DNA from: a virus
Reading direction: 5' to 3' (one strand)
IMG/VR virus record: IMGVR_UViG_3300035670_000078
Span: 1-64,000 of that record
DNA: 64,000 nucleotides
Below the pieces are notes generated by a model. The model did no database searches, had not been told where the DNA came from, and saw only the letters and a list, made by a program, of their open reading frames with translations. Of the stretch, positions 1 through 64,000 are shown piece by piece. Within the stretch, counting starts at the first letter, position 1, and the number at the start of each line of letters is the position of its first letter. The position numbers and the translations under genes were made by a program.

Positions 1-53
1 CCCGGATCATTATATATGAACGGGGGTGCCGTGTGCCGGTGTGCGGGGATCGG

Positions 54-312
54 TGTGTGTGTGTGTGTGTGTGTAGGGGGCCGGGGATAATGGGACCGGT
101 GGTGCGGGAAGAAATGGGGCCGATGCCTGGGGGCCGGGGATAATGGATTGAGGCTCGGTGGATAGTGGGGTGGGGGGTTATTCGATTATCTGCGGAGGGA
201 TAATGGGCTACTCGATTATCTGCGGAGGGATTATCGCCTGGGGGCCGGTGGGGTAGGTGGGGTAGGTGGCGGTGTGGTGGTGTGGATAATGGGGGTAGGG
301 GGGATTATCTGG
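54..312. repeat. G-rich low-complexity region with (GT)n tract and short direct repeats
   Basis: (GT)n at ~54-75; GGGGCCGGGGATAATGG twice; TCGATTATCTGCGGAGGGA twice (~182, ~212); many G-runs. Confidence 0.7.
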
Positions 313-480
313 GTAGCATCCTGAAAAGGGTTTGGGGCGTATTTTTCTGGGGAGGTGGCAGTGGGACCCTGGCGGGAGGGGTAGTTTTTTGTTTCTTAGT
401 GTGAAGCTCGCGAGCAATAACCCTGCAAACCCGCATAGAATAAGGGTTTGCGAGTATTCGACACCCTCGAAACTTTTACC

Positions 481-509
481 TTGCAAAGTGGAGAAGGTTA
501 GTGCACACT
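481..509 (+). promoter_or_regulatory. sigma70-like promoter
   Basis: TTGCAA-17 bp-CACACT upstream of a hairpin-rich leader and the first gene. Confidence 0.45.
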
Positions 510-687
510 TTATTCATCGGTCGGGAGGGAAACCCCCGACGCGATACTCTGAAAATCGAGACGTGAGAGAGAATCGGGAGGTAGGCTAGTCCTACCTCCG
601 AGAAGAGAGAGTGAACTAGGTTTACCCTCTCCTCTCGGATGACCCGAGACCCCGCTGGTGGGTTTACCAGTGATAGGAAGTAACACA

Positions 688-1035
688 ATGCGAAAGCGCA
701 TCGTAGATCCCAAGAATCACATCGTCCTCCCGACCGCGACGGCTTCGGCCGTCGCGGAGACTCCGGCTCCGGCTCCCTCGGTCGCGACGGAAGTCGCGGC
801 CGAGTGGAATCAATCTGGGACCGTCTTGACCCTCACCGGAATGGTGAGTGTGAAGTTGGTCGCGACCCGAGACGGGTCGCGTAACTTCGCGATGGTGACC
901 ATCGGGGAGGTGTCCTTCCCTGCCCCCGGGGGCTATGCCCCCGTGGGCGGGGATGTGATAACGGTACGATTGGCCTTCGACGGAAGGTATTTCAAGTGTG
1001 TACCGTACACCCTAAAGGTCGTCACGAAAGCGTGA
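688..1035 (+). CDS. hypothetical early protein
   Basis: ATG 688 after AGGA; followed by GCAA-loop hairpin 1050-1073. Confidence 0.7.
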   Translation: MRKRIVDPKNHIVLPTATASAVAETPAPAPSVATEVAAEWNQSGTVLTLTGMVSVKLVATRDGSRNFAMVTIGEVSFPAPGGYAPVGGDVITVRLAFDGRYFKCVPYTLKVVTKA

Positions 1036-1091
1036 CGACCTTTAGGGGAGCCCCGACCCGCAAGGGTCGGGGCCTTCCTTCGGAGGTGTGA

Positions 1092-1346
1092 ATGAAAGTC
1101 AAGGTTGATTTTCATCGGGCGTGGCCGTGGGGCCGCCCGATGAATACGACGCTGATTCGGCGTCGTGGTTCCCGATGGGTGGGCCATCGGGACCACGGCG
1201 CCGCGTGGCGCCGCGTGGTTGCTAGCATCCACGCGGCGCACCCCGACCCGGAAGATGGGGTCGGGTTTGAGAAGTACGCCACGGTCCGGCATCGTTGGAC
1301 CGTGGCGCTTCCCCACCGGGGCGAATGGTCGCCCTGGTGGCGCTGA
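1092..1346 (+). CDS. hypothetical protein
   Basis: GGAGGT RBS before ATG. Confidence 0.55.
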   Translation: MKVKVDFHRAWPWGRPMNTTLIRRRGSRWVGHRDHGAAWRRVVASIHAAHPDPEDGVGFEKYATVRHRWTVALPHRGEWSPWWR

Positions 1347-1459
1347 ATGGGACGGGGGGCCGCTGGCCCCCCGAGACGAGAGGGCGCGACCACGGTCCCG
1401 CTCTCTCGTCTCGGAATGTCCCGGGACCTTCCGGCGGGGATGCCGGGTTGGAGTGAATC

Positions 1460-1798
1460 ATGACATACGAATTCGGCCAGTATTTTCTGGCCGTGATCGC
1501 GATCGCCTTCGGGCTGTTCGCGATCACGGCGTCGGCGCGGATGGCGAAAGCCACCCGCGCGGAAGACTCGGCGGTCGCGGAAGCGACCGCCCTCCATTTC
1601 TTTGCAGCGGGGATGGCGGTCTTTACCGCCATCCTCGCCCTGCTCGTCGTCCTGTTCGACGGCCCCGCGTGGGCCGCGAGCGGGACGACCCTGCTAGCCT
1701 TCGCAACCGCGAAGGCTAGCAGGATGGCGAGGGCCCACCGCGACGCCATGATGGCGTCGCAGTGGGCCGATCACCTGCTCACCGGCAACCGCCGGTGA
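1460..1798 (+). CDS. small membrane protein
   Basis: GGAG RBS; 2-3 hydrophobic segments. Confidence 0.65.
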   Translation: MTYEFGQYFLAVIAIAFGLFAITASARMAKATRAEDSAVAEATALHFFAAGMAVFTAILALLVVLFDGPAWAASGTTLLAFATAKASRMARAHRDAMMASQWADHLLTGNRR

Positions 1799-1804
1799 GC
1801 AGGT

Positions 1805-1899
1805 GGGGGCCGACCCTTGCGGGTCGGCCCCCTCTCGGAGCGAGCGCCCCGCTCGCTCCGAGGCGTCAGGCGATCGACTCGATCGCCTGACGCCTCGGA
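1805..1899. repeat. cluster of perfect palindromes
   Basis: 1805-1832, 1834-1862 and a 43-bp palindrome 1857-1899 (21-bp arms, 1-nt centre). Confidence 0.9.
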
Positions 1900-2136
1900 T
1901 GGTCCGAGGACCCGACCGGCAGGGGATGCCGGAAAAGGATGGGGCCAATGCTGCCCCGGTTGAAACGGCGCTGGGTGAAACGCCCAATGCCTCACGTCGA
2001 AGCGGTCGGGCGCAAGTGGCGCCCGACCGCCCACGCCCATCGGGCGGTGTGGATCGCCTGCGCTTGGCGCAGGTGGATCCGCACCTGCGCCGCCCTAAAC
2101 TCCCTCAGGCGCTGCGCCTGAGGGAGTTTGATTGCA

Positions 2137-2170
2137 GCCCCGACCCGATGGGTCGGGGCCTTTTGCGTTT
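2137..2170 (+). terminator. intrinsic terminator
   Basis: GCCCCGACCC-GAT-GGGTCGGGGC then CTTTTGCGTTT. Confidence 0.6.
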
Positions 2171-2514
2171 GGGCTGCCCACGCGCTACGCTGCACGCCTA
2201 CGGCCTGCAGCTTGAAAACCGCAAAAACTCCGCGCCTCCCTCCGGTCGGCGCGGAGTTTTTCGAGCCGAGGGGGCAAGCCCCCTCGGGCTCCCCCAATAT
2301 AAAGGACCGTCTCTTCGAGCCGGCCGTTTATATTATAAGAACGACCGTCTCTTCGAGCCGGGTCGTTCGGACGCCGAGGGGGCGGCGCCCCCTCGGACTC
2401 CCCCGCAAGCGGTGGCAACGCTTCGCGTGCGATGATTAGATATCCTTGCCTTCGATAAATATCCGAGGGACGGGAAGCTGCAACAGCCCCAGCAAACTCT
2501 GTGGTACCCGAAAA

Positions 2515-3233
2515 GCAGGAGACGCTGCGCTCTCCTGCACCTCTCGCTACTCGAGCGGCTTCGCCGCTCCCCAGGGGATTGGCCGCAGGCGATATAGATA
2601 CATCTTGAAAAGGGGGGACAAATGACAGGGTGACAGGATGGTTATTTGGATTTCCCCTTAAAGCTAACGCTCGGGGAAATAATGGGGTGGGGTTGGGAAA
2701 AGGGAATGGCCGCAGGCGATTATAAACATTTTGAATGGGGAGGGGGGAGTGGTGGAGTGACAGGATGGTTATTTGGAAATTGGGGTAAGGGTAACGGGGA
2801 TGGCCGCAGGCGAGAGTAAGTGTTTTGAAAAGTGAGGGGGGAGTGGCGGAGTGACAGGATGGTTATTCGCATTTCCCCTTATGGGTAACGAGAATATTTG
2901 GGGATGGGTAATGGGGAGGGCCGCAGGCGGGATAGGGGCATTTTGAAAGGAGAGGGGGGAGGGGTGGGATGACAGGATGGTTATTTGGATTTACGTTTAT
3001 GGGTAACGTGGAGGCTGGGGGAGGGGGACGCCTTCGGCTCCCCCTCCCCCAGACCCCCTCCCCCTAGAGCAGGAGACGCTGCGCTCTCCTGCACCTCTCG
3101 CTCCTAGCGCAGGAGACGCTGCGCTCTCCTGCACCTCTAGCTCCTAGAGTTCTGCCCGCTGGGCAGAACTCGCAGGAGACGCTGCGCTCTCCTGCACCTC
3201 TAGCTCCTAGAGTTCTGCCTGCAGGCAGAACTC
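2515..3233. repeat. REP-like palindromic repeat GCAGGAGACGCTGCGCTCTCCTGCACCTCT x4
   Basis: copies at 2515, 3069, 3109, 3172; interleaved with GAGTTCTGCC..GGCAGAACTC hairpins (3147, 3210). Confidence 0.9.
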
Positions 3234-3561
3234 CGGCCCCACAGTCTCTCATTGCCAGAATAAACCTCAGTGTGTGGGGGCCCCGTGTCGCCCAGTGGGT
3301 GCGGTGGCAGCGCTCCGCGCGCGTCGTTTGCTATCAGCAGCCCACGTCCCTGCTCGCACCCCATCCACCTCGACGGGCAGCATATTTCCTCCGATGCCAG
3401 CTCATTGCTACCCGACCTGCTAGGGGCTACCGCCCCTAGGACCCCGTAGGGAAGGGTGGGGATATTGGTAAGGCCGCAGGCGATAGGGAGACATTTTGCA
3501 AGGGAGGGGGGAGGGGGGAGGATGACAGGATGGTTATTTGAGAATAATGATTAAGGTGACG
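2581..3561. repeat. five fixed-spacing ~89-bp composite modules
   Basis: GGCCGCAGGCG..TTG(A/C)A..TGACAGGATGGTTATT..T(A/G)ACG at 2581, 2708, 2802, 2919, 3472. Confidence 0.9.
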
Positions 3562-3590
3562 GGGAAATAGGAAGAGGGGAGAGGGGGGAG

Positions 3591-4090
3591 GAGAGCGTCC
3601 TCGTCAGGACGCTGAAGAAGCATCGGCCCTCCTCAGTTTGATATCATCACCATCAGCCCCATAGGAGGTGGGAAAAGTAAGTGGGGGGTCGCAAGAGGTT
3701 GGTGGATACGCATCATGCCGCGAGTGTGCACTACACACGAGCGCGGGCTCGGCGTACGCGGGGACGCGCTCTCGCTTCGCGCGCGTCCCCGCCAACGAAA
3801 ATGCGACAGCGCTCCACACCTCCGTGCGGCTATCCATTTTCCTGCTCGCTGCGCTCCCAGAAAAATGGGCCGCACGGGGCGTTCCGCGCCATCGATTTTC
3901 GTTGCACCTCCCCCTTATGCGCTCGTGTCCTCATAGTGCACGCGGCAAATAGCTGCGTATCGACCCCAACCTCCAGCGACGGGGTCCCACTGAGCTGTTC
4001 CCATGGGGCTGACGGCGAGGAAGGTGGGATGAGATAGCAAACGGAGGGGGACTCGATGTTCTAGGTCAGCGTCCTGACGAGGAAGCTCTT
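3591..4090. repeat. large imperfect inverted repeat with self-complementary spacer
   Basis: arms ~3591-3746 and ~3919-4090 (GAGAGCGTCCTCGTCAGGACGCTGA / TCAGCGTCCTGACGAGGAAGCTCTT); internal stems in spacer. Confidence 0.85.
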
Positions 4091-4109
4091 TATTAAATAT
4101 TATAAAGGG

Positions 4110-4853
4110 TGATGATCGGATAGGATCAAGTGAAGAACAGACTGACTTACGCATTGAGCAAGAGGGTTTTGTCTGGAGCTAATTCCAGTTACCGGTCGAC
4201 GAAAAAGCGGAGATCGGGATATAGGGGAGGCTGAACGGTTTATTCGGATGAGAGAGTTGGGAAACTCTCGGGTTCTGGATTTATTCGTAGAGTAGGCTGA
4301 TGATCCCGTCGAGAGACGAAAAACCTCAAAGGGCTGTTGGACTGATTGCAAGTCTCGGTCACTTGGTATCGCACGGTAGGCGCAACATCCAGTTCTGGTG
4401 CGAAGGAACTGCCGCCTATGACGGGTTAAGAAGTGTGTTAGACTTCGAATGCCGTGGGTATCACTCTAGAGAATATTCTAGGGACTCGGGAAATTGAGTT
4501 CTCGAGTTGGACAAACAACAGAGAGTATGAGGATCGAAACCTAGTTCGAGATGACCAGGGGGTGTGGTAAGGTCCACCGTCTGGTCAGGGTAGGGACTGG
4601 GAGTGGGGTTTGGGTACCTCCTCGCACGCATGCAGCATCTCCTAAGGCTGCGAGCGCAGCGAGCACCCCAACATCCTGCACACTCCCCCTCCCCCTGCCC
4701 GACTTGGATCTCAGTTTACCGTTTACGGTAGACCCGGCTAATAAACAGGTGACCCTGGATAATAAGGTGGTCAACCGTGGCGTAAAACCCATGCACCGAT
4801 TATCCAGTGGCCCTGGCTTCCTCTGAAGCGAAACTGCCTCGACTGGGGCAGTA
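4110..4853 (+). ncRNA. candidate large structured non-coding RNA (~750 nt)
   Basis: no credible ORF; many stems with G-U pairs, GNRA loops and nested long-range pairings; boundaries approximate. Confidence 0.55.
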
Positions 4854-4887
4854 GGCGGGGATGGTCCCGCCCTGATGAGCCAGGAGG
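4819..4887 (+). ncRNA. type II hammerhead ribozyme
   Basis: GAAA 4830-33; stem III CTGCCTC/GGGGCAG; GTA cleavage triplet 4851-53; stem I GGCGGGG/TCCCGCC; CTGATGA 4872-78; stem II closed by G-C, C-G. Confidence 0.9.
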
Positions 4888-4892
4888 CGATA

Positions 4893-5105
4893 ATGAGAAT
4901 AACGATGCCGACGAAGTCCGATAAGTGCCCGGCCTGCGGGTCGGGGATGATTAATCGTACGCCCAGAGAGTGGGTGGGCCGGTCAGATATGATGGTCTGC
5001 CCGAAGTCCGAATCCGAAAACGAAGACGCGGGCCTCGAGGGTCTCGTGCTTCGAGAACGGGTCGGCGGAAAGGTGGTGCGCCAGGTGGTCTGGTGCATTG
5101 GATAG
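4893..5105 (+). CDS. small Zn-ribbon protein
   Basis: AGGAGG RBS; CPACG..M..RTPREW, paralogous to 8237-8443. Confidence 0.7.
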   Translation: MRITMPTKSDKCPACGSGMINRTPREWVGRSDMMVCPKSESENEDAGLEGLVLRERVGGKVVRQVVWCIG

Positions 5106-5152
5106 ACTGTACTTCCAGTCTAGTGGAACGAATAAAACAAAAGGAAAATGAC

Positions 5153-5467
5153 ATGCAATGTGAAAACTGTGGTGGTCGGATGATCGGCGATGGCTTCAGC
5201 CGTCCTAGAACCTGTGAGATGGTGTCCTGGGAGGGCCAGGGCATCGAGTCGATTATCTTCTGCGAGGAGGAGAAAGCAATGTTCGAAGTGATCACGTTCT
5301 TCAACGACATGGGCCGTACATGGCACGTCGAGGTTCAGAAGGCGGAGGGCTCCGGTAACGGTGAGCCGTCTCACTCGGTCCACCCCACCTTGGCCGCAGC
5401 TCAGGAGGCAGCACGGGACCTCTTTGCCCAATTCGGTAAGGAGGGTGACGTCCTCTTCCTCGGGTGA
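5153..5467 (+). CDS. hypothetical protein, N-terminal CxxC
   Basis: AAGGA RBS; MQCENCGG. Confidence 0.7.
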   Translation: MQCENCGGRMIGDGFSRPRTCEMVSWEGQGIESIIFCEEEKAMFEVITFFNDMGRTWHVEVQKAEGSGNGEPSHSVHPTLAAAQEAARDLFAQFGKEGDVLFLG

Positions 5468-5544
5468 GCGTCTTCTCTTCCTCCCCTTGGAGATGCACCC
5501 ATCCAAGGTTCGAGGTTACTGGGGGGTGCGAGGAGGTGATGGGT

Positions 5545-5751
5545 ATGTATCAAATTAATGTGAGAGGTCGTGCTTGGTGGTGGTGCGGGGGCCTGTCCCC
5601 CAGCGCCGCCGATGTAAAGGCGATGGAAGAGACCCACATGTGCCCCTCGTGCGGGGGCGGGTTCGTTCCGGGCTTCCTCGGCCCGGAGTGTGAAAACCTA
5701 AACGAAGGGCCGTTCGACGAGGACGGCGGGGGGGACGACGACTATGAATGA
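5545..5751 (+). CDS. hypothetical Zn-finger protein
   Basis: GAGGAGG RBS; CPSCGG; overlaps next start. Confidence 0.55.
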   Translation: MYQINVRGRAWWWCGGLSPSAADVKAMEETHMCPSCGGGFVPGFLGPECENLNEGPFDEDGGGDDDYE

Positions 5752-6007
5752 GCTGTATGATCTGCTACCGCTCAACGCCCGGATCGAGGGGGCGTGGGCG
5801 GTGGTTTCGCAACTGAAGGCGCAGGTGGAGGCCAAGGCCAAGGCGTCCATCGATCCGTGGGAGAAAGCCCATGCGATGATCGCGACCCATGAGCTGGCCG
5901 AGGCGATGCGCCGCCTGGATCAAGCGCGCCTGTCCGTGATCCAAGCGTTCGCCGAGACCTTCGACGATGGCGTCGATGCGCTGCTCGGCGGCTGCGACGA
6001 AGAATAA
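5744..6007 (+). CDS. hypothetical protein
   Basis: coupled ORF with typical codon usage. Confidence 0.65.
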   Translation: MNELYDLLPLNARIEGAWAVVSQLKAQVEAKAKASIDPWEKAHAMIATHELAEAMRRLDQARLSVIQAFAETFDDGVDALLGGCDEE

Positions 6008-6031
6008 TCCACAGTTAAGGAGGTAATCACT

Positions 6032-6361
6032 ATGCGTCTTGTTAATCTGACACCACATCTGATCCGTGTTCAACCCGTGCTCGACGGGGAAATCCTCGAG
6101 CTGCCCAGCGAGGGCGTGGCTCGGGTCACCATCACCGACGAAATAATCGGCGACGTCGATGGTATCCCGGTCGTCGCCGGCACCCCCGGTGAGGTCACGG
6201 GTATCCCCGACCCCATTGAGGGCGTCATCTTCATCGTGTCGGCCATCGTCCTTTCGGCGCTCAATGGGAGCCGTAAGGACGTCATGGCGCCCGACACCGG
6301 GCCGACGGCTATCCGAAAGGATGGCCAAGTCTGGGCCGTGACCCGTCTTCGGGCACGCTGA
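6032..6361 (+). CDS. conserved viral hypothetical protein (NLTPH family)
   Basis: AAGGAGGT RBS; NLTPH..P.P.EGVIFIVS..R.DV.APDTG..AIR..G motif pattern. Confidence 0.8.
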   Translation: MRLVNLTPHLIRVQPVLDGEILELPSEGVARVTITDEIIGDVDGIPVVAGTPGEVTGIPDPIEGVIFIVSAIVLSALNGSRKDVMAPDTGPTAIRKDGQVWAVTRLRAR

Positions 6362-6370
6362 CCCACACAA

Positions 6371-6432
6371 GGGCCGGGCATCGTCCCGGCTCGCCATCTC
6401 AGGGCACCATGCGTGGTGTTCTGACATGGCGA
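6371..6432 (+). ncRNA. two-hairpin intergenic motif, copy 1
   Basis: GC hairpin + CGCCATCTCAG-GGCACCA-TGCG-TGGTGTT-CTGACATGGCG. Confidence 0.75.
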
Positions 6433-6481
6433 TGTTCGCCAATTGTGCCGGCAATATCCGGCGCTTGAAGGAGATAATCAG

Positions 6482-7057
6482 ATGCAGCACATCGAAACCG
6501 TTGTTCACAATGCCATCCGCAACATCCGCCTGGCCGTGGCCGGGCATTCAGAATGGCCGACGGGCCGGGTCGAGGGTCTGGCCAAGGAGCTGACCTATGA
6601 CAACCATTCCCCCGAGCAGGTCGTGGATATCAGGCTGGCCGTTGCGGCGGCCGTGCACGAGTTCGGCGGGTACGACAATGTGCCCGACGAGGTGTGGCGT
6701 GTGGTCGCCGGTATCGGCTGTGAAATCCACGCAGCCGAGTTCTGCGGCGATCCCGATGTGATGGGCGGCACCGCCCAGGGTGCGTTCTTCATCGTCCCGT
6801 TCCATGGTATATCCAAAGGGCACCCACTCATCAACGCCATCGAGGCGTTCGGGGGCATGACCCTCTATCATGAGTTCGAGGACACCATCATGGAAGAAGG
6901 CCCAAACAAAACCTGGGTCGATACCGTGGTGTTCGATTTAGTCGAGTTCATCGGCCGCAAGGTCGATGGCCGCCTCGTGATCGACGTCATCAATCACCGG
7001 TGGGACGAGACCACCAACAAGTTCCACCACCTGCTGCTCCTGGGAGGTGCCAAGTGA
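6482..7057 (+). CDS. hypothetical protein
   Basis: AAGGAG RBS. Confidence 0.75.
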   Translation: MQHIETVVHNAIRNIRLAVAGHSEWPTGRVEGLAKELTYDNHSPEQVVDIRLAVAAAVHEFGGYDNVPDEVWRVVAGIGCEIHAAEFCGDPDVMGGTAQGAFFIVPFHGISKGHPLINAIEAFGGMTLYHEFEDTIMEEGPNKTWVDTVVFDLVEFIGRKVDGRLVIDVINHRWDETTNKFHHLLLLGGAK

Positions 7058-7620
7058 AGAAGCTCGTTCTCATCGTCAGCAGCGACGATCGAAGCTGCGA
7101 CACCAAGATGGTCAGGGCAAAGCTCGATGCCCTGGCCGGTCGGTTCAACATCATCGCCATGTACAGCACGGGCGGCAACGAGCGGGCGTTCGACGCCACC
7201 GCCGCAGCTCGTGCCTGGGCGCGTCAGAACGGGGTTCGGGATATTCCCGTTTACCCCGACTGGGATCGTAACGGCAAGCGGGCTGGCTACATGCGTAACA
7301 GCAAGCTCGTCACGCTGGCGACGTACGAGAAGGACAAGGCAGGGGCGTCAGTCGCGGCGCTACTCTGGGCGGGGGCTGAGCCCATCGTCCATCTCTACAA
7401 GCAGTGCCTCGCGGCGCGCATCGCTGTAGAGAAAATCGGTAAATGGCCATCGCTCCCGGTGGGCGGGAGCGATTGGTCGAAAAAGCGACTCGGCGTTTCC
7501 GAGGTTGAAGAGGAGGAACTAGACAATGAAGATCTCGATCTGGACGATCAAACAATTTCGGGGGCTCCGGCCTGGCTCAACCCTACCCCGCGAGTTCCTG
7601 GTCGAGGCGGGCCTCGATGA
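7054..7620 (+). CDS. SLOG-superfamily (YspA/DUF2493-like) protein
   Basis: GGAGG RBS, GTG start; AAARAWA..G..YPDWDRNGKRAGYMRN motif. Confidence 0.75.
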   Translation: MKKLVLIVSSDDRSCDTKMVRAKLDALAGRFNIIAMYSTGGNERAFDATAAARAWARQNGVRDIPVYPDWDRNGKRAGYMRNSKLVTLATYEKDKAGASVAALLWAGAEPIVHLYKQCLAARIAVEKIGKWPSLPVGGSDWSKKRLGVSEVEEEELDNEDLDLDDQTISGAPAWLNPTPRVPGRGGPR

Positions 7621-7705
7621 GGACGCCGACTGGGAGGTCGTCGAAATAAACGGAAACACGTTGGTCGTGAAGATGGTCGATTATTTCGATCATCTCGCTG
7701 ACTAA
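7526..7705 (+). CDS. 59-aa hypothetical protein absent from the ORF track
   Basis: AGGAGG RBS; MKISIWTIKQ...YFDHLAD*; stop directly precedes motif copy 2. Confidence 0.6.
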   Translation: MKISIWTIKQFRGLRPGSTLPREFLVEAGLDEDADWEVVEINGNTLVVKMVDYFDHLAD

Positions 7706-7712
7706 CCTGGAT

Positions 7713-7775
7713 GCCCCGGTGAAAGGCCGGGGCCGCCATCTCAGGGTTTCGTGCGCGATACTCTGACATGGCGGC
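7713..7775 (+). ncRNA. two-hairpin intergenic motif, copy 2
   Basis: GCCCCGGT/GCCGGGGC hairpin + CGCCATCTCAG-GGTTTCG-TGCG-CGATACT-CTGACATGGCG. Confidence 0.75.
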
Positions 7776-7850
7776 GTGTCCGCCTAACAGCAGCTTCAAG
7801 GTACACCACGGTGGTGTGCACGTCGCTGCTTTGCTCTGGAGAGTTTCAAA

Positions 7851-8225
7851 ATGTCTATCAATAACTCGGTTCGTCTCATCGGCAATCTTGGCAACGACAT
7901 CAAACTCCGCGAGACCGCCAATGGCGTCGTCGGCACGGTCAATATCGCCACCAAGGAGCGGTGGCACGACAAGGAGACCGGCCTCCTGACCACCCACGTC
8001 GAGTGGCACCGCCTCGTTTTCTGGAACGGCCTCGCAGAAAACACTGCCAAGTACATGGGCAAGGGTAGCCGAGTGGCGGTCGTCGGCCGTCTTCGCACCC
8101 GCAAGTGGGACAAGGACGAAATCACCTACACGGTCACCGAAATCCACGTCGATGAGGTCGAGTTCCTCAGCGCCAAGCCGACGGGACCGGCCAACAAGCT
8201 CATCATCGAAGTCGGTGGCGAATAA
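7851..8225 (+). CDS. ssb: single-stranded DNA-binding protein (bacterial type, no acidic tail)
   Basis: N.V.LIGNLG.D..TEWHR-like (VEWHRLVFW)..KGSRVAVVGRLRTRKW..Y.VTEI. Confidence 0.93.
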   Translation: MSINNSVRLIGNLGNDIKLRETANGVVGTVNIATKERWHDKETGLLTTHVEWHRLVFWNGLAENTAKYMGKGSRVAVVGRLRTRKWDKDEITYTVTEIHVDEVEFLSAKPTGPANKLIIEVGGE

Positions 8226-8236
8226 GGAGGTATCGC

Positions 8237-8443
8237 ATGACAAGCAAGTGTCCCCTGTGCGGGGGCCAGATGGTCGACCGCACACCGAAAGAGTGGCGAG
8301 GACTGTCCCCAGTCATCAGCTGCATCAATGCTCCCCCCGAGGACATTGACAAGCTGTGGGACACGCTCCTCGCAGCCACCGTCAAAAAGTACAAAAAGCA
8401 GCTGATCGGAAAGGTCAGCCTGTGTGGGGGCGTGGAGAAATGA
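8237..8443 (+). CDS. small Zn-ribbon protein
   Basis: AAGGAGGT RBS; CPLCGGQMVDRTPKEW. Confidence 0.75.
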   Translation: MTSKCPLCGGQMVDRTPKEWRGLSPVISCINAPPEDIDKLWDTLLAATVKKYKKQLIGKVSLCGGVEK

Positions 8444-8613
8444 CACGCCTCCGAAATATCCGTAAGGCCAACCGCAAGCTCAGCGCCTTGGAGATCAAGG
8501 CGCGTGAGTTCGATGGTCTCTACATCTCCCCCACCGAAGAGAGGGTCGGGCTCGTGCTCGCCCCTCTCCTCATCCTTGCAACCCTAATCGGCGGCTTCTG
8601 GCTGCTTCCCTAA
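8440..8613 (+). CDS. small membrane protein
   Basis: ATGA coupling; C-terminal TM helix. Confidence 0.6.
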   Translation: MTRLRNIRKANRKLSALEIKAREFDGLYISPTEERVGLVLAPLLILATLIGGFWLLP

Positions 8614-8624
8614 GGAGAATCAGA

Positions 8625-9218
8625 ATGGACACTCACGAATACGTCACCAACATGGTCAACGAAATGAACGATCCCGAACTCCGCACGGCGGCCATCGCCA
8701 TGCTGGAGGGTCAGGAAATTCTCGACCCGATTTTCCTCGGCAACTATCTCGCCAACGTCGGGCTCTGCGCCGAGCACGAGGGGGCCAGCGAAATAGTCTG
8801 CCTGGCAAAGGCGCACCCCGAGGTCATGGCCAAACTTGAAAGCCAGCTCGACTTTTCCCAAAGCACGATCCAGCCGGATTGTGACGAGGAAGATTTCGAA
8901 ACCGAAGCGGTCATGAGGTTTACGGACCTCGTCGACCTGACCGGGCTCGAGCCATTCCTCAGCGAGGAAAAGCTAAAAGAGCTGACGGAAATGGCCAACC
9001 GAAATATTCGGTTGGTCCAGGCCAACTCCAAGAAATTCGAGTGCGTGTGGGAAAGGGCCACCGATTTCCGGGATATGTTCCTGGGAGACAGGTTCGGCCT
9101 CCCTCGATACTTCATCAACGAGATCACCCGCGCCACTGACTGGGTGCTCAGGGGCGTCGATCGTCCCGCCATGGGCGATCAGAAGATCCGGCAGCTCTGC
9201 TGGAACCGAGCCGTCTGA
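8625..9218 (+). CDS. hypothetical protein
   Basis: AAGGAG RBS. Confidence 0.75.
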   Translation: MDTHEYVTNMVNEMNDPELRTAAIAMLEGQEILDPIFLGNYLANVGLCAEHEGASEIVCLAKAHPEVMAKLESQLDFSQSTIQPDCDEEDFETEAVMRFTDLVDLTGLEPFLSEEKLKELTEMANRNIRLVQANSKKFECVWERATDFRDMFLGDRFGLPRYFINEITRATDWVLRGVDRPAMGDQKIRQLCWNRAV

Positions 9219-9232
9219 GATAATCCAGCCCT

Positions 9233-9298
9233 GCCCGTGGGGATAATCACGGGCTCGCCATCTCAGCGTGTCATGCGTGACGCACTGACATGACGAGT
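9233..9298 (+). ncRNA. two-hairpin intergenic motif, copy 3
   Basis: GCCCGTGG/TCACGGGC hairpin + CGCCATCTCAG-CGTGTCA-TGCG-TGACGCA-CTGACATGACG. Confidence 0.75.
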
Positions 9299-9396
9299 CG
9301 CTCGTCAGCCCGCCGTTCGGTGGGTCAACGTCATCGCCGCCTTCAGCAAGTCGCTGACAGGTGTCGTGACCTTTTTGTCCGGGAGTGATCAGAGCT

Positions 9397-10215
9397 ATGC
9401 AATACTTCAAGCTACTCATGAAGGCGATCAAGGGGGACCTGACCCCTGATCACGTGGCGAAACAGCTCGAGATGAGCATGTCCGATTTCCACGAGGCGGT
9501 GCGTCGTCACTGCATCGCCAAGAAAATGCAGGTGCCCGGCTGGGTGCCTGCCGAGGTCAAGGCCAAGCCGGTCGAGACCAAGGCCAAGCCCGCGACTGCG
9601 GGTCTCATCAATGTGCGCGGACAGAACGTCATCGCCGGTACGCCCCGCGCCTACATGGCCGGCCGTATCCAGGTGGATTTCGACGAGGTCAAGGCGGCTG
9701 CTCGGGCCGAGGTCGCGCGGTTGCGTGACCAGAAGGCCAAGGCTGGTCAGGTCCAAAAGGCCGAAGCCTACCTTGCAGCCCTCAACGAGAGCGACCGGTT
9801 GGCCGCGCTCAAGGCTGCAGAGTTCGAGCAGAAGAAGGCTGACGCGCTGCGTGCTCGTCAGCAGTACGAACTGAAGAAGGCCGCGACTGTGGCCATCTGC
9901 AAGGCGATCAGGCTGGCTGGCCTGAGCCTTCAGCGCCGTGAGATCGAGCGGGAAGAGCGCATGGCTCGTGCTCGTCACACGGATAGGGTCCAGGCCAAGT
10001 GGCCTGAGAATCTCAAGAAGTTGGTCAACCAGTCTGAGCAGGAGACGTTCAAGCGTCTTGTTCAAGCTGTTGTGCGCCAGATGCTGTCGACTGAGGACAA
10101 CCGTCCGTCGATCGTTCCTCGTCTGACCGAGGCTTCGGGTCAGAACAGCGAGCTGGCTAACCAGCTCATCAACTTCCTGTCCTCGCCCGAGGGCAAGAAG
10201 CTCATCAACAAGTAA
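9397..10215 (+). CDS. basic coiled-coil protein
   Basis: Ala/Lys/Glu-rich helical ORF, strong codon bias. Confidence 0.8.
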   Translation: MQYFKLLMKAIKGDLTPDHVAKQLEMSMSDFHEAVRRHCIAKKMQVPGWVPAEVKAKPVETKAKPATAGLINVRGQNVIAGTPRAYMAGRIQVDFDEVKAAARAEVARLRDQKAKAGQVQKAEAYLAALNESDRLAALKAAEFEQKKADALRARQQYELKKAATVAICKAIRLAGLSLQRREIEREERMARARHTDRVQAKWPENLKKLVNQSEQETFKRLVQAVVRQMLSTEDNRPSIVPRLTEASGQNSELANQLINFLSSPEGKKLINK

Positions 10216-10227
10216 GGAGTCACCACA

Positions 10228-10422
10228 ATGCACCAGATCATGTTGAACGCACTCACCGAGTACATGGAACTCGGTGGCACCATCCGTCCCGAGACGACTG
10301 TCCGGGAAATCCTGGCCTTCGTAAAGCGGGCCAAAGCTGACCGTGAGGTCATGGACCTCCTCAGCGAGGTGAAGCAGATGACCGGGCGCTACAGCCGTCC
10401 GGTGCAGGGAGGTGCCAAGTAA
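10228..10422 (+). CDS. hypothetical protein
   Basis: AAGGAG RBS. Confidence 0.7.
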   Translation: MHQIMLNALTEYMELGGTIRPETTVREILAFVKRAKADREVMDLLSEVKQMTGRYSRPVQGGAK

Positions 10423-11714
10423 TGGCTCACTTCGACCTCACCGTGTCCCCCAGCTACGTAGAAAACTGGGGCGTCTGGGAAGCGCTGCGAGAAATCCTGC
10501 AGAACGCTCTCGACGAACAGGACAACAATCACCCGATGTCCCTCAACTGGACGCCGGGGCGTGGCGGCACGCTCGTCATCCGTAATGACGGCTCAGTCAT
10601 CGAGCGCAAGCACCTCATCCTCGGCGAGAGCGGCAAGCGTGACGATGACCGTATGCGCGGCAAGTTCGGAGAGGGCTTCAAGCTCGCCCTGCTCGTGCTT
10701 GCGCGTCTCGGTGTTGACGTTCGCCTCCGTACTGGTGGCGAGACGTGGCACCCAGAGATCGTCGAGTCCGAGCAGTACGGGACCAAGCTGCTCCGTATCC
10801 GCACCACAAAGAGGATATTCGAGCGCTCGGTTGAGTACTGCATTTCTCCCGTCGAGAAAGAGTCCTTCGAGTTGCTCAAGCAGCGCATTCTTCCGCTGCG
10901 CAGCGACTTCGAGAAGGTCGAGACGGGCGGCGGCGATCTCCTGCTCGGCACCGAGCTGAAGGGCAGCGTCTTCCTGAAGGGCATCTTCGTCTCGAAGGTG
11001 CCAAACGCGAAGTACGGCTACAACTTCAAGGAGTTGGAGCTTGACCGAGATCGCAAGATGGCTGACGTATGGTCCCTCGAGAGCCAGATGCGCCTCATCT
11101 TCAGCGAGGCCGTCCGATCCGGCAAGATGGGCGGCACCGAACTGATGTCTTTGGCGGATGACTCATCATCTGCCGAGGGTCGCGCCATGACTTATGGCCT
11201 GCCCTATGGCACCGAGGTCGTTGTCAAAGAGGCATTCGAGGCCAAGCACGGTCCCGATGCTGTTGCCGTCACCTCGATCACCGAAGCTGCCGAGGCGAGC
11301 AAGCTCGGCCTCAAGGCTGTCGTTGTCAGCAGCGGTCTTCACCGTGCGCTGAAGAACGACAAGGTCGACGAGGCCCGCAAGTCCATCGGCAAGTCCGCAA
11401 GCCGCAAGTATCAGTGGCATGAGCTTAGCACTTCAGATCAAGAAATGCTGACCCGCGCCATCGAGCTTGTCGGTGAGGACCTGACCGTCGACATGCACGT
11501 CGTCGACTTCAACGACGAGAACGTGCTCGGCCGCTACAGCAGCAAAGAGTCCAAGTTCGAGCTGGCCCTCAAGGTCATCAACATGGGTCTCGGCGAGGTC
11601 ATCCACACCATCTGCCATGAGCTGGCTCACGCCAAGTCCATGGAGCACGATGTTGTGCATGGTGCTGAGACTGGCCGCCTCATGGGTCGAGTCATCGACC
11701 GTCTGACCAAGTAA
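10422..11714 (+). CDS. GHKL-type ATPase with C-terminal HExxH domain
   Basis: ALREILQNALD, NDGS, GKFGEGFKLA (Bergerat fold); HELAH near C-terminus. Confidence 0.85.
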   Translation: MAHFDLTVSPSYVENWGVWEALREILQNALDEQDNNHPMSLNWTPGRGGTLVIRNDGSVIERKHLILGESGKRDDDRMRGKFGEGFKLALLVLARLGVDVRLRTGGETWHPEIVESEQYGTKLLRIRTTKRIFERSVEYCISPVEKESFELLKQRILPLRSDFEKVETGGGDLLLGTELKGSVFLKGIFVSKVPNAKYGYNFKELELDRDRKMADVWSLESQMRLIFSEAVRSGKMGGTELMSLADDSSSAEGRAMTYGLPYGTEVVVKEAFEAKHGPDAVAVTSITEAAEASKLGLKAVVVSSGLHRALKNDKVDEARKSIGKSASRKYQWHELSTSDQEMLTRAIELVGEDLTVDMHVVDFNDENVLGRYSSKESKFELALKVINMGLGEVIHTICHELAHAKSMEHDVVHGAETGRLMGRVIDRLTK

Positions 11715-11726
11715 GGAGTTCTAATC

Positions 11727-11939
11727 ATGCGCAAGTACGCAGAAGATAACATCAAAGTCGAGGAGAAGATGTTCGACACAGACACCGACAAAGCACTGTC
11801 CGCTCAGGCTCGCATTATCCGCGACCTGTCAAGCGAGCTATCTGAGTTGCGCAAGCAGCTTCGTCGCTACCGCAACTGGAACAAAGACCGAGCCAAGTTC
11901 CTGACTGACGCAGTGTCAGATCAGGGGTGGGGGGCGTGA
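11727..11939 (+). CDS. hypothetical protein
   Basis: AAGGAG RBS. Confidence 0.65.
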   Translation: MRKYAEDNIKVEEKMFDTDTDKALSAQARIIRDLSSELSELRKQLRRYRNWNKDRAKFLTDAVSDQGWGA

Positions 11940-12037
11940 CTTCGCGCGCAGCGCGAAGTTCATCCTGAAAACTCGTGGCCGTTAGGCCACGCACCGAGCT
12001 GGGGCGGGGATTCCTCAGCACAAGGAGAGATCAGAGT

Positions 12038-13453
12038 ATGCGTAGATTCCTAGAAATTGACGACACGCCAGTTGCACCGGCGCAGAAAATCCAGTGGTCA
12101 AACCTGACCACCGGCACCGCTGACGTGCTGGAAATGGATGACACCCCGGCCGTGTCTGCGGCCCCTGTCATCGACCTCGCTGCCGAGCGCCTTGCTCGTG
12201 TCACCGAGGACCGTGACGCTGCAGCCAAGTCCGGCTTCGCGATTGCGAAGACCGTGTACGAGCTGGGCACGCTGGTCAACGAGACCGGTGTCGAGAACCT
12301 GACCAAGTCTCGTCAGCAGTACGACGAGCTGCCATCTGTGGCTGACGGGCTGTCCTCGCTGGTTGGCGAGATCAAGTCCGAGCTTCGGCGCGATCGTGTT
12401 GTGCCGATCAACAGCCTCCTCTACACCAACGACGGTCGTCTTGGTGCCAAGGCTGTCAACACAGCAAACGCTGCTACGATGACCGATGCCGGTTATCTCC
12501 AGCTCGCGTCGCAGCTGGATATTCCGGCCACCGCTGCCAAGTTCATTCGGGCCAACCAGCCACTGTCCGCTGGCGCTGCGTTGATCAATCAGCGCATCGG
12601 CGACATCGCTCCCGATGAGCAGGTCATGGTTCGTGCGCGCAATCGTCGTGACGGCACGGGGCGCAACGTGTTTGCGGTACTGTCTCCCCGGTACACGCCC
12701 ATCGACCTCTGTGACATCGCCGAGGAGTTGCTGCGTGTCGAGGCGTTCCGTGACGCCAAGATCGACATCAACTACGACTGGGCGACCACACAGGCTGTGC
12801 TCGATGTCACGTTCCATACGGACATCGACGCGGGCAACGCTGCGTGCGGTGAGTATTTCAAAGCAGGCGTGCGGTTCAAGACGGCTGACAACGGCGGTTG
12901 CTCGCTCAGCGCGTCTTCGTACCTGGTCCGCAACCTGTGCCTCAACTTCATCATCCTTGATGAAGCTGAGATCAAGCTCGACCGCATCATCCACAAGGGT
13001 AGCAAGCAGAGCCGTCTCGACCGTCTCGCCAATGCTGCCAGCGCGGGCAGCAAGTCGATCGAGCACTTCGCGTCCAAGTGGACGGCAGCCAGCCGACTCA
13101 TCATCGACGATCCGCGTGAGCTTGACGCTCGTGTCAAGAAGAACGAGGACGTCAAGACGTGGGCTGACTGCGATACGCTTGAGCGTGTTGCCGGTCTCGT
13201 GCATGGCTACAGCAAAGCGGGTCACCTGCCGACGCTCACCCAGCATGATGTCAGCAACATCGCTGTGGCTTACCTCAAGGACGAGATCACTCACACTGAG
13301 AAGATCTCGCTCGCCGGTGTCGTCAACAGCATCACGCGCTATGCCCATGAGGGCATGGACCGCTGGTCTGCTGACGCACTCGAGCGTGCTGCCGGTGGTC
13401 TCACCTGGCACCAGCCGCAGCCGGTGTTCCAGTACGTGTCCGTGACCCGATGA
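12038..13453 (+). CDS. DUF932-like protein
   Basis: AVLSPRYTPID, VRNLCLN..I.HKG, VVNSITRYAH, LERAAG motifs. Confidence 0.65.
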   Translation: MRRFLEIDDTPVAPAQKIQWSNLTTGTADVLEMDDTPAVSAAPVIDLAAERLARVTEDRDAAAKSGFAIAKTVYELGTLVNETGVENLTKSRQQYDELPSVADGLSSLVGEIKSELRRDRVVPINSLLYTNDGRLGAKAVNTANAATMTDAGYLQLASQLDIPATAAKFIRANQPLSAGAALINQRIGDIAPDEQVMVRARNRRDGTGRNVFAVLSPRYTPIDLCDIAEELLRVEAFRDAKIDINYDWATTQAVLDVTFHTDIDAGNAACGEYFKAGVRFKTADNGGCSLSASSYLVRNLCLNFIILDEAEIKLDRIIHKGSKQSRLDRLANAASAGSKSIEHFASKWTAASRLIIDDPRELDARVKKNEDVKTWADCDTLERVAGLVHGYSKAGHLPTLTQHDVSNIAVAYLKDEITHTEKISLAGVVNSITRYAHEGMDRWSADALERAAGGLTWHQPQPVFQYVSVTR

Positions 13454-13752
13454 CGCTTCGTCCTGACGTCATTGCAGCGTACGACTGGGACCGCTGCCTT
13501 GGTATCCTCAGGGATGGCCAGGACTTCTACGTCCCTGACGACTTCATCGACAACGAGTGCGATGCCAAGGTCGTCTTCCCTGACGTGCGCGGCTACGACC
13601 TTCTCATCAGTGGCGAGGAGATGCTCGAGCAGCTTCGAGTCTGCGTCGACTCGTTCAACGAGACTCGAGAAAAGCCACTGGCCTTTGACTTCGGTTGCCT
13701 CGACTTCCTCGAGGACGCTGATGTTCTTGTGCGTGTTCGTCTGACCTATTGA
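13450..13752 (+). CDS. hypothetical protein
   Basis: ATGA coupling. Confidence 0.7.
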   Translation: MTLRPDVIAAYDWDRCLGILRDGQDFYVPDDFIDNECDAKVVFPDVRGYDLLISGEEMLEQLRVCVDSFNETREKPLAFDFGCLDFLEDADVLVRVRLTY

Positions 13753-13771
13753 TTACAAAGGAGGTGTCTCA

Positions 13772-14440
13772 ATGACTCTGCGAACCATCACTGAGTATGT
13801 TGCTCAGTGCAACCGTGGCGGATGGCCGTCTGGCTACCACGATGACGACGGGGACGAGTGGCTGGTGACCGGCATCTCGGTCACCCGTGACAGCTGCACC
13901 GTCGAGCGCCTCAACTTCGATGCAGCTCGTGACCTGCTGCGCGAGCAGCTCGACTTCGACGCGGCGACTGTCGTGCGCTTCGGGCACTTCGCTGTCGGCT
14001 GGATCGACTACCTTGTCGTCCGCAACAACGATGAGCAGGCGCTCAAGGCCGTCGATGAGCTGCACGAACGTATCGAGGGCAACCGCCTGCTCGATGAGCA
14101 GACTTTGTCTGAGGCCGAGCAGGAAGAGCTTGACCAGTCGTGGCGCGACTGGGGCGCCTACGACTTCCGTCGCATGCTCAACCAGTTCCACGGTGACGAG
14201 CTGGACCAGTGGCCCGCTGACGACCTCGACGAGGATCAGCTCTGGGAGCTGTTCCTGCTCGGCGGTGGCGAGTACGAGCACCACGACGACGGCCCGCACT
14301 TCTACTTCGCCAGGGCGGCGAACGGGCTTGAGTACATCCCGGTCGAAGGCAAGGACGCCTTCGACTGCTGGAGCAAGGTTAGCGAAATGACCGAGGTGGG
14401 TGACGTAGTCGTCGGTCACCCTCCCGGTAAGGAGGTTTGA
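13772..14440 (+). CDS. acidic hypothetical protein
   Basis: AAGGAGGT RBS; RFGHFAVGWIDYL motif. Confidence 0.75.
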   Translation: MTLRTITEYVAQCNRGGWPSGYHDDDGDEWLVTGISVTRDSCTVERLNFDAARDLLREQLDFDAATVVRFGHFAVGWIDYLVVRNNDEQALKAVDELHERIEGNRLLDEQTLSEAEQEELDQSWRDWGAYDFRRMLNQFHGDELDQWPADDLDEDQLWELFLLGGGEYEHHDDGPHFYFARAANGLEYIPVEGKDAFDCWSKVSEMTEVGDVVVGHPPGKEV

Positions 14441-14441
14441 A

Positions 14442-14765
14442 ATGACCGGCAATATCCCCCGTGGTTTCTTCGAGGAGATGGGCCTCAATACTTACGATGC
14501 GGCCGAGATCCGGCACGAGTTCGACTACAGGCACCTCGACAGGGGTGGGTATGCTCGGGTGACCATCGCAGGGCAATACCAGTTCCTGCCGTCCGAGATC
14601 CTCAAGGTCATGGACCCCGAGGCGTACAAGGAGGAGTTCATCCTCTATGTGCAGCAGCAAGACCTGCAGGAGTACAACGACTTCTACGTCTGCGCCAACT
14701 CGGCTGGAGCGATCGCCGAGGACATGGCTCGCGTTGCAGCTGCCTGGGAGGCCGCTAACAAATGA
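14442..14765 (+). CDS. hypothetical protein
   Basis: AAGGAGGT RBS. Confidence 0.75.
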   Translation: MTGNIPRGFFEEMGLNTYDAAEIRHEFDYRHLDRGGYARVTIAGQYQFLPSEILKVMDPEAYKEEFILYVQQQDLQEYNDFYVCANSAGAIAEDMARVAAAWEAANK

Positions 14766-15103
14766 ACGCTTGGTATCACGCCAAGTCGTCCGCTGCTAAG
14801 TGGGGCGGCGAGCCTGAAGACTACATGCCAGTGCACTCGTTCATCGACGAGTCGAAGTCAATCTTGGCTGACTTTCGTCACCGTGCACTGCGACATCATG
14901 CTGAGGGTATCTGGATGGCTGAGCGTGTGCTCGGTCCGACCATTACCAACAGCAAAGGCGTGAAGGTCCCTGTTCGGTTGATTGCCGAGCAGCACGTCAA
15001 AGAGGACCTGGGTTTCATCCCGTCGTTTGCTGACTGGGCAAAGTGCATCAGCGGCCAGGCGTGGATGGTGGGTGAAGGCACCCTCGTAACAAAGGAGATC
15101 TGA
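14762..15103 (+). CDS. DUF6915-like protein
   Basis: HAKSSA.KWGG.PEDY..H..DESK..DFRHRALRHH..EQHV.EDLG. Confidence 0.75.
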   Translation: MNAWYHAKSSAAKWGGEPEDYMPVHSFIDESKSILADFRHRALRHHAEGIWMAERVLGPTITNSKGVKVPVRLIAEQHVKEDLGFIPSFADWAKCISGQAWMVGEGTLVTKEI

Positions 15104-15105
15104 CA

Positions 15106-15486
15106 ATGAGCTTTGATTTTGAAGAGTACACCCGTAACGAGCGCACGAAGCACGACGCCCGCATGAAACAGGCCAAGGCCTTGATCTGCAAGATGCTTGT
15201 CGAGCAGATGCCGGAAGCCGTTCGGGTTGAGATCCAGTACCAAGGGTCTGGTGACAGCGGCAACATCGAGTGGGTGACTGCCTACAGCTTGAGCGGTGAG
15301 AAGCTGAAGAACCCGCCTGAGATTGAGAACCACGCCTGGACTATTGCCTACGGCGCGCATCCCGGCTTCGAGATCAACGAGGGCGGCGGCGGCACCATCA
15401 CGGTGTACCCGCACGAGAACCGCATCACCGTTAGCCACTTCGATTACGTGATCGAAGAAGTCTACGACAACGACAGGGAGATCTGA
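15106..15486 (+). CDS. DUF6878-like protein
   Basis: Y.GSGDSG.IE..HPGFEINEGGGGTI. Confidence 0.7.
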   Translation: MSFDFEEYTRNERTKHDARMKQAKALICKMLVEQMPEAVRVEIQYQGSGDSGNIEWVTAYSLSGEKLKNPPEIENHAWTIAYGAHPGFEINEGGGGTITVYPHENRITVSHFDYVIEEVYDNDREI

Positions 15487-15488
15487 CC

Positions 15489-18052
15489 ATGGGTAGGTAC
15501 GGAATGTCTGACTACGATTACGCCATCGAGTACGATGACTCGCCATCGCCTGACCCCTATGACGGCTACAGGCCTGACAGGGATGACGATGACGATGACG
15601 AGGTCGAGAAGACCGAGGCTCAGCTTCAAGAGGAGGCTTGGGAGGCTGAGGATCGTGAAAACGAAGCCAAGTATGCCTACCTCCAGCCATATGCGGCTGT
15701 CATGGTCGAGAAGTTTGGTGGCGAACTTCGTCAGTACACTCCGATGTATTGGATCATCGACACCTACTACGGGATGGCGCACCCGCCTGGGTGGAATGAG
15801 CCGGCTGAGCACATCACGCCCAACTGGGTGATGAAGCGTGCGAACAGAGCCGAGCCCGACAAGTCTGTCAGCGCCCTAGCAGAAATTCAAGGCAAGCTCA
15901 TCGGCGCCGACAACAAGCTCATCCCGACCTATGAGATCGGCAAGCTCGTGCTCGAGACACTGCGCCGTCATGGCCTGGGTCCCGAGTTTGTTCCCACAGA
16001 AGACAACCTAGGGTTCTAAAGGAGACAGTATATGGACTATGTGGTGAGTAATATGGAAGGTCTAGTTATCGACAAGCGGGATTTCGCCGCTGCGTCAAAG
16101 TACCTTGTCGAGAACGGTCACACGTTCTGGGTCAAGCAGAAGGGAGGTGGGTTCATCTACCTTGGCATTGACACGGTGACGAAGCAGTTCATCGAGCAGT
16201 TGAAAGAGCTTCTCGGCATGAACAAGCCCAAGAAGTTCGAGGTGCTCATCCGCGTGTACCTAACGGCTCAGGCCAAATCCTATGAGGACGCCTGCTCGCT
16301 GACCAGCGAAATCGCGGCTTGCATTGAGGACGCGGTTGCTACAGGCGGTTTCGATACCGTCGTTGACGTAAGCGAGATCAGCGAGGAAGTCTCCACTCAC
16401 TCGGAGCCTTGCGATGAGTGACTTCCGAATCATGGATGGCAATCGCTGCCTCGAGACGCACACCACTGAGGCTGCAGCCGTGCACGCCTTCTGGGTGCTG
16501 ACGATGCACGAGATGAGGTATGGCCGTCCGTCTCATTACACGGTGCATCCCGCACCGAAGAGCATGAACCCGCCCGACAGTCTGCCGAGCTGGGTGACTG
16601 ACCTTCTGAAGGAGTACAAAATCGTATGAACGACTATGTTGTTGTCGAGGTGATGCCTCTTTATCTCCGGGAGTCCGTCAAGGCTTCCGGCAATTACGGT
16701 CGGTGGCCGCACAACGGCGCCAACCGCTACATCGTCAAGGCCAGCGTGGCCGATGACTTGGTCAAGTCAGGCGACGGTTGGGTGTTCATTGTCAGCTCGC
16801 TGCCGACTACCACAGGTGACTACGACATCGACGAGCGTGGTGACCGCGTCCGCGTCGATTGCACGGGGGCTGTATGAGCAAGAAGTTCTGGAACATCGCG
16901 CTGCCCATCGCAGCGGTCATCGTCATTGTGGGGCTGGCCATTCGCTTCTACCCATCCACGCCTCGAGTCGACGGCTACATCCTTAAGAATGTCAAATGCG
17001 AAGCTGATGAGTTGAACGCCATTATGAAAGACTGCAATCAAGAGTGCCGCTTCAGCGACCATGTGACGTTCAAAAACTTGGACTCAAGAGAGATGTGCTA
17101 CAATATGTGTGAGAACGAAATCAAAACTCTGTACCAGGCATGCAGCAAGAAGGGCGGCCTCCGATGACCGTCTCCTTCAGCGACGAGTCGATGCGTTGCC
17201 CGACCTGTGCTGGTCGTGGCTGGGGCATCAGCCGCAAGCAGCTTCGCGGTCAGCTTGTCGTGACTCAAAAGCCTTGCAAGAAGTGCGATAGCCGTGGCTA
17301 TCTCCCGCACCCCGCACCAGCCGATGGGGCCACCACCTATCGGAACGGGACATGGGTACAGGATGAGAAATACGCCTATCCGAATGGCGGCATGACGCGG
17401 AAGTTCCGCGCCATCACTGTCAATGAGCACAACGTGCAAGCCTGGGCTACCGGTACCGCCGGCATCCCTGACACGTTCTTCTCGATCCCGGCGCGCATTC
17501 GCAAGTTCGGGAAAACCATCCGGGGCTTCCTTAGCCTCGACAACGACACGCTGATTTTCACAGCGTATAAAGGAGAATGACATGAGAGACAAGTTCGAGC
17601 CGTTCACGCCTGAGGTTCAGGTGATGTTCCACGATGTCACCGAGTACTGCAGCGAGGCCTTCAAGCAGCTGTCTGGCGGCAAGGTCTACGAGATGTGGGT
17701 CTTCGTTAAGGACTGCGTGACCTACTACTGCAGCGCACAGAAGCTGGCGACCTGCCACTTCGTCAGCACGGTCACGGCTGCCTGGCCGGAAGATGAGGCG
17801 ATGAGCGGTGAGCTGTATGACCTCATCGGCAGCCTGGATGTGGACATGCTCCAGCACAATGGCGGCGTCGACATGTTCGACTACAGCCGCGCGCTCGTTT
17901 CGTCGATTCCGTTGCCTGCCATCGAGTTCGAGTCGCCTGTAGTGACTGACGACAAGGAGTTCGATGAGCTGCTCGATGAGGCCGTCGAGTACCTCCGTGA
18001 CCACACGGACCGTTACCTCAAGCTCTGGCTTGAAAGGGAAAGCAATGTCTGA
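15489..18052 (+). other. run of small hypothetical genes (15489-16019, 16032-16421, 16414-16629, 16626-16877, 16874-17167, 17164-17580, 17582-18052)
   Basis: tightly coupled + ORFs; 16874 has an N-terminal TM and is Cys-rich; 17164 has CxxCxGxG-type motifs. Confidence 0.65.
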
Positions 18053-18144
18053 GTTTCTTATTGTCGGAACAATCCTGACCTTCTTCTCTGTGCTCTTGAC
18101 GCTTCTACTGACCTAAGCAAGAGCGCTACAAAGCAAGCAACCAC

Positions 18145-18171
18145 AAGGCCCGCAAGGGTCTTTTTGTTTTT
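18145..18171 (+). terminator. intrinsic terminator
   Basis: AAGGCCC-GCAA-GGGTCTT + T tract. Confidence 0.8.
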
Positions 18172-18185
18172 CAAGGAGTAACAAT

Positions 18186-18914
18186 ATGGAAGTGAATACG
18201 TATCTCGCAGCTCGTACTGACAACAGCAAGACGGATGACGTGCCGACCGTCTGGATCGGCGTCACCCGTGAAGAAGCCCGCAGCTCATGCGATACCGTCG
18301 AGTGCCGTCTGCGCCCGTGGCGTGAAGGCCGCAAGAAGGGCGACGTCATGTGCTACGCCTGGGGCGGTACCCCGACGATGGGGCTCGCGTCCATCGAGCG
18401 CAGCCTCGAGTCTGGCACACTCAACCTCGATGCGGAGGAGATGATCAAGAAGCGCGCGGCGTCTGCCCGCTTCGTCCGCATAGGCGCGCTGGGTGACCCG
18501 GCCGTCAAGCCGTGGGGATGGTGGTATTCCATCCGCCGTCTGGCCAAGAAGCATGGCCTCAAGACCATCGCGTACACGCATGGCTGGGACAAGCGCCCCG
18601 ACCTCATCGGCATGACCATGGCGTCGTGCGATAGCATTGAGGAGGGCATGGAGGCCAAAGCCATGGGCTTCCAGGTCGCCATCGCCACGCGCGACGTCAA
18701 GCCGACCGACAAGTCCGTCAAGCTGCCCGATGGCTCGACCGGCTATGTCTGCCCCGCCATCTATACCAAGGCGGTCGGCAAGCCTCAGGTGCAGTGCAAT
18801 CAGTGCCTCAAGTGCACTGGAGAAAAGCCTGACCTGACCATAATCTTTCCCGACCACGGTCCGGGCTCCCCGTACCGCAAACGCCGCAAGGCCTCAGCTT
18901 TCAAGTGCAGGTGA
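18186..18914 (+). CDS. Cys-rich phage protein (DUF7227/Gp88-like)
   Basis: NSKT..C...C..CYA, RIG..GDP, YTH.W, CPA..C..C..C..FPDHG. Confidence 0.6.
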   Translation: MEVNTYLAARTDNSKTDDVPTVWIGVTREEARSSCDTVECRLRPWREGRKKGDVMCYAWGGTPTMGLASIERSLESGTLNLDAEEMIKKRAASARFVRIGALGDPAVKPWGWWYSIRRLAKKHGLKTIAYTHGWDKRPDLIGMTMASCDSIEEGMEAKAMGFQVAIATRDVKPTDKSVKLPDGSTGYVCPAIYTKAVGKPQVQCNQCLKCTGEKPDLTIIFPDHGPGSPYRKRRKASAFKCR

Positions 18915-19135
18915 TCGAATGTGGTTATTCTCAATCCCCTACGTCGTCCCAATGCTGCTCATCATTACGGCGATGGTCGTCACCAAGAAGTGCATGTGAT
19001 GGAACAGCTCTACGTGTACATCGACGACGTGATGGCTCAGCTCAAGCCCGAGCCAAAGCAGCCAGCGCCCGAGGAGCGGCGCGTCATCATTATCGACATG
19101 AACGCTGACGAAGAGGTCAGCGAGGAGACTGAAGC

Positions 19136-21356
19136 ATGAGCGAGTCAGACGACACCAGGATGCTGAAGTTCCTGGCTAGCGAGATCGCTGAGGCGGCTGG
19201 CTGGAAAAGCAAGTCGCCCGTGTATGCAGCCGCTCATGTCCGAGCCCTCATCCTCAACCTCAAGACAGAGTTGGAAGTCGAGACGAAGCTGAGGAGGATC
19301 GACACGACCGAGCTTCGTCGTCAGCTGAAGGAAGCAAAGCTTAAGCATGAGTGCGACAGGATCGCACTGGAGAATGCTATCGACGCCAGCAAGGAGGGAG
19401 CCTGGATGGCACGCGCCCTAGATGCTGAGCGAGAGCTTGGCCTCCTCAAGAAGCATCTCGATGAGAGCTGGCAGGAGTGCCACGACGGCTCCGAGTCAGC
19501 GTGCAGCAAGTCACACGAGTGAGACAAGCTGTGGTAACTCAATGCTATGCCATTGAGATATCACGACGTATTCATTCCTCGTTCTCTCTGGGAAGATCCA
19601 GCATTCAAGAAGCTCACACCACTTGATCAGTGCGTGTTGTTCAGGCTTTACGGATATGCTGACACGGATTATCGTGGTCACTTCCCTAACAAGCGTCTAT
19701 CAAACGCGCACCTGACTTACGAAGACATGGATGCGTCGCTGATGGAGCTGATTCATGTTGGCTTGGTTGAGCTCGTTGAGTCTTACGAGAAGTTCACTGA
19801 CGGCCGCTTGAAGTGCGGATACGATCTTGGCTACTCGAAAAAGACCAGCCCGCGTCGGGCTGGCTTTGTTTGGCGTCTCGTGCACAGGAGTGATGACATT
19901 GGATCCTAACGCAGCCCTCTATGGTTTCCTCGTTAGCGCAAGCGACGGGAACGCATCGGCGATGGGAGAGTATTGTGACGGTCTGTCCTCTTGGCTTGCC
20001 AAGGGAGGCTTTCCTCCCGAGTGGCACGCAACGGCTAGGAAGGCAGCGGACGTTGGTTGCTACGGTGGCAACTACACGGCCTGTCTTCAGAAGGTGAGAA
20101 GTTTCTTTAAGGAGTGCCCATAATGCGATCAGAATACGAAGATGACATGATGGCTCGGATGCAAGCCCATATAGATCTCGAAGAGTGCGCCAAGATGGGC
20201 GTCACGCACTTTGGGATACCTGTGGCTTGGTCTCTGACTATGAAGAAGAACAAATGGTCAGGTTACGCTCCACTACCGGAGTCAACGGCAATGGGAGAGA
20301 TTCATATGGGAGAGGCTTGATTGATGTTGCTACATGTAGCAGTCGGTACTGTAGTTGGTCGTGCTCGTGTCATTAGAGACATCAGCCACAAGTACAAAAG
20401 CTCAAGGCATGATGACATCGACCCCACTACGTGGAGCACGGTTTATCTCGTTGTGCGAAACATGGGTGAGTACTTCGTCATCTACTCACCTCCGATAGAA
20501 AGCTACAGTGCTGACAACACAACAGTCTTCTGGTCAAACGAAGACGGTGAGTTGCTCAAGGACCCCACACCACTTCGGTTTGGTAGTCCCCGACGTGCTC
20601 TTTACTGGCTTGGTATCGGATGCGACGATCCCAACGAGCAAGACTATGAGCACGCTCTGCCAAAGACACCACACTCTTCCAACGAACCTTACAGCAACTA
20701 CAACTATCCGCTGATTCAAAAGCTAGCTGAAATACCAAACCTTCATGTCATGAAAGACAGCCGTAGCACCATGACTACAAGGAACTTAGAGATCAGCATT
20801 GATGACAGGTCGACTGACAAACAACCGCAATATCCTTGGTGGACTACTAACTGCGATGTCTATTACTTCAAAATAAGTATTAGAGGTCATAGCGTGAGTA
20901 TCTGCTCAAAGACAAAACGTCAGGACCCTATCAGCTTTAGCTTTCCAAACACAATTGCTAGCGAAGTCTTGCAAATGCTTCAAGTACTTACCGAATATGC
21001 AAGCACAGGCAAGTACGAAAACGACTTCGACTACTTCTCAACAATATCAAAACCTAGCCGAAAATTCTAATCTAGCAGGGTTACCTATGACCGACGATAG
21101 CGATCCTGATTGGCGCTGGCATAATCACAACCGCTGCGGCGTGCTCCGAAAGGAGCACTTCACCTACACCGTCTGGTTAACAACACGAGATGTGAGAGAC
21201 GATGCGCCGTCATGGTCAGCAACAGTCTCGATGATGCGAAACTTCAGCATCACTACAGAGATAGCAATCGGCTCGGGAAGTACTTGGCAGGAGGCAGTTA
21301 AAAACGCCAGAGAGAAAGCCAAGGACGAGTTCCTGCTTCTAAGCAACGAAGTCTAG
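19136..21356 (+). other. hypothetical genes (19136-19522, 19547-19909, 19893-20123, 20123-20320, 20324-21070, 21087-21356)
   Basis: consecutive + ORFs; the last two are visibly AT-richer. Confidence 0.6.
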
Positions 21357-21360
21357 CCCC

Positions 21361-21396
21361 AAAAAGAAAAGGCCCCTGCGAAGGGGCCTTTCTCTC
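21361..21396. terminator. bidirectional terminator
   Basis: A-tract AAAGGCCCCT-GCGA-AGGGGCCTTT between convergent genes. Confidence 0.8.
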
Positions 21397-21449
21397 TGAA
21401 CCATCAGAAGCGCTATTTCCAGATACTCGAAGGTATCGCGCTCTAACTA

Positions 21450-21722
21450 TCAGAGCGGAGCGGGGTAGCGGTTGAGGGTCGGGAGGATCAGGATGGGGAG
21501 CTGACGGTTCTGGCCGCCGGTGAGCGAGCCGCCATTGACAACGTCACCCTGGGGGAAGAGCGCGGTCAGGTTGGTGAGGCAGTCAGCGATGGCCGCCTCG
21601 CGGTCGCCGCCGGAGCCGGTGGCGAGAACGCCGGCCGAGCCCTCGAAGTAAGCAGTAGCAGTGGTTCCGTCATACGCGGCCCGGATAACGATAGGGCCTT
21701 CACCGTGGTATGCAACAGCCAT
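21450..21722 (-). CDS. small protein, possibly virion-associated
   Basis: AAGGAG RBS; strongly biased codons. Confidence 0.65.
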   Translation of the reverse strand: MAVAYHGEGPIVIRAAYDGTTATAYFEGSAGVLATGSGGDREAAIADCLTNLTALFPQGDVVNGGSLTGGQNRQLPILILPTLNRYPAPL

Positions 21723-21815
21723 TTGGCTTCTCCTTGCAGTTAGGGCACTAGCGCCCAGGCATCAAGACTCTACGGCAGGCCCCGATCCGCCTGTAACGTT
21801 GCGCGTTGAGGGAGG

Positions 21816-24800
21816 TCATTCCCCCTTGTCGAAATCGGGTAGGTCAAGCTCGTTCCTGACGTCTTCCCACCAACTAGCCGCGCTCTTTTCTTTGTCAAGG
21901 GCACGCTCATTACGGGCGTGCTCCATCCTCTCTTCATAGCTGAGAGGCTGCGTGTCGAGCATAATTTCCATGCCGGACTCAGCCGTCAGACCTGTACCGA
22001 TAATTCCCGTCTGCTTTCTTGCGCCCTGTAGCGCAATCCAGACGGACATAACTCGGTCGTCCGTGTGCTCATCGGGGGCGTAAACAAGGCACCCCTGTAT
22101 AAAGCTTTGTATCTCGGGGTCAACCTGGCCTGTTTTTGCCCTCGGGATATCCCATAGTCCTTGTGCAAGCTCGGCGGCAAGCGATTCAACACCGTAGAAG
22201 GTGTGCCGCTTATTTCTAACCGTGCCGGTGCCACGGGTTTGAAAAGGAAACACCGGGACAAAGGGGGCCTTTTTTCGTATCAGCTGGAGGATCCACCGCT
22301 GGGCAAATAGTGACTCGACGAACACGAGGGACTTGAACCTCATGTGGGCTCTGACAATCCGGTCGATGATCTCGTTGGCGTCCCAGTTTCCGGCCTCGAT
22401 GTTGATCAGGCTGATCCGTCCATCGGGCTTGATCATCAGCGTCGATATTGCCGTGACGTCCGCCCCGGCTGATTCACTGATACCAAGGTCAACGCCGGTA
22501 AAGGTTTGGCAGCCGGGAGGCATCTGGGCGAGCGCCCAGCACATCGTGTCGTCACCAAACATGCCGTGACCCCGCTCGAGAGCGGCGGTGAACCATGCCT
22601 CCCTGAAGCGGCCCGCTTCGTCTGACCGGGCTTTGCAGTCAAGCGCGCGTGCAACTTCCCAGGGGGTACGCCGCATCTCGAAGTCTTCGATGCGGTCTTG
22701 GGGCCATCTTTCGGGCCAGTAGGATTTCTTCGTGACCGGGTCGCGCACCGGGAACACGTAATGGTTCCAGCCGGCCATCCTAGCAAACCGGTGGAGCGCG
22801 TCCTCGCGCGACCATGCGTTACCGATCAGCCAGATGCGCCCGTTGCGGGTGATACGAGACATCGGGGTGGTCAGCATCCAGTTGAACACGTCGTCCCGCA
22901 TGTACTCGGTGGCCGTGTTTTCCGACGTGAGGAAGTCGTCGCCGATAACCAAGTCGAAGCGGCGGCCGAGAATATTACCGTGCACACCAGCCGCGAGAAC
23001 CGTGGGGTCCTTGATTGTCGGGGAGCGCTCAACAGACAGCGAGGTGGTCGTCCATTCCACACCGCGACGGACGTGCGGGAAGATCCGCTTATACTCTGGT
23101 GAGTGCTCTATGTATCGCTTGATCGTACTGACGATGTCTTCGGCGAGGCCTTCAGTCGCTTGAATGATACAGATACGGATGTTCGGGTTCCTACCGATCT
23201 CCCAGAGGGATCGACCGATCGAGATCTGCTGCGTGTTGTGAGTCAACATCCCATCCGTCAGGTGGGTGTGCTCCTCACTCTTGATCGTGACGGCATAGGT
23301 CGCTTCGACGCCTGCGCTGATAACCGCCGCCGTTTTGATCCATCTCCACGTCGGCACACCCTCCCGTGCTTGAGCAAGATGCCGGACAAGATGATCGGAC
23401 TGTGGGAGCAGCGTGTTTTCATCCAACCCCACAGCTTTTCCGCCGATGAGGCCAAGGGTCCACTTATAATTATTGGACAGCGCCTTAACGACCGGGTTTT
23501 CAAGTGTGTGCTTATCGAGCACAGACAAGATGTCTAGAACCGTTATCATCTTTATCTTAACGAAGTACTTGAAAGACTTCTTTATGAGAAAGAGATCAGC
23601 GTTGATGCCCGCGACCTTCAGCATCCAGTACATGCCCAAGTAGGTGGACCTATTAAACTTGGGTAGCACAGTGTACCCCATGTTCTTCTGATCCGTAATC
23701 TGCATGAGCAAGAAGCCAGCGACAAATGCTTTTGCAGCTTCTGGTGTAAGCTGAAACAGTTCCGGGTGAAAGAAAGCAGAATTACGGGACGTCACGGTCT
23801 GTGCGGTGACCGTTAGACTCTCGTTCTTCAAGTTGACGTAGTAACCCCTCTCATTCAACCAAGAGGTGATACCTTCAACAACTAAGTACTGCTTACGGGT
23901 CAGCGTGAACTCGTTTTCCTTCGAGGGAAAATAGAGGAACCGGAACCCCATCTTGTCGCAGAACCGTTTGATCAGCCGGACGACGTCGTACTCGTTTGAG
24001 ACGAGCTTAGGCTTTATGGTCCAGCTGAGAACTAGCTCAGCACCCAGGTAGGCTTTTGGAACAGGGATGCGCTTGGCCATGCCATTCAAGAGCACGCCGA
24101 GGGCAAAGGCATCCTCTGAGGACATGTCAGAGTATTTATCGAGCTTGGGATACTGACCGAGCGTCGCGATGCGGTGATGCCTCTTGAGCACGTTGCTGGC
24201 CATGCTCCAACCCTCGCGAGGAGGGGGAGCGCCGCGAGTCATGTTGACGCCGACGTAGACGGGGTGGTTGTTGCTGTAGACGCCAATCGCCCCACACTCC
24301 GAGGTAATCATCGTGCAAGGTACGTGGCCATCGTACTCAATGCTTTCGACCTCTACCCATTCATGGGACCTTGTCTTCTGATTAAGGGATAGGACCTCTA
24401 CTTTATTGCCCGAATCAAGGTCCGCTTTCAACTCGAGCAGCGTGACTGGCAGACCATCCCGACGAATGAAAATCGTCTGTGCTGTGACGCAGTTATGAGT
24501 GACGGTGAACGAGCGACCTGCCAAGTAAGTGTGTGTCGGATGCTCGACACCGATGCACTTCATCAGGGTGGGCGGCTGAGGAATGATCGCTTTGACGCCT
24601 TTCACAAAGGCTGCCGTGATATGAAGAATAACACCTTCTACACTGACGTGCAGTCCAAGCGATCTAGCAGCTTCGGCTAGTGCTAGCGCGTTCTCTTCTG
24701 AGCCAACAGTGACACGAGACGCGCCGCCGACAACTGACGCTCGGGACAGCCAGTACTGAACTTCACGTACCCGCTCATCCACCGTAGGGAAGCCAGCACC

Positions 24801-25394
24801 AAAATTAACGGGCAGTGTGAGCGGTATCCACCAATACCCTTCGGAGCAAAGAAGCATTTCTTTGGTGGACAGCACTCTACTTGGAAGGCTTCTTAGTCTG
24901 TCGTGGTATCCGTCTGCGGTCCACCAAGCGAGCCACTGGTGGTCTCCGCAAGCGACCTGCGTGGTGCCGTCAGAGAACACGAGCATGTAGGCGTCGCGCT
25001 CCGTCACCTCCGTCTCCGAGATAACTCGTGTCGGGGTGCCGTCCATGGCGAATACCAAATCACCTGGATGGATATCTGCAAGCAGCTTCCACCCAGAAGG
25101 AGTTGGTATCTCCGTTGTTATAGGTAGCGCTTTGCCCAGCTCAGTATGCCCAAGAATGGACGCCGCCTTCGAGGCCGTGCACGCCTCCTGCAGCTTTTCA
25201 TGGTAAGGAGCCTGCCTAATAGGCTCTTGAGTTTCTTCATCCCGGAGGACGTACTGGACAAAATAGTTGGGATCCTGCCTAGAAAGTGATACCCGGTACT
25301 CATCGAGTTGCTGTTCTAGTTTCTCGATGGCAGAAGGGTCTTCCTTCTGTAGCCGAAGAAGTTCGGCTCTAATCTCTTCATCAGACGAGAACAT
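21816..25394 (-). CDS. terL: terminase large subunit with two inteins
   Basis: spliced Walker A GHTELGK/T; GRRFDLVIGDD Walker B; IGNAW; YWPERW; GVDLG..D nuclease motif; DDRVMS. Confidence 0.92.
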   Translation of the reverse strand: MFSSDEEIRAELLRLQKEDPSAIEKLEQQLDEYRVSLSRQDPNYFVQYVLRDEETQEPIRQAPYHEKLQEACTASKAASILGHTELGKALPITTEIPTPSGWKLLADIHPGDLVFAMDGTPTRVISETEVTERDAYMLVFSDGTTQVACGDHQWLAWWTADGYHDRLRSLPSRVLSTKEMLLCSEGYWWIPLTLPVNFGAGFPTVDERVREVQYWLSRASVVGGASRVTVGSEENALALAEAARSLGLHVSVEGVILHITAAFVKGVKAIIPQPPTLMKCIGVEHPTHTYLAGRSFTVTHNCVTAQTIFIRRDGLPVTLLELKADLDSGNKVEVLSLNQKTRSHEWVEVESIEYDGHVPCTMITSECGAIGVYSNNHPVYVGVNMTRGAPPPREGWSMASNVLKRHHRIATLGQYPKLDKYSDMSSEDAFALGVLLNGMAKRIPVPKAYLGAELVLSWTIKPKLVSNEYDVVRLIKRFCDKMGFRFLYFPSKENEFTLTRKQYLVVEGITSWLNERGYYVNLKNESLTVTAQTVTSRNSAFFHPELFQLTPEAAKAFVAGFLLMQITDQKNMGYTVLPKFNRSTYLGMYWMLKVAGINADLFLIKKSFKYFVKIKMITVLDILSVLDKHTLENPVVKALSNNYKWTLGLIGGKAVGLDENTLLPQSDHLVRHLAQAREGVPTWRWIKTAAVISAGVEATYAVTIKSEEHTHLTDGMLTHNTQQISIGRSLWEIGRNPNIRICIIQATEGLAEDIVSTIKRYIEHSPEYKRIFPHVRRGVEWTTTSLSVERSPTIKDPTVLAAGVHGNILGRRFDLVIGDDFLTSENTATEYMRDDVFNWMLTTPMSRITRNGRIWLIGNAWSREDALHRFARMAGWNHYVFPVRDPVTKKSYWPERWPQDRIEDFEMRRTPWEVARALDCKARSDEAGRFREAWFTAALERGHGMFGDDTMCWALAQMPPGCQTFTGVDLGISESAGADVTAISTLMIKPDGRISLINIEAGNWDANEIIDRIVRAHMRFKSLVFVESLFAQRWILQLIRKKAPFVPVFPFQTRGTGTVRNKRHTFYGVESLAAELAQGLWDIPRAKTGQVDPEIQSFIQGCLVYAPDEHTDDRVMSVWIALQGARKQTGIIGTGLTAESGMEIMLDTQPLSYEERMEHARNERALDKEKSAASWWEDVRNELDLPDFDKGE
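23235..24491 (-). mobile_element. intein 2 (419 aa, Cys-start, degenerate LAGLIDADG region)
   Basis: CVTAQTIF..SNNHPVY..TYAVTI..GMLTHN/T; central AFALGVLLNG and AFVAGFLL helices. Confidence 0.85.
24492..25130 (-). mobile_element. intein 1 (213 aa, Ala-start, class 3-like)
   Basis: ALPITTEIPTPSGW..CGDHQW..MKCIGV..VTHN/C; W-C-T signature. Confidence 0.88.
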
Positions 25395-25397
25395 GCC

Positions 25398-26165
25398 ATG
25401 TCCTTAAACGACGACGTTGATAAGCTGACCGGATACAGCCGTATCAATCCCATCAGCTTTACTCTTGTGACTGTTCTTTCCCTGCCACTGGCTGGCAGTT
25501 GCGCGAGTGATGCCTTGGCAGAACCGCCGCCTGTCATCACCGAGATCCGGCGGGCTCCAAAGCTCCCTGTGAAAAAGACTGTCGAAGCGAAAGCGGCGTT
25601 CAGCTCCGAGCCGGGTGTCGGTCCCATGTGCATCGTGGAGTACCTTCCGCCAACCCATATGGGTGTACTACTAGAAGAAGCACCCTCCGAGGAAGAAAGA
25701 GTTGTTGTTGAGCGTGCAATATCTAAGTGTGCGCGCGACGTCAGCACTGTAGCTGACCCTTGGAAAGTCCTGGCTCTGCATCGGCTAGAGAAGGACCTCG
25801 GCGTTCCGAAGGAGGTCGAGAGTCTTCTCATTGCTACTTGGTGTTGGGAAGGAGCCATGCGCTCCGATAAGCCGATCCGTGGTGACTACGCAGGCGGTAA
25901 GGCTCACAGCTTTGGCCCATTCCAGATGCAGGCTTGGTTCTGGGACTGGTGCAACCTACCCACCTCCCCCATCGTTTATGATGACCTGACCGTGGCGGCG
26001 ACCTGCTACTGGTCACGAGTTCAGAGTGTGGCCGAGCGGATGGACTGCCCGGCGAAAGACCGATGGCCGGCCGCTGAGGCGATGGCGGCGAACGGTATGA
26101 AGTACAAGCACTACGGCTGCAAGGCTCGCAGCAAGCATTGGAAGGAGCTTGAGTCATGGAAGTGA
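25398..26165 (+). CDS. membrane-anchored protein, possible lysozyme/transglycosylase-like fold
   Basis: N-terminal hydrophobic segment; WE..RGD..SFGPFQM resembles the E..GxxQ SLT motif. Confidence 0.5.
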   Translation: MSLNDDVDKLTGYSRINPISFTLVTVLSLPLAGSCASDALAEPPPVITEIRRAPKLPVKKTVEAKAAFSSEPGVGPMCIVEYLPPTHMGVLLEEAPSEEERVVVERAISKCARDVSTVADPWKVLALHRLEKDLGVPKEVESLLIATWCWEGAMRSDKPIRGDYAGGKAHSFGPFQMQAWFWDWCNLPTSPIVYDDLTVAATCYWSRVQSVAERMDCPAKDRWPAAEAMAANGMKYKHYGCKARSKHWKELESWK

Positions 26166-26359
26166 CGCACCTCGAACCGTACATGAAGCAGACGTTTCAC
26201 CGGGTGAGCCGCGTGAAGGTCTATCACACGATCATGCGGCTTCTTCACGAGGTCCACCTCGGGAAACACCTCAACGGGCAGGAGCTGATCTGTGTCGATG
26301 CGCAGGACCTCGAGGACGTTCTCGAGTGGGCGCGCGAAAGAGCAGAGCCTAAAAAGTGA
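26156..26359 (+). CDS. hypothetical protein
   Basis: AAGGAG upstream; overlaps previous stop. Confidence 0.55.
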   Translation: MEVTHLEPYMKQTFHRVSRVKVYHTIMRLLHEVHLGKHLNGQELICVDAQDLEDVLEWARERAEPKK

Positions 26360-26649
26360 ACGGAATCAGACTCTTGTAAAAAAGTTTTGGGGGCGTGCAT
26401 TTTTCTGTTGCGCCCAGTCTGAAGTGGCTGTAGAAGCCATCTCCTCCTCGACGGAGTTCCTCGGTTCGCCCCTCGGTTCTTCTCCTGGAGTTGTCAGCCA
26501 CCGATTCGTTTGTGCCCCCGTGCTTTCGTTTCGGTCCGTTGACTCCTTTTTGCTCTTCCTTTTTGGTTTTGCTTTTTGGAGTTTTCGGTAAAGGGTTTCG
26601 TTGGTTCACCCCCTCGTTTCCCAAGAGGCCCCTGAGGCCCGCTGATAAC

Positions 26650-26686
26650 AAAAAAGCCTCGGCTCCCCGCCGAGGCTTTTTTGTTT
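26650..26686. terminator. bidirectional terminator
   Basis: AAAAAAGCCTCGGC-TCCCC-GCCGAGGCTTTTTT. Confidence 0.85.
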
Positions 26687-26700
26687 GGGCTACGTCTGGA

Positions 26701-27828
26701 TTAGACGGTGACGCTGCACGCGCCGCCGGTGACGCCAGAGCCAGCCGAGCCGGACTGAATGGTCGCGTCGCCGGTCGAGAGACAGAAGACGCTCACGCGC
26801 CCGCCGGTGCCGCCGACGCCCGCCGTACCAGCAACGCCGGTTCCGGTCTTCGCGCCGCCAGCGCCGCCCGTTCCACCCGTGGCACGGCAGAGGTTGACGA
26901 CAGTGACGTCCTCGACCTTGGAGCCGTAGACGAAGACGACTTCGCCACCGCCGCCGCCACCGCCTCCACCACCGCCGCCGCAGTTGCCCGCAGCGCCGTC
27001 AGCACCGATGCCGCCGTTTCCGCCGACAGCGGAGATCGCGCCTGCCGCAGTGCTGTTGCCGAGCTGGAGCTTCTGGCAAGCAACGAGGACGACGCTCGCG
27101 CCGCCACCGCCGCCACCACCGGCGCCGCCCGAGGCGGACGAATCACCGCCGCCACCCGCACCACCCGCACCACCGGCGCCGCCAGCGACGAGGGTCGCGC
27201 CAGCAACACGGCCGTCGAGGGTCGCGCGGTTGACGTAGAAGTTGGCCGAGACAGCCGCGCCAGCGCGGAGAGCGCCACCAGCGCCGCCCGAGCCGAGACC
27301 ACCGGCCGAGCCCTGACCACCCGCGCCACCGTTGCCGAGAGCAACAGCCGAAGGAGCCGAGGCCTGAGAGCCCGCCGTGGTCGAGCCGTTGCCGCCGGCC
27401 GAACCAGCGCCAGAAGCAGCGACGAAGGTCGAGGCCGCAACCGCAGAACCGGCCGTGGCGCCCGAGGCATTATTTCCGTTGCACTTAATCGCATTGGCAC
27501 CAGCACCAACGAGATTGAGCGTACGGGCAAAGAGGCGGAAGCCGGCGGTATTGATCGAGCCGCTGCCGGTGATGGTCAGCGTGTCGAAGTAAGCGTCGCG
27601 GGTAAGCGCGCCCGAGGTGAGGGGACCGCTCGTCGCGTTGCTGGTCGTGACAGTGAGATCTCCGTCCGTGGGCTCACCAACGAGCACGGCGCCGGAGAGG
27701 GCCTCCTGAAGCTGGTAAATGCGGGAGAAGAGGGAGTGGTTGTAGATCACCGGGGGAGCGCCGCTCTTGTCCGCAGACGCAGCAGCCTCCTGGGTGAGGG
27801 CAGTGGCAACATTCTTGTAGTCGGTCAA
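26701..27828 (-). CDS. glycine-rich virion/fibre-like protein
   Basis: AGGAG RBS, TTG start; GGxGGxGG polyglycine tracts. Confidence 0.8.
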   Translation of the reverse strand: MTDYKNVATALTQEAAASADKSGAPPVIYNHSLFSRIYQLQEALSGAVLVGEPTDGDLTVTTSNATSGPLTSGALTRDAYFDTLTITGSGSINTAGFRLFARTLNLVGAGANAIKCNGNNASGATAGSAVAASTFVAASGAGSAGGNGSTTAGSQASAPSAVALGNGGAGGQGSAGGLGSGGAGGALRAGAAVSANFYVNRATLDGRVAGATLVAGGAGGAGGAGGGGDSSASGGAGGGGGGGASVVLVACQKLQLGNSTAAGAISAVGGNGGIGADGAAGNCGGGGGGGGGGGGEVVFVYGSKVEDVTVVNLCRATGGTGGAGGAKTGTGVAGTAGVGGTGGRVSVFCLSTGDATIQSGSAGSGVTGGACSVTV

Positions 27829-27905
27829 GGTCGGGCTCCTGTGTTAGTGAGGACCTGCAGCAGTCATGTGTGCTGCAATTATCGAACACGGAAAGGTGGT
27901 GCGTC

Positions 27906-28157
27906 ATGGCAGGCAAAGCGAAGAAGCGTCGTATGGAGAGGGAGAGGAGAGAGGGAGAGGAGCTGAAGAAGATCATCATGCACCGTCTCCGGGAGAGGGT
28001 AGCTGCAAAGAAAGAGACGATGATCACCATGGCGAAATTGATCGACGCGCGTCTCAAAGAAGAGGCGGCCAGCGATCCGATTATTTCGGGGTACACGAAA
28101 AAGCCGAGACCAGCCTCCTCTCCCTCGGAAAATACCCCGAGCATGACCTCCGAATAA
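27906..28157 (+). CDS. basic hypothetical protein
   Basis: AAGGTGG RBS. Confidence 0.55.
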   Translation: MAGKAKKRRMERERREGEELKKIIMHRLRERVAAKKETMITMAKLIDARLKEEAASDPIISGYTKKPRPASSPSENTPSMTSE

Positions 28158-29001
28158 TCCGACCTCGGGTCTCCCATTATTTAAGAAGCACCCCAAATAA
28201 TCAGTGGGCTCGCTTTAAAAATACCAAAATAATGGTTTTGACCAAAGACACACCACCTCTGACCGGGTGGTTCAAAAATCGACCTCGGCCGCCCGTGCGG
28301 ACCGGGGCGATTTGGGTTGACAAATTTCAAAAAGTAGTGCAGCCTCCGCTGCGCAGCTTGGAAGGAGGCGTCGCGCAGCGACAATCGGCGAACGCCGAGA
28401 AGGCAAGCGACGCTGACGAGCAAGCGCGGACGGAGGCAGCCGCAGGCGAGTGCATCCGAGCGCGGAGGCTGCCGAACGGGAGCGATAACACGCGCGAAGC
28501 GCGTAACGCGGAGCGTTTGGGCTACGGGCTGAGAGCCTCAGGCCGTGAGGCCGGGTGGATTATTTGCTGGGGCGCAGGCGACTGCGCGCTCGGCGGGTAG
28601 GACACCTTGAAAGGTCCCTGTGGTCCTACGGACCCTGGGTTGGGAATGCGGATGTCTCCCCTCCTTCCCTCTCCCCCTATCCTCATCATCCTCCTCTCCC
28701 TCCTATCTGTCTCTCCCTCTCCCTGATGCACAACCACGGCGTGACGGTAGTGGGGGGAGAGGGGAGGGGAGGGCACGGGCCGGAGGCCGGGGAAGAGGCC
28801 GGGGGTTGCCATCGGCCCTCGGGTGGGTTAGAGCTGCCCATGAGAGTAGCTTATGTTGCGCCGGCGGCCGCCGGATGGTGCTTCGGTTCTGGGCGCCACG
28901 GCGGGCCGCCCCATCTTAGGGTAAAGGTTTTTACCCTGCGCCCCGCGCGGCGCTCTCCCCGGCCCATTGCGCGGGCCGGCGGGCCATGGCATGGGGGATG
29001 G

Positions 29002-29340
29002 ATGCTGTCCCGCCAAACCATCGTCTATTTGGCCTCCCCCTGCTCCGGGGATGTGGATGTTGCGCGGGCCTATGCGCTGCTGTGCGTGGCCGATGCGCTC
29101 GGGCGGGGGGATTATCCGGTGGCGCCCACGGCCCTGTTTGTGTCCGCCTTCGATTCCTTCATCACCGAGGATGAGGAGCTTCAGGCCGCCACCATGGGCG
29201 AGGTGATCGCGCGCTGCGATGTCTTCGCCGCCTATATTGATATGGGCTGGACCCCTGCGATGGTCGCGGAGCGGGATCGGGCGCTGGCGTCCGGGATGCC
29301 CGTTGAGGAGCGCCGGGTCTGCTCGTCCGTGCAGGCTTGA
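29002..29340 (+). CDS. nucleoside 2-deoxyribosyltransferase-like (DUF4406/DUF7768-type) protein
   Basis: VYLASP.SG..A..RG.YP.AP..CD....Y.D.G.T..M..E...A...G.PVE. Confidence 0.75.
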   Translation: MLSRQTIVYLASPCSGDVDVARAYALLCVADALGRGDYPVAPTALFVSAFDSFITEDEELQAATMGEVIARCDVFAAYIDMGWTPAMVAERDRALASGMPVEERRVCSSVQA

Positions 29341-29367
29341 AAAAATCAAGCTGCTAGCACAATCTTG

Positions 29368-29396
29368 TTGCTCACACGGTCGAGTGGGTGTAGACA
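29368..29396 (+). promoter_or_regulatory. sigma70-like promoter, possibly leaderless
   Basis: TTGCTC-17 bp-TAGACA; ATG 6 nt later, no SD. Confidence 0.4.
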
Positions 29397-29402
29397 TGGG
29401 GC

Positions 29403-29705
29403 ATGGACAACCTCAAAGCCCGCAACATCGTCATGGAAGCCGTTCGCAAGAGCGGCAACATGTCCGCCATCGCAAAGACGCTCGGCTGCCACCGATCGTT
29501 TCTCTATCAATTCGCCCGCGCTGAAGGCCCCAACCTCGGCCCGCAGATAGTCAGCCGGATGCGGCAGCTACCCGCGTTCGAGGACATCGATGATTCGGTG
29601 TGGCTTATCGCCATGGGCGTCAACGACAACATCCCTAAGATCGAGGATGGTGAGCGTTCGAGCCCGCATGGTCCTCGGCCTCGTACCTGGGTCAGGAGGT
29701 CTTGA
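29403..29705 (+). CDS. HTH transcriptional regulator
   Basis: GNMSAIAKTLGCHRSFLYQF HTH pattern. Confidence 0.7.
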   Translation: MDNLKARNIVMEAVRKSGNMSAIAKTLGCHRSFLYQFARAEGPNLGPQIVSRMRQLPAFEDIDDSVWLIAMGVNDNIPKIEDGERSSPHGPRPRTWVRRS

Positions 29706-32700
29706 TCATGGTGTCACCCATTGACGTCTATGGCACCGCTCGGCACGCGCTCACCCTCACGCATTGGAAATGGTTGCCGGGGATGGTGACAACGGGCGGG
29801 ATCGTCGTGTCTGTGAAGCCTGAGGTCATCACGATATACGATCGTGGTCTCCTTCGGCTCCTTGGCGAGACCGAGCTTCCCGACCTGCACAACCCTGCGA
29901 CTGAAGGTCATCTCCTCCAGCTTGTGCGTGATGCGTGGGGCACAGACGACGCCTGCATCTACAGGGTCTTCGGTGACCGCTGGGAGGTCGACGGCATCGA
30001 CTTCGCTGGGGTCTTCTATTACCGCTGGGAAGCCCTCGTGGCTGCATTGGAGGCCGCGCCGTGAAGGTCAATATCATACACGACGACATCCTCATCTATC
30101 CGCAGACCTCTGAGTCCGGCCGTATCGAGATCGGCTACGAGGTGCGCACTGGGATGCAGGTCGGCACTACACCGATTGTGTGCCGCATCCTGGCCCCTCT
30201 CAACTACCCCGACTGCTGGTTCTACGTTCCTGGTCGCAGCCTTTTCAAGATCCTGGCCGAGATCAAGGACGGGTTCATCCCCGAGTGGATGAGCCTCGCT
30301 TGCTATGAGCAAGGATGGCGGGAACTGGTCGATGCTGGCTATCAGCTTAGCCTGTTCAAGAACGAGCATGACGTGGTGGCGCGCGACTTGAGAGACGCTA
30401 AGCAGCTCAACCAAGAGCTTGAGGCGAAGGTCGCTGAGCTTGAGGCGAAGATCAAAGAAATGGAAGCACAGCCGCCTTGGAAGCCTGAGCCAAGCTTCTG
30501 GATCGGGAAGCTGAAGCAGGAGACCGCGCCGTGAAAGAAAACAGAGCCGTGGCGAAAGTTCGCCGTATTATTGCAAAGCGTTATTTCGGCAGTGAGGCGT
30601 TCTCCGACGTGCCAGTCTTTAAAGACTGGGGCTGCGTTGTCGACGCCGAGAAGCTCGTTGTCATCAAACACGGTACGTGGAGAGATCAAACGCCCGGATG
30701 TCAGGCAGCTCTCCTCAAGGACGGTCGTGTTGTGCTCATCCTTGGCGGTCAGGTCATGGATCCGAGGACGGGCATCGGGATGGGCGAGACCACGCTCGAG
30801 ATGGTGGCGATCGCTTTGCGCTGGCTGGATTTCATCACCGACGACGAGCTGAGGAAATACCGAAGCTGGCTGAGCGAAGAGCGGTTCAAAAAGGATAAAG
30901 ACTCCAAGAGGAAGTCCTTCTTGGAGCAGGCCAGACTGCTTGGCTACCGCGTCGTATTTGAAGGTGAAGAATGAACTCAAGTGTAAGAGAACTCGACCAC
31001 GCCCAGTGGGCAATCGCCCGCGTAGTGCAGGTGATGCAGAAGCTCAACGTGCCTGCGGAGATGAAGGTCTACACGGAACTGACGGCGCTGCTGTGCAAGG
31101 CAGCCTCGCTGGCCGTGAACCGAATCGACTTGGCTGAGGCAGGCATCGACGACTTCCCCGGCTTCTTGGCCCGGTGGGAGGAGAAGGTTGCTCCTCTGCT
31201 GAAGCAGATCAAGGAGCGGTCATGATCGAGAGGCGCCTACCGGATGGAACGATCACTACCGACCAAGCGCGCTACGTCGAAGAGTGGTTCAACCTTGCCG
31301 ATGAGGTGGCCTCGCTATTCCCTGGCTATCATGTCAACGGCGTCGACCCGAACATAAGCCTATGGAAAGGGCTATCGACTTTGAGCCTGACCTTGGAGCA
31401 GGCCAAGCTGCTGCTCGCGGAAGTGAAGCGGAGGGAGCTGTGCCAACAGATAAACAAGTACTCGGTGCTCGCATCAGAGCCGCCGAAGAAGCTTACGTAA
31501 AGAAGCATCGTAAGCCTTACAAGGGAGGCGGCTGGATTATCCCCTCTAGGCAAGAAGTGCACGGTCACCTGAGCGCCATGTTTGATATCCCTGTAAGAGA
31601 CATAGGGTTTTTCCTTACGTACAGTAGAAACTGCACCCACACATGGGCGCAAGGAGCATGTGATGCCTGCCCAGATTAATGTCGGGGACGAGGTTATTGT
31701 TGACTGTGGGAACACCGTAAAAAGAGAGAAGGTGGTCAAGGTAGGCAGAAAGTACCTGACCGTCTCTCACGGTGAGTCCTCTATCCACGATGAGTTCTCT
31801 ATCGAGACGGGCAAAGAGAAAGGCCACGTCAGGGGCTTTCCAAAGTATCTCTACACGTTGGAGCAATGGCACAGGCGCCAGGCCTTCATCGAACTAGCGA
31901 AGTCTCTGAGCCACCTGAAGCATCAGGTGGACAAGTGGAACATTTACGCCTGCGAGTACCTGACCCTCGAGTGGCTGGCCGATGCCAAGGCCAAGATTGA
32001 TGAAATCACCGAGGTCATCGGTGGCAGGGCTATCAAGCCAACAGAAGGAAAGTGAGCCATGACGAAAGAAGAGATCGCTAACACCGCAATCAAGTATGTC
32101 GAACTGTGTACGCTAGCCGTGCAGGCTCAGCATGAGTACCGGCCTAGCCCATCAGCAAAGCGGAACTCGGAGTTGGCCCTCGATTATCACGAGGCCATGA
32201 CTGAGATGGCGCGGGCCGAGCTTCAGCTTCATGCGCAGGTCTGGGCGTACAAGGAAGAGCAGGCCAAACAGAAAATACGTGACGCCGAGGAGTGGAAGCC
32301 GTGAATAGAAAAGCTAGTGAAAACCTTATTCAATTGGCAAGTACCAAGTGCAAATTTGTTGGCGCTTTCGTCGGCGAGCCCTTTGCCCGCGAGGTCGTCT
32401 GGACCGGCGAGCGCTACGAGACCTTCGACCCCGCAATCCACACCGACAAGCGCCCGATCCTCCGCGTGATGCTCAACTTTTTCGTACCAGCCGAAAGCGC
32501 CATGAAGGTCATCGAGGGCGGCACCGTTTGGTTCAAGGACGTCCTCAAGGTCCGCGACAAGTACGGCCTCGACAAGTGGCTGTTCGAGATCGATTATCAA
32601 CGAGAAGTCGGCGATGAGAGGGCGATCTGCAGCATCTGGCCCGAGAAAAAGATCGACGACGCGATGCGCGCCCGTATACGCACCATGCCAATTTTTGATT

Positions 32701-34105
32701 TGCCGGAGTTTGTTATCAATCTTGACGAGGAGCGGATGCCGTGAAGAAGTTACCCGTGAGCGACGATGGTTATTTCTTACTGCTCAACTGTCCGCGCTGT
32801 GGCGAGATATGTGAAGAGATGCCCGCTAACGAGCCAGAGCCACCCTATGATTTTCCTCATTGGGAGGAGGGTGACAAGGGTGTCTGCTCATGCGGCGCTC
32901 CGCTTGAAGTTAGAGTTGATGGTGAAAGGGCATACCTCATTGACATGGAGGAGAATGAATCATGACAAGCTACGAGATACAGGCCGTCAAAAATCATATC
33001 GACAACATCCCTGCAATGGCGGGGATGTATCTGCCTGTCGTGCTGGCATGGGTCGAACTCTACAAAAGGAAGCTCGACGCCGTTGGAGAGGTGCTGAGCG
33101 AGAACGGCTGCGACTGCGAGTGCGATCATGACTTCGAGTCGCATGACGACGACTGCGAGCGTTGCCTCGCGTGCCGTGTACAGGGGGCTCTGAATGAACG
33201 CTGATCTCGTCACATGGCACCTCGACATCGACACGAGCGGGGCCGCGCTCCAACGCTTCGCACATGCGCTGCTCTCGACTGGCGGCTCGCTGCTGCCGTC
33301 GAGGCTTATCATGGGAGAGATGGGGCGCGGCGTCACAGCGATGGTCGTCGTGCAGCTACCGGCAGGGCAGGACAAGAAGTTCAAAGAACTATGCAAGCCC
33401 CAGCTGATGAAGCCACCACCTAAGGTCAACTGGGGCATGGGGGTCAGCGGATTTCGGGCGAAACCTCGCCACAACCTCGCTGCGACCTCGAATCAACCTC
33501 CGGCTTCGGAGAGTGATGATGGTTGACATCTTCCGCAGGCATAACACGTCCGAGCCCGACTGGAAGCAGCTCAAGCTCGACCTCACCAAGTGCTTGTGGC
33601 GCAAGCACATGGCGTTAGGCTGGAAGCTGCCAAAGGAGCGCGCCAAGTCGTGCCGAGCAGAACTGCCTGCCATCGGCTGGATCAAGTTCGCGATGGTGAA
33701 TGGCATCTATCGCTGGGTGACATGGTGCATCGGCGAAGGCATGAAGACCTATCACCGGGACGAGATGCAGGTTGCTGTCGATGATCTATACAGCAGCCTG
33801 CTCGGTATCCATGCACGGCTCAGCAAAGGCATCGGAGATTTCGATTTATGAACTTCATGGAAGAGTACAACGACATGCTCCGATTCGGCGAGTGCCTGAC
33901 GAAGATGAAGACATGGCGCTGGCTCAGGGGGATGGTCGTCATCAAAGGAAAGTCGTGGCGACGACTCGAGAGCTACGAGGTCAGCGTGGACGGCACGCCT
34001 GACCTGCATGACCGAGCGACTATTCTGCTCACCATTGACCTGCTCAGACATGACCCCGAGTACGGGGACGTCAGGGAGAAGCTTGAAGAATGGGCAGACG
34101 ACTAA
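29702..34105 (+). other. cluster of ~14 translationally coupled small hypothetical genes
   Basis: ATGA/GTGA overlaps at 30061, 30531, 30971, 31222, 32301, 32741, 32962, 33848; 29702-30064 and 33848-34105 share W.WL.GMV..PDLH..AT; 31660-32055 has KVVKVGRKYLTV beta-barrel motif. Confidence 0.7.
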
Positions 34106-34250
34106 AGGTTTGGCGTGAGCGGGCGGGCGTTATATCAGAGGTGCCCGTCTGGTGCGTCTACCTCGACGGATACTTGTACATTCACGAGTCTTTTTGCGGG
34201 CTTGTGAAACAACTTACCTTTGAAAGAAATAACGATAAGCATCAGGTGGG

Positions 34251-35516
34251 ATGATGGGGTTGCATCACAGCTGGACAGTGACCGAGGACACGGGGACCAG
34301 AAAGACCTCGGTCTGTCAGACATGCGGCATCAAGGTCGAGCATAGTTCGAAAAGCTCGCCGAGCATTTTCTCGTCGGGGAGGCTGCTGAACGGCAACCCT
34401 ATCAAGATAAGGGAGCCGCTCCCGCTCTGTATAAATGCTGTCAAGCGCATCAAGCTCGCGCCGCGCCACGTGTGGGTTGCGCTTGGCGACGCTCCTGACT
34501 CGCCGTCGGGGGCAAAGTGTCATGCTGTGCAGTGCTCTGAATGCGGCATGACCGTGGAGGCCATCAAGAGCCTCAAAGGTGTGGCCGCCAAGAACGTCGT
34601 CCCAGGCATCTGGAGGCGCTACCGGACCTCTGAGACCGAGGAGTGGAATCGCGGATGCCCTCCACCGTGCAAACCCAAGCACGAGGACAAGATCGGAGAG
34701 TTTGTGAAGGCGAACTGGGACAAGATCACCATCGCCGAGATCGCGAGAACGCTGAAGATCAGCGAAGACACGGTCAGGGCTAGGGCCAAACGGATTGGCC
34801 TCAAGAGCAAGTTCACCGCTGGCGGCGACCGCCCATGGACCGAGCGAGAGGACCAGGCCGTCATCTGGCACTTCGGCGTGAAGAGTGCCAAGATGATCGC
34901 CAAGGAGATCGACCGAACTTACAACGCCATCATCCGTCGAGCCTACAAGCTCGGGCTGGTCAAGCAGGGTTGTATCCAAGGCTATGAGTCGCTCGAGCAG
35001 GCCTCGAAGCGCACCGGCTACAACATCGAGCAGCTGCGCCGGATGATCAAAGGCCGGAACATCATCCCCAGAAAGTCCGAGGGGTACGTCGAAGCCCGCG
35101 CAGGTAAGACCAAGCGCAAGCTCTACAGCATCGACGACATCGACGAATGCGTGGAGGCGTGGCACGAAACCGAGACCTTCACGCAGGGCTGTATCCGACT
35201 GGACATTGATCCTCATGTGATGAGGAAGGCGCTAGAAAAGATCGGCGTCGTGAAGCCGCCCGACATCAAGGGAAAGATGTGGCGCGTCCCCTCAGACAAG
35301 CTTGAGGAGGCCGCAGCTTATCAGCGCACCCTCATCTCCCCGACTGAGTACGCCAGGCTGCGAGGCATCAGCCCGAATACGATAATTAAGAAACTGAAGA
35401 AGGTGGGCATCGAGCGGCCATTCAGGTCCTCTGTGTGGTACCTGCCTGAGTCAGTCATAGAGGAAGCACTCAAGCTTAACCCTATCGAAACCAAGTTTAA
35501 GAGGAAAGACCTATGA
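34251..35516 (+). CDS. multi-HTH DNA-binding protein with N-terminal Zn-ribbon motifs
   Basis: CQTCG, CSECG; TIAEIARTL..TVRARAKRIGL; WTEREDQ..IAKEIDRT. Confidence 0.7.
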   Translation: MMGLHHSWTVTEDTGTRKTSVCQTCGIKVEHSSKSSPSIFSSGRLLNGNPIKIREPLPLCINAVKRIKLAPRHVWVALGDAPDSPSGAKCHAVQCSECGMTVEAIKSLKGVAAKNVVPGIWRRYRTSETEEWNRGCPPPCKPKHEDKIGEFVKANWDKITIAEIARTLKISEDTVRARAKRIGLKSKFTAGGDRPWTEREDQAVIWHFGVKSAKMIAKEIDRTYNAIIRRAYKLGLVKQGCIQGYESLEQASKRTGYNIEQLRRMIKGRNIIPRKSEGYVEARAGKTKRKLYSIDDIDECVEAWHETETFTQGCIRLDIDPHVMRKALEKIGVVKPPDIKGKMWRVPSDKLEEAAAYQRTLISPTEYARLRGISPNTIIKKLKKVGIERPFRSSVWYLPESVIEEALKLNPIETKFKRKDL

Positions 35517-36745
35517 GCAACGTCAATCATCCTAATCATTACAACAAAGGGGGGATGGAAGTCGCGGTGGCGATGGACCTCCTCAACTATCCGAGTCAAT
35601 GGCTCGGTCATGCGCTCAAGTACGCCTGCCGCTCGCCCCACAAGGGCAAGGAGTTTGAGGACCTCAAGAAGGCGATCTGGTGCGTCCGCCGCGCTGTGAG
35701 TGCAGGTAGCTGCAAGTGGGAGCAGTGGCTCGAGAAGCCTCGGCTCCAGACGATCCGCGACGCGCTGCTGCTCGGCGTTCCCGAGGAACGCACATGGACA
35801 CGCGCCTTCATTAACGCGCTGCTGACGGACTACTACATGTCGCCCGAGTCGCTGCTGGCGGCGTGCGACACACTTGAGCTTGATATAAGCAGCCTTGAGC
35901 CGCCGGTCGAAAAGAAGACCGTGGTGAGCGACGAGTTCTCGAAGGCGGCGTTCGAGATTCTCTTCTGTGGTGGGGGCGCGATGACGCAGACCCCGCCGCC
36001 GGCGACGTCCCCGCCACCACCGGTATCCGGTGACATGCACAAGGCTCAGCTCAACACGCTGTCGGAAACACTTCATAAGCTCAAGTCAAAGAGCAAGCTG
36101 GATATAGAGATCAGTAGCCTTGAACGGCGTTACAAGACCGCCATCGACTACTTGGAAGAGGAAGGAAAAGAGCTGCGCAGCCAGCTTAAGGAAAGGGTCG
36201 AGCTGATCGCCTTCTGCGAGAGCCGCCATCTGGCCATGAAGGAAATGCTCGACCGAGCGCACGAAGAGGTCGACAGCCTCAAGAACGGGACTGTGGCGAA
36301 GCAGGTGCAGGACTTCCAGCGAATGATCGGCCGTCCCGAGCCCATCGTCCCCATGGTACCCGAGGATGACGTCGTGAAGCTTCGGATGCGCCTCGTGATG
36401 GAGGAGGCCTTCGAGGTTCTTGAGAGCTGCTATCACAAGCATGAGTGGGTGAACGACATCAAATCGTACGTGATGGACCGCATCAACATGTACCGACCGA
36501 ACGTCTCGATGCCCGACTTGGTGGATGGTCTGGCCGATCTCGACTTCGTGGTCGAAGGTACACGTCAGGAGATCGGTGTGATCGGCGCACCTGTCGCCAA
36601 GCTTGTCTACGAGGCCAACATGGCTAAGATGAGCGGCCCCGTGGACGAGCACGGGAAGAAGAGGAAGCCCGAGGGATGGAAGCCGCCCGATATCGCTGGC
36701 GAGCTTCGTCGTCAGGGCTTCGACCCGTCGAAGGAGATGAAATGA
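35513..36745 (+). CDS. DUF3310 + MazG-like NTP pyrophosphohydrolase fusion
   Basis: VNHPNHY..KY..R..HKG..EDLKKAIW; RLVMEEAFE..DGLADL..ANMAK..GK..KPEGW.PPD. Confidence 0.85.
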   Translation: MSNVNHPNHYNKGGMEVAVAMDLLNYPSQWLGHALKYACRSPHKGKEFEDLKKAIWCVRRAVSAGSCKWEQWLEKPRLQTIRDALLLGVPEERTWTRAFINALLTDYYMSPESLLAACDTLELDISSLEPPVEKKTVVSDEFSKAAFEILFCGGGAMTQTPPPATSPPPPVSGDMHKAQLNTLSETLHKLKSKSKLDIEISSLERRYKTAIDYLEEEGKELRSQLKERVELIAFCESRHLAMKEMLDRAHEEVDSLKNGTVAKQVQDFQRMIGRPEPIVPMVPEDDVVKLRMRLVMEEAFEVLESCYHKHEWVNDIKSYVMDRINMYRPNVSMPDLVDGLADLDFVVEGTRQEIGVIGAPVAKLVYEANMAKMSGPVDEHGKKRKPEGWKPPDIAGELRRQGFDPSKEMK

Positions 36746-37490
36746 GCGACGCTCAAGAACTGGCTGGGCTGATTCTTCAGCAAGGAACCGCAACAAGGGG
36801 AAGGCGCCGCGCGCTTCTCGTAGTCGAGCATGAGCGCACCGTCCCCCGGAATCGGGTGAGTGCCATCGACCTCGCGATGCGCATCCGCCAGAGCGGGTAC
36901 GGTGAGTGGACAACCTCACGCACCGAGCAGGCTGCGATGATTCTCGTCAAAGAGGGCGCCCTCGTCCGTAAGGAAGGAGGCTTTGCGATCTCCGACCCAG
37001 CACGCCTCAAGGCTGTCCTATGAACGGGCAGTTCTACGAGGAGTGGGAGCACCAGCAGACCACGTGCCCGGCTGACGTAAACAAGATGCCTGAACCGCCG
37101 AGAGGGGTGTGCTGGCAGCTCGTGTCAGTCATCCTGACCGATGAGCCAGTCATGGACGATGCGGGCAACCTGTACTCGAGGAGGTTCCTCCGCGCGTACT
37201 GGAAGCGGCCCGTCGCAGCGAGCGAGAACTGAGGCTATGATCGGATCGTTTGCACAGGAGGCGGGTCCGTGTGGAAGCTAGAGGAACTTGGCGTAATCCT
37301 AGAGAAGTTGGCCTCGGCCGAAGGTGAAGAACCCGCGATGTCCATGCACCTCAGGGACATCGCTTGCACGTACCTCGCTGCGCTGATCGAGCATCGCAAG
37401 CTGTGCCGATTCACCGAGGAGCTTATGAAGAAGCTCGACGAGTTTAAGAAATCCGAATTATTGCAGGGTGATCCTCGTTGTGACGTGTAA
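36742..37490 (+). other. three small hypothetical genes (36742-37023, 37020-37232, 37269-37490)
   Basis: coupled ORFs with RBSs. Confidence 0.6.
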
Positions 37491-37689
37491 TCGCAACGCC
37501 TGACACCGTAAGGTCGGTCGGGTGCGGATGAACCGTAAAAGCCAGTGGCTGTCCCTGCAGGGGTTCGTTGCCCCCATACACAGCAGCTACTCGCACTACA
37601 CCGGCGGTCCGGCGTCGTTAGATCCCCTGCTTGAAGGGGGCCGGATACACAAATAAGTAGACGCAAGAGCAATTCTTGCTGTACTAATA

Positions 37690-37731
37690 AAGACGCCGCA
37701 GAGGTAAAAGACCTGCGGCGTCTTACTTTTT
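37690..37731 (+). terminator. intrinsic terminator
   Basis: AAGACGCCGCAG..CTGCGGCGTCTT + ACTTTTT. Confidence 0.65.
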
Positions 37732-37753
37732 GTGTAAAAACCAAGGTGTGGCG

Positions 37754-39127
37754 ATGTCATCGAAGCGCGGAGTGTCATTGACTGCTTGCCAACAAGCAGC
37801 GCTTGACTTGCTCAAAAGCGGAAAGAACGTGTTTCTGACCGGCGACGCAGGTACAGGAAAGAGTACGTTGCTTGACGCCTGGAAGAGAAAGCTTAATCCG
37901 AAGCTCGTCGCTGTTACAGCGAGCACGGGTGTAGCTGCACTTCTTGTTGGCGGTCGCACCGTGCACTCGTTCTTCAATATTGGTAAGGGTGAGGAGGACC
38001 TCAAAGACCTTCTCAGGAACCGATCCAATACCAGCCGAAGCGCTCAGGCCATCCGGTCCATAAAGACCCTCGTTATCGACGAGGTCTCGATGATCGGCGC
38101 CTCGGTCTTCGATAAGATCGAGGCCATCGCGCGCCATGACCGAAAGTCGGACGAACCGTGGGGAGGTCTTCAGGTCGTTGTCGTCGGAGACGCTGGTCAG
38201 CTGCCTCCGGTCAACGACGACTGGTGCTTCATGTCCGAAGCGTGGAAGCGATCCAAGTTCTCGCCCGCGCTTCTTCGCACACAGGTGCGCACCGAGGACC
38301 GAGCGTTCGCTCAGATCCTCCGAGACGTGCGCAACGGGGACATCACCGACCGCGTGCGCGAGCTTCTCGTAGCCCACACCAACCCGGAGCCCGACGACTC
38401 ATGGGTTCGATTGCTGCCGAGACGTGCAGACGTCGACCAGTGGAATAATCGCAAGCTTCACGCCCTAAGCTCACCCATCCAGAGCTACGCCGCAATCAAA
38501 GACGGGCACGAAGGGAGCCTCAAGTCCCTCGAGTCGGCCATGCCCGTCCCGATGATGCTTCAGTTGGCCGAGGGGGCTTACGTCATGTTCCGGGTAAATC
38601 ACCCGGAGGGACTGTGGGCTAACGGCACCACGGGCTACGTCGAGAAGCTCACCCCCTCGTCGGTGACAATTCGCCTCGCCGACGCGAACGGCAGGAAAAG
38701 CGACATCGTCTGCGGCGTCACCCGGCACTCATTTAACCTGAAAGGGTGGGACGGAAGTGTGCTGGCCGAGATCCGGCAATTTCCCGTGCAGCTAGCGTGG
38801 GCGGTGACCATTCACAAGAGCCAGGGCGCTACCCTCGAGAGGGCCGCCGTCGATCTGGCTGGGCTCTGGGAGCCGGGTCAGGCTTACGTGGCGCTATCCC
38901 GTCTCCGCAGGCCGGAAGGGCTCGCTGTACTGCGCTGGACCGAAAGCTCCATCGTGGCCGACGCTGACGTAAAAGCCCTCTACGCCGTCATCGAGAAGTT
39001 GCACGACAAGAGGGCTTCCAAGAAGACTGAGGCTTCTCAGGAAGCCGTGCTGTCTTTCCCAGCATTCGACGACGCTTTCAAAATTCCTGACCTCGGACTG
39101 TCCGTCCGAGTGAAGAACGTCGTCTAG
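37754..39127 (+). CDS. Pif1/RecD-like SF1B helicase
   Basis: GDAGTGKS, TASTGVAA, IDEVSM, GDAGQLPPV, ANGT.G, LAWAVTIHKSQG, YVALSR. Confidence 0.93.
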   Translation: MSSKRGVSLTACQQAALDLLKSGKNVFLTGDAGTGKSTLLDAWKRKLNPKLVAVTASTGVAALLVGGRTVHSFFNIGKGEEDLKDLLRNRSNTSRSAQAIRSIKTLVIDEVSMIGASVFDKIEAIARHDRKSDEPWGGLQVVVVGDAGQLPPVNDDWCFMSEAWKRSKFSPALLRTQVRTEDRAFAQILRDVRNGDITDRVRELLVAHTNPEPDDSWVRLLPRRADVDQWNNRKLHALSSPIQSYAAIKDGHEGSLKSLESAMPVPMMLQLAEGAYVMFRVNHPEGLWANGTTGYVEKLTPSSVTIRLADANGRKSDIVCGVTRHSFNLKGWDGSVLAEIRQFPVQLAWAVTIHKSQGATLERAAVDLAGLWEPGQAYVALSRLRRPEGLAVLRWTESSIVADADVKALYAVIEKLHDKRASKKTEASQEAVLSFPAFDDAFKIPDLGLSVRVKNVV

Positions 39128-39882
39128 TGATTTTTCAGCTTAGTGTCGTCGCGTCCGAACTTAGCGAGGACGCCGGCGGCTTCAGTCTTCTCAACGTCTA
39201 TGACGTTAGGTAGAGACGGAAGTGCTGGGAGCTTCCCGGCGTCCTTGAGCGAGAGGAGTGTGGTCATGATGCCGCTGATACGCTCCTCAGGGGTGCGCCC
39301 GTCGACAATCTTGACGGTGGCGTCAGCATCACCGAGGAATTTCCTCTCGATGGTCTGCGCTTTCTCCATCGCCTTCGTCAGCATATCCATGTTGGTCACC
39401 GCCCAGGTGATGACCTGCTGCATACGAGACAACGGCACCTCTTCATCGTTCATCATCTCTTCGATGAGGGCGTTGATCTTCTTCTGCAGCTTCGGGAATA
39501 CGGTGCTAAGCTGGAGCATCTGAGAGGCGAACGCGTCGACGGTCACCATGATGGACCGCGCCGCCATTCCTTCGATGGCCCTCTGCTGAGCCGCATCATC
39601 CTGCGCAGCGTTCAGCATCTCAGCCTGCTTCTGCATCAGCGACTTAGTCGCCTTGGCTCGAGCAGCTCGAGCGGCAAAGACCTGCCGCTCGAACATATCC
39701 TTGATCGCCGGCATCGGCGGATCGGTGGGAATCTCAGAAGGCCATCCGGTAAGCCACGCACGCTTGGCAATCGTCGGCACGGTGTTGGCCAAGCGCGCGG
39801 CCTGGGAATAATCGTTCTTCCCGATGATACGGAACGCCTTCACCAGCTCATCGTAGGTTTTGGGGGTGGGGCGCAGTCGCAT
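39124..39882 (-). CDS. hypothetical protein, possible terminase small subunit
   Basis: N-terminal HTH-like segment, helical core, IERKFLG. Confidence 0.4.
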   Translation of the reverse strand: MRLRPTPKTYDELVKAFRIIGKNDYSQAARLANTVPTIAKRAWLTGWPSEIPTDPPMPAIKDMFERQVFAARAARAKATKSLMQKQAEMLNAAQDDAAQQRAIEGMAARSIMVTVDAFASQMLQLSTVFPKLQKKINALIEEMMNDEEVPLSRMQQVITWAVTNMDMLTKAMEKAQTIERKFLGDADATVKIVDGRTPEERISGIMTTLLSLKDAGKLPALPSLPNVIDVEKTEAAGVLAKFGRDDTKLKNH

Positions 39883-39884
39883 AA

Positions 39885-40487
39885 TCAGCTCCAGCGGTTG
39901 CTACGGGATTTCTTCGGCTCGTCCTTACGAAGCATCTTCTCGAGGTCGGCCACGCGCTTGGCAACGTGCTTTCCCTTGAGCGTCTCCATGGCATGACCGA
40001 CCTTGGCGTAGTACGTCAAGTCAGACTTCACTTCGCCCGGTCTGAGGTCTTGGCAGCGCTTGAAGCCTTTGTCGATCAGGTCGGGATCGGGCTCCACCTC
40101 GATCTTAGGCACAGCCGCACCGAGGCTCGCCACATAGGCGCTGATCTTCCAACGAGTCAGAGTGATCGAATGGTAGTTCAGGGCGTCCGCGATGACATTG
40201 ACAGGGTAGCCAAGCTCGGCGAGTGCGAGAGCATGAACCCGCTCCCCATCGTGCGTACGAAGGTGACCGAAGAACACCGTCCGGCGCTTGATGTGGTCCT
40301 TCATGTCGAGGATATTGCGGCACTTATCGACGAGACGCTCGGGGAGCTGCGACTCGCTTCGATTATGCTGCCTGTGTGTCGGGGCGAACGTGACTTTCTT
40401 CGCCTCACCGAGAATCGAGATGACCTCCTCGGTTAGCTCAGGACCGAACACGTCGACTGCGATGAGGTAGGACCGCTGCTTTTCCAT
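39885..40487 (-). CDS. hypothetical protein with HTH-like motif
   Basis: AGGAG RBS; LGYPVNVIADALNYHSITLTRW. Confidence 0.65.
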   Translation of the reverse strand: MEKQRSYLIAVDVFGPELTEEVISILGEAKKVTFAPTHRQHNRSESQLPERLVDKCRNILDMKDHIKRRTVFFGHLRTHDGERVHALALAELGYPVNVIADALNYHSITLTRWKISAYVASLGAAVPKIEVEPDPDLIDKGFKRCQDLRPGEVKSDLTYYAKVGHAMETLKGKHVAKRVADLEKMLRKDEPKKSRSNRWS

Positions 40488-40501
40488 GAATCACTCCTAA
40501 C

Positions 40502-40532
40502 AAAAACGGCCAGCACTGAGGCTGGCCGTTTT
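40502..40532 (-). terminator. terminator hairpin
   Basis: AAAACGGCCAGC-loop-GCTGGCCGTTTT. Confidence 0.75.
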
Positions 40533-40555
40533 CACGCCGGCGGCGAGGTTAAAGC

Positions 40556-41035
40556 TCAGGAGGGCTCGGCGTAGACGCCGTCCTTACCGAACTTACCACC
40601 GCGATCCAGCGTCGCAATGAAGGCCGCAACGGCCCCCTTGGGATGCCCGATGCCAACAAGCTGCGAACCGAGCTGATCGCGCGTGACCTTGCCCTGAGCA
40701 CTGAGCGTCTTGAGGACGTCAGCCATCTTGGGGCGATCAGACGACGCGGCAGCGCTGGCGGCCTTCTGCTCGGCGGTGAGCGGCTTACGGCCGCGCTTCT
40801 TCGGCGCCTCGTCAGAAGTTGCGACAACAGCGGCCTCAACGGCCTCGGCCTTGGTGGCGGGCTTAACAACGCCGGGCTTGCGACCCCGACGCTGCTTCTC
40901 CGCAACAACCTCCTGCGGCTGCTGCGAAGCGAACTGGAGGGCGCTCACGACCTGAGCGATGGAGGTCGTGGGAACGTTCACCTTCCAGTCATTGGTGGAG
41001 ACGATAGTGAATCCGTTAACGTTCTTGATCTGCAC
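40556..41035 (-). CDS. AT-hook-like nucleoid/DNA-binding protein
   Basis: two RGRKP motifs; Ala/Lys-rich; AAGGA RBS with GTG start. Confidence 0.7.
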   Translation of the reverse strand: MQIKNVNGFTIVSTNDWKVNVPTTSIAQVVSALQFASQQPQEVVAEKQRRGRKPGVVKPATKAEAVEAAVVATSDEAPKKRGRKPLTAEQKAASAAASSDRPKMADVLKTLSAQGKVTRDQLGSQLVGIGHPKGAVAAFIATLDRGGKFGKDGVYAEPS

Positions 41036-41145
41036 AGTGGGTTCCTTCGGCGTGTAAAAAGCCGTTCTTGGATTAGGTTAAGGCGTTCGCCTTGTTCCTG
41101 CTGCGGAAAATGCGACTGATAGCGTGTTCAGTCAATAGAAAATCA

Positions 41146-42687
41146 CTAAAACGACATGCGAATGCCGTCCAAACTTTCTACGAGAGCCGGGTTGTGCGTG
41201 ATGACAATCACTGGACGGGTCTGCCCGATCCTAGACAATAGATCGCAAGCGGCCTGCACACCGTCGGTATCGAGGGCGTCAAACGCCTCATCGAAAACCA
41301 ACGTACCCTTTGAGCGGGACAGGGAGGCCAGGGCGAGGAGCAGGGAAAGATCAACGCGACGGCGCTGCCCACCTGACAAAGCCTTGTACCCCTGACCACC
41401 GCCGTACCCGTCGATCTGGATCTCGATCTTGTCTTGGATCTTCCCGTTGCCGAGTTCTGTCTGAGCAGACAGACCGAGCTTCACCCCGGTGCACAACCAG
41501 CCAAGGTAGGTGTTGGCAAGCTCCTCAAGAGAGGACAGTGCCTTCGACAAAATACGGGAGCGCACACCGCGCACGCCGAGGACCCTAATGGTGTGCTCGA
41601 GAACGGTCGCCTCGTCGGTCACGAACTCGAGGTCGAAGTTCAGGACGTTGATAGCCTCCTGCTCGACCTTGAACTGCTCACGAAGCTCGGCCAGCTTCTT
41701 ACGGACACTCTCAGTCTGGGCGGACGTGGCCTTGGCGATCGTCGCCTGCAGCTCCCTCAGGCGCGCGTCTAGCTCCTCGACCTCCTTATTGGCTTCGAGC
41801 ATCTCCGTGCGGCACTCGTCCTCAATGCGAACGAGCGTGTCTGAGGCTGCCTTGAGGTCGTCGTCCTGTTTCTTCAACAGGTCAGCAGGGATCGGCTGCT
41901 GGCAGGCATAGCAGGTGCCGTTCGTGTGCTTCAGCTTCGCCGTCGAGAGGAGACTGACCTGAGCCTTCGACTGGCTGATCTTCAGTAGCAGGTCATTATT
42001 TCTACGGCTGAGTTCAGTGCGGCGGCTCATCCTCTCAGAGACCTCTGCTTTGACGGCATCGAGGTCAACGTCGGCGTCGATGCCGCTCTTGGCGAGGATG
42101 TCCTTGAGGCTGATCGCCTGATGCTTCAAAGACTCGATCTTCTGCTGCGCGACGGCGATGTCGGTCCGCACACCGTTCATCCGAACCTGCACAGCCTGAA
42201 GCTCCTTCTTCGCATGGCTGGCGGCGTCATCGAAGACGGCGACGCCGATGAGCTTCTCGAGCAGACGCTTTCGCTCGGCGTCGGTCGCCCCAGAGAAAAG
42301 GGCGGCGTCGGAGCTTGAGAAGACATGCGTCCGCCTCCACGTCAGGAGGTCACCGATCTCGACTTCGAGAGCGTCTTGTGCTTTGGTGTTCGTCTCGAAT
42401 ACGACCGGCGGCTTGCCGGTGTAGTTCCAGGTGAGCTTCTGGGATCGTTGAGATCCGCGAGTGACCTCCAGCTTGTCGGTCACGAGTCGGACCTCGCACC
42501 TCGTAGTCGTGGGCGCCGCGTCGCGTAGAGTCTTGCCCCAAGCTGCCCATGCAGGTGCTTCTAGACACCTTACAGTCTTTCCTGTACCATTCTTACCTGT
42601 GACGGTAACAATTCCTGTCTCCGGGAACTCAACCGAGGTCTCCGGGAAGTCAGCGAATCCTCTAAACCAGACCTTTTTTATAAGCAT
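41146..42687 (-). CDS. sbcC: SbcC/Rad50-like ATPase
   Basis: GKNGTGKT, coiled coils, CYAC zinc hook, LSGGQ, FDE, ITH. Confidence 0.92.
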   Translation of the reverse strand: MLIKKVWFRGFADFPETSVEFPETGIVTVTGKNGTGKTVRCLEAPAWAAWGKTLRDAAPTTTRCEVRLVTDKLEVTRGSQRSQKLTWNYTGKPPVVFETNTKAQDALEVEIGDLLTWRRTHVFSSSDAALFSGATDAERKRLLEKLIGVAVFDDAASHAKKELQAVQVRMNGVRTDIAVAQQKIESLKHQAISLKDILAKSGIDADVDLDAVKAEVSERMSRRTELSRRNNDLLLKISQSKAQVSLLSTAKLKHTNGTCYACQQPIPADLLKKQDDDLKAASDTLVRIEDECRTEMLEANKEVEELDARLRELQATIAKATSAQTESVRKKLAELREQFKVEQEAINVLNFDLEFVTDEATVLEHTIRVLGVRGVRSRILSKALSSLEELANTYLGWLCTGVKLGLSAQTELGNGKIQDKIEIQIDGYGGGQGYKALSGGQRRRVDLSLLLALASLSRSKGTLVFDEAFDALDTDGVQAACDLLSRIGQTRPVIVITHNPALVESLDGIRMSF

Positions 42688-43522
42688 GAACTTTGAATCC
42701 TTCTTCGGCATCAGCCCCGTGCGTGAAGGCCGAGCAACAACTTATACTGTAAATGTAGCTTTGGCTACAGGAACAGACCCCTACAAAGAGATAGCTGCGC
42801 TTAGCGTGAAGCTGCCTCCTTTGCCAAGCATTCCTGCTCAAGCTAAGGCCTGGTCCGGCGTCGCTCACCTACTTGAGATTTGGCAGCAAGCGGCCAAGTG
42901 GACCAACGTTCCAGAGGACAAACGGAAGAAGGCCGAGTGGGTGTGGAAGAACAGCCTCAAGCGAGAGAACACGCAGGCTGCCATGCTTGAGGCCGTCGAG
43001 CAGCTTCACAAGCTAAGGGAGGAGGGCAGCCAGCTCTGTCCCCTTCTATGGGCGTGGTGGAGAACCAACCAGCTCCTCGAAGAGGGAAAGAGCGGTCTCG
43101 AGTTCCTCTCGGTATGGTCGGCGGCCGCACTCAAGTCGCCGAAGGTGCGACGCTGGTTCTATCAAGAGGTGGACCAGGAGAACATCCTACGTCGTCAAGT
43201 GTGGCCGGACTCGGTGTCAACTCTACTTGACATAGTAAAAACATTTGAAGCTGAGGCTAAAAGACTGTCAGATCAAGCTGCGCATAAGCAACTTTGGTTA
43301 GAAAAGTACAGTCAACCTTACAAAGATACGCTTGAGTCAGCTCAGTTCATACAAAAGTCGGCTCAAAACCGTGTCAATGAGCGTGCTGCGCGGTACGATC
43401 TTGGTGTTTGGTTGTCAGCTAATCTTGTTGAGTATCTTGGTCTTGCAGGAACTAGCTCTAGCGTTGTTCAAAAGAGCTTGCAGTCCAGCACCCGGCTGCG
43501 TAAGACATCAAAGCGTCGCTGA
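42686..43522 (+). CDS. hypothetical replication-module protein
   Basis: long ORF preceding DnaB; start inferred at MNFESFF. Confidence 0.65.
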   Translation: MNFESFFGISPVREGRATTYTVNVALATGTDPYKEIAALSVKLPPLPSIPAQAKAWSGVAHLLEIWQQAAKWTNVPEDKRKKAEWVWKNSLKRENTQAAMLEAVEQLHKLREEGSQLCPLLWAWWRTNQLLEEGKSGLEFLSVWSAAALKSPKVRRWFYQEVDQENILRRQVWPDSVSTLLDIVKTFEAEAKRLSDQAAHKQLWLEKYSQPYKDTLESAQFIQKSAQNRVNERAARYDLGVWLSANLVEYLGLAGTSSSVVQKSLQSSTRLRKTSKRR

Positions 43523-43548
43523 GCTTCAACCCAGTCAGGAGAGTCTGA

Positions 43549-44928
43549 GTGGACTCGTATAACTTTCATCCGCAATTCGAGCAGGCGGTTCTTTATTACC
43601 TTTGCTCGGAAAAGAAGTTCTTTCATCTGTACCACAAGTACATCCAAGCGGATCTACTTCAGACAGAGTCGGCAAAGCTGGCCCTATCGGCCGCCAAGTC
43701 CATCTACAAGGACATCTCTGATGCCCCCGGCAGCACCACGATGGTTCTGCAGCGCGTCAAGAGTAAGGTCATCAGCGGCGACGTCACCGTTGACGCATAC
43801 AATGAACTGTCGTTCTACCTCGACGACGTGCCGAACATTTCGGACTGGCGGGCGGTGGGGAGCGAACTGACCCCGACCTTGAAGGAATCGCTCCGTCACG
43901 CCGCCGTTCTCAAAGCCATCGAGTCCCGTCAGGGCAAGAAGTCGATGGCCGATACTGCTGCTTACATGCAGGAGATCGAGAACATCGGTCAGTACGTCGA
44001 GGGCAAAGCGCCCCTGTCATTCGATGACATCGACGGCCGTGACGCCTTTTCCGCCCTCGAGGAAATGATCGACATCGGCCGTATGCGGACAGGTATCGAC
44101 GAACTCGACCTGACCCTGGGCGGCGGACCGCCGTGCGGCACGCTCTCGGTATTCGTTGCTCGCCCCGGCGGCGGTAAGAGCATGTGCCTGTCGCAAATCG
44201 GCGCCCATGCGTTTGCGGCTGAGGGCAAGCAGGTAGCGCACGTCACCATTTCCGAGGTACCCGCCCATATCATCATGGCGCGTGTGCTCGCCCCGATTCT
44301 CGGCACCAAGATTTCGGACATCACGCGCGAGCCGCCTGAGGCTCGCAGGCTGTGGCAGGCTTATAAGCAAAGGGCAGACGCGAACCTCGGCGGCTACAAG
44401 ACCTTCGAGTTCACGTCAAAGACGCCGGTCAGCCAGATCCGCGCTGAGGTGATGGGCTTCTACCAGAAGAACTTCAAGTCCAAGCCGGACGTCATCATCT
44501 TCGATTATCTCGGCCTGTCTTCGTCGCTCAAGGCACCGAAGGGCGCCAATTCCTACACGCAGGGCGAATATATCACCGGCGAGCTGCTCGACTGGGCGCA
44601 GTCGGAAAAGGTCTGGATCTTCACCGCCGCGCAGAGCCAGCGCATGAAGGCCAAGGGTGGCAAGGCGATTATCGGCCTCGATGATATCGCCGACAGCTAC
44701 CATATCGTCCGCATCGCCGACATCGTCATCACGATCAACACGGACGAGGACGAGCCCGGAGTTTTTCAGGGCAGCTTCCATTTCGCGAAGAACCGCTTCG
44801 GACCGTCGGGCGGAACGACCAGCCGAAATCCCGTCAACTGGGATACCGGCCTCGTCGCGCCGTCGTCGTTCTTCCAAGCCAAGGCCACCCGTTACTGGGC
44901 AGACCAGCAGCCCTACTTCGTGAACTAG
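43549..44928 (+). CDS. dnaB: DnaB-like replicative helicase
   Basis: TGIDELD, ARPGGGKS, IFDYL, TAAQ, KNRFG. Confidence 0.9.
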   Translation: MDSYNFHPQFEQAVLYYLCSEKKFFHLYHKYIQADLLQTESAKLALSAAKSIYKDISDAPGSTTMVLQRVKSKVISGDVTVDAYNELSFYLDDVPNISDWRAVGSELTPTLKESLRHAAVLKAIESRQGKKSMADTAAYMQEIENIGQYVEGKAPLSFDDIDGRDAFSALEEMIDIGRMRTGIDELDLTLGGGPPCGTLSVFVARPGGGKSMCLSQIGAHAFAAEGKQVAHVTISEVPAHIIMARVLAPILGTKISDITREPPEARRLWQAYKQRADANLGGYKTFEFTSKTPVSQIRAEVMGFYQKNFKSKPDVIIFDYLGLSSSLKAPKGANSYTQGEYITGELLDWAQSEKVWIFTAAQSQRMKAKGGKAIIGLDDIADSYHIVRIADIVITINTDEDEPGVFQGSFHFAKNRFGPSGGTTSRNPVNWDTGLVAPSSFFQAKATRYWADQQPYFVN

Positions 44929-44929
44929 C

Positions 44930-45823
44930 ATGTCGGGATATATTCGCGGCTCCTCCGAGGTACTCGAGGCGATCGCGGACATACGCCCCAGCCCATCAGG
45001 CTGGATTCGGGCGGTGTGTCCCTATTGCCTCGCGTCTGGACACGAAACCAACAAGAAGAAGCTCTCGGTCAGCCTTGAGACCGGGTTCTTTCAGTGCTGG
45101 CGCGCTGACTGCGGGGCGAAGGGATTTATCGAGGTCGATGAGAGGGCGCTGAAGAAATACAAGAAGGCACCGACCGAGGAGAAGCCGGACGACGGGCGCG
45201 TTCCTCTGCCTGCTGACTTCACCCCGCTGAACACGTTCAGCGATGCGATCTCGCTCAAGAAGTTCTACGCCTACCTCAAGACACGGTTCGTAAAGGACCA
45301 GACGATCGTCGAGGCAAACCTCGGGGCGTGCCTCGTTGGCGAGTACGCCAACAAGGTCGTCATCCCCGTCTATCATCGGGGAGAGGTGGCTGGGTTCACC
45401 TCACGATCAGTGGTGGGCAAGGATTTTATGAACCCACCGAAGTTCAAGCGAACGCACTACATGCTCAACGGCGACGCCCTGCTCGAGGAGAGCACCGAGC
45501 CCGTGGTCATCGTAGAGGGGCCGTTTGACTGTCTGCGCCACTGGCCCTATGCCGTCGCCTGCTTTGGCAAGCCGACACACCACCATGAGAAATTGATCCG
45601 CGAGGCCAAGCGACCTGTGATAATTGGTCTCGACGCCGACGCCCAGATGGAGGGCTGGGGCCTCGCTATGAAGCTCGAACTTGAAGGCCGTGACGTCAGG
45701 TTCCTGAAAATTCGGCCGGGTACCGATCCGGGCAAAACCCCACACGAAGAATTCATGGAATGGGCCTCGACAGCGCCGAGAGCTTCGTCTACTAATCCAT
45801 CAACGTCTAGCATCCTGAAGTAA
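44930..45823 (+). CDS. DNA primase (Zn finger + TOPRIM)
   Basis: CPYC..FQCW..CG; VEGPFD; LDAD; DPG. Confidence 0.88.
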   Translation: MSGYIRGSSEVLEAIADIRPSPSGWIRAVCPYCLASGHETNKKKLSVSLETGFFQCWRADCGAKGFIEVDERALKKYKKAPTEEKPDDGRVPLPADFTPLNTFSDAISLKKFYAYLKTRFVKDQTIVEANLGACLVGEYANKVVIPVYHRGEVAGFTSRSVVGKDFMNPPKFKRTHYMLNGDALLEESTEPVVIVEGPFDCLRHWPYAVACFGKPTHHHEKLIREAKRPVIIGLDADAQMEGWGLAMKLELEGRDVRFLKIRPGTDPGKTPHEEFMEWASTAPRASSTNPSTSSILK

Positions 45824-45856
45824 TCAGGATGCAGCCTTCCCACAAAAGGAATAACT

Positions 45857-47089
45857 GTGAAGTACAGTAGTGCAACAGGTTTTGTTCGTATCGACGGTGT
45901 CGAGTCGCTTTTCAACGTCTCCGAAGACGGAAGTATCTACCTCTCCGTGAAGCTCGACAATTTCGACAAGGCGATCGAGTGGCTCAAGAGCCTCGAGGGC
46001 GAGGTCGCTCAGCCAGTCGAGAAGGTTGAGAAGCCTAAGAAGGTCAAGCCGCCTGAGCCTGTAGTCGAGGCACCTGCGCCAGCCCCGGCACCCGAGCCTC
46101 CAAAAGAGACGGTCGAGATCCTCTTCAACGTCGTCGAAAAGGCCGTGCCCGAGCCCGTGAAGCTGCCCGAGCCTGTGGAGGTCGTCGCGGCGGTTGTCGA
46201 GCCTCAGCTTGATCTCTTCAAGCCTGCGCCAGAGCCCGAGCCAGTGGAGCCCGAGCCCGAAAAGTTCGAGGCGCCGTCCGAGACCTCTGACGCTCCCCAG
46301 CCGAAAAGGCGTGGTCGCCCTCCCGGATCCAAGAATAAGGTGCGCGAGGCTCAGGCGTCAGAAGACGCTCCGCTGAGGATTCCTGCTCCGGCAAAGCCTA
46401 TCGAGAGCCTGCCCATTACTAAGCTGGTGACTCCGGCCAAGATCGAGGAGGTGCGGAAAGCCACCGAGGTTGGTCTCGTTATCCGCCGGGTCCTCAAGAT
46501 GGAGAACACCTCTTTCCCGATTGAGGTCCGTCCTGCTGGCCTTGGTTGGTCGGCAAGCTGCCCGCAGCTGCCTGATCTCCAGGGCGTCGGCACGAACGAG
46601 ACGGACGCGGTGAACGACCTCCGCATGGCTATCGCTGACTGGCACAGCGCTATGCAGAAGCAGGCCGCCAAGTCGGCGGCTGCTGCGGCCGCTGGCCTGC
46701 CTGTCGAGCCTGAGCCGGTCAAGCTCACCCCGAGGGAGAAGATGGTCACGATCCATCCCACCCCCGAGGCAGCGCAGGCCATCCCGCCCGTGTACGATTC
46801 GCTCGAGGACCTCGGCGACGAGTGCGTGAAGTGTCAGAGCCCCGGTGAGGCTGTCCGTCTCGCCATCTTCTTCCACTTCGACAACAACGCTGAGCATCTC
46901 AGCAAGCCCTACGAGGCTCTGCTCAAGTACACCGCGACGTACATGACGAGCATCTGGCCCCGCGTTCCGGCGCTTCAGGGCAAGAAGATCCGCTCGCCAG
47001 AGAAGCAGCTCGACCTCGCGCGCACGTACCTCGACCAGTACCTCCGCGTTAAGAACGGCAAGTCGCCTGTCGGCAACGACGAGGATTGA
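45857..47089 (+). CDS. Pro/Glu-rich protein with AT-hook and HicB-like domain
   Basis: KRRGRPPGSKNK; WSASCPQLPDLQGVGTNETDAVNDLRMAI. Confidence 0.7.
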   Translation: MKYSSATGFVRIDGVESLFNVSEDGSIYLSVKLDNFDKAIEWLKSLEGEVAQPVEKVEKPKKVKPPEPVVEAPAPAPAPEPPKETVEILFNVVEKAVPEPVKLPEPVEVVAAVVEPQLDLFKPAPEPEPVEPEPEKFEAPSETSDAPQPKRRGRPPGSKNKVREAQASEDAPLRIPAPAKPIESLPITKLVTPAKIEEVRKATEVGLVIRRVLKMENTSFPIEVRPAGLGWSASCPQLPDLQGVGTNETDAVNDLRMAIADWHSAMQKQAAKSAAAAAAGLPVEPEPVKLTPREKMVTIHPTPEAAQAIPPVYDSLEDLGDECVKCQSPGEAVRLAIFFHFDNNAEHLSKPYEALLKYTATYMTSIWPRVPALQGKKIRSPEKQLDLARTYLDQYLRVKNGKSPVGNDED

Positions 47090-47092
47090 GAA

Positions 47093-50089
47093 ATGCGCAC
47101 GGTCAACCTCTACCCGAACCACGTAGACACAGCGCCCATTCTTCAGGATGGCGCTTGGCCTCTCAACGAGCCTAAGAAATCAATCTTCAAGGTCACCGCC
47201 AAGGGGGGTGAGAAGCTGGTAGGGTTGATCGGCGACGGTTGCACCATGTGCAGCCGCTCGAAGAAGCGCATGGAAGACACGATCCAGAAGCCGCGCCTGC
47301 TCCGGGGTAAGAAGCCGGAGCAGGGCCGCGTTCTGTGTGTCTTCAGCTACCTGACCTACGGCGCATCGGTCGACAGCATGGTCAACCTCATCAGGAGCCA
47401 AGGCTTCGAGGGTGACCTGCTGCTCGACCTCTGCATCCGTTGCGGGCCGGGTAACGTCACAGACAGTCAGATAAATCAGTGCGGAAACTACTTGAGGATG
47501 TCCTACAAGCAGTTCAAGCCTGACAGGATTCTTTGCTTCGGAACGACCGCCGCCAAGACCGTCCTCGGTATGGCGGTGCCGTCGTGGACGAACCGTTGGT
47601 GCTGGACGACCATCCCCGCTGAGGCGGTCACGGACGACGATGGCGTCGTCTCCGATAAGCGCGTGCCGGTCGTGTCCTTGATGGACCCCGCCAACTTCAA
47701 TAAATCAAAGGTGCACCGGGAAATCATAAGCGCCGAGGTCGATTGGGCGCTCACCTCCAATTTCCCGGACCACCGCCCTGTAGGAATCGCCTACATCCTC
47801 GAGACCGAGGATGACCTGCCTCTTCTCGAGCAGTGGGTCGAGCGTGTCAGGCAGACCACAGGATGGATTGCCTACGACGTCGAGACGAACGGGGTCATGC
47901 ACAACCCCGACTTTTCCATCATCATGTGCTCGGTCGCGGCCACCTCTATCCCGCACGTCATTCTGTGGGACCAAGAGTCTCTCAAGAACAAGGCGCTGCT
48001 CGACCGGCTCACCGAACTCCTGACCGACGGAACGATCAGGAAGCGTGGGGCGAACGAGAAGTACGACGCCCTCTCGTGGCTCATCTGGAAAGGTATAGAG
48101 GTAACGCCCGTCGATGGTGACTGCCGCCTTGAGATGAAGCTCGCCAACGCCGATTCAAAGGCCGACCTCGAATCCATGGGCTTCTACGTGGGCGTAAATG
48201 CGCACAAGTCGGAAGCGAAAGAGTGGATGGAGATGGCCGTGGTGAAGGCCAAGGAGGACCTCGATCCTGACCTTGAGGGCGTCAACGCCAAGGCCTACGC
48301 CTACAAGTACCTGCCTTCCGAGGTTCTCGCCCGATATAACGGGCTGGACACGAAGGTCACCGCCGCTGTGTGCCAGCACGCACGGTCATCCCTCGGGCCG
48401 CTGGAAAATACGCTCCACCGCCTCGTCCTTCCCGCCTCTGAGCTATTTAAGCGGATCGAGTACAAGGGGATGATGGTCGACACCAAGGGCATCGAGGCGG
48501 CCCGCCTTTTCCTCGAGACCGAGATCGCCAACCTCGCCCCGAGGTTCGCACGGGAAAACCTCGACCCCGACAAGCCCGAAACGATTCGAGCGTGGCTTGA
48601 GCACATGGGGATCGCGTCGCCCATCAAGACCGACACCGGGCTCGCCAGCACGAACGCCAAAGCCCTCAAGCTCATCGAGGGCAAGAACGAGCTGATCGCG
48701 TCGATCCTGCATCACCGCAAGCTCGCTAAGCTGCTGTCGAGCTACGCCGATACCCTGCCCGGATATATTCGGGCCGACGGTCGGGTGCACCCGAGCTTCC
48801 TTCTGGATGGCGCCCGGTCGGGCCGATTGAGTTGCATCGCAGGCGACTGTGAGATGCTTACAGAGCACGGCTGGATTCGCATGGCTGTGCTCAAAGAGCT
48901 TCTCGCCTGGAAGAAAGTACATACCGTCACACACCAGAATAAGTGGCAGCAAGTTGTTGATTGTTGGTCTAACGGTGTCCGGCCTACGGTGGTTGTCAAA
49001 ACGTCAGGCGGAAAAGAGATCCGCGTTACGCCTGACCACAAGCTCTACACATACGGCTCCGGTGCAGGGTCGTGGGTAGAAGCTAAGGACGCCAAGGGTA
49101 AGCTGGTTCTGGTCAACAACATGGTAAACAAGTCGGCGGCCAGGGTTCCGGCCTACGACAAAGTTGTCGATATAGTTGATGCGGGAGAGTGCGAAGTTTT
49201 CGACTTCACTGTCGAGAACGATCATTCGGCGTGCATCGAGGGCCTCTTCGCCCACAACTGCACGTCGCCCGCCCTGCAGACAATACCTTCACGCGGAGAC
49301 ATGGCTAAGCTGATCAAGAACTGCTTCGTGGCCTCTTCCGGCTACAAGCTGGTCGCGCTCGACTTCTCCATCCTCGAGATCCGTATCGCAGCGGTCCTGT
49401 CAGAGGACCCTGACATGGCCCTCGCCGCGCAGACCGACTTCCACACGGAGACAGCCAAGTCGCTCGCCCACCTCGCTTGGAACATGACTGCGGAAGCTGT
49501 CGAAGCGGAGATCAAGGGCGGCAACAAGAGCAAGCGTGACGTGTCCAAGACCCTCGGCTTCGCGATCCTTTACGGCGCCGGTGCTCAGAGCATCGCCGAG
49601 CGGGTCGGCTGCTCTGAGGCTGCAGCCGACAAGCTCATCAACGGCTTCCTCACGAAGTACAAGCGGCTGAAGGCGTGGATGCGCGAGCAGGTGGACTTCG
49701 CCCGCAAGCACGCTGCGGTGGATATCCCGTGGCTCGATGGTTCCATCGGGCGCCGCCGCCCTCTGCTTAACATTCACTCAGCTGACAAGGGTGAGCGGGG
49801 TAATGCTGAGCGCGCTGCAGTAAATAGCCCTATTCAAAGCCTTGCTAGCGACATCTGTCTTAGCTCCGCTGTTAAGATTGATGCTTGGTATAGGGCTAAT
49901 TCTATCCCTGCAAACATAGTTTGCTTGGTTCACGACTCAATTATTTCTGAGGTGCGCGAAGATTTTGTTGACGAGGTCACCAAAACTAAGGCACACATGA
50001 TGACGTCCTGGCCGACAGGACTTGTCCCGCTCAAGGTTGAAGCTGAAATAGGCTATGCCTGGGGCTCAATGAAGAAGGTGGATGTGTGA
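47093..50089 (+). CDS. polA: family A DNA polymerase with N-terminal UDG-like domain, 3'-5' exonuclease and intein
   Basis: YDVET, KYD, YN..D exo motifs; SGRLS; DFSILE; K..F...YG; VHDS. Confidence 0.93.
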   Translation: MRTVNLYPNHVDTAPILQDGAWPLNEPKKSIFKVTAKGGEKLVGLIGDGCTMCSRSKKRMEDTIQKPRLLRGKKPEQGRVLCVFSYLTYGASVDSMVNLIRSQGFEGDLLLDLCIRCGPGNVTDSQINQCGNYLRMSYKQFKPDRILCFGTTAAKTVLGMAVPSWTNRWCWTTIPAEAVTDDDGVVSDKRVPVVSLMDPANFNKSKVHREIISAEVDWALTSNFPDHRPVGIAYILETEDDLPLLEQWVERVRQTTGWIAYDVETNGVMHNPDFSIIMCSVAATSIPHVILWDQESLKNKALLDRLTELLTDGTIRKRGANEKYDALSWLIWKGIEVTPVDGDCRLEMKLANADSKADLESMGFYVGVNAHKSEAKEWMEMAVVKAKEDLDPDLEGVNAKAYAYKYLPSEVLARYNGLDTKVTAAVCQHARSSLGPLENTLHRLVLPASELFKRIEYKGMMVDTKGIEAARLFLETEIANLAPRFARENLDPDKPETIRAWLEHMGIASPIKTDTGLASTNAKALKLIEGKNELIASILHHRKLAKLLSSYADTLPGYIRADGRVHPSFLLDGARSGRLSCIAGDCEMLTEHGWIRMAVLKELLAWKKVHTVTHQNKWQQVVDCWSNGVRPTVVVKTSGGKEIRVTPDHKLYTYGSGAGSWVEAKDAKGKLVLVNNMVNKSAARVPAYDKVVDIVDAGECEVFDFTVENDHSACIEGLFAHNCTSPALQTIPSRGDMAKLIKNCFVASSGYKLVALDFSILEIRIAAVLSEDPDMALAAQTDFHTETAKSLAHLAWNMTAEAVEAEIKGGNKSKRDVSKTLGFAILYGAGAQSIAERVGCSEAAADKLINGFLTKYKRLKAWMREQVDFARKHAAVDIPWLDGSIGRRRPLLNIHSADKGERGNAERAAVNSPIQSLASDICLSSAVKIDAWYRANSIPANIVCLVHDSIISEVREDFVDEVTKTKAHMMTSWPTGLVPLKVEAEIGYAWGSMKKVDV
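48833..49258 (+). mobile_element. mini-intein (142 aa) in PolA
   Basis: S/CIAGD..VTPDHK..VFDFTV..FAHN/C. Confidence 0.92.
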
Positions 50090-50496
50090 GCAACCAATTT
50101 GTGGCAGTCATCGACAGCGAAAAGATCAAGCAAGAGATGGCTACTCTTCCAGGCGACTACGCCTCGGTTGTAGAGGAGCTTGCCAAAGCGCGTGTTTCCC
50201 GTGCGCGTGCAGAGCAGGAGCTTAAGATGCTCCGCTTTGTTGTTGAAAAGCACGAGCGCGACCTGTACAAGAACGGCATCGTCGACAAGAAACCGACGGA
50301 AGATGCTATCAAGATGGAAGTTGCCTTGCACCCGAAGGTCAAGGTAGCTCAGGAAGTGCTTCTCGAAGCAGAGGAGAAGTGCTACCTGCTGGAGGCTAAG
50401 AAAGAAGCCTTCAACTGCAAGCGCGATATGTTGGTGTCCCTCTCGGCCCTTCAGCGCGCTGAACTCGATACTCTGCGTTTCTCTGGCGCCCGCTAA
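50086..50496 (+). CDS. helical protein, UvsY-like candidate
   Basis: size, position and KPTEDAIK..AF..KRDML..L....RAE pattern. Confidence 0.5.
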   Translation: MSNQFVAVIDSEKIKQEMATLPGDYASVVEELAKARVSRARAEQELKMLRFVVEKHERDLYKNGIVDKKPTEDAIKMEVALHPKVKVAQEVLLEAEEKCYLLEAKKEAFNCKRDMLVSLSALQRAELDTLRFSGAR

Positions 50497-50526
50497 CCAA
50501 CACTGTCTCAACGAAAGGTGTGAACT

Positions 50527-51402
50527 ATGTCCTACGATTACTTTGGTGAACTCGACGCTGCGACCCTCAAGAGCCAGGAGAAGGCCGACCGCTCCGCTTT
50601 CGGCAACTCCAAGTACCTGTCGTGGAAGGAAGGCCCTGCCTCCCGCCACCTGCGCTTCTACGCGCGCCGTGGTGAGGTTCCGTTCCTCCCGTCCAAGACC
50701 CACTGGTTCGATGACATGGGCGACGGCAAGGGCGGCTCGATGGTCTGCCGCACCCTCATTGGCGAGCACTGCCCGGTCTGCGACTTTGCGGCGAAGCTCT
50801 CGATGACTGGCAAGGCTGAGGACCAGAAGCTCGCTGACCGTATCAAGGCGGGCAGCGAATATCTGGCCAACGTCGAGGATGTCACCTGCGACCCCGGCTC
50901 GGTGAAGATCATGCGGGTCAAGCTGACCCTCTACAAGCTCCTCATCGGCACCGACGAGAAGAGCCGCCTCACCAGCCTGCATCACCGCCTCGGTGACTTC
51001 ACGCACCCGCAGAACGGCTACCTCATCGAGGTGTCCAAGTACGAGACCTCGCCGTGGTACACCGCTCAGGCCGCTATCAGCCGCGAGACCGGCGGCATTG
51101 TCCGCGCTCCCGCCAAGATTGAACTCGGTCCTAAGCTCCACGAGCTGAAGAACGAGGTCGTTGTGGGTGACGTCGATCTGGCTCTCGGCATGGTAGATTA
51201 CCTCGAGGGCAAAGGCCCCGGTATCCGCACTAAGGACGGTGGCAACAGCAACCGTTCCGCCCCGCGCCTGGCTGGGAACCGTCCGAACCTCGGCGGTTCT
51301 CAGCTGGGGCTGGGCAATCAGCAGGCGCCTGCTTCTCGCGGACCCCGCGCGCAGGATACCGTCAACGCCAAGATTGACGACTCATTCTTCTCTGAGGACT
51401 GA
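50527..51402 (+). CDS. gp32-like phage SSB
   Basis: HW..C....CPVC; acidic aromatic tail DDSFFSED; replication context. Confidence 0.7.
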   Translation: MSYDYFGELDAATLKSQEKADRSAFGNSKYLSWKEGPASRHLRFYARRGEVPFLPSKTHWFDDMGDGKGGSMVCRTLIGEHCPVCDFAAKLSMTGKAEDQKLADRIKAGSEYLANVEDVTCDPGSVKIMRVKLTLYKLLIGTDEKSRLTSLHHRLGDFTHPQNGYLIEVSKYETSPWYTAQAAISRETGGIVRAPAKIELGPKLHELKNEVVVGDVDLALGMVDYLEGKGPGIRTKDGGNSNRSAPRLAGNRPNLGGSQLGLGNQQAPASRGPRAQDTVNAKIDDSFFSED

Positions 51403-51483
51403 GTCGTTTTCGGCTCCGACTGCTAACCGGCTTGCGAGATTGCTGAAGCGTGTGACTGGGAGGCGGTAGCAGTCGGAAGTCTT

Positions 51484-51525
51484 AGCCCGCAGCTTGGAAG
51501 CTCTGTCCAAGCTGCCGGCTTTTTT
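51484..51525 (+). terminator. intrinsic terminator
   Basis: GCAGCTTGGA/TCCAAGCTGC stem + T tract. Confidence 0.75.
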
Positions 51526-51536
51526 ATGGGGGACGC

Positions 51537-52589
51537 ATGATTATCGCAGTCGTAGCTGACGTTCACGTCGGCAACCACACAGCATTTTCAGGCGAGACTG
51601 TGGGGCGGATGAACGAGCGGTGCCGCTCGATTATCAAGACGCTCGACCTCGCTTTCGAGGCGGCTCACGAAGCGTTTGCCAGCGATTTTGTCATCGCAGG
51701 CGACCTGTTCGACACGGACCATCCCTACCCGGACATGATCGGTGCCGTCCTCGAGGTTTTCCTGAAGTGGAAGGCCAAGGGCATGAACATCCATCTGCTG
51801 GTCGGCAACCATGACCAGCACAGCTCCGCGCCGGGGGATAATGCGCTCACACCGTTCAAGTCGATTGCGGCTGTGTACGAAGAGCCGTTCGTTCTCGAGC
51901 GCGAACCGTGCATCCTGTTCCTTCCCTACGGTCACAAGCTACCGGACCGGGTCGAGGGCGTTGACTACGTGATCGCCCACCACGGCATCGCCGACGACGC
52001 CACGCACCCGATTAAGGCGAGCGCGCCGTTTGTCAGGAAGGCCAAGGACCTTCAAGCTTGGATGGATACCAACGAGGTGTCCGGCTACCTGTCGGGCGAC
52101 TGGCACGAGCATCAGCGCTGGGGGAATATCATCCAGATAGGCGCCCTCGCTCCTGTGAACTGGACCAACCGAGCCTACGTCCCGAAGAAATACGATCCCT
52201 ACGGGTCGGTCATCTTCGCCGATTTCGGTTCGCTCAAGCGGCAGGTCATCCACGGGCCGCGATTCATGCGCGCTGACACTAGCGCGGAAGCTCTGTTGCT
52301 TTACAATAAGGCTACGGCGGAAGGAATGTGGCCGTACATCGACCTTATTGCTGAGGCTGTTGACCTGCCAAAGCACGTGATGCAGCAGGTGCGGGTCAGC
52401 CCTTCCGCTGTGCAAAAGGAAGCTCAGGTCGCAAAGGTGGCTGAAGCCCTGCGGACCGGCGCCTCCCTAGAGGATGAAATCAGAGAGTACGTGGACAACG
52501 ACCCAGACACGCCCGCTGAACTGAAGGCGCAGGTTGTCGAGGCCACGATTAAATCTATCAGAAGGGCTAAAGCCCAGGATACGGGGTGA
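51537..52589 (+). CDS. sbcD: SbcD/Mre11-like metallophosphoesterase nuclease
   Basis: DVH, GDLFD, GNHD, AHH, GDWH. Confidence 0.88.
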   Translation: MIIAVVADVHVGNHTAFSGETVGRMNERCRSIIKTLDLAFEAAHEAFASDFVIAGDLFDTDHPYPDMIGAVLEVFLKWKAKGMNIHLLVGNHDQHSSAPGDNALTPFKSIAAVYEEPFVLEREPCILFLPYGHKLPDRVEGVDYVIAHHGIADDATHPIKASAPFVRKAKDLQAWMDTNEVSGYLSGDWHEHQRWGNIIQIGALAPVNWTNRAYVPKKYDPYGSVIFADFGSLKRQVIHGPRFMRADTSAEALLLYNKATAEGMWPYIDLIAEAVDLPKHVMQQVRVSPSAVQKEAQVAKVAEALRTGASLEDEIREYVDNDPDTPAELKAQVVEATIKSIRRAKAQDTG

Positions 52590-53170
52590 ACATGTCTGAC
52601 TTGTGGATCAGTGTTGACGCGGCGGCGAATACCGGTGTGTGCGTGTGGGACGGAAAGGAGCCTCTCTGTCTTTATGACGTGTGGGTGACCAAGGCCGGTA
52701 GGCCGATGTGCACCGCGCTCCCCATTCCCGGCAAAGAGAAGCACAAGTACAACAAGAGCGTCTCCGTTGACGCCTCTGCCTACCACAAGGTGGCCGGCGC
52801 CTCCCTTCGTGGGGTGTGGGAGCTAATCAGCTGCGACGGCGACATCAAGCATCTGGTCATGGAGCGCTCGAGCTTCAAGAGCCAGAAGTCGACGATGCTC
52901 ATGGGCGAGATGCGCGGCAAGATCATCGCCTTTCTTGGAGCCGAGGAGCCCGGAGGACCGGAGCTTCACTTCGTAGATCCTAACACTTGGCATGACGCCT
53001 CGAAGCAGATCTACGAGGTCGTCTGGCCTAAGGGCGACAATGGCAAGCTCGGTAAGGAGGTCAGCGTGAAGCTCGCCGAGCGCGCCCTCAAGGTGCGCCC
53101 CACTTCCGACGATCAGGCCGATGCCTATCACGTCGGTCGATGGTTCCTTGAGTGCGGGGGTCTTCTGTGA
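52586..53170 (+). CDS. RuvC-like Holliday junction resolvase
   Basis: SVD...TG.., VME, DDQADA. Confidence 0.65.
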   Translation: MNMSDLWISVDAAANTGVCVWDGKEPLCLYDVWVTKAGRPMCTALPIPGKEKHKYNKSVSVDASAYHKVAGASLRGVWELISCDGDIKHLVMERSSFKSQKSTMLMGEMRGKIIAFLGAEEPGGPELHFVDPNTWHDASKQIYEVVWPKGDNGKLGKEVSVKLAERALKVRPTSDDQADAYHVGRWFLECGGLL

Positions 53171-54558
53171 GGTTGGTACTTCACAACACCTACGCCGAGG
53201 TCGAGGGGTTTGATGACGATGAGGAGCCGACGCTGCTCCGCTCGATCCTCACCTTCGAGACGAAACAGTGGGTGCCGAGGATGCGACAGTTCGTCCCAGC
53301 CCGGCTGCCCATGCTCGATGAGCGCCGCATGACTTTCCCCATCGGCCACACGCCGACCGTGCGGATGCTTTTCTCGCAGGAAGGCAAAACCGTGACGGTC
53401 ACGAGTGCACGCACTCGTCCGGGCGGTGAGCTGAACCTCAAGGTGCTCGACGACCTCGGTAAGGTCCCCCGGCCTTTTCAGCGCGCCGCCATCGAAAAGG
53501 TGATGGCCAGATCCTATGGGATCGTGAAGGCGCCGCTCGGCTCGGGAAAAACGCTGTGCGCTGTCGGCTGCATGGCGGTCGCTGGTGATATCAACTGGGT
53601 CGTCTTCTGCCCGAAGGACACCCTCGTCGATCAGATGGCGGCTGAGTACGAAGCTGCGCTGGCCGAAAAGCCGGGGATGATCAAGCAGGGCTGCTTCAAG
53701 CCGAAGCGCGTCACGATCATCACCTTCAGCCAAGCCCGCTCGAAATGGGAGCAGGTGAAGCCGATCCTCGAGAAGGCGCAGGGAATTATCGTCGACGAGG
53801 TCCACACGGCCAGCGCGGCGAGCCATCTGCAGGCAATCAAAGCCTGCACCAACGCCTACTACCGGGTCGGCTTCTCAGCCACCCCGCTCGACCGCTCTGA
53901 CGAAAAGAGCATCCTCGCCATCGGTGAGTTCGGTCCCATCGCTTACGAGATCAGCACGACCGAGCTGATGGACCTCGGCTATGTCGCCAAGCCGAAGATC
54001 AAGTTCGTGAGCTTCTTCCACGCAGAGGACGGGAAAGCCGCGAGATATTCCGAGCCCGCTGCCCTTTACCGGCACTGCATCGTCAAGAACGACAAGCGGA
54101 ACGAGCTGCTGGCGCGCATCGCTGTCAAGGCGCAGAAGCCCAGCATCCTTTTCGTTCTTCGCAACGAGCACGTCAGCATGGTGCACGAGAAGATCAGCGC
54201 CGCAGGAATATCCGCAGCGTCGGTCGACCAACGCACCCACCCGGAAAGGCGTCAGGAGATAATCGCCAAGACCCGCAAGGGTGAGTTCGACGTGATCGTG
54301 GCGTCGGCTGTGTTTAATGACGGCGTCAACATCCCTGAATTGGCGTCTGTCATCGTCGCCACCGGATATAAGTCCACCATCGCCACCCTTCAGCGTCTAG
54401 GGCGCGGGGCGCGCATCGCAGAGGGAAAGACCGAGTTCGAGGTGTGGGATATTGGTGACACGGGCGCCTTCGGAAGCCTTCACACTCAAGCCCGTGATAA
54501 GGCTTACAAGCGTGAGGGTTACGAGACGCAATTCATCCAAGCCGGAGACCTGAAATGA
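53167..54558 (+). CDS. SF2 DExH helicase (UvsW-like)
   Basis: GSGKT, DEVH, SATP, DGVNIP, QRLGRGAR. Confidence 0.92.
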   Translation: MRLVLHNTYAEVEGFDDDEEPTLLRSILTFETKQWVPRMRQFVPARLPMLDERRMTFPIGHTPTVRMLFSQEGKTVTVTSARTRPGGELNLKVLDDLGKVPRPFQRAAIEKVMARSYGIVKAPLGSGKTLCAVGCMAVAGDINWVVFCPKDTLVDQMAAEYEAALAEKPGMIKQGCFKPKRVTIITFSQARSKWEQVKPILEKAQGIIVDEVHTASAASHLQAIKACTNAYYRVGFSATPLDRSDEKSILAIGEFGPIAYEISTTELMDLGYVAKPKIKFVSFFHAEDGKAARYSEPAALYRHCIVKNDKRNELLARIAVKAQKPSILFVLRNEHVSMVHEKISAAGISAASVDQRTHPERRQEIIAKTRKGEFDVIVASAVFNDGVNIPELASVIVATGYKSTIATLQRLGRGARIAEGKTEFEVWDIGDTGAFGSLHTQARDKAYKREGYETQFIQAGDLK

Positions 54559-54860
54559 TCGGACCTGAAGACGATGACGATATCGATCTCCCTGAGGACC
54601 TCGACGACATTGACGACGAGGACCTCCTCAAGTTCGAGTTCACCGAAGAGGAGTTCGACGACGAGTCAGTCTTCCAAGATGATGACGACTACTCGCCGCC
54701 AGACGAAGAGGACGACCTAGATTCCTTCTTCGAGGATGATGACGAGCCCGAAGAGGAAGCAGAGGACGAAGACGAGAATGAGCCCGACCTCGATGAAGAC
54801 TCAGACCTCGAGGATGAAGAAGAGGACGAGGATGATGACGACGATGAAGACTACAACTGA
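54555..54860 (+). CDS. extremely acidic protein
   Basis: ~64/101 residues D/E; ATGA coupling. Confidence 0.7.
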   Translation: MIGPEDDDDIDLPEDLDDIDDEDLLKFEFTEEEFDDESVFQDDDDYSPPDEEDDLDSFFEDDDEPEEEAEDEDENEPDLDEDSDLEDEEEDEDDDDDEDYN

Positions 54861-54875
54861 TTGAGCATCCATGGC

Positions 54876-55268
54876 TCAATCAAGCCCGACGCCGCCCACG
54901 ACCAGTAGTTTCCCTGGCGTTGTGGCGGCGTACCAGTCTCCGCTGACGTCAATCCAGATGTCGTAGAAGTAAGTACCTACCGAAAGAGGGGCACCTGAGC
55001 CCCTCGTGTCGTTTGGGCTCATGATAAAACGAACCGTGCCCTCTGTGGCATCGACAAAGGTCGCCTCTGTCGGAACAGAAGTGTCCTTCGACAGGCGAAC
55101 GTCATCAACACCGCTGGCCGGGTTGTAAACGTAGCCGATGTTCATGATGACACGCGACCCGCTGATGTCGTTTCCGCCCGCGTGGCTGATCTTAAACACC
55201 CAGTCCATGCGGGTTGACCCAGCCACGATCGAAAGGTCTGGTCCTGGTGATGGTGCCTTGGCCGACAT
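54876..55268 (-). CDS. BppU-like baseplate/tail adaptor domain protein
   Basis: DATEGTVRF...DT..GTYFYDIWI..T..G.L.V pattern. Confidence 0.6.
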   Translation of the reverse strand: MSAKAPSPGPDLSIVAGSTRMDWVFKISHAGGNDISGSRVIMNIGYVYNPASGVDDVRLSKDTSVPTEATFVDATEGTVRFIMSPNDTRGSGAPLSVGTYFYDIWIDVSGDWYAATTPGKLLVVGGVGLD

Positions 55269-55271
55269 ACC

Positions 55272-56639
55272 TTACCCCTTGCACTTGATCAGCGTTGCGT
55301 AAGTCCCCGGCTCGTTAACGAGCGTGGCCTGGTAGCCGGGTTCGTTAACGAGCCTGGTGTTGATGCACCTCAACACGTAAGAGCCGCCCCACGATGCGAC
55401 GCATTCGAGGACCACGTTCCAGTCGACGGGCACAGGTCCGATGCCGAGCCCTTCCCATAGCACCGTGGCCGCATCGCTCGTGCTCATCGCCGAGCCAGCC
55501 GTTGCGCCAGAGACGGCGTCGCAGGTCAGGGCGAGGCTAGTCGCCATATCCGATGCGGCAAAGGTCAGCGAGCGGAAGGTCGGCGTCAGCGTCTGCGACG
55601 ACGAGAGCGCCGAGCCCTTCGTCGCACCGCTGACGAACTGGTGATAGATGTCGACGATGGTGTCGACGCGGACCGTGCACCCTGTGCCCGTCGAGCCTGT
55701 CAGGCGCGTCGTCGGATAGGTCACGCCGGCAGTGTACCCAGTGCCGGCTTGGTAAATCTGCACGAAGTTGACGGATGTTCCGAATATGCCTTTGACTTGC
55801 ACCTGGCCATCGTTATTTCCGCCGTCAATTCGCAAAATCTGGTCGAACGAATAACCGGTCCCAGACGCCACGCGAGACACCGTGCGCATCGGGCCGGTAG
55901 GGTCATCGATGCTTACAGACCACATCGAGTCCACGACCGTCGAAAAGACCGAGTCCCAGCTCGTCGAGAGCGCGAGCGTGGTCGACATGTCCGCGCTCGA
56001 TATCAGCTGTGCGATAACATCCCAGCTCGACGACAGAGTGAGTGCAGTGGACGCCTCCGATTCGACAACCGTGACTTCCTGCCCTTCAAAAGAAACGGAC
56101 AAGGTCAGGGAGGCCGAGGCGTCTGCGCTAACCATCTGACGAGAGATGACGTCAAACAGCGGGGTGAGCGTCGCCGACGTAGCGAAATCAGACTGGGCGA
56201 TGGCCTGAGCGAGGAAGTCAGGCGTCGCGGTCAGCGCAGTTGTGGCTACGGATTGAGCCACTGCGGACGAATCGAACAGCGGCGACAGGGAGAGCGTCGT
56301 AGCACTGCTGGACTGAGCAAGCGCGGAACTGTCGAACTGTGCGGACGCCGCGAGGGTTGTAGACGACGGGGACGACGCTATGGCTGACGAGTCGAAGCTC
56401 GAAGAGAGTGCCGCACCTGCGGAGAGGTCGGACTCGACGACGGTCACCGTCTGCGAGTCGAAGCTGGGCGAGAGCGCCAGCGTGACCGTCGCATCGGCTG
56501 CGACCACCGTAACCGTCTCGCCGACGAAGGCCGAGGTCGCCGTGAGCGTCGTCGCAAACTCGGTGTCGGTCGTCGCCGCGCCACCGGCTGCAATGAGCGT
56601 AGCCAGGGGTCTAGTTGCTAATGGGTACGCGCCGAGCAT
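55272..56639 (-). CDS. Ser/Thr/Ala-rich repetitive tail protein
   Basis: ~19-aa repeats (T.LxLxPxFDS); tail context. Confidence 0.65.
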   Translation of the reverse strand: MLGAYPLATRPLATLIAAGGAATTDTEFATTLTATSAFVGETVTVVAADATVTLALSPSFDSQTVTVVESDLSAGAALSSSFDSSAIASSPSSTTLAASAQFDSSALAQSSSATTLSLSPLFDSSAVAQSVATTALTATPDFLAQAIAQSDFATSATLTPLFDVISRQMVSADASASLTLSVSFEGQEVTVVESEASTALTLSSSWDVIAQLISSADMSTTLALSTSWDSVFSTVVDSMWSVSIDDPTGPMRTVSRVASGTGYSFDQILRIDGGNNDGQVQVKGIFGTSVNFVQIYQAGTGYTAGVTYPTTRLTGSTGTGCTVRVDTIVDIYHQFVSGATKGSALSSSQTLTPTFRSLTFAASDMATSLALTCDAVSGATAGSAMSTSDAATVLWEGLGIGPVPVDWNVVLECVASWGGSYVLRCINTRLVNEPGYQATLVNEPGTYATLIKCKG

Positions 56640-56647
56640 GTGTCACC

Positions 56648-57535
56648 TCACCAGCACTGAATGATTACTACGCCAGGACCGCCGTCGCCACCTCTGCCGC
56701 TGCTATTAGCGGCGACGAGGCTTCCACCCCCACCGCCACCGCCGGCCCCCCACGCACTGCCCGCACCACCACCTATTCCATTGACCCCTGTAACAGCGCT
56801 CGCACCACCACCACAACCACCATATATCTTTAGAGGAAATATCGTGGCCCAGCTAAACCCATTATTTAATGGACGAGCACCTGAGCTTATTACAAACGGA
56901 GTACCTGCCAGGCCCGAAATGGAACCACCCGAACTACCCGCGCCTCCGGCGCCGGAGGCGCCGCCGTATATCTGAGACGATGTGCTTTGAGTAATACCGT
57001 TACCGCTAGCCGAGTTGGTAGGTGCGGTGGCCCCTGCGTTACCAGCGATTGATAAGAACGAACCTAGGAGGGCGAACGGTCGCGCGCTGGCGATGGTACC
57101 GCCAGCTCCACCAGCGGTGTAGGCGCCACCGCTACCCGCATTAGCTTCAAGGTATAGATATTGAGCTGTGGTAGACGGCGCCATCGAGACGACGGTGGCG
57201 GTCGGCGCGTAGGTCACATTTCCAGCGTTACCAGTAGTATTACTAACAGGCGCCCCACCACTACCGCCAGGAGACACTTGGATATACAGAGAATCTGGCA
57301 GCATAAAGATTGGGATGGTGAGACGCGACACTGCGCCAGACCCCCCTCCGCCACCACCGCCAAAGTTTGCTCCAGTAGCACCAGAGGCGCCGCCTCCACC
57401 TGGCCCGATGGCGTAAATCGACACCATGACAAATCCGCGCGGCTTATTCCATATCTGCCATGAATCGGTTGATGTGCCTTGCGGCAGGAAGACCGACAGA
57501 CCTGGAATCTCTGGAACGTGCGATAGGTCAATCAT
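56648..57535 (-). CDS. glycine-rich fibre-like protein (paralog 3)
   Basis: MIDLSH..WNKPRG..GGGG..IIQCW. Confidence 0.8.
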   Translation of the reverse strand: MIDLSHVPEIPGLSVFLPQGTSTDSWQIWNKPRGFVMVSIYAIGPGGGGASGATGANFGGGGGGGSGAVSRLTIPIFMLPDSLYIQVSPGGSGGAPVSNTTGNAGNVTYAPTATVVSMAPSTTAQYLYLEANAGSGGAYTAGGAGGTIASARPFALLGSFLSIAGNAGATAPTNSASGNGITQSTSSQIYGGASGAGGAGSSGGSISGLAGTPFVISSGARPLNNGFSWATIFPLKIYGGCGGGASAVTGVNGIGGGAGSAWGAGGGGGGGSLVAANSSGRGGDGGPGVVIIQCW

Positions 57536-57538
57536 GGG

Positions 57539-58429
57539 TCACCACGCAATGATGCAGGCATAAGCTGGTCCGCCTTGTCCGCCTGAGGAAGTACTGCCAT
57601 TTCCAGAACCTCCGCCCCCACCACCAGCCCCATAACCCACCGCAGAGCCGCCCGCGCCACCGATGGTAGGGCCACCCGTTCCACTACTACTGCCACCGAT
57701 ACCGCCTACGGATAGGAATAGCGGCGGGATGAACATTCCGTTGGACCCCGGATTCGCTTTAGGAAGAGCACCGCTAATAGAAGGTACTATTAACGGAATC
57801 TCAGAAGTGAAACCTCCGCTTGAACTGCCAGAGCTGCCGCCTGCACCACCGCCGCCGCAACCGCCCAGGATGGGCAATCCTGTCGCTATGGTAATAGCGC
57901 TAGATGCACCTTGAGGCCCAGAGGTGCCTGCGCGGCCTGCTTGCAGGTTAAAAAACAGCGCAGAGGATATCAATCTAGCGTTGGTACTGCTTATGGCGGC
58001 CCCACCGCTACCACCAGAACCAGCCACCGAGCTGGTGCCGTTACCCCCAGCGTTACCACCGTTTGCATCGAGGTACAAAGAAGGTGGTGCCGAGCTACCT
58101 GACCCATAGTTGCCTATTTTAGCCTTAGCTCCAGCAGTTGCGGAACCGCCTATGGGAGCCCCTGAACCAGACAAGCCAGAGAATATCACATAAAGCGTGT
58201 TCGGTATGAAGCTGGCTAAGAAAAGGCCCTGTGAAAGCCCTCCGCTACCACCGCCACCGCCACCGCCACCACCTGCGTTTGAGGAGCCCGAGCCACCACC
58301 TCCACCACCTCCAAGACACATCATAAAAACAAGCGTTGTGTTAGGAGGCTTTTGCCATACGCGGATTCCGCTTGGCCCTATGAACTCAGTCACCGTTGCA
58401 TTTTGCGGTAGGTGTGAAAAGTCGAACAT
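57539..58429 (-). CDS. glycine-rich fibre-like protein (paralog 2)
   Basis: MFDFSH..WQKP..GGGG..CIIAW. Confidence 0.8.
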   Translation of the reverse strand: MFDFSHLPQNATVTEFIGPSGIRVWQKPPNTTLVFMMCLGGGGGGGSGSSNAGGGGGGGGGSGGLSQGLFLASFIPNTLYVIFSGLSGSGAPIGGSATAGAKAKIGNYGSGSSAPPSLYLDANGGNAGGNGTSSVAGSGGSGGAAISSTNARLISSALFFNLQAGRAGTSGPQGASSAITIATGLPILGGCGGGGAGGSSGSSSGGFTSEIPLIVPSISGALPKANPGSNGMFIPPLFLSVGGIGGSSSGTGGPTIGGAGGSAVGYGAGGGGGGSGNGSTSSGGQGGPAYACIIAW

Positions 58430-58432
58430 AGC

Positions 58433-59383
58433 TCACCAGCTCGCAATGATGACTAGGCCAGGCCCGCCATCGCCACCGTTGCCGGCGCGGAGCGTAGTCG
58501 AGGTGTGAGCACCTCCGCCACCGCCACCCGCACCCCAGACAGCTCCATGCCCACCGCTCTGCGCATCGTTTAGTGAGCTCTTGCTTGCACCACCGCCAAC
58601 ACCACCGTAAAAGTACCCAGCGTAAACGAACCCTGATGAGGCGTAGTCAGTTGAGTCAATGTCTCCACCACTGACAGCGCTCAGCAGTGTATTAGCGACA
58701 GCGTTGTAACCGCCACCGCTATACGAAACGTCGGAAGTGCCCTTGATCGCGCCGCCGCCAGCAGGTCCAGATAATATCAAGCTAGTGAAAGGCGTAATGG
58801 AGGACCCTATAGAAATACCGCCAGTTGCACCAGCAACACCACTTGTAAACGCACGGTTTAGTGCCATTTGCCCAAGAGGTGCTGACGTAGCGATGGCGCT
58901 CGATCCTGCGGTGCCGCCAGTCGCGATACCACGGCCAGAGACACCACCACCAGGTGCGGCCGTACCAGATACGCCTATCAAGTTTCCGACGGTCGTCGAC
59001 GGGTACACGGCGACGTAAGACAGAGCCCCCGCTGCACCATTTGTTGCCGAAGTAGATCCGGTAGCAGAGCCCGTACCACCGCGTCCACCAACACCACCAG
59101 AGCGACTGAGGACATATAGCTTGTCTGGTAGCACCCACGCTGGAAACAGGTAACGCGAAATTCCACTACTCCCGCCACCGCCACCGCCATACAAGCCGCT
59201 AGCCCAGAAGCCAGTATCACCACCCCCTCCACCACCGCCAGAAGAGATGAGCAACATCGCTACCATGGTGACGCCGCGTGGCTTATTCCACACGCGCCAA
59301 CAGGTAAGGGTGGTGCTTGAATCCTCACCAGGAAACCACACCACGCGCTCGCTCGGCTCTGGCAGGTGGAGGAGGTCAATCAT
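58433..59383 (-). CDS. glycine-rich fibre-like protein (paralog 1)
   Basis: MIDLLH..WNKPRG..GGGG..IIASW. Confidence 0.8.
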   Translation of the reverse strand: MIDLLHLPEPSERVVWFPGEDSSTTLTCWRVWNKPRGVTMVAMLLISSGGGGGGGDTGFWASGLYGGGGGGSSGISRYLFPAWVLPDKLYVLSRSGGVGGRGGTGSATGSTSATNGAAGALSYVAVYPSTTVGNLIGVSGTAAPGGGVSGRGIATGGTAGSSAIATSAPLGQMALNRAFTSGVAGATGGISIGSSITPFTSLILSGPAGGGAIKGTSDVSYSGGGYNAVANTLLSAVSGGDIDSTDYASSGFVYAGYFYGGVGGGASKSSLNDAQSGGHGAVWGAGGGGGGAHTSTTLRAGNGGDGGPGLVIIASW

Positions 59384-59817
59384 CAGTACTTCCCACCGAA
59401 GATGGTGACGGTCAGCTCGCAGCTACCACCCGGCGCAGTGCCAACTGTGACGTAAATGGCATAACCTGGTGGAAGTGCCATATTTAAGCCGTAATCAAAA
59501 TCCGGCAGCGGAGCGGTGGCCGATGTCGTCGTGGACGGCAGGCCAAGCTCGCCGATGAGGGCAGAGTTCGATGCCGTTCCGACCGCGCTACCGTTGTTGA
59601 GCCAGAAACGCACGACCGTCGCGGCGCTGTTGTTGGCTGGATTGACCTTCACGCGCGCATTGCGCACGAAACCACCATTAGTCGCATCAGCAGTGAACGC
59701 GAGGTAGCTCGTGCCGCTGGTGAGGTCGATGGTGTTGTTCGCGGTATCAATGCTCTCAGCCCACTGAATATCAGCGACGCGCGAGAAGATGGGCTCACTG
59801 TTTGGCGCTGCCATCAC
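59383..59817 (-). CDS. virion structural protein
   Basis: beta-rich; N..PIF..GG.Y ends; tail context. Confidence 0.65.
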   Translation of the reverse strand: MMAAPNSEPIFSRVADIQWAESIDTANNTIDLTSGTSYLAFTADATNGGFVRNARVKVNPANNSAATVVRFWLNNGSAVGTASNSALIGELGLPSTTTSATAPLPDFDYGLNMALPPGYAIYVTVGTAPGGSCELTVTIFGGKY

Positions 59818-60101
59818 TCACCCCCTTCAGGTACAGGCGTCGGCTCAGGCGGCGTCGGCTGATACGGTGCTAGGTACATTGAAACCACGAGCGTCGCCTT
59901 CTTGGGGCGCTCGATGACGCACGCGCAGCGCATCCCATTGATCTCAACCCACGCGCGCAGGTCTTCGGCTTGAGAGAATGGCACGACGATTTCGCAGACG
60001 GTTTGACCAGCGGCGAGCGCCGCGCTGATAGCCGCCTCCACGCTGGCCTTGCTCTCATCGAGAGTCGGCTCAACAGGCGGTGTGGGTACGGGGAAAGGCA
60101 T
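59814..60101 (-). CDS. hypothetical protein
   Basis: GAGG RBS; in operon. Confidence 0.6.
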   Translation of the reverse strand: MPFPVPTPPVEPTLDESKASVEAAISAALAAGQTVCEIVVPFSQAEDLRAWVEINGMRCACVIERPKKATLVVSMYLAPYQPTPPEPTPVPEGGE

Positions 60102-60109
60102 ATATCCTC

Positions 60110-60484
60110 TCAGGGTAGGAAGTTGCGTTGCGAAAGCAGGATGGCGCGGCCTGCGCCAATCATCCGCTCGGCCTGATAACCAAGCAACGACGCGAAGACT
60201 TTCTTCGTGCCAGCCGAGAACGTGACGGCGTTATTGCTGTTGCTCGACTGAATGACGGTCTCGCGAACGAGGGTCGTCGACGCGGACAGGTAGCCGATGC
60301 CCGTCTCCCATTCCGACTCATCATCGTTCTGGATGACGTATGAAAAACGCTTGGACTCGATGCCGCCATTGCCGAAGGCCGTGTTGAACGTCACGCGGCC
60401 CGTCGGAGCGGTGCCTGAGAGCGTCATGTCGGACGAGCCGGTCGTCGTGGTCGTGTCCTCGACGCGGTCATAAAAGCTGGGCAT
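60110..60484 (-). CDS. tail fibre N-terminal-like protein
   Basis: DRV.DTTTTTG..WETG.G..TL.R..SSN..FSAGTK.VF. Confidence 0.7.
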   Translation of the reverse strand: MPSFYDRVEDTTTTTGSSDMTLSGTAPTGRVTFNTAFGNGGIESKRFSYVIQNDDESEWETGIGYLSASTTLVRETVIQSSNSNNAVTFSAGTKKVFASLLGYQAERMIGAGRAILLSQRNFLP

Positions 60485-60495
60485 CGCTTACCTCA

Positions 60496-60933
60496 TCAGT
60501 CGAGCGTGATGGTCGACGTCGTCTTGACGCGCGGGATGACGCCCGTGGTCACCGAGATTGACGGCGAGAGCGCGCCGTAAAGCACCAGCTTGCCAGTGCC
60601 AGAGGAGGCCGTGCCGAGACCGACGTGCGTGATGGTTGCAGTGCCGCCGGTGGCTTCGGGGAAGTCCACATTGGCCGTCGGCGAGGCCGAGTTGCCAGTG
60701 ACGGTCCATCCGCCTGCAGTACGCGCCACAGCAACGCGAGCGTAGCTCGTGTAGCTCGTCTCGTTCGTGCTCTGCGTGCCGGTCTCGCCAGGCGACGAGG
60801 TGTGAAGCGAGAGATAGAACGAGCCTGCTGTCGTGCTACCGCGCAGCCCCGTCGCGTCGCCGATGTCGGCGATGTCGGAGTTGTTGAGCAGGTGAAGCAG
60901 CATTTCATTTTCGAGGGTATTGCTGAACGACAT
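60496..60933 (-). CDS. phage tail protein
   Basis: SN.LEN..L..YLSLHT..PGE..YARVAV..FP.A..ITH.G..L.YGAL. Confidence 0.75.
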   Translation of the reverse strand: MSFSNTLENEMLLHLLNNSDIADIGDATGLRGSTTAGSFYLSLHTSSPGETGTQSTNETSYTSYARVAVARTAGGWTVTGNSASPTANVDFPEATGGTATITHVGLGTASSGTGKLVLYGALSPSISVTTGVIPRVKTTSTITLD

Positions 60934-61037
60934 CGGAGTTTCTCCTTGGAGACCGTAAAGCCTCTTGGAAGAGGCATCGCCTGCGACAGACGATGCCGCG
61001 CGGGGGCGCTGTGGCGCACGGCGCGGCGTTGACTACT

Positions 61038-61478
61038 CTAGTTGGCAGCCATGACTGCGAAAGCCGCCGCCGTACCACCGACTACGACCCCGACTGTTAG
61101 CATGAACCAAGGCCGCTCGTAAAACGGAACGGGCTTGATAACCTCAACGGTCAGCGGAGGACGGCGCTCACAGGCCAAGCGAGCGTCATCGAGCAGCTTG
61201 ACTTCTTGGGTGTGCTTTTCCTCAAGCAACGTCAGCTTACGGCCGCAGGTGAAAATCTCGAGATGCTCATCGTCGCACTCGGCATCGATGAGCAGATCAA
61301 TCAGGTCATCCGGGTCAACGAGGTCACCGTCGAACGGAGCGCGCTCACCCTTCTTGAGGTGGACAGCATTGTAGGCTGGCTCAGGCTCGGCGGCTCTGGC
61401 GTAAAAGCAAGCTTTCGTACTTAGCAGCCCAAAAGCAAAAGCCAATACCACGACGGCTGCAATCTTAGCAGGTTTCAT
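61038..61478 (-). CDS. membrane protein, spanin-like candidate
   Basis: N- and C-terminal TM segments, lysis context. Confidence 0.5.
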   Translation of the reverse strand: MKPAKIAAVVVLAFAFGLLSTKACFYARAAEPEPAYNAVHLKKGERAPFDGDLVDPDDLIDLLIDAECDDEHLEIFTCGRKLTLLEEKHTQEVKLLDDARLACERRPPLTVEVIKPVPFYERPWFMLTVGVVVGGTAAAFAVMAAN

Positions 61479-61693
61479 CGCTTGAGCCCTTTTAATGCAG
61501 CGCGAACGGCCGCGTCTTTGGCCATAAGCAAGTACTCAAGACAAATAGCTCGCTGCCTGCAGTCAGGCAGCGAGCTATAGGCTTGATAGGCAAGGTTGGA
61601 GAAGTGCATACTTATAGAGCGCATAGGCTCTGTCAGATGACCGTAAGAGAAGTAAGCAAGCTCTTCAGGCGGCGCTACGGGGTCAGGAGTCAT
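61475..61693 (-). CDS. small helical protein, Acb2/Tad1-hairpin-like candidate
   Basis: YF.Y.HL..S..F..LA..LP..R...L..LL.AKDAAVRA. Confidence 0.55.
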   Translation of the reverse strand: MTPDPVAPPEELAYFSYGHLTEPMRSISMHFSNLAYQAYSSLPDCRQRAICLEYLLMAKDAAVRAALKGLKR

Positions 61694-62076
61694 TTACGCC
61701 TCTTTTGCTTCCAGGCGTTGAACTTATCAACGGCGGTGCCTGACCGTACCACCGCATCTTTAGCCTCGGAAGTCTTAGAATCATTAGCTTTATTTAACAA
61801 ATCTCGGTCTTGGTCAATTTTCTTAAGCTCGGCTTTGACCTCGGCAGAGATCGCTGCGCGCTTTGCGCTAAGCTCTCGTTCTCGTTCAGCTGCTGCGGCA
61901 GCTTCTCGAGCCCTAGCTTCAGCTTCAGACTTTTGCCTAAGCGCATCCTCCAACTTTTCGGAGGTAGCATCCAAGAGATTCATCGCTCTTTTCCACTGCC
62001 AGATTGCGCAGAGCAAAATTGCGAGTAAAGAGACGAGAGTCCAAACGATCCATCTTGGTAGATTGAAGAACTTCAT
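61690..62076 (-). CDS. i-spanin-like protein
   Basis: N-terminal TM + coiled coil. Confidence 0.55.
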   Translation of the reverse strand: MKFFNLPRWIVWTLVSLLAILLCAIWQWKRAMNLLDATSEKLEDALRQKSEAEARAREAAAAAERERELSAKRAAISAEVKAELKKIDQDRDLLNKANDSKTSEAKDAVVRSGTAVDKFNAWKQKRRK

Positions 62077-62366
62077 GTGTACGTCTCCTCTCTCACATCG
62101 CCGTCGAAATACTCAAACTTGTAACTTTGAAGCTTGCCGCACTTCTTACAGGCCGTGTCCGTTCGCCAACCCATAAGCATTTGAGTTTCAGGTTTGGTTA
62201 CGAACACATGCTCGCAAGACTCTTCACTGACGATCTTTCGCTGCCTTTCGATAAAGCCAGCCATCATGTGATAGCCCGGCCAGTGCGTACCGAAACGCTT
62301 CACGGCATCCATCTGTGTGCTGATCAGCCAGTCGAGAAGCTCGACTTTATCGGCCTGATCGTTCAT
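62073..62366 (-). CDS. hypothetical protein
   Basis: ATGA coupling at MNDQ; CEH..CKKCG. Confidence 0.55.
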   Translation of the reverse strand: MNDQADKVELLDWLISTQMDAVKRFGTHWPGYHMMAGFIERQRKIVSEESCEHVFVTKPETQMLMGWRTDTACKKCGKLQSYKFEYFDGDVREETYT

Positions 62367-63064
62367 TCCGGCCACCGCATAATATCGGCGAAGCCGGGGC
62401 GGTAGAGATGCTTGCAGACGGCGATGGGCCGAGTCTGGCGGATGACGCCCTGGAACCGCTGACCTTTCGGACCACGTCCGGTGGCGTTCCCCTCGACGGT
62501 GTCGAAGGTCTTGGCGACGGGGTCCCACGAGTCGACGACGGTGATGTGCTGGCCGAACCGATCGGTGCCGTTGACGATGAGGATGTCGCCCATCTGCGGC
62601 TCGAACTTCTCGACGAGCGCGATCTTGGCCGCGTCGTTTCCGAGAAGCTCAGCGAACTTTCGCTCGACCGTGCCCTCGGGGGCCTTCTTCATGTAGCTGA
62701 CGAACTTGTTGGGCGGGCTCTGGTAACGAGCGTACCGGAAAAGCCGGTAGGTCGATGCGAGGTAGTGCTTGCGGATATCGGGGTCGAGCGCCTGCCAAGC
62801 GTGCGAGGCGAATGCGCCGCACCACTCGAAGTCACCATCCCAGCGATAATCCTTGGTGGTCATGCTGACAGAGGGCCAGCCAAGACCCTGAGAGGGGGAC
62901 TTGATGCAGAGGTTGATGAAGGCGCGGTCATCGTCAAAGGACGGGTCTCCCCACGCCTTGCGCGTGGGGTCCATGATGCCCTTGTTCCACGCCACGACCG
63001 CGAGCCGTAGGGCTTCCTGCCCTGCCTTCTTGATGGCTTCCTTCTGCTGCTCAATCGTCATCAT
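62363..63064 (-). CDS. endolysin, CHAP/NlpC-P60-type
   Basis: WCGAFAS..GDILI..HIT.V..TVEGN. Confidence 0.82.
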   Translation of the reverse strand: MMTIEQQKEAIKKAGQEALRLAVVAWNKGIMDPTRKAWGDPSFDDDRAFINLCIKSPSQGLGWPSVSMTTKDYRWDGDFEWCGAFASHAWQALDPDIRKHYLASTYRLFRYARYQSPPNKFVSYMKKAPEGTVERKFAELLGNDAAKIALVEKFEPQMGDILIVNGTDRFGQHITVVDSWDPVAKTFDTVEGNATGRGPKGQRFQGVIRQTRPIAVCKHLYRPGFADIMRWPE

Positions 63065-63224
63065 AGATCACCACCTCTTAGACAGGGTCTCTTCGCCCTG
63101 GTTGTCAGACTTGAACGTATCCACCTCTGCGGATGCGCGGCCTTTCCTCACGCTGTTTAGCAGCGCCTTACATTTCGCGCAGCGGTTGTCGTCGCGCGGC
63201 TCGTGAATGTGCGGGGTCGTCTCG

Positions 63225-63908
63225 TCAGTCAGCTGAGCCATTGAAGTACCTCTCTGGGACGCGGTCGCGCTGCAGGAATCTTTGGTGCCAAACCTGAACG
63301 GTCTTCACAGACACGTCAAAGGCGGTGGCGATCTTCTTGACGCTCTCCCCCTTCAGGAGGAGCAGGTGCATCTGATATCGGTCATCCCACTCGGTCTTGG
63401 AAAAGGACGAGTGGTTGGAGATCGACAGGTCCCGCATGTTCTCTTCGTGAGTACCTGCGTAGAGGTGCTCCGGGTTGATGCACAGGCGGTTGTCGCACTT
63501 GTGACAGATCATTAATCCGTCTGGGATCTCACCATGGAAAAGGCGATAGCTGGTCCGGTGAGCGGTCACCATCTTGTCGCCGTCACGGATGGTGCCGTAG
63601 CCGCCGATGTTCAGGCGCCCTTTCCATTCCCAGCAGCCCGAAGGCTTTTCCTCATAGAGACGGCAAAGGCGGTGAAACATCGGAACGGCTCGACCGGCGT
63701 CAGCGCAGGTGGTCGAGCAGTATTTCCGGTCGCTGGCCGTCTTCTCGGTGAGGATGAAGACCTTGCCGCACTCATCGCAGGCGAACTTGACCTTAGGCTT
63801 CTTCCGCTTGTCTTTCTTCGGGCGCGGCGCGTCGTCCCATCGCTTGAAGACCTTCTTTACCTCAACGACCTTTTCAACGATCGGCATGGTCGCCCTCCCC
63901 GTGGACAT
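63225..63908 (-). CDS. HNH endonuclease
   Basis: CWEW.G..GYG..AHR.SY..CHKCDNRLCINP.HL..GT..EN..D. Confidence 0.92.
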   Translation of the reverse strand: MSTGRATMPIVEKVVEVKKVFKRWDDAPRPKKDKRKKPKVKFACDECGKVFILTEKTASDRKYCSTTCADAGRAVPMFHRLCRLYEEKPSGCWEWKGRLNIGGYGTIRDGDKMVTAHRTSYRLFHGEIPDGLMICHKCDNRLCINPEHLYAGTHEENMRDLSISNHSSFSKTEWDDRYQMHLLLLKGESVKKIATAFDVSVKTVQVWHQRFLQRDRVPERYFNGSAD

Positions 63909-64000
63909 GCCAGTGCGTGCCCGTCCATATACAAAGCTTTCTCGTTCTAGGGTTGAACCAAAGCTTTCCCTTTGGAACAGGAAGCTCTATCCACGCACGG

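Follow-up and report, generated by a model that had tools for sequence, protein, structure and literature searches.

A moderately structured non-coding stretch upstream of a predicted type II hammerhead ribozyme in a large uncultured phage

The virus record IMGVR_UViG_3300035670_000078 contains, at positions 4110 to 4853, a stretch that holds no evident gene and is followed directly by a candidate self-cleaving ribozyme. This arrangement raises the question of whether the DNA specifies a large structured RNA and, if so, whether that RNA is a leader to be cut off or a molecule in its own right. A preliminary description had proposed a new class of giant structured non-coding RNA, co-transcribed with the early operon and released by the hammerhead. 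The record is linear, 101 kb long and 68% complete according to CheckV, and its first 64 kb are the stretch of DNA analysed here (the window), to which all coordinates refer. The source is a large uncultured freshwater or subsurface phage: the record encodes a family A DNA polymerase with an intein, DnaB-like and PIF1-like helicases and a SbcC-like ATPase, and near-identical DNA occurs in metagenome runs of subsurface and freshwater origin that belong to eight studies. Deposited phages include no close relative, the PIF1-like helicase being less than 40% identical to its best matches. Between 688 and about 21 kb, every gene lies on the + strand. Although the phage is otherwise densely coding, about 3.1 kb (1800-4893) are devoid of a convincing gene, and the ORFs 1803-2435 (210 aa) and 3681-4037 (118 aa) within this region have negative codon log-odds.

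The view that 4110-4853 harbours no credible ORF was borne out by negative codon log-odds, flat GC contents at the codon positions and frameshifting indels between strains. All ORFs of 34-185 aa on both strands of 4100-4853 yielded log-odds of -0.14 to -0.35 per codon in a codon model trained on 13 long genes of the window, with flat GC1/2/3 values, whereas the small genes on either side reached +0.06 to +0.43 and GC3 values of 0.71-0.86. Searches of Pfam and PHROG returned no significant matches for the ORFs in 4100-4853, and ORF 4551-4826 (91 aa) had no relatives among 5.8 billion predicted proteins. Moreover, the two longest + strand ORFs are the ones that are hit by frameshifting indels in strain X5, where ORF 4551-4826 is broken by a 1-nt deletion and ORF 4300-4497 has lost about 10 nt as scattered deletions. 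The stretch 4110-4853 is truly non-coding.

At the 3' end of this stretch, a covariance-model search detected a type II hammerhead (RF02276, Hammerhead_II) on the + strand at 4826-4885, with a score of 35.2 bits (E 6.6e-5 in 2.1 kb) that is 1.8 bits under the Rfam gathering cut-off of 37 bits. It is the only RF02276 match in the 101-kb record (E 7.5e-7). The core is complete and comprises GAAA at 4830-4833, CUGAUGA at 4872-4878 and the cleavable GUA at 4851-4853. The topology is that of type II, with stem III at 4833-4840/4845-4852 and stem I at 4854-4860/4865-4871, both closed by loops, and a short, open stem II. Stems I and III are present in the local minimum free energy (MFE) fold as well as in the covariance model alignment, from which the self-cleavage site GUA/G was read as a predicted break between 4853 and 4854 of the + strand. 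Type II hammerheads usually have a pseudoknot of loop I with the tail 3' of stem II (PMC3088659). In the present sequence, the only possible pairing of this kind is UGG 4862-4864 with CCA 4880-4882, which overlaps stem II, and the alignment contains deletions at both sites. Additionally, the local MFE favours an alternative closing helix, 4812-4819/4877-4884 (CCUGGCUU / GAGCCAGG), that would sequester part of the hammerhead core and could represent a switch or a folding trap. The hammerhead sequence is identical in strain X7. The ribozyme proposed in the preliminary description is thus retained as a near-threshold type II element with a complete core and a predicted cut after 4853, qualified by its score under the cut-off, and judged from its sequence the element at 4826-4885 is probably self-cleaving, with the cut expected after A4853.

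The hammerhead was the only element matched by the Rfam search, so that 4110-4853 is covered by no known Rfam family, as its proposed novelty had presupposed. At gathering score the 64 kb gave no match to Rfam, GOLLD, ROOL, group I/II introns, RNase P and tmRNA included, and at E values up to 10 the region 3300-5400 returned the hammerhead and chance-level matches only. ARAGORN predicted neither a tRNA nor a tmRNA. Several further candidates were dropped. No additional ribozyme that could permit circularization was detected at the 5' end at E values up to 10, and the C/D-box-like matches at 4105-4147 (E 3-9) are at the chance level. The search for antisense targets in the rest of the window gave nothing longer than 14 nt, and the estimated number of anti-SD-like CUCCU motifs is about as the composition predicts.

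The first gene 3' of the ribozyme (4893-5105, + strand) encodes a 70-aa zinc-ribbon-like protein with weak Zn_ribbon matches, a codon log-odds of +0.15 and a GC3 of 0.73, and it is preceded by the Shine-Dalgarno sequence GGAGG at 4883-4887 in the stem II tail. This gene is missing in two sister strains, in which 13-18 other letters replace 4889-5091. In the X7 contig, 4888 is linked to 5092 through 18 other letters, and the X5 contig is unlike the window after 4888 and rejoins it near 5086. In the window, the gene is flanked by GCCAGGAGG (4879) and GCCAGGTGG (5080), and the arrangement looks like gain or loss by recombination at these short repeats. Since the gene is missing in X5 and X7, the ribozyme and the stretch before it persist independently of the gene, and GGAGG is not a working Shine-Dalgarno sequence in every strain, because no real gene follows in these two.

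Upstream of the candidate RNA, the + strand carries a hairpin at 4066-4089 that forms the right arm of an inverted repeat spanning 3592-4089 (arms 3592-3615/4066-4089, 24 nt, 96% complementary). Just 3' of this hairpin lies a U-rich, AT-rich tract (4088-4106), and by its sequence the hairpin could terminate transcription arriving from upstream. A sigma-70-like promoter candidate, CTGACG-18 nt-TATTAT, was located at 4074-4103 of the + strand, within the only AT-rich patch of the region. The promoter-like site suggested in the preliminary description is present, with 9 of 12 matches, and it is unchanged in X5 and X7, but the match is weak by itself, because the region contains four comparable sites against 1.5 expected by chance. 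An RNA start near 4110 would follow from this candidate. Between 4110 and 4893, no terminator-like sites were found on the + strand. The proposed co-transcription with the early operon agrees with this result and with the + orientation of all flanking genes.

The surroundings of the stretch have folding properties of their own. The inverted repeat 3592-4089 is about 500 bp long and nested, with folding z-scores of -13 on the + strand and -18 on the - strand, unlike the adjoining candidate. Near-perfect GC-rich hairpin runs occupy 800-2400 and 3001-3200, where the z-scores of 200-nt segments go down to -22 and apply to both strands, and some of the hairpins in 800-2400 are located inside or between the small genes of 688-1798. 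The region 2581-3561 contains five phased modules of about 89 bp, all in + orientation and found nowhere else in the 101-kb record, each made up of GGCCGCAGGCG, a gap of 39-40 nt and TGACAGGATGGTTATT. The strong two-strand folding of 3592-4089, 800-2400 and 3001-3200 is as in DNA palindromes or terminators. Compared with these neighbours, the candidate has a weaker but strand-specific folding signal, and it contains no strong two-strand palindromes.

In the predicted fold of the + strand, the candidate RNA (4110-4853), be it a leader or a non-coding RNA, appears as a moderately structured molecule whose 3' end would derive from the predicted hammerhead cut. The MFE layout begins with a 5' hairpin set (4113-4285) that includes a 7-bp hairpin with a GGGA (GNRA) tetraloop at 4252-4269 (pair probability P 0.99). 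A long-range helix, 4286-4306/4706-4727, closes the central domain, with P 0.43 for the outer 6 bp and 0.93-0.99 for the inner 14 bp. Enclosed by this helix are a 4-bp hairpin with a GAGA (GNRA) tetraloop at 4307-4318 (P 0.98), a branched variable domain, two hairpins and a rod. The variable domain (4364-4463) is built on a 14-bp base stem, 4364-4378/4450-4463 (P 0.87-0.91), and bears three small hairpins. The stems 4334/4516 and 4484-4507 are likewise part of the MFE fold, with mean pair probabilities of 0.39 and 0.44, respectively, and the hairpin 4552-4587 (8 + 4 bp) has P 0.94-0.97. The rod of about 110 nt (4588-4700, P 0.8-0.99) has an apical loop of AUCUCCUAAG, a 5' arm with G tracts and a C-rich 3' arm; its 5' arm (4588-4614) contains five G tracts on the + strand that also fit a G-quadruplex pattern. 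The + strand of the window has four G-quadruplex-type runs, three of them located at 2.6-4.6 kb. The 3' hairpin domain (4746-4815) consists of CUGGAUAAU / AUUAUCCAG and inner stems, with P 0.66 for 4755-4807. Seven of the nine stems listed in the preliminary description are present in the MFE fold, and the remaining two, 4162-4173/4315-4327 and 4216-4221/4303-4308, are absent and compete with helices of P > 0.95.

The MFE of 4110-4853 has a z-score of -4.9 on the + strand (none of 40 shuffles as low) and of -2.4 on the - strand, and the z-score was better on the + than on the - strand in each sub-domain tested. The rod 4588-4700 gave -3.4 on + and -2.3 on -, and the segment 4728-4853, which includes stem III of the hammerhead, gave -4.0 and -1.3, respectively. 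The stretch thus folds more stably than its shuffled controls in all 40 comparisons on the + strand, but other segments of the same phage reach -4.8. In nine other 750-nt segments, which are mostly coding and were assessed with only 12 shuffles each and hence with noisy z-scores, the + strand values ranged from +1.5 to -4.8, and four of the nine were at or below -3. Since the value of the candidate lies at the edge of this range, its folding-energy signal represents the upper edge of the genome background and is not outside it. The ensemble diversity per nucleotide was 0.140 on the + strand (z -2.2; none of 14 shuffles as low) versus 0.230 on the - strand (z 0), and two control segments gave 0.17-0.18. 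With respect to the loop and pair types that had been put forward as marks of structure, the GNRA loops were confirmed on the + strand, with two capped hairpins there and none on the - strand; two or more occurred in 1 of 80 shuffles. G-U pairs, on the other hand, were not enriched (30 versus 34.8 in shuffles). A long-range helix of at least 14 bp was found in 5 of 80 shuffles. Taken together, the models point to a moderately structured + strand fold of 4110-4853 that is better defined than that of the - strand.

The strain comparison was based on contigs of four other runs over 3500-5700, the public runs containing near-identical strains only. The X5 contig (1391 nt) covers 3502-4888 and is about 1.5% diverged outside a patch at 4357-4448. 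Seven differences affect the candidate outside the patch, at 4108, 4155, 4203, 4205, 4265, 4284 and 4357. The variants at 4155, 4203 and 4205 are at unpaired positions, and that at 4108 affects only a low-probability pair. C4265U, present in X5 and X6, converts a G-C into a G-U pair in the hairpin 4252-4269, and wobble steps also keep the pairs at 4284 (G-U to G-C) and 4357 (G-U to A-U). The 1-nt deletion of X5 at 4764 lies inside a bulge. The strain variants are compatible with the predicted fold and few in number.

The patch 4357-4448 differs by about 45% in X5, compared with about 1.5% in the flanks, and is the same in X6 and X8 as in the window. It comprises about 33 substitutions and about 10 deleted bases in X5, the interior 4370-4448 being replaced. 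The 14-bp base stem is kept in X5, since the deletion of 4370 together with 4371 G>U turns a C and the adjoining bulged G into one U and 4378 A>G turns an A-U into a G-U pair. An approximate reconstruction of the X5 interior, in which eight substitutions and about two inserted letters could not be placed, refolds into three hairpins, two of them with GNRA loops (GGGA and GAAA). The z-score of the variable-domain interior was +0.2 for the window version, which is no more stable than shuffles, and -1.8 for the approximate X5 version. On the basis of two sequences, 4370-4448 resembles the variable arms at the periphery of structured RNAs. DGR-type variation was considered for 4357-4448 and dropped, because the changes are not adenine-specific.

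Homologues of the candidate were sought at several levels. A blastn search of 50,697 phage records detected no homologue of 4110-4853, and scans of viral, metagenome and genome contigs found none beyond near-identical strains (about 1.5% diverged). Since no other relatives were found, a new class of giant structured RNA, as put forward in the preliminary description, is not demonstrated by these data. Viral contigs reached through two neighbouring proteins provided four loci that share only ORF 6032-6361 and possess neither the RNA nor the hammerhead. More than 120 viral loci with a hammerhead-shaped pattern were compared by blastn, nhmmer and all-against-all clustering, and no upstream similarity to the candidate was detected. 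Chance matches only were obtained in viral contigs with the 16-mer that is invariant among the five modules of 2581-3561 and with two junction 16/17-mers of the candidate. The two-block module pattern gave four chance matches in bacterial coding DNA of metagenome contigs, and the hammerhead 22-mer gave one chance match in genome contigs, in a Dehalococcoidia MAG. The search with the 430-aa protein encoded at 10.4 kb retrieved no kin. The only true kin of the phage that was found is L189 (IMGVR_UViG_3300032290_001318), with a DNA polymerase that is 74% identical over all 998 residues, intein included; this contig, 46.8 kb long, is a fragment that lacks the left end.

The same searches provided several observations on other viral loci. 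Two contigs unrelated to the window (L109:4651-4702, - strand, and L059:5170-5218) carry a type II hammerhead behind about 1-1.25 kb without ORFs of at least 70 aa on either strand, and a gene starts within 15-35 nt; the layout is as described here and the sequences are dissimilar. Clustering grouped 24 upstream regions from 18 viral loci (L024, L030, L069, L096, L110 and others) that resemble each other and lie 5' of type II hammerheads, and several loci of this cluster have two ribozymes about 500 nt apart. One viral contig reached through a homologue of ORF 6032-6361 (L005:5340-5931) has a 211-bit Rfam match to Sernc389, a 595-nt 'antisense' family from Saccharopolyspora.

The most economical reading of these data, and one that we consider about as probable as all others combined, is that 4110-4853 specifies the long structured non-coding 5' leader of a rightward early transcription unit and that this leader is cut off by the hammerhead. 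A promoter in the AT-rich patch 4074-4103, just 3' of the possible terminator hairpin, would most likely drive + strand transcription of the leader, and the type II hammerhead 4826-4885 would cut the RNA after A4853. One product would be an RNA of about 744 nt with the stem III hairpin and a 2',3'-cyclic phosphate at its 3' end, and the other an mRNA with a 5'-OH that begins directly at the stem I hairpin. Both types of terminus are known to retard the common pathways of RNA decay in bacteria, so that the cut would uncouple early-gene expression from the bulky leader. Transcription, the RNA start, cleavage and the role of the leader before and after cutting are all steps that we infer. The leader reading agrees with published work: hammerheads flank prophage genes and presumably serve to process long transcripts of phages (PMC3088659), and type II hammerheads beside phage-derived genes of Desulfovibrio vulgaris cleave in vivo (PMC8782182). 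A length of 750 nt is very great for a leader that is merely removed, which counts against this reading and argues for some further role.

The reading of the preliminary description, which we regard as improbable, is a free-standing large non-coding RNA; the 744-nt 5' fragment would accumulate and act in trans during infection as a scaffold, as a decoy or in an RNA-only assembly, roles of the kind suggested for GOLLD and ROOL. The evidence for a leader applies equally to such an RNA, and its size and multi-domain layout, with closing helix, rod and GNRA loops, are closer to ornate RNAs than to a simple UTR. The exchange of the arm 4370-4448 between strains on a conserved base stem is reminiscent of the variable arms of structured RNAs, and both RNA and ribozyme persist in strains that lack the downstream gene. 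The 3' ends of hammerhead products resist 3' exonucleases, and a ribozyme-made 3' end would protect the fragment in this way. These points are set against the lack of homologues in the searches described, an Rfam result limited to the hammerhead and chance-level matches, the lack of nearby tRNA genes, a variable-domain interior that in its window version does not surpass shuffles and a thermodynamic signal that is modest relative to the genome background. It is likewise doubtful, at a similar level, that the locus encodes a new ornate phage RNA whose own hammerhead makes its mature 3' end; such an RNA would accumulate early in infection with a hairpin and a 2',3'-cyclic phosphate at that end and would act in trans on the host or as an RNA assembly, its activity being tuned by the strain-variable arm 4370-4448.

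The main alternative to an RNA-level role of either kind, to which we assign a rather low probability, is that 4110-4853 belongs to a DNA-level control region comprising the gene-free left end of about 3 kb (1800-4893), where it might serve replication, packaging, injection or protein binding and its RNA fold would be incidental. The five modules, the inverted repeat and the hairpin clusters nearby fit this explanation, as do the AT-rich patch 4085-4106, the G-tract motifs on the + strand and the modest folding signal of the candidate itself. The stretch, however, is free of strong two-strand palindromes, is better folded on the + strand in every sub-domain and in ensemble diversity and has GNRA loops on that strand only; its wobble-type variants keep + strand pairs that would mismatch on the - strand, and a + strand ribozyme at its end makes sense only at the RNA level. 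A decayed gene, a moron remnant or unrecognised very small proteins would be in keeping with the quick turnover of phage early regions, with the presence or absence of the gene behind the ribozyme between GCCAGGAGG and GCCAGGTGG and with the existence of ORFs of 65-185 aa within the stretch. The codon statistics of all these ORFs, the Pfam and PHROG results, the relative-free ORF 4551-4826 and the frameshifting indels in a close strain make this explanation very improbable.

Comparison with known systems places the locus closest to hammerhead-processed transcripts of phages and prophages (Perreault et al. 2011, PMC3088659), with which it shares a type II ribozyme in a phage intergenic region, on the gene strand and directly 5' of a gene, as well as the expected effect that a long transcript is cut into pieces. 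It differs from the arrays flanking genes in that study (PMC3088659) by having a single ribozyme in a 101-kb record, located behind a gene-free structured stretch of 750 nt. A crude measure of the distance between the ribozyme and the ORF before it on the same strand had a median of 7 nt across 120 other viral loci carrying this ribozyme type; for the window it gives 0, owing to the spurious ORF 4551-4826. If the RNA is real and stable, type II phage hammerheads would gain a concrete job, a question that has been open since 2011.

With GOLLD and ROOL, the candidate shares the size class of about 600-800 nt, the phage setting and a multi-domain fold. These two RNAs are often accompanied by tRNA genes. 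The candidate is unlike them in having no tRNA genes nearby, no Rfam match even at E values up to 10 and no homologues, and a ribozyme would generate its 3' end, a mode of end formation that to our knowledge has not been described for GOLLD or ROOL. If the RNA is real and stable, a large phage non-coding RNA with a ribozyme-defined end would join this very short list. At present it stands as a candidate from a single lineage that offers a starting point for bench work and does not amount to a discovery.

After a cut of the RiboJ type, the mRNA starts with a 5'-OH and a hairpin. The RiboJ insulator itself, attributed to Lou et al. in 2012, reportedly consists of an engineered hammerhead that is placed between a 5' leader and the ribosome-binding site and removes the leader. 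The arrangement at 4110-4893 resembles it in the position of the hammerhead between leader and ribosome-binding site and in the predicted 5'-OH and hairpin of the mRNA. It differs in being natural and of type II, with a very long structured leader and a role that is predicted, and in possessing an SD-like GGAGG that has no real gene behind it in sister strains. If the stretch is only a leader, the locus would still be the natural equivalent of an engineered ribozyme insulator.

Follow-up and report, generated by a model that had tools for sequence, protein, structure and literature searches.

Hammerhead ribozymes of phages and prophages have previously been found to flank genes and to cleave within long transcripts (PMC3088659). 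An early polycistronic transcript of halovirus HF2 carries a hammerhead ahead of its first ORF, and the mapped 5′ end of this transcript falls no more than 3 nt from the cleavage site (PMC3088659); in Desulfovibrio vulgaris, three type II hammerheads situated by genes of phage origin were shown by cyPhyRNA-seq to cut in vivo (PMC8782182). Among engineered systems, the RiboJ hammerhead insulators normalise 5′ UTRs (PMC7536230). The biological role of the many phage hammerheads is still unsettled. Here, we describe a locus within the first 64 kb (hereafter, the window) of an IMG/VR virus record (linear, 101,255 bases, with an estimated completeness of 68%), in which a type II hammerhead motif is found directly in front of the ribosome binding site (RBS) of the first gene of an operon. 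Neither the kind of ribozyme, a family described in 2011, nor its position beside an RBS is new, as both occur in other phages.

Read on the + strand, 4829 to 4880 contains every element of a hammerhead core, arranged in the type II permutation. All core positions were present, i.e., C3 U4 G5 A6 N7 G8 A9, G12 A13 A14, the A15.1-U16.1 pair, an H17 that is not G, and the G10.1-C11.1 pair, and no mispair adjoined the core. The helix order was that of type II, with stems III and I closed by loops and stem II open. The 5′ strand of stem II (G11.2 C11.1, 4828 to 4829) pairs with C4880 and G4879, and these two (G4879-C4829 and C4880-G4828) are the only contiguous pairs of this stem. It is followed by the core nucleotides G12 A13 A14 (4830 to 4832), as read from the sequence and the Rfam alignment, and by the stem III hairpin (4833 to 4852), which runs from A4833 to U4852 with 8 bp, including A15.1-U16.1, and a GACU loop. 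The stem I hairpin (4854 to 4871), GGCGGG(G)/(U)CCCGCC, has six Watson-Crick pairs and a closing G·U, in total 7 bp, with the loop AUGG. Both hairpins were present in the minimum free energy (MFE) and centroid structures of all constructs that were folded. The core is completed, as read from the sequence, by CUGAUGA (4872 to 4878) and by G10.1 and C10.2 (4879 to 4880). From the position in the Rfam alignment, the scissile bond is predicted between A4853 (H17, triplet GUA) and G4854 (N1.1). The complete core and the predicted cut after 4853 stated in the original prediction were both recovered, and the 5′-OH and 2′,3′-cyclic phosphate ends it named follow from hammerhead chemistry. A second CUGAUGA...GAAA arrangement, at 4297 to 4325, was rejected as a hammerhead, as it had 4 extra bases between A9 and the putative stem II, would have a G at position 17, and had no Rfam match.

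With permissive settings, cmscan aligned Rfam family RF02276 (Hammerhead_II) end to end (model positions 1 to 66 of 66) to 4826 to 4885 on the + strand, with a score of 35.2 bits. This is 1.8 bits below the gathering score of the family (37 bits), which is a curated threshold and not a biological trait, and there were 0 matches in the window at Rfam gathering thresholds. The E-value of the hammerhead match was 9.5e-6 for the local stretch. It was 0.002 when the 64 kb were compared with all 4227 families and 7.5e-7 when the 101-kb record was compared with RF02276. No other RNA-family match in the window came close to it, and it was the sole ribozyme-like match in the virus record, in which no tRNA was found. 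As a benchmark, 20 phage loci with well-formed type II hammerheads, selected by pattern, were scored; 13 passed the cut-off (37 to 78 bits), while 7 failed, and all 7 failures were without the consensus tail. Since 7 of the 20 well-formed hammerheads failed, we conclude that the cut-off penalises mainly the tail, and the 1.8-bit shortfall of our motif probably comes mainly from its non-consensus tail, its shorter stem I, and the A at position 17, and not from a broken core. In practice, the Rfam cut-off can miss well-formed phage hammerheads that do not carry the consensus tail. The E-values and the 8-bp and 7-bp stems led us to reject a chance match, and we are highly confident that the motif at 4826 to 4885 is a genuine hammerhead.

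The protein encoded directly downstream of the ribozyme (P0001, 70 aa) had one relative among 5.8 billion proteins, P0003, encoded on the 1666-base metagenome contig L006. This contig matched positions 3513 to 5175 of the window with 96.8% identity over 1.66 kb, with 7 differences in 780 nt of non-coding sequence (4113 to 4892) compared to 26 in the next 284 nt, the adjacent coding DNA. Within the 60-nt ribozyme, a single change was found (U4876 to A, at core position 7), while the next 210 nt of coding sequence contained 19 changes. Position 7 is the variable position of the hammerhead core, where any nucleotide is tolerated. The stems were identical in L006, the sole readable relative, so that the stems display no covariation. 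As the ribozyme was no more conserved than the surrounding 780-nt leader, the conservation is not specific to the ribozyme.

A contig from run X5, which belongs to a different study, covered 3502 to 4888 at approximately 5% divergence and then continued into sequence rejoining the window near 5080. In place of 4889 to 5080, the ribozyme in X5 was directly followed by AGGAGGC-TG-ATG-AGG-TAG, an apparent deletion of nearly the whole first ORF as read from a 23-nt contig end. On the same 23 nt, this relative appears to keep the ribozyme and AGGAGG without most of the first ORF. No relative of P0001 was found in IMG/VR or the genome collection, no relative was found for the protein of 6482 to 7054, and architecture-based pattern scans for the same ribozyme with free stems gave no further homolog. 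Among RNA sequencing runs, none was found to contain the locus. Four distant relatives, reached through the ORF at 6032 to 6358, had no hammerhead in the fetched loci or in the whole records. The locus of a distant relative (L005:3905-4496, + strand) gave a match to RF02743 (Sernc389, an antisense sRNA of Saccharopolyspora) with 211 bits over 595 positions, which probably reflects the conserved coding region under the antisense family and not an sRNA.

The Shine-Dalgarno (SD) sequence AGGAGG (4882 to 4887, + strand) is located 5 nt before ATG 4893. It overlaps the 3′ tail of the Rfam match, and the overlap between ribozyme and SD stated in the original prediction is therefore literally true. 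We surveyed how phage type II hammerheads are placed by scanning IMG/VR with a generic type II pattern, which returned at least 118 loci; we kept the 75 in which stems I and III each had 4 bp or more. In these, we looked between +3 and +45 of G10.1 for an SD-like motif together with a start codon that opens an ORF of 40 aa or longer. Among the matches listed, 56 of the 75 hammerheads (75%) had this layout, compared to 17% at random positions on the same strands. In this set, placement next to an RBS is typical of phage type II hammerheads. At our locus, AGGAGG begins 3 nt after G10.1, and in the survey script the offsets were 4 for the SD-like motif and 13 for the start codon; among the matches listed, start-codon offsets ranged from 14 to 38, which puts the window at the compact extreme. 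On the upstream side, a same-strand ORF of at least 80 aa ended within 40 nt in 54% of the surveyed hammerheads, among the matches listed, compared to 13% of the controls, and most phage hammerheads among those matches therefore fill tight gene-to-gene gaps. The ribozyme of the window instead follows a long non-coding stretch, and the ORF upstream of it is spurious. On three IMG/VR contigs (L039, L056, and L116), well-formed type II hammerheads were also seen in arrays, with 4 to 10 copies within a few kb. Each copy in these arrays precedes an SD-like motif and a start codon, and L116 carries ten copies with a spacing of approximately 250 to 400 nt.

With regard to activity, stem II is commonly just 2 bp in type II hammerheads. 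In most of them, loop I pairs with the tail to form a pseudoknot of 4 bp or more, and fast cleavage at physiological Mg2+ requires it; when it was shortened from 6 to 4 bp, the rate fell approximately 20-fold at 0.5 mM Mg2+ (PMC3088659). In the window, the loop I-tail pairing is at most 3 bp (UGG 4862 to 4864 with CCA 4880 to 4882), does not exceed chance level (p 0.14 to 0.6), and competes with C10.2-G11.2, the second stem II pair. The speed of cleavage is therefore uncertain, given that the usual pseudoknot is either missing or limited to 3 bp. Another tertiary contact may conceivably form, e.g., one that joins loop I to the GAA/CA internal loop in an extended form of stem II. Position H17 is A in the window and C in 74 of the 75 surveyed phage hammerheads (among the matches listed). 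The NUH rule permits GUA as a cleavage triplet. Judged on these sequence features, useful cleavage in vivo is likely.

The original prediction further regarded GCCAGGAGG, which contains the SD, as the downstream strand of stem II, and suggested that cleavage may gate translation by freeing the SD. Neither part was supported. The proposed strand is not continuous, as only 2 bp are contiguous, the flank pairing is at chance level, and no clear change in accessibility was predicted. Three registers of pairing between the upstream flank and the SD region were found by folding. CCUCU (4820 to 4824, + strand) could pair with GGAGG (4883 to 4887) as a distal extension of stem II in a fold of -32.4 kcal/mol, although this requires crossing a 3x2 internal loop (GAA/CA) and is not above chance. 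CCUGGCU (4812 to 4818, + strand) could form a 7-bp helix with AGCCAGG (4878 to 4884), which excludes the active core and was the centroid structure of a 111-nt construct. The fold with this alternative helix was predicted at -37.4 kcal/mol, compared to -32.4 and -32.9 kcal/mol for hammerhead-compatible folds, i.e., 4.5 to 5 kcal/mol more stable. The third register is GCUUCC/GGAGGC. However, the duplex between the 25-nt upstream flank and the tail was -11.6 kcal/mol compared to -10.1 kcal/mol for shuffled flanks (z -0.72, p 0.22), and across the 75 phage type II hammerheads, among the matches listed, the mean z was 0.05, showing that SD masking is not a general design in that set. Furthermore, in partition-function folds with 200 to 800 nt of leader, A4882 to A4885 were mostly unpaired before cleavage and G4886 to C4888 were still paired after it; the computed accessibility of 4882 to 4888 displayed no clear rise upon cleavage. 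In these models, the gating idea is possible, with support that goes no further than base composition.

The first ORF of the + strand operon (4893 to 5105) encodes P0001, a 70-aa CxxC zinc-ribbon-like protein. This gene and that of P0003 on L006 differ at 19 nucleotides but only 3 amino acids, and this pattern of substitutions indicates that the first gene is real and under purifying selection. P0001 had no match to a Pfam or PHROG family. The CUGAUGA core contains an AUG (4875 to 4877) that shares the reading frame of the gene, and the public 76-aa gene call P0004 starts there. In L006, these positions read AAG, and since this change (U4876A) abolishes the upstream AUG, we conclude that ATG 4893 is the real start. 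Many of the surveyed hammerheads, among the matches listed, likewise had an in-frame core AUG that starts an ORF of 40 aa or more. The core AUG is a general annotation pitfall, at which gene callers can start an ORF, as in the 76-aa call here. A paralog of P0001 is encoded 3.3 kb downstream (8237 to 8443, + strand), with 39% identity over 44 aa (E 2e-11). An N-terminal CPxCG...RTP(K/R)EW motif is common to the two proteins, neither of which falls into a Pfam or PHROG family; there was no hammerhead in front of the paralog. Downstream of the ribozyme, the + strand carries a series of small ORFs that includes this paralog, a SLOG-domain protein, and an SSB, and this content fits an early or replication module. 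The term "early" used for the gene in the original prediction agrees with the SSB, the SLOG domain, and the small ORFs, and is to be read as a designation from gene content alone.

Upstream of the predicted cut is a non-coding leader of approximately 745 nt (4108 to 4853, + strand), the predicted 5′ cleavage product, which would end in a 2′,3′-cyclic phosphate. A consensus scan gave a sigma-70-like promoter candidate, CTGACG-18-TATTAT (4074 to 4103, + strand; 9 of 12 matches), which would start the leader near 4110, and the block of near-perfect conservation in L006 begins at about the same position. The leader diverged from L006 by 0.9%, compared to 9% for the adjoining coding DNA. Its MFE was -287.8 kcal/mol for the + strand (z -4.5) and -234.4 kcal/mol for the - strand (z -2.25), with 20 shuffles each. 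Among the substitutions in L006, one affected a confidently paired position, turning a G-C into a G-U pair, while the other four were at positions unpaired in the MFE structure. Two freshwater metagenome runs, belonging to two further studies, contained near-identical pieces of 4205 to 4676, and no other part of the 4-kb stretch matched these runs at that level. Across separate studies, leader pieces turn up in both groundwater and freshwater metagenomes. The leader matched no Rfam family, and no homolog was detected in IMG/VR by a 25-mer pattern scan or in cultured phages by blastn. Based on these folding and conservation results, we regard the leader as a candidate large phage ncRNA or structured leader.

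Approximately 2.4 kb of upstream sequence was without a credible gene. The ORF at 4551 to 4826 (91 aa), whose stop lies at the 5′ edge of the ribozyme, was rejected as an upstream gene, because it is frameshifted in L006, has a low-complexity composition, and is not conserved in a coding-like manner. When L006 was compared with the window by blastn, an inverted repeat of approximately 60 to 68 nt with 82 to 84% identity (approximately 3592 to 3653 and 4025 to 4090) was also seen; it flanks approximately 3650 to 4030 and lies immediately before the conserved leader. G-rich runs (GGGGAGGGGGGA) were observed at 3500 to 3600.

The reading we favor, with moderate confidence, is that the type II hammerhead serves for constitutive RNA processing at the start of the phage operon. 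Transcription would start upstream, perhaps, going by the consensus, at the promoter-like element at 4074 to 4103, and would read through the conserved, structured leader of approximately 745 nt into the operon. The ribozyme would then fold and, if it follows the chemistry of its family, cut between A4853 and G4854, which would release the leader with a 2′,3′-cyclic phosphate and leave an operon mRNA with a 5′-OH and a 39-nt 5′ UTR starting with the stem I hairpin. Behind stem I, the cut mRNA would present 10 unpaired core-derived nucleotides, followed by AGGAGG, 5 nt, and AUG. The net effect would be that of a ribozyme insulator, uncoupling the RBS from bulky upstream structure and providing the mRNA with a defined, hairpin-capped end. 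Since any transcript that starts upstream of 4829 and includes the RBS of ATG 4893 must carry the whole ribozyme, cleavage would split the upstream RNA from the operon mRNA, and the separation claimed in the original prediction is supported to that extent. The decay-resistant 5′ end it also proposed is plausible, as the product would begin with the stem I hairpin, but would depend on the host and its RNases. For engineered hammerhead insulators, uncleaved mRNA has been modelled as decaying faster (PMC7536230).

Other explanations of the locus have to be weighed against constitutive processing. The motif could be a decayed or very slow hammerhead that is kept as a 5′ UTR structure, or a chance match, as could be argued from the score under the Rfam cut-off, the non-significant pseudoknot, the GUA triplet, which is unusual among the surveyed phage examples (among the matches listed), and the competing 7-bp helix. 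However, the core is intact, stems III and I have 8 and 7 bp, and the E-value for the genome is 7.5e-7, while sub-cut-off scores were also obtained for 7 of the 20 well-formed phage hammerheads and the sole substitution in L006 falls at the one tolerant core position; we consider decay or chance quite improbable. Alternatively, translation could be gated by cleavage, with the SD held by the upstream C/U-rich strand, in stem II or in the alternative helix, until the cut is made. All three registers, which bring together 4812 to 4824 and 4878 to 4888 with 7, 6, and 5 bp, cover part of AGGAGG, and all three masking strands would be on the 5′ fragment after cleavage. The weak two-molecule duplex left by the cut would then dissociate, and the first gene would be translated only after self-cleavage, a sequence of events that we rate as unlikely. 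The short start-codon offset of 13, just outside the surveyed range of 14 to 38 (among the matches listed), would suit such an arrangement, and engineered hammerhead switches that free an RBS do work in bacteria (PMC12192606). Against it are the 2 contiguous bp of stem II, the chance-level flank-to-tail pairing both here (z -0.72, p 0.22) and across the 75 hammerheads (mean z 0.05, among the matches listed), and the predicted state of the SD itself, with A4882 to A4885 mostly open before cleavage and G4886 to C4888 paired after it. In addition, X5 seems to keep the ribozyme while the first ORF is deleted.

It is also possible that the ribozyme mainly serves the RNA upstream of it, making the exact 3′ end of a functional phage RNA of approximately 745 nt, with the effect on the mRNA as a by-product. 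The leader is far closer to L006 than the adjoining coding DNA (0.9% compared to 9% divergence), its one paired substitution keeps the pair while the other four are at unpaired positions, its folding is strong and strand specific (z -4.5 compared to -2.25), the 91-aa ORF within it is frameshifted in L006, and near-identical pieces recur in freshwater runs of two other studies. On the other hand, the leader belongs to no Rfam family and had no homolog in cultured phages or IMG/VR, each z-score comes from 20 shuffles, and two full sequences offer no real covariation; the conservation could reflect a recent segment exchange or a function at the DNA level, such as promoters or an origin. We therefore hold this explanation only tentatively, and the same applies to the proposal that the hammerhead is a built-in 3′-end maker of a previously undescribed structured phage RNA at approximately 4108 to 4853. 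If this were true, a single cut would yield both a mature ncRNA ending in a cyclic phosphate and a hairpin-capped operon mRNA. The ribozyme alone is an ordinary family member, and the locus would be of greater interest only if the leader RNA were shown to have a function.

The locus is a clean test case for the role of phage hammerheads, as its one ribozyme is bordered by a long leader and, on the other side, by an RBS 3 nt from the core, and leader removal, mRNA stability, and translation could each be measured with one series of constructs.

Compared to the type II hammerheads of phages and prophages (RF02276; Perreault et al. 2011, PMC3088659), the ribozyme of the window has the same catalytic core, the same operon site upstream of a gene, and the same expected product chemistry. 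It differs in that the consensus AGCC(A) tail pairing with loop I is absent, leaving at most 3 bp (UGG:CCA), in the A instead of C at H17, and in the length of stem I (7 bp compared to 9). Furthermore, it is a single copy in 101 kb and not one of a cluster, and it follows a non-coding leader of approximately 745 nt, whereas 54% of the surveyed hammerheads (among the matches listed) had an ORF ending within 40 nt upstream. With the haloviruses HF1 and HF2, it would share the position of the hammerhead at the head of a multi-gene transcript from a genome region with early or replication functions, and for HF2 the mRNA 5′ end has been mapped to the cut. Theirs is an archaeal virus system with a variant core and a helicase as the first ORF, while in the window the core is canonical, the first ORF encodes a 70-aa zinc-ribbon-like protein, and the transcript is predicted. 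The D. vulgaris hammerheads (PMC8782182) are similar in their type II architecture near genes of phage origin, but they are located at chromosomal, prophage-like loci and their activity has been measured, while that of the ribozyme described here is predicted from its sequence. Finally, like RiboJ and the RBS-releasing switches (PMC7536230, PMC12192606), the ribozyme is placed just before an RBS, where it would remove upstream RNA and leave a defined 5′ UTR. Those devices are type III ribozymes derived from sTRSV or Schistosoma, to which a hairpin was added or in which the RBS is paired by design, whereas RBS pairing in the window is at chance level, and the likeness to RiboJ is one of functional analogy and not of family membership.

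Follow-up and report, generated by a model that had tools for sequence, protein, structure and literature searches.

Three copies of a two-hairpin element were identified in the early operon of this phage, and the element most likely represents a new, putative member of an already known class of signals for mRNA cutting and capping. The copies lie on the + strand of the window, the whole stretch of 64,000 nucleotides that was analysed, and their anatomy, number, positions and compensatory changes were read directly from it. Among the readings considered, a signal for host RNase III-type processing and 3' capping of the early mRNA is the most likely, because the elements are built like the RNase III sites of the T7 early message; we hold this reading tentatively. 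In each copy a GC-rich hairpin (hairpin 1) adjoins a second hairpin with a conserved base (hairpin 2).

6371..6391, + strand: copy 1, hairpin 1; GC stem of 7-8 bp with a 6-nt loop, from the fold
6392..6431, + strand: copy 1, hairpin 2; lower stem of 6 bp, covariance model score 67.8 bits
7713..7733, + strand: copy 2, hairpin 1; GC stem of 6-7 bp with two possible registers, from the fold
7734..7773, + strand: copy 2, hairpin 2; conserved base, mismatch, box and loop, 65.6 bits
9233..9254, + strand: copy 3, hairpin 1; GC stem of 8 bp with a 6-nt loop, from the fold
9256..9295, + strand: copy 3, hairpin 2; conserved box, mismatch and loop, 65.7 bits

The motif CGCCATCTCAG-N7-TGCG-N7-CTGACATG had three exact matches on the + strand (6392-6428, 7734-7770 and 9256-9292) and none in 100 dinucleotide shuffles, which bears out the claim of the earlier note that a two-hairpin motif is repeated three times. 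The count stayed at three when 3 mismatches were tolerated, and the whole 101,255-bp virus record contained the same three copies only. A repeat search returned the three elements as the top family, with a length of 58 nt and spacings of 1342 and 1522 nt. All three copies have the orientation of the genes and, as previously proposed, each stands just after a stop codon, hairpin 1 beginning 7-14 nt past it. In copy 1, hairpin 1 lies 9 nt past a TGA stop (6359-6361) and 0 nt from hairpin 2; in copy 2 it lies 7 nt past a TAA stop (7703-7705) and again 0 nt from hairpin 2; in copy 3 it lies 14 nt past a TGA stop (9216-9218), and U9255 alone precedes hairpin 2. The spacing between the two hairpins was thus 0-1 nt in all three copies.

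Each copy folded as two adjacent hairpins, with z scores of -4.2, -4.4 and -2.2 relative to shuffles and a stability of -34 to -47 kcal/mol for the hairpin pair. Hairpin 1 was GC-rich and differed among copies in both sequence and pairing register, and no bulges were seen in its folds. In hairpin 2, 26 positions were identical in all three copies, distributed over the base, mismatch, box and loop. The C.C mismatch (6398/6425 in copy 1), the UGCG loop (6410-6413 in copy 1), the UCAG/CUGA box and the lower stem were invariant, save for a G to A change at 9293 that places one C.A in the lower stem of copy 3; the lower stem of copy 2 could be extended to 8 bp (7732-7775). The four box pairs and the seven apical pairs separate the C.C mismatch from the UGCG loop by 11 pairs in every copy. 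The identity of the mismatch and loop in all three copies had been claimed beforehand and was found here, as was the claim that the 7-bp stem varies and stays mostly paired: the apex differed in sequence between copies and was paired at 7/7 positions in copy 1 (including two G.U), 6/7 in copy 2 (one U.U and one G.U) and 6/7 in copy 3 (one C.A and one U.G). By our own arithmetic, with a pairing probability of 6/16, the joint chance of this apical pairing is about 2e-7.

In the named structure 94% of cells were paired, compared to 24-43% when the 3' partner was slid, and four pairs had changed on both sides between copies. These compensatory changes support the conclusion that the fold is maintained by selection on a folded strand. 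The covariation support is thin, because three copies only were compared and the covariation score was equalled in 15 of 500 shuffles. The earlier note had argued from G-U pairs for selection at the RNA level. Of that argument, the part concerning selection on a folded strand stood, and the part assigning it to the + strand was weak, because the summed minimum free energy was -122.0 kcal/mol on both strands; by our own count, wobble pairs numbered six on the + strand and two on the - strand.

The copies occupy the three largest gaps (120, 145 and 178 nt) in the first 7 kb of the early + strand operon, whose gene models have GC3 values of 0.7-0.8. Each gap contains a further hairpin downstream of the element, and a hammerhead-like RNA stands at the head of the same operon.

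4826..4885, + strand: hammerhead-like RNA, type II; RF02276, 35.2 bits (cut-off 37), E = 0.0005
6445..6464, + strand: gap 1, third hairpin (7 bp, lacking a U-run) placed after the element and before the SD/ATG at 6482, from the fold
7789..7838, + strand: gap 2, terminator-like branched hairpin with a U-rich run after it, the SSB gene starting downstream at 7851, from the fold
9330..9379, + strand: gap 3, terminator-like long imperfect hairpin with five U after it, the ATG at 9397 lying downstream, from the fold

The earlier note supposed that the element acts together with the hammerhead, which is conjecture: the hammerhead-like RNA indicates only a further, probable processing point on this transcript. 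A terminator scan placed a terminator-like site at 7809-7828 in gap 2 and listed neither hairpin 1 nor hairpin 2 of any copy; no U-run followed either hairpin in the three copies. The elements are not ordinary intrinsic terminators, because they lack the U-tract that is present in the canonical terminators of this phage at other places (2137-2169 and 2240-2266). The sole sigma-70-like site upstream was at 4074-4103, and the copies lie 2.3, 3.6 and 5.1 kb beyond it. A promoter scan found no promoter-like site in or after the three gaps, and on our own reading no -10 partner lies 16-18 nt beyond the CTGACA of the 3' arm. Two coding explanations were rejected: read-through of the stop codon, since the frame of the motif differs in each copy, and a small ORF starting at the ATG of the motif, which has neither a ribosome-binding site nor a shared frame.

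The T7 early region provides the closest comparison for the favoured reading. We folded and aligned the five early intergenic gaps of T7, which we take to be the classical RNase III sites R0.3, R0.5, R1, R1.1 and R1.3 (Dunn and Studier 1983); the feature tables of two T7 GenBank records list no RNase III sites. The T7 gaps had a conserved base and a 4-bp box, AAGG/CCTT, with an internal loop beneath it, and in the folds the variable apex measured 9-13 bp under a 3-5-nt loop. In both phages several dispersed hairpins occupy gaps of an early operon that the host polymerase reads or, here, would read, a conserved base and 4-bp box lie beneath a variable, co-varying apex, and the helix is interrupted about 10-11 bp under the loop; the gap between T7 genes 0.7 and 1 carries a UGCG loop too. 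The analogy with T7 RNase III sites drawn in the earlier note was therefore strengthened by the same conserved-base, variable-apex design in the folds, together with the 11-bp spacing and the three of four box pairs that fit. The elements differ from those of T7 in that they share no sequence similarity with them, have a single C.C mismatch in place of an asymmetric internal loop, keep the loop invariant, adjoin an upstream GC hairpin that T7 lacks, and carry C-G at box position 3; cleavage here is predicted.

The rules for RNase III were taken from work on E. coli (PMC1540722, PMC3867540). The E. coli enzyme requires that no fewer than 11 bp separate the target site from the tetraloop or the end of the helix (PMC1540722), and all three copies have exactly this minimum for the E. 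coli enzyme. [quoted passage not shown] Read from the top, the box in the elements is G-C, A-U, C-G and U-A, so that positions 1, 2 and 4 fit the E. coli rules and position 3 does not; these rules are those of the E. coli enzyme and may not be those of the host's. In an alternative box with the C.C mismatch as position 4, like the U.C in natural R1.1 (discussed in PMC1540722), position 2 would be C-G, an E. coli antideterminant. The two loop-proximal pairs also differ from those preferred by E. coli RNase III. Hairpin 2 forms a helix of 18 positions (6 pairs, the mismatch and 11 pairs) compared to about two turns (20-22 bp) in the E. coli rule, and a helix of more than 22 bp is reached only with hairpin 1 (7-8 bp) stacked coaxially, a stacking that is assumed. 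Because loop sequence is immaterial to the E. coli enzyme (PMC1540722), the RNase III reading leaves the invariant UGCG loop unaccounted for. Mismatches or internal loops at an RNase III target site result in single-strand cuts, which give rise to protective 3' hairpins. The products of RNase III carry 5'-P ends and a 2-nt 3' overhang.

The enzyme, its cuts and their effect we infer as follows. The three elements would be cis-acting signals in an early polycistronic mRNA made by host RNA polymerase, and would be recognised by a double-strand-specific endonuclease, most likely host RNase III. Hairpin 2 would provide the 11-bp upper helix under the tetraloop, the four invariant pairs beside the C.C mismatch would act as the 'proximal box', and the mismatch would mark the target site and may restrict cutting to one strand. 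Hairpin 1, stacked coaxially on the 6-bp lower stem, would supply the second helical turn and, after cleavage, would stay as a GC-rich 3' cap that shields the upstream message. Cuts are predicted beside the mismatch in the 5' arm and 2-3 nt past CUGA in the 3' arm (after 6426/6427, 7768/7769 and 9290/9291). As happens in the early region of T7, the operon would thereby be split into segments of about 1.3-1.5 kb, each with a stability of its own. Use of a host enzyme would be consistent with the lack of a match to a phage RNA polymerase, sigma factor or RNase III in the virus record, which is ~68% complete.

If the RNase III reading is right, the early message of a large uncultured subsurface/freshwater phage, one not related to T7, is shaped in the T7 manner, with host RNase III acting at sequence-conserved hairpins in combination with a hammerhead ribozyme that heads the same operon. 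Taken alone, this would be a modest addition. The clean design, with its 11-bp helix, 4-bp box, single mismatch and adjoining cap hairpin, would make the elements a convenient substrate for studying the rules of RNase III outside E. coli.

A possible though rather unlikely alternative is that the elements control elongation, with hairpin 2 binding either a factor from phage or host or, like put, RNA polymerase directly, such that transcription passes or stops at the terminator-like hairpins that follow. The HK022 putL and putR sites are likewise two near-abutting stem-loops, of about 65-70 nt, with copies similar in sequence (PMC9378689), and the elements here, 62-66 nt long, also comprise two stems, separated by 0-1 nt. 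The invariant loop and mismatch lie one A-form turn (11 bp) apart on the same face, which suits contact with a protein or polymerase; several small Zn-ribbon paralogues without a known function are among the products of the early operon, and gaps 2 and 3 carry a hairpin and U-run downstream of the element, whereas the third hairpin of gap 1 has no U-run. The put sites, two per genome and one per early operon, stand just past early promoters and reach at least 10 kb (more than 10 kb in HK022), and their stem I has conserved bulges and a triple helix (PMC9378689). In contrast, the three copies here lie mid-operon, 1.3-1.5 kb apart, and neither a conserved sequence nor a bulge or triple-helix feature is seen in their stem I, and the put analogy made in the earlier note was accordingly poorly supported. 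Furthermore, no element overlaps the hairpins downstream of it, which makes a switch by alternative pairing impossible, and the analysis identified no factor resembling N, Q or LoaP.

It is improbable that the elements are passive punctuation, that is, stable post-stop hairpins that block 3' exonucleases or insulate translation, in the manner of REP elements in operons of bacteria, and that undergo no specific cleavage. Their position directly past stop codons, their very stable folds and the generic-stabiliser properties of hairpin 1 would all suit such a role. A stabiliser needs no sequence conservation, yet the identical positions of hairpin 2 surround an apex that is free to vary, and stability alone hardly accounts for a C.C mismatch that destabilises the stem and is nonetheless kept in every copy. 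REP/BIME sequences are also imperfect palindromes right past stops that are able to cap mRNA 3' ends, but their copies number in the hundreds, face either way and are accompanied by a RAYT transposase, compared to three copies in one orientation here. A REP/RAYT element was rejected, as the record gave no match to a Y1 transposase.

Quite improbable, on our assessment, is a docking site for a dedicated factor, such as a Zn-ribbon early protein, that would read the UGCG loop and the C.C mismatch and set the fate of each segment. Such a factor would act by read-through of the terminator-like hairpins that follow or by segment-specific decay. If true, this reading would describe a new phage RNA-protein control module.

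We consider it very unlikely that the motif acts at the DNA level, as a hairpin or cruciform for recombination, replication priming or an unusual promoter analogous to attC, IS200/REP or N4 sites. Such a site would be compatible with the equal folding energy of the two strands, with the near-palindromic arms and with the whole-gene indels by which relatives differ here, one junction of which adjoins hairpin 1 of copy 1. The indel in relative X6 that removes copy 2 joins 7042 to 8226 at a GGAGGT ribosome-site microhomology and not at the motif, and the 101-kb record (~68% complete) gave no match to a tyrosine recombinase, a Y1 transposase or a T7/N4-type polymerase. The core sites of attC, RYYYAAC/GTTRRRY, were absent. 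N4 promoters have 5-7-bp stems and 3-nt loops, stems far shorter than the 17 bp found here. The uniform orientation with transcription and the post-stop position fit a role in RNA better. An integron attC-like cassette site was rejected, since there was no PF00589 match in the record (~68% complete) and the end of the X6 deletion is not at the motif.

Two further element classes were compared. PeSLs (promoter-early stem-loops) are composite motifs that recur between genes across the variable early regions of large phages, with gene indels between relatives (PMC2839356, PMC4122927), features also seen here. They differ in that T4-like PeSLs join a terminator stem-loop to a sigma-70 early promoter, whereas no promoter-like hexamers follow the elements and the indel junctions seen here do not use the motif. 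A TIGR guide-RNA array (features from PMC12045711) was rejected, as the units are 1.3-1.5 kb apart with genes between them and the variable 7-mers pair with each other; the virus record had no match to a Nop domain.

The covariance-model and Rfam comparison proposed in the earlier note returned no Rfam family for the three sites: no Rfam 15 model reached its gathering score anywhere in the window, and nothing overlapped the sites at E up to 10. Exact-motif scans of IMG/VR, JGI metagenomes and GTDB genomes, with the inner pairing checked, gave chance hits only. A Sphingopyxis palindrome with shared arms was rejected, as it belongs to a divergent promoter region and hits were about as numerous as chance would give, and one hairpin-like match was rejected as a palindrome within an Ala-rich repetitive coding region. 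The covariance model found nothing in the rIIA-like loci of distant relatives (1.5 Mb), and a scan of distant relatives for hairpin families with a conserved base and variable apex (at least three copies) returned this phage only.

No close relative was found among cultured phages, and the proteins of 6482-7054 and 8625-9215 had no relatives in IMG/VR or JGI contigs. A 191-aa protein had one homologue, with 68% identity, and the rIIA-like neighbour matched 80 distant loci at no more than 35% identity. None of the sequencing runs listed with this DNA was an RNA run. The loci aligned in relatives from two other studies (sequencing runs X5 and X6). In gap 1, sites 6444, 6453 and 6466, which are among the differences listed for both X5 and X6, lie beside the stem of the third hairpin or in its loop, and none of them is within the stem.

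The window covers the leftmost 64 kb of an IMG/VR record of 101,255 bp whose completeness is estimated at 68%. An operon of small genes begins on the + strand at about 4893, directly 3' of a type II hammerhead-like RNA, and carries three copies of a two-hairpin element, a GC hairpin (hairpin 1) abutting a hairpin with a conserved base and a variable 7-bp apex (hairpin 2):

4826-4885, type II hammerhead-like RNA, 35.2 bits (cut-off 37)
6371-6431, + strand, element copy 1, in intergenic gap 1
7713-7773, + strand, element copy 2, in intergenic gap 2
9233-9295, + strand, element copy 3, in intergenic gap 3

The pattern CGCCATCTCAG-N7-TGCG-N7-CTGACATG had three + strand matches, beginning at 6392, 7734 and 9256, and none in 100 shuffles. 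Permitting three mismatches gave no further matches, and the count stayed at three in the whole 101,255-bp record. These results bore out the earlier note, which had described three copies just after stop codons. A covariance model built on the 45-nt hairpin gave the copies 65.6-67.8 bits; the runner-up in the genome, at 23.6 bits, was an unrelated perfect palindrome (1856-1900). The copies occupy the three largest gaps (120, 145 and 178 nt) in the first 7 kb of the operon, where gene models have a GC3 of 0.7-0.8. Hairpin 1, whose sequences are unrelated between gaps, starts 9, 7 and 14 nt past the stop codon in copies 1, 2 and 3, and the conserved hairpin 2 begins 0-1 nt later. The only sigma-70-like site found upstream of the operon (4074-4103; CTGACG, 18 nt, TATTAT) is the likely early promoter, and is directly followed by a 750-nt non-coding leader ending at the hammerhead.

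The proposed structure paired 94% of cells, compared with 24-43% when partner columns were slid. The apex, described previously as variable yet mostly paired, was indeed paired at 7/7, 6/7 and 6/7 positions in the three copies; by our own arithmetic, with a pairing probability of 6/16, such pairing would arise in three random 7-mer pairs with a chance of about 2e-7. Four of the seven apex pairs were altered on both sides, and the covariation score was reached by 15 of 500 shuffles. The C.C mismatch and UGCG loop were invariant as reported, and together with the lower stem and UCAG/CUGA box make up 26 positions identical in all copies; at the ATGGCG end the sole departure among copies is at 9293. 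So sharp a boundary between variable and invariant parts is not expected from uniform drift after duplication, which indicates, from comparison of the copies, that both the fold and particular bases of hairpin 2 are under constraint. The summed minimum free energy was identical on either strand (-122.0 kcal/mol), which weakens the G-U argument made earlier for an RNA on the + strand (by our count, 6 wobble pairs on the + strand and 2 on the - strand). A better case for the same conclusion is that all copies run in the direction of the genes and sit at a fixed place after stop codons.

Contigs from sequencing runs of two other studies (X5 and X6) align across copies 1 and 3 at 80-95% identity, and X5 also across copy 2, so, judging from these alignments, the element loci are present in related phages. 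Among the differences listed, 6444, 6453 and 6466 differ in both X5 and X6, and these sites fall in the loop or beside the stem of a third hairpin in gap 1. The X6 relative lacks two gene blocks (one within 5729-6381, the other at 7043-8225). The first holds the genes at 5744-6361 and has its junction just 5' of hairpin 1 of copy 1; the second holds, besides motif copy 2, the SSB gene, a SLOG/YspA-like gene and a 59-aa gene, and its junction falls in a shared ribosome-binding site, GGAGGT. Searches for the exact motif in IMG/VR, JGI metagenomes and GTDB genomes returned chance matches only, neighbouring proteins had no relatives in DNA collections, and 80 loci (1.5 Mb) of distant phages with an rIIA-like neighbour held no such family by model or generic scan. 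A Sphingopyxis palindrome (locus L153, 3368-3403; also L144, L145 and L132) shares the 9-nt arms and 18-nt spacing of the motif, is kept in three genomes and sits in a divergent promoter region, flanked by a secreted-protein gene and by what, judged by eye, resembles an lptF-type permease gene. Since pattern matches occur at chance number, it is probably unrelated to the phage element.

The leading reading, quite possible if short of probable, is that the elements are RNase III-type signals acting with the host enzyme, as in T7. Five early intergenic gaps of T7, which we take to be the classical RNase III sites R0.3-R1.3 (Dunn and Studier 1983), were folded and aligned. Each holds a hairpin in which the base and a 4-bp box (AAGG/CCTT) are conserved, an internal loop lies below the box, and the apex, of 9-13 bp with a 3-5-nt loop, varies. 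The phage element has this same design of conserved base, 4-bp box and variable apex, and the UGCG loop also occurs in one of the folded T7 sites. Work on R1.1 found that the shortest substrate reactive with E. coli RNase III is an 11-bp helix, from cut to tetraloop; that the 4-bp proximal box has the optimum GC, AU/UA, AU, AU/UA, with G-C blocking binding at position 2 and cutting at position 4; and that loop sequence is without importance (PMC1540722). The R1.1 work also showed that internal loops or mismatches confine cuts to one strand, which yields protective 3' hairpins.

Hairpin 2 has exactly 11 pairs from mismatch to loop. Its invariant box reads, from the top, G-C, A-U, C-G, U-A, in agreement with the E. 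coli rules at positions 1, 2 and 4 but not at 3; if C.C is counted as position 4, position 2 becomes C-G, which is inhibitory by E. coli rules that may not be the host's. The continuous helix of hairpin 2 covers 18 positions only. Hairpin 1, 0-1 nt away in every copy, would stack on it to supply a second turn and, after a cut, would remain to cap the upstream message at its 3' end. Processing by RNase III would thus explain why hairpin 1, otherwise puzzling, abuts hairpin 2, and would also cover the mismatch, the 11-bp spacing and the 4-bp box. The T7 analogy of the earlier note therefore stands in its 11-bp spacing, three of four box pairs (with the C.C left out of the box) and shared design, and leaves box position 3 and the invariant UGCG loop unexplained. 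A search of the record for a phage-encoded RNA polymerase, sigma factor or RNase III was negative, a result that is soft because the record is incomplete (~68%).

Elongation control is an unlikely alternative. The size and two abutting stems recall HK022 put, the second analogy drawn earlier, and hairpin plus U-run structures lie 3' of the element in gaps 2 and 3. However, put lies just after promoters, is present twice, exerts its effect across 10 kb or more and has a stem I that is both structured and conserved (PMC9378689), and the element fails to match it in position, copy number, range and stem I features. Slightly less likely still is a passive stabiliser or insulator, which suits hairpin 1 but leaves the sequence constraint and retained mismatch of hairpin 2 unaccounted for. 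A DNA-level site, although permitted by equal folding energies of the strands, is without enzyme or junction evidence and is improbable.

Named classes of element were also considered. Rfam, which the earlier note had proposed searching, gave no family match even at E up to 10. An ordinary terminator was rejected, as no U-run follows either hairpin; canonical terminators are present elsewhere in the phage (2137-2169 and 2240-2266). Promoter hexamers are lacking downstream of the element, so it is not a PeSL-type cassette (PMC4122927). A TIGR array (PMC12045711) was rejected because the units are dispersed, the variable parts pair mutually and no Nop domain was found in the record. The element is also unlikely to be an integron- or REP-like DNA site, since no tyrosine recombinase or Y1 transposase was found in the record (68% complete), and the X6 deletion that removed copy 2 joins 7042 to 8226 outside the motif.

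Several other features were observed. The perfect palindrome at 1856-1900 (41 nt, with TCAG-N7...N7-CTGA; 23.6 bits on one strand and 21.7 on the other) lies in a hairpin-rich left end (900-2450) that also includes several near-identical CCCCGACCC...GGGTCGGGG hairpins. An exact reverse complement to the 11-nt arm on the motif's 5' side (CTGAGATGGCG) occurs at 32201-32211, where a + strand ORF begins (ATGACTGAGATGGCG...); chance would give about 0.05 such 11-mers in 2 x 101 kb, and the sequence could conceivably pair in trans with the hairpin arm. Small Zn-ribbon early proteins, candidate nucleic-acid binders, are encoded at 4893-5103, 5545-5745 and 8237-8440; of these, the first is a paralogue of the last (39% identity over 44 aa, E = 2e-11), and both contain CPxCGxxMxxRTPxEW. 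ORFs 7054-7620 (SLOG/YspA-like) and 7526-7705 overlap by 95 nt (7526-7620) in different frames, probably through a mis-set start or end or as a programmed overlap. An rIIA-like histidine-kinase-type ATPase (10422-11711; phrog_6077, E = 2e-65) has a C-terminal HExxH...H that is invariant in 8 homologues and a weak SprT-like Pfam match, and may be fused to a zincin-type domain. Two strong hairpins of different sequence lie in the gap behind gene 11727-11939 (11940-12038): a 9-bp stem closed by a 3-nt loop comes first and a 7-bp stem closed by a 4-nt loop second. They have no common motif and no U-run.

Follow-up and report, generated by a model that had tools for sequence, protein, structure and literature searches.

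Two inteins were found stacked in the Walker A P-loop of a phage large terminase (TerL), one directly behind the other. They are read here, at a probability of about 0.75, as independent, splicing-competent elements at the TerL GK/T site (the slash marks a splice junction), an old class 1 resident and a class 3 intein of a mobile lineage. GK/T is a classic P-loop intein site. In intein biology an occupied homing site is assumed to be protected from further invasion, and each splice junction is assumed to join an intein to an extein. The gene lies on the minus strand of a 64,000-nucleotide stretch of viral DNA (the window; positions 1 to 64,000 of IMG/VR record IMGVR_UViG_3300035670_000078), and is the one terminase copy in this 101-kb record.

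Open reading frame translation of the window gave a single uninterrupted frame (Table 1), the product of which was identified by sequence as a T7-type large terminase. The N-extein begins MFSS..., as does that of the nearest relative (P0004). Walker A is interrupted after GHTELGK by 632 aa, which consist of two complete inteins with zero extein residues between them, and is completed as GK-T by Thr721 of the C-extein, which carries the remaining ATPase and the nuclease domain. In silico excision of both inserts yielded GHTELGK-T and a protein of 560 aa (88 + 472) with the G-x4-GK[ST] Walker A of large terminases; the same motif in an empty-site homologue reads GHNECGKTQL. The intein-free protein matched phrog_38 (E 6e-56, precursor aa 730-1178 covered) and NF033889 (E 1.2e-19; 70.6 bits, under the cut-off of 150), and 680 phage TerL matches were obtained. 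The original prediction of two abutting inteins whose removal restores GK-T and TerL was thus confirmed, with exact coordinates.

Table 1. Coordinates of the terminase gene, its extein parts and both inteins in the window.
Feature	Position in protein	Coordinates	Strand	Remarks
TerL precursor ORF	1192 aa + stop	21816..25394	(-)	phrog_38, NF033889
N-extein	aa 1-88	25131..25394	(-)	ends GHTELGK of Walker A; Lys88 at 25131-25133
Intein 1, class 3	aa 89-301 (213 aa)	24492..25130	(-)	from ALPITTEIPTPSGW to FTVTHN
Intein 1 Ala1	Ala89	25128-25130	(-)	
Intein 1 block B His64 / Trp66		24939-24941 / 24933-24935	(-)	
Intein 1 block F Cys192		24555-24557	(-)	
Intein 1 Thr211-His212-Asn213		24492-24500	(-)	
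Cys shared by both inteins (intein 1: +1 nucleophile; intein 2: first residue)	Cys302	24489..24491	(-)	invariant, 19/19 aligned tandems
Intein 2, class 1	aa 302-720 (419 aa)	23235..24491	(-)	from CVTAQTIF to GMLTHN
Intein 2 C-terminus		Asn at 23235-23237	(-)	...EHTHLTDGMLTH-N419
C-extein	aa 721-1192	21819..23234	(-)	begins TQQISIGR; Thr721 at 23232-23234

Neither the entire 1192-aa protein nor either intein gave an intein or terminase match in Pfam, and NCBIfam returned weak intein matches only, so the parts were identified from PHROGs, PDB sequences and predicted fold.

Intein 1 was assigned to class 3 from its residues, as predicted. Its first residue is Ala, without a Cys/Ser/Thr nucleophile; A, E, L, D, G, P or S is found there among relatives. 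The WCT triplet of class 3 inteins comprises Trp B:12, Cys F:4 and Thr G:5. W66, C192 and T211 of intein 1 were aligned with W67, C118 and T137 of Msm DnaBi1 (6bs8; residue numbers from PMC6195587), and the solved class 3 DnaB-1 inteins (6bs8, 6rix and 6riy) were matched by sequence at E 2.7e-18. A model of the tandem, of moderate confidence (pLDDT 73, <50 at the junction), showed the HINT fold in its match to 6bs8_B (Foldseek E 2.1e-8, TM(target) 0.66). C-terminal Asn301 is followed by the nucleophile Cys302; all tandems have Cys at this +1 position, where single alleles have Thr or Ser. Residues ~71-173 of intein 1 constitute the remnant of a LAGLIDADG domain (~100 aa, a half-domain, reading ..SVVGGAS..). 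Intein 1 of most relatives contains a recognisable LAGLIDADG endonuclease (its motifs are intact in, e.g., P0004, P0009 and P0036), and the Pfam LAGLIDADG_3 and Hom_end matches in tandem relatives all fell within intein 1.

Intein 2 starts with Cys, again as predicted, and this single Cys302 doubles as the +1 residue of intein 1. It carries the class 1 set of Cys302, S73-N-N-H76, H418-N419 and Thr721 as +1; within block B (S73-N-N-H76-P77), H76 and P77 were invariant in 21 sequences. An AF2 model (pLDDT 82.6, pTM 0.85) predicted a HINT splicing domain with an endonuclease domain between blocks B and F, as in class 1 inteins, and was matched by Foldseek to TliVMA (7qss; E 1.9e-13), PI-PfuI (5.3e-11) and PI-SceI (3.8e-9); sequence identity to any solved intein was only 10-15%. 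These fold matches, and the sequence matches of intein 1 to the DnaB-1 inteins, are well outside what chance would give. The motif helices of the LAGLIDADG-fold domain lie at residues 128-139 (..GVLLNG..) and 255-264 (..GFLLMQ..), and do not end in the D/E of active LAGLIDADG enzymes. Acids were absent from both motif positions in 10/10 aligned family members, and no Pfam LAGLIDADG match was found in any intein 2 of the query or its tandem relatives. By this motif alignment the intein 2 endonuclease is probably dead. Both endonucleases of the query phage are judged probably inactive, because the motifs of one lack their acids and the domain of the other is a remnant.

Allele states were classified by their junctions, as hmmalign to the extein HMM had put the N-extein and the inteins in the unaligned flank. 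Every state that the prediction had asked for in relatives was present: among 171 homologues the site was empty in 79, held intein 1 only in 38, intein 2 only in 25, and the tandem in 20, which makes it a common layout (20 of the 92 occupied alleles of the TerL family examined). The tandem layout was seen in the query and in 19 further proteins whose assemblies are independent (Logan, ENA, NCBI, JGI), always with the class 3 intein before the class 1 intein, a gap of 0 and the junction HN/C. One further candidate, P0078, was rejected as a tandem since 39 extein residues separate its two inteins. A nested layout, with intein 2 inside intein 1, was likewise rejected: blocks A, B, F and G of intein 1 are contiguous before Cys302, and each intein is found alone in relatives.

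In the 19 aligned tandems the invariant residues were Lys-1, block B His and Trp, block F Cys and Thr-His-Asn on the intein 1 side, and Cys1, block B His-Pro, His408, C-terminal His-Asn and Thr+1 on the intein 2 side. Between the query and P0004, identity was 88-89% in the exteins (with long stretches at 97-100%) and about 40-55% in the inteins, where the splicing blocks were 52-83% and the endonuclease or middle parts 13-37% identical. Since the splicing blocks are better kept than the endonuclease parts, selection appears to act on splicing and not on the endonuclease parts. Separately, of the 171 tandem pairs compared, 31 had higher identity in intein 1 than in the exteins, a hint of horizontal spread too weak to rely on.

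Trees were built by quick or FastTree searches, and several intein rows were long-branched (1.61 for the query intein 1). In the extein tree, tandems were sister to intein-2-only proteins in two clades, and at least 11 allele-state changes were forced by starred branches. Sister pairs among the relatives include P0007/P0011, P0008/P0009, P0037/P0038 and P0044/P0074. At least 8 gains or losses of intein 1 beside intein 2 were counted on the trees. The intein 2 tree mirrored the extein tree, intein 2 co-diverging with the terminase, and the tandem label was unclustered on it (12 changes vs 14.6 in shuffles); in the intein 1 tree, tandem copies were confined to few clades (6 changes vs 16 in shuffles). 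Empty, single (with either intein) and double alleles support the original proposal that the site was already filled when the second intein entered it, and a direction can now be added to this proposal. Because intein 2 tracks the extein tree and intein 1 is patchy, the upstream class 3 intein was most likely the later, mobile arrival beside a long-resident class 1 intein. The tree counts are compatible with gain or loss alike, and an ancestral tandem from which intein 1 was precisely lost several times would explain them just as well. No obvious similarity was seen between intein 2 DNA and C-extein DNA at the junction; the intein 1 endonuclease would have to accept a target with intein 2 DNA as its downstream half, which counts against invasion.

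Under the preferred reading of a class 1 resident joined by a class 3 arrival, homing of the class 1 intein would have ended with the loss of both LAGLIDADG acids. The class 3 intein would derive from a lineage mobile across the whole TerL family, inserting after Lys88 irrespective of what comes next, be it Thr/Ser at an empty site or Cys1 where the class 1 intein is resident. Both would now be immobile passengers, because the acids of intein 2 are lost and the intein 1 endonuclease has decayed, and DNA packaging would require their splicing. Intein 1, being made first, would be the first to fold. Its block F Cys192 would attack the Lys88-Ala89 bond and the N-extein would be moved to the Cys302 thiol, whereupon cyclisation of Asn301 would free intein 1. 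The N-extein would then reside on Cys1 of intein 2 as a thioester, which is intein 2's own first intermediate; alternatively, an S-to-N shift would give a normal intein 2 precursor. Intein 2 would pass the N-extein to Thr721, and cyclisation of Asn720 would leave GHTELGK-TQQ. This order can reasonably be inferred from the chemistry and from N-to-C synthesis. The reverse order would be chemically allowed, with intein 2 leaving first to give THN/T, the junction present in natural intein-1-only alleles.

The 632-aa block could instead leave whole, intein 1 handing the N-extein to Cys302, intein 2 passing it on to Thr721, and the cut being made at Asn720 with Asn301 uncyclised. An N-extein on the Cys302 thiol would be an acyl donor for intein 2 (class 3 pathway: PMC2807308, PMC5050341) and the zero-length linker is invariant, but so is the His-Asn that ends intein 1 (19/19 aligned tandems), which would be unexpected were Asn301 cyclisation dispensable. 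Each intein also appears to be self-sufficient, because each is found alone in intact relatives, and removal as one block is considered unlikely. Less likely still is the conjecture, raised with the original prediction as a gate on packaging, that the pair is a regulatory device, in which ordered or conditional splicing (e.g., redox control via Cys302 and Cys192) delays TerL maturation and times packaging. Stacking does turn the intein 1 +1 residue from Thr/Ser into Cys, and in Msm DnaBi1, which among solved inteins is the nearest to intein 1, oxidation of the catalytic Cys118 to a Cys48-Cys118 disulfide causes reversible inhibition (PMC6195587). However, a DnaBi1-like redox trap in intein 1 was rejected, as Ala stands at the position of the disulfide partner Cys48, and close relatives, sometimes sister taxa, have none, one or two inteins, which is the pattern of selfish elements and unlike that of a conserved regulator.

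That at least one intein is dead, in a decaying, non-functional terminase of a defective phage, is very improbable. In its favour are the degeneracy of both endonuclease parts, the very weak response of the two inteins to Pfam and NCBIfam intein models, and a virus record that is only ~68% complete; against this, the frame is open over all 1192 aa, the catalytic residues of both splicing domains are intact and invariant among tandems, the record has no second TerL copy, and the exteins remain 88-89% identical to those of P0004. An assembly chimera had been named beforehand as a ground for discarding the finding. The record is metagenomic and each of the single alleles does occur naturally, so that an assembler might have joined them, but the in-frame, zero-gap HN/C junction recurs in 19 further proteins that were assembled separately and come from different sources, which excludes a chimera for practical purposes. 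The P0004 tandem, moreover, shares far more of its exteins than of its inteins with the query, and a precise in-frame join without duplicated extein would have been needed.

Tandem, empty and single alleles side by side provide a natural series for how a second element enters an occupied site, for the competition of two HINT active sites for one bond, and for the firing order of class 3 and class 1 inteins. A tentative and rather doubtful extension is that the class 3 lineage homes into intein-occupied alleles via a mainly N-extein half-site, and that the pair splices as a thioester relay onto Cys1 of intein 2. If so, an occupied homing site would not be immune, inteins would serve each other as exteins, and the relay would be a natural two-step, ordered protein-splicing system. 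For protein engineering, this natural zero-linker class 3/class 1 pair is a ready starting point for two-step splicing that is ordered, orthogonal and traceless. For annotation, such "hypothetical proteins" of 900-1700 aa are terminases missed by standard intein profiles.

The IMG/VR search returned no relative of >42% identity, and searches of the literature on double, nested, tandem or adjacent inteins, or on a second intein, yielded no description of abutting inteins. No published description of a stacked-intein layout in a terminase P-loop was found. Intein 1 shares Ala1, WCT, the ATPase P-loop site and the THN end with class 3 P-loop inteins (Msm DnaB-1, 6bs8; M. chimaera DnaB-1, 6rix/6riy), a group to which the DnaB class 3 intein of mycobacteriophage Bethlehem belongs (PMC2807308). 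It differs from them in that only half a domain remains of its endonuclease and in that its +1 nucleophile, here and in 19 relatives, is Cys1 of another intein. Class 3 TerL inteins are known in mycobacteriophages (PMC5050341), but their host is actinophage TerL1, whereas intein 1 sits in the T7-type TerL of a large phage that is uncultured. With TliVMA/PhoVMA (7qss, 7qst; PMC8966425), PI-PfuI (1dq3) and PI-SceI (1vde), intein 2 has in common Cys1, (S/T)xxH, His-Asn and the HINT plus LAGLIDADG fold, with Thr+1 at GK/T. Unlike TliVMA, PI-PfuI and PI-SceI, the intein 2 family is without both LAGLIDADG catalytic acids, and in the tandem here the residue at -1 is not from an extein but is the last Asn of intein 1. 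More than one intein per ATPase, sometimes very close, is likewise seen at the TerL1-a and TerL1-b sites, which differ in position by one residue and are occupied in different phages (PMC5050341), in Msm DnaB, with i1 and i2 at separate sites (PMC6195587), and in haloarchaeal MCM, where neighbouring inteins influence one another's homing (PMC10643990). In TerL1, Msm DnaB and MCM, extein residues intervene wherever inteins co-reside, and no junction is shared by two inteins, whereas here the Asn301-Cys302 bond is at once the C-terminal junction of intein 1 and the N-terminal junction of intein 2.

The large terminase (TerL) precursor was translated as a single open frame with two abutting inserts at its Walker A motif, and the coordinates and lengths in the original prediction were reproduced exactly. 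Removal of both inserts in silico restored, as predicted, a canonical Walker A (GHTELGK-T) in a 560-aa protein. The exteins (host-protein parts flanking the inteins) matched terminase profiles: phrog_38 (terminase large subunit) aligned to precursor aa 730-1178 (E 6e-56), phrog_15 spanned the N-extein and the beginning of intein 1, and NF033889 ('termin_lrg_T7') matched at E 1.2e-19 but under its curated cut-off. By tblastn, 680 phage TerL genes matched the exteins, every one at <30% identity. The virus record (101,255 bp; IMG/VR completeness estimate 68%) held one terminase copy. Beside TerL (window 21000-36000), PHROGs identified no gene for a portal, small terminase or capsid, only two named neighbours were found, and the gene does not seem to be part of a classical packaging module. 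A very Gly/Ala/Ser/Thr-rich ORF in a 70-75% G+C stretch gave no PHROG match and may encode a structural protein of fibre-like or collagen-like type. The long antisense ORF is probably spurious.

Features of the TerL locus
Feature	Window position	Precursor aa	Strand	Details
TerL precursor, single open frame	21816..25394		minus	1192 aa
N-extein		1-88	minus	MFSS...GHTELGK
Intein 1	24492-25130	89-301	minus	213 aa; ALPITTEIPTPSGW...FTVTHN
Intein 1 endonuclease remnant	24612-24920			intein 1 residues ~71-173
Intein 2	23235-24491	302-720	minus	419 aa; CVTAQTIF...GMLTHN
C-extein		from after 720	minus	TQQISIGR... up to stop
Gly/Ala/Ser/Thr-rich ORF	26701-27828		minus	375 aa
Long antisense ORF	26491-27966		plus	
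Nucleoside 2-deoxyribosyltransferase-like ORF	28555-29340			
Nucleotide kinase/MazG-like ORF	35513-36745			

Intein 1, the upstream insert, starts with Ala and ends in His-Asn. It is homologous to class 3 DnaB-1 inteins of solved structure, one from M. smegmatis (6bs8; E 2.7e-18), the other from M. chimaera (6rix/6riy), and in the 6bs8 alignment its Trp66, Cys192 and Thr211 fell on Trp67, Cys118 and Thr137 of DnaBi1 (the M. smegmatis DnaB-1 intein), the WCT triplet of that intein (PMC6195587), in agreement with the class 3 call made earlier from the Ala start and the signature. A model of the tandem (both inteins abutting), of moderate confidence overall and low confidence at the junction between the inteins, matched 6bs8_B by Foldseek (E 2.1e-8; TM 0.66 on target). 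Most relatives have an intein 1 of ~340 aa, so that the query copy is ~125 aa shorter. Its middle part was modelled as helix-strand-strand-helix-strand-strand, a predicted half LAGLIDADG domain, and the motif position reads ..VVGGAS.., without the acid. GC3 was 0.47 in this endonuclease remnant, lower than in the splicing blocks on either side (0.66-0.68) or in the C-extein (0.71). The remnant's sequence seems to be drifting.

Sequence and profile searches with intein 2, the downstream insert, gave almost nothing: only its last 37 residues were matched, weakly, by the Mxe GyrA intein. Its AlphaFold2 model (21 homologues) was confident (pLDDT 82.6, pTM 0.85); the predicted fold matched endonuclease-bearing class 1 inteins (TliVMA, E 1.9e-13; PI-PfuI, 5.3e-11; PI-SceI, 3.8e-9), and I-DmoI matched the central domain. 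Intein 2 starts with Cys1, as predicted; the further residues are block B S-N-N-H-P (His76 and Pro77 invariant), ...EHTHLTDGMLTH-N419 and Thr+1. The LAGLIDADG helices (residues 128-139 and 255-264) lack catalytic acids, as do all 10 of the 10 aligned family members. Pfam gave no LAGLIDADG match in any intein 2, and every such match in tandem relatives lay inside intein 1.

TerL homologues (171) came from two sources, a word-index search with the C-extein as query and phmmer run exhaustively against 1.84 billion cluster representatives. Alleles were called from HMMs of the two inteins' splicing blocks and from the residues at the C-extein junction. Empty, single and double alleles were all present: the GK site was empty in 79 (e.g., GHNECGKTQL), held intein 1 only in 38 (THN, then T or S), intein 2 only in 25 (GK, then C...THN, then TQQ), the tandem in 20 and a third, unrelated Cys1 intein in 4, and was truncated or unclear in 5. 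The tandem is real and recurrent. In 20/20 cases the class 3 intein came first and the class 1 intein second, with zero gap and the junction HN/C (slash, splice boundary). An assembly chimera was excluded because this tandem recurs across Logan, ENA, NCBI and JGI assemblies and the nearest tandem relative (P0004) is close, with exteins 88-89% identical to the query. An IMG/VR search for close relatives returned nothing nearer than 42%.

The third intein, of class 1 (GK/CLGLGT...TVTHN/T; P0025, P0072, P0088, P0091), occupies the same GK/T site, so that at least three intein lineages compete for one codon boundary in one TerL family; the P0025 copy had Hom_end/LAGLIDADG Pfam matches. In P0011 (1590 aa), P0012 (1694 aa), P0022 (1675 aa) and P0032 (1392 aa), TerL carries additional inteins at two or three sites elsewhere (near extein positions 185/187, 229-233, 288 and 485); P0011 and P0022 combine them with the tandem, and P0012 has three with an empty Walker A site. 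P0078 carries a class 3 intein at GK/T and, 39 extein residues downstream, a 'CE.KG...SHN'-type class 1 intein (GAMK/C...SHN/TYI); the second intein type thus has a relative at another site as well.

Invariant across 19 aligned tandems were, on the intein 1 side, Lys-1, block B His and Trp, block F Cys and Thr-His-Asn, and on the intein 2 side Cys1, block B His-Pro, His408, His-Asn and Thr+1. Identity to P0004 was 52-83% in the splicing blocks of both inteins and 13-37% in the endonuclease and middle parts, a gradient from the exteins downward that fits the pattern expected of needed splicing and drifting endonuclease parts. Judged from these alignments, the splicing domains of both inteins are under selection.

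Trees were built by quick or FastTree searches (extein tree, FastTree, 161 rows), with long branches on several rows. In the extein tree, tandems fell in two clades that almost universally carry intein 2 (29/35 and 13/13 rows), were often sisters of intein-2-only proteins (P0008/P0009, P0007/P0011, P0037/P0038, P0036/P0039, P0044/P0074) and required at least 11 label changes, forced by well-supported branches. The intein 2 tree repeated these sister pairs identically, and intein 2 was therefore inherited together with the terminase; on this tree the tandem label was unclustered (12 changes vs a shuffle mean of 14.6; 48-57 of 500 shuffles as low). Intein 1 was family-wide, in 32/94 rows even of a large clade nearly without intein 2, and its tandem copies sat in few clades of its tree (6 changes vs 16 in shuffles). 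Our reading is that intein 2 would be an old, immobile resident, beside which intein 1 was gained or lost many times. Gain and loss give the same signal in such counts; repeated gain by homing is favoured, with moderate confidence, because most intein 1 copies retain canonical LAGLIDADG motifs (consensus ..WLGDG.. and ..LDTDG..). Such gain would require the intein 1 endonuclease to accept intein 2 DNA as the downstream half of its target, and no likeness was evident between the junction DNA sequences.

The tandem as a whole would most likely splice stepwise. Intein 1 would be made and folded first, and Cys192 would attack the Lys88-Ala89 bond by the class 3 route (PMC2807308; PMC5050341), handing the N-extein to the +1 thiol, Cys302. 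Asn301 would cyclise, leaving the N-extein on intein 2 Cys1 through either the thioester of intein 2's own first step or, after an S-to-N shift, a normal amide. Intein 2 would transfer the N-extein to Thr721 and Asn720 would cyclise, restoring the Walker A loop. The opposite order would be allowed too, since removal of intein 2 first would leave THN/T, the junction of natural intein-1-only alleles. Departure of both inteins as one 632-aa block is possible, but the invariant His-Asn at the intein 1 end argues against it. The observed order of the pair provides the upstream intein with a +1 nucleophile at all times; the swapped order (class 1 upstream, class 3 downstream) would place Ala or another non-nucleophile at +1 until the downstream intein had gone (Ser in one relative, where it is residue 1 of intein 1). 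The regulatory gate on packaging originally proposed is conjecture, and close relatives hold none, one or two inteins in a scattered pattern that resembles selfish elements.

Class 3 inteins in P-loops, LAGLIDADG inteins of class 1 and ATPases with several inteins are well established. Nothing describing inteins that abut was found in full-text literature lacking most subscription journals, or by targeted checks of two actinophage intein surveys; as far as found, the tandem is undescribed, a new architectural arrangement of known elements. The TerL1-a and TerL1-b inteins occupy, in different phages, positions one residue from each other (PMC5050341), DnaB carries i1 and i2 inteins (PMC6195587), and MCM has neighbouring inteins (PMC10643990). 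In each of these systems extein residues lie between the inteins, whereas in the query tandem there are zero.
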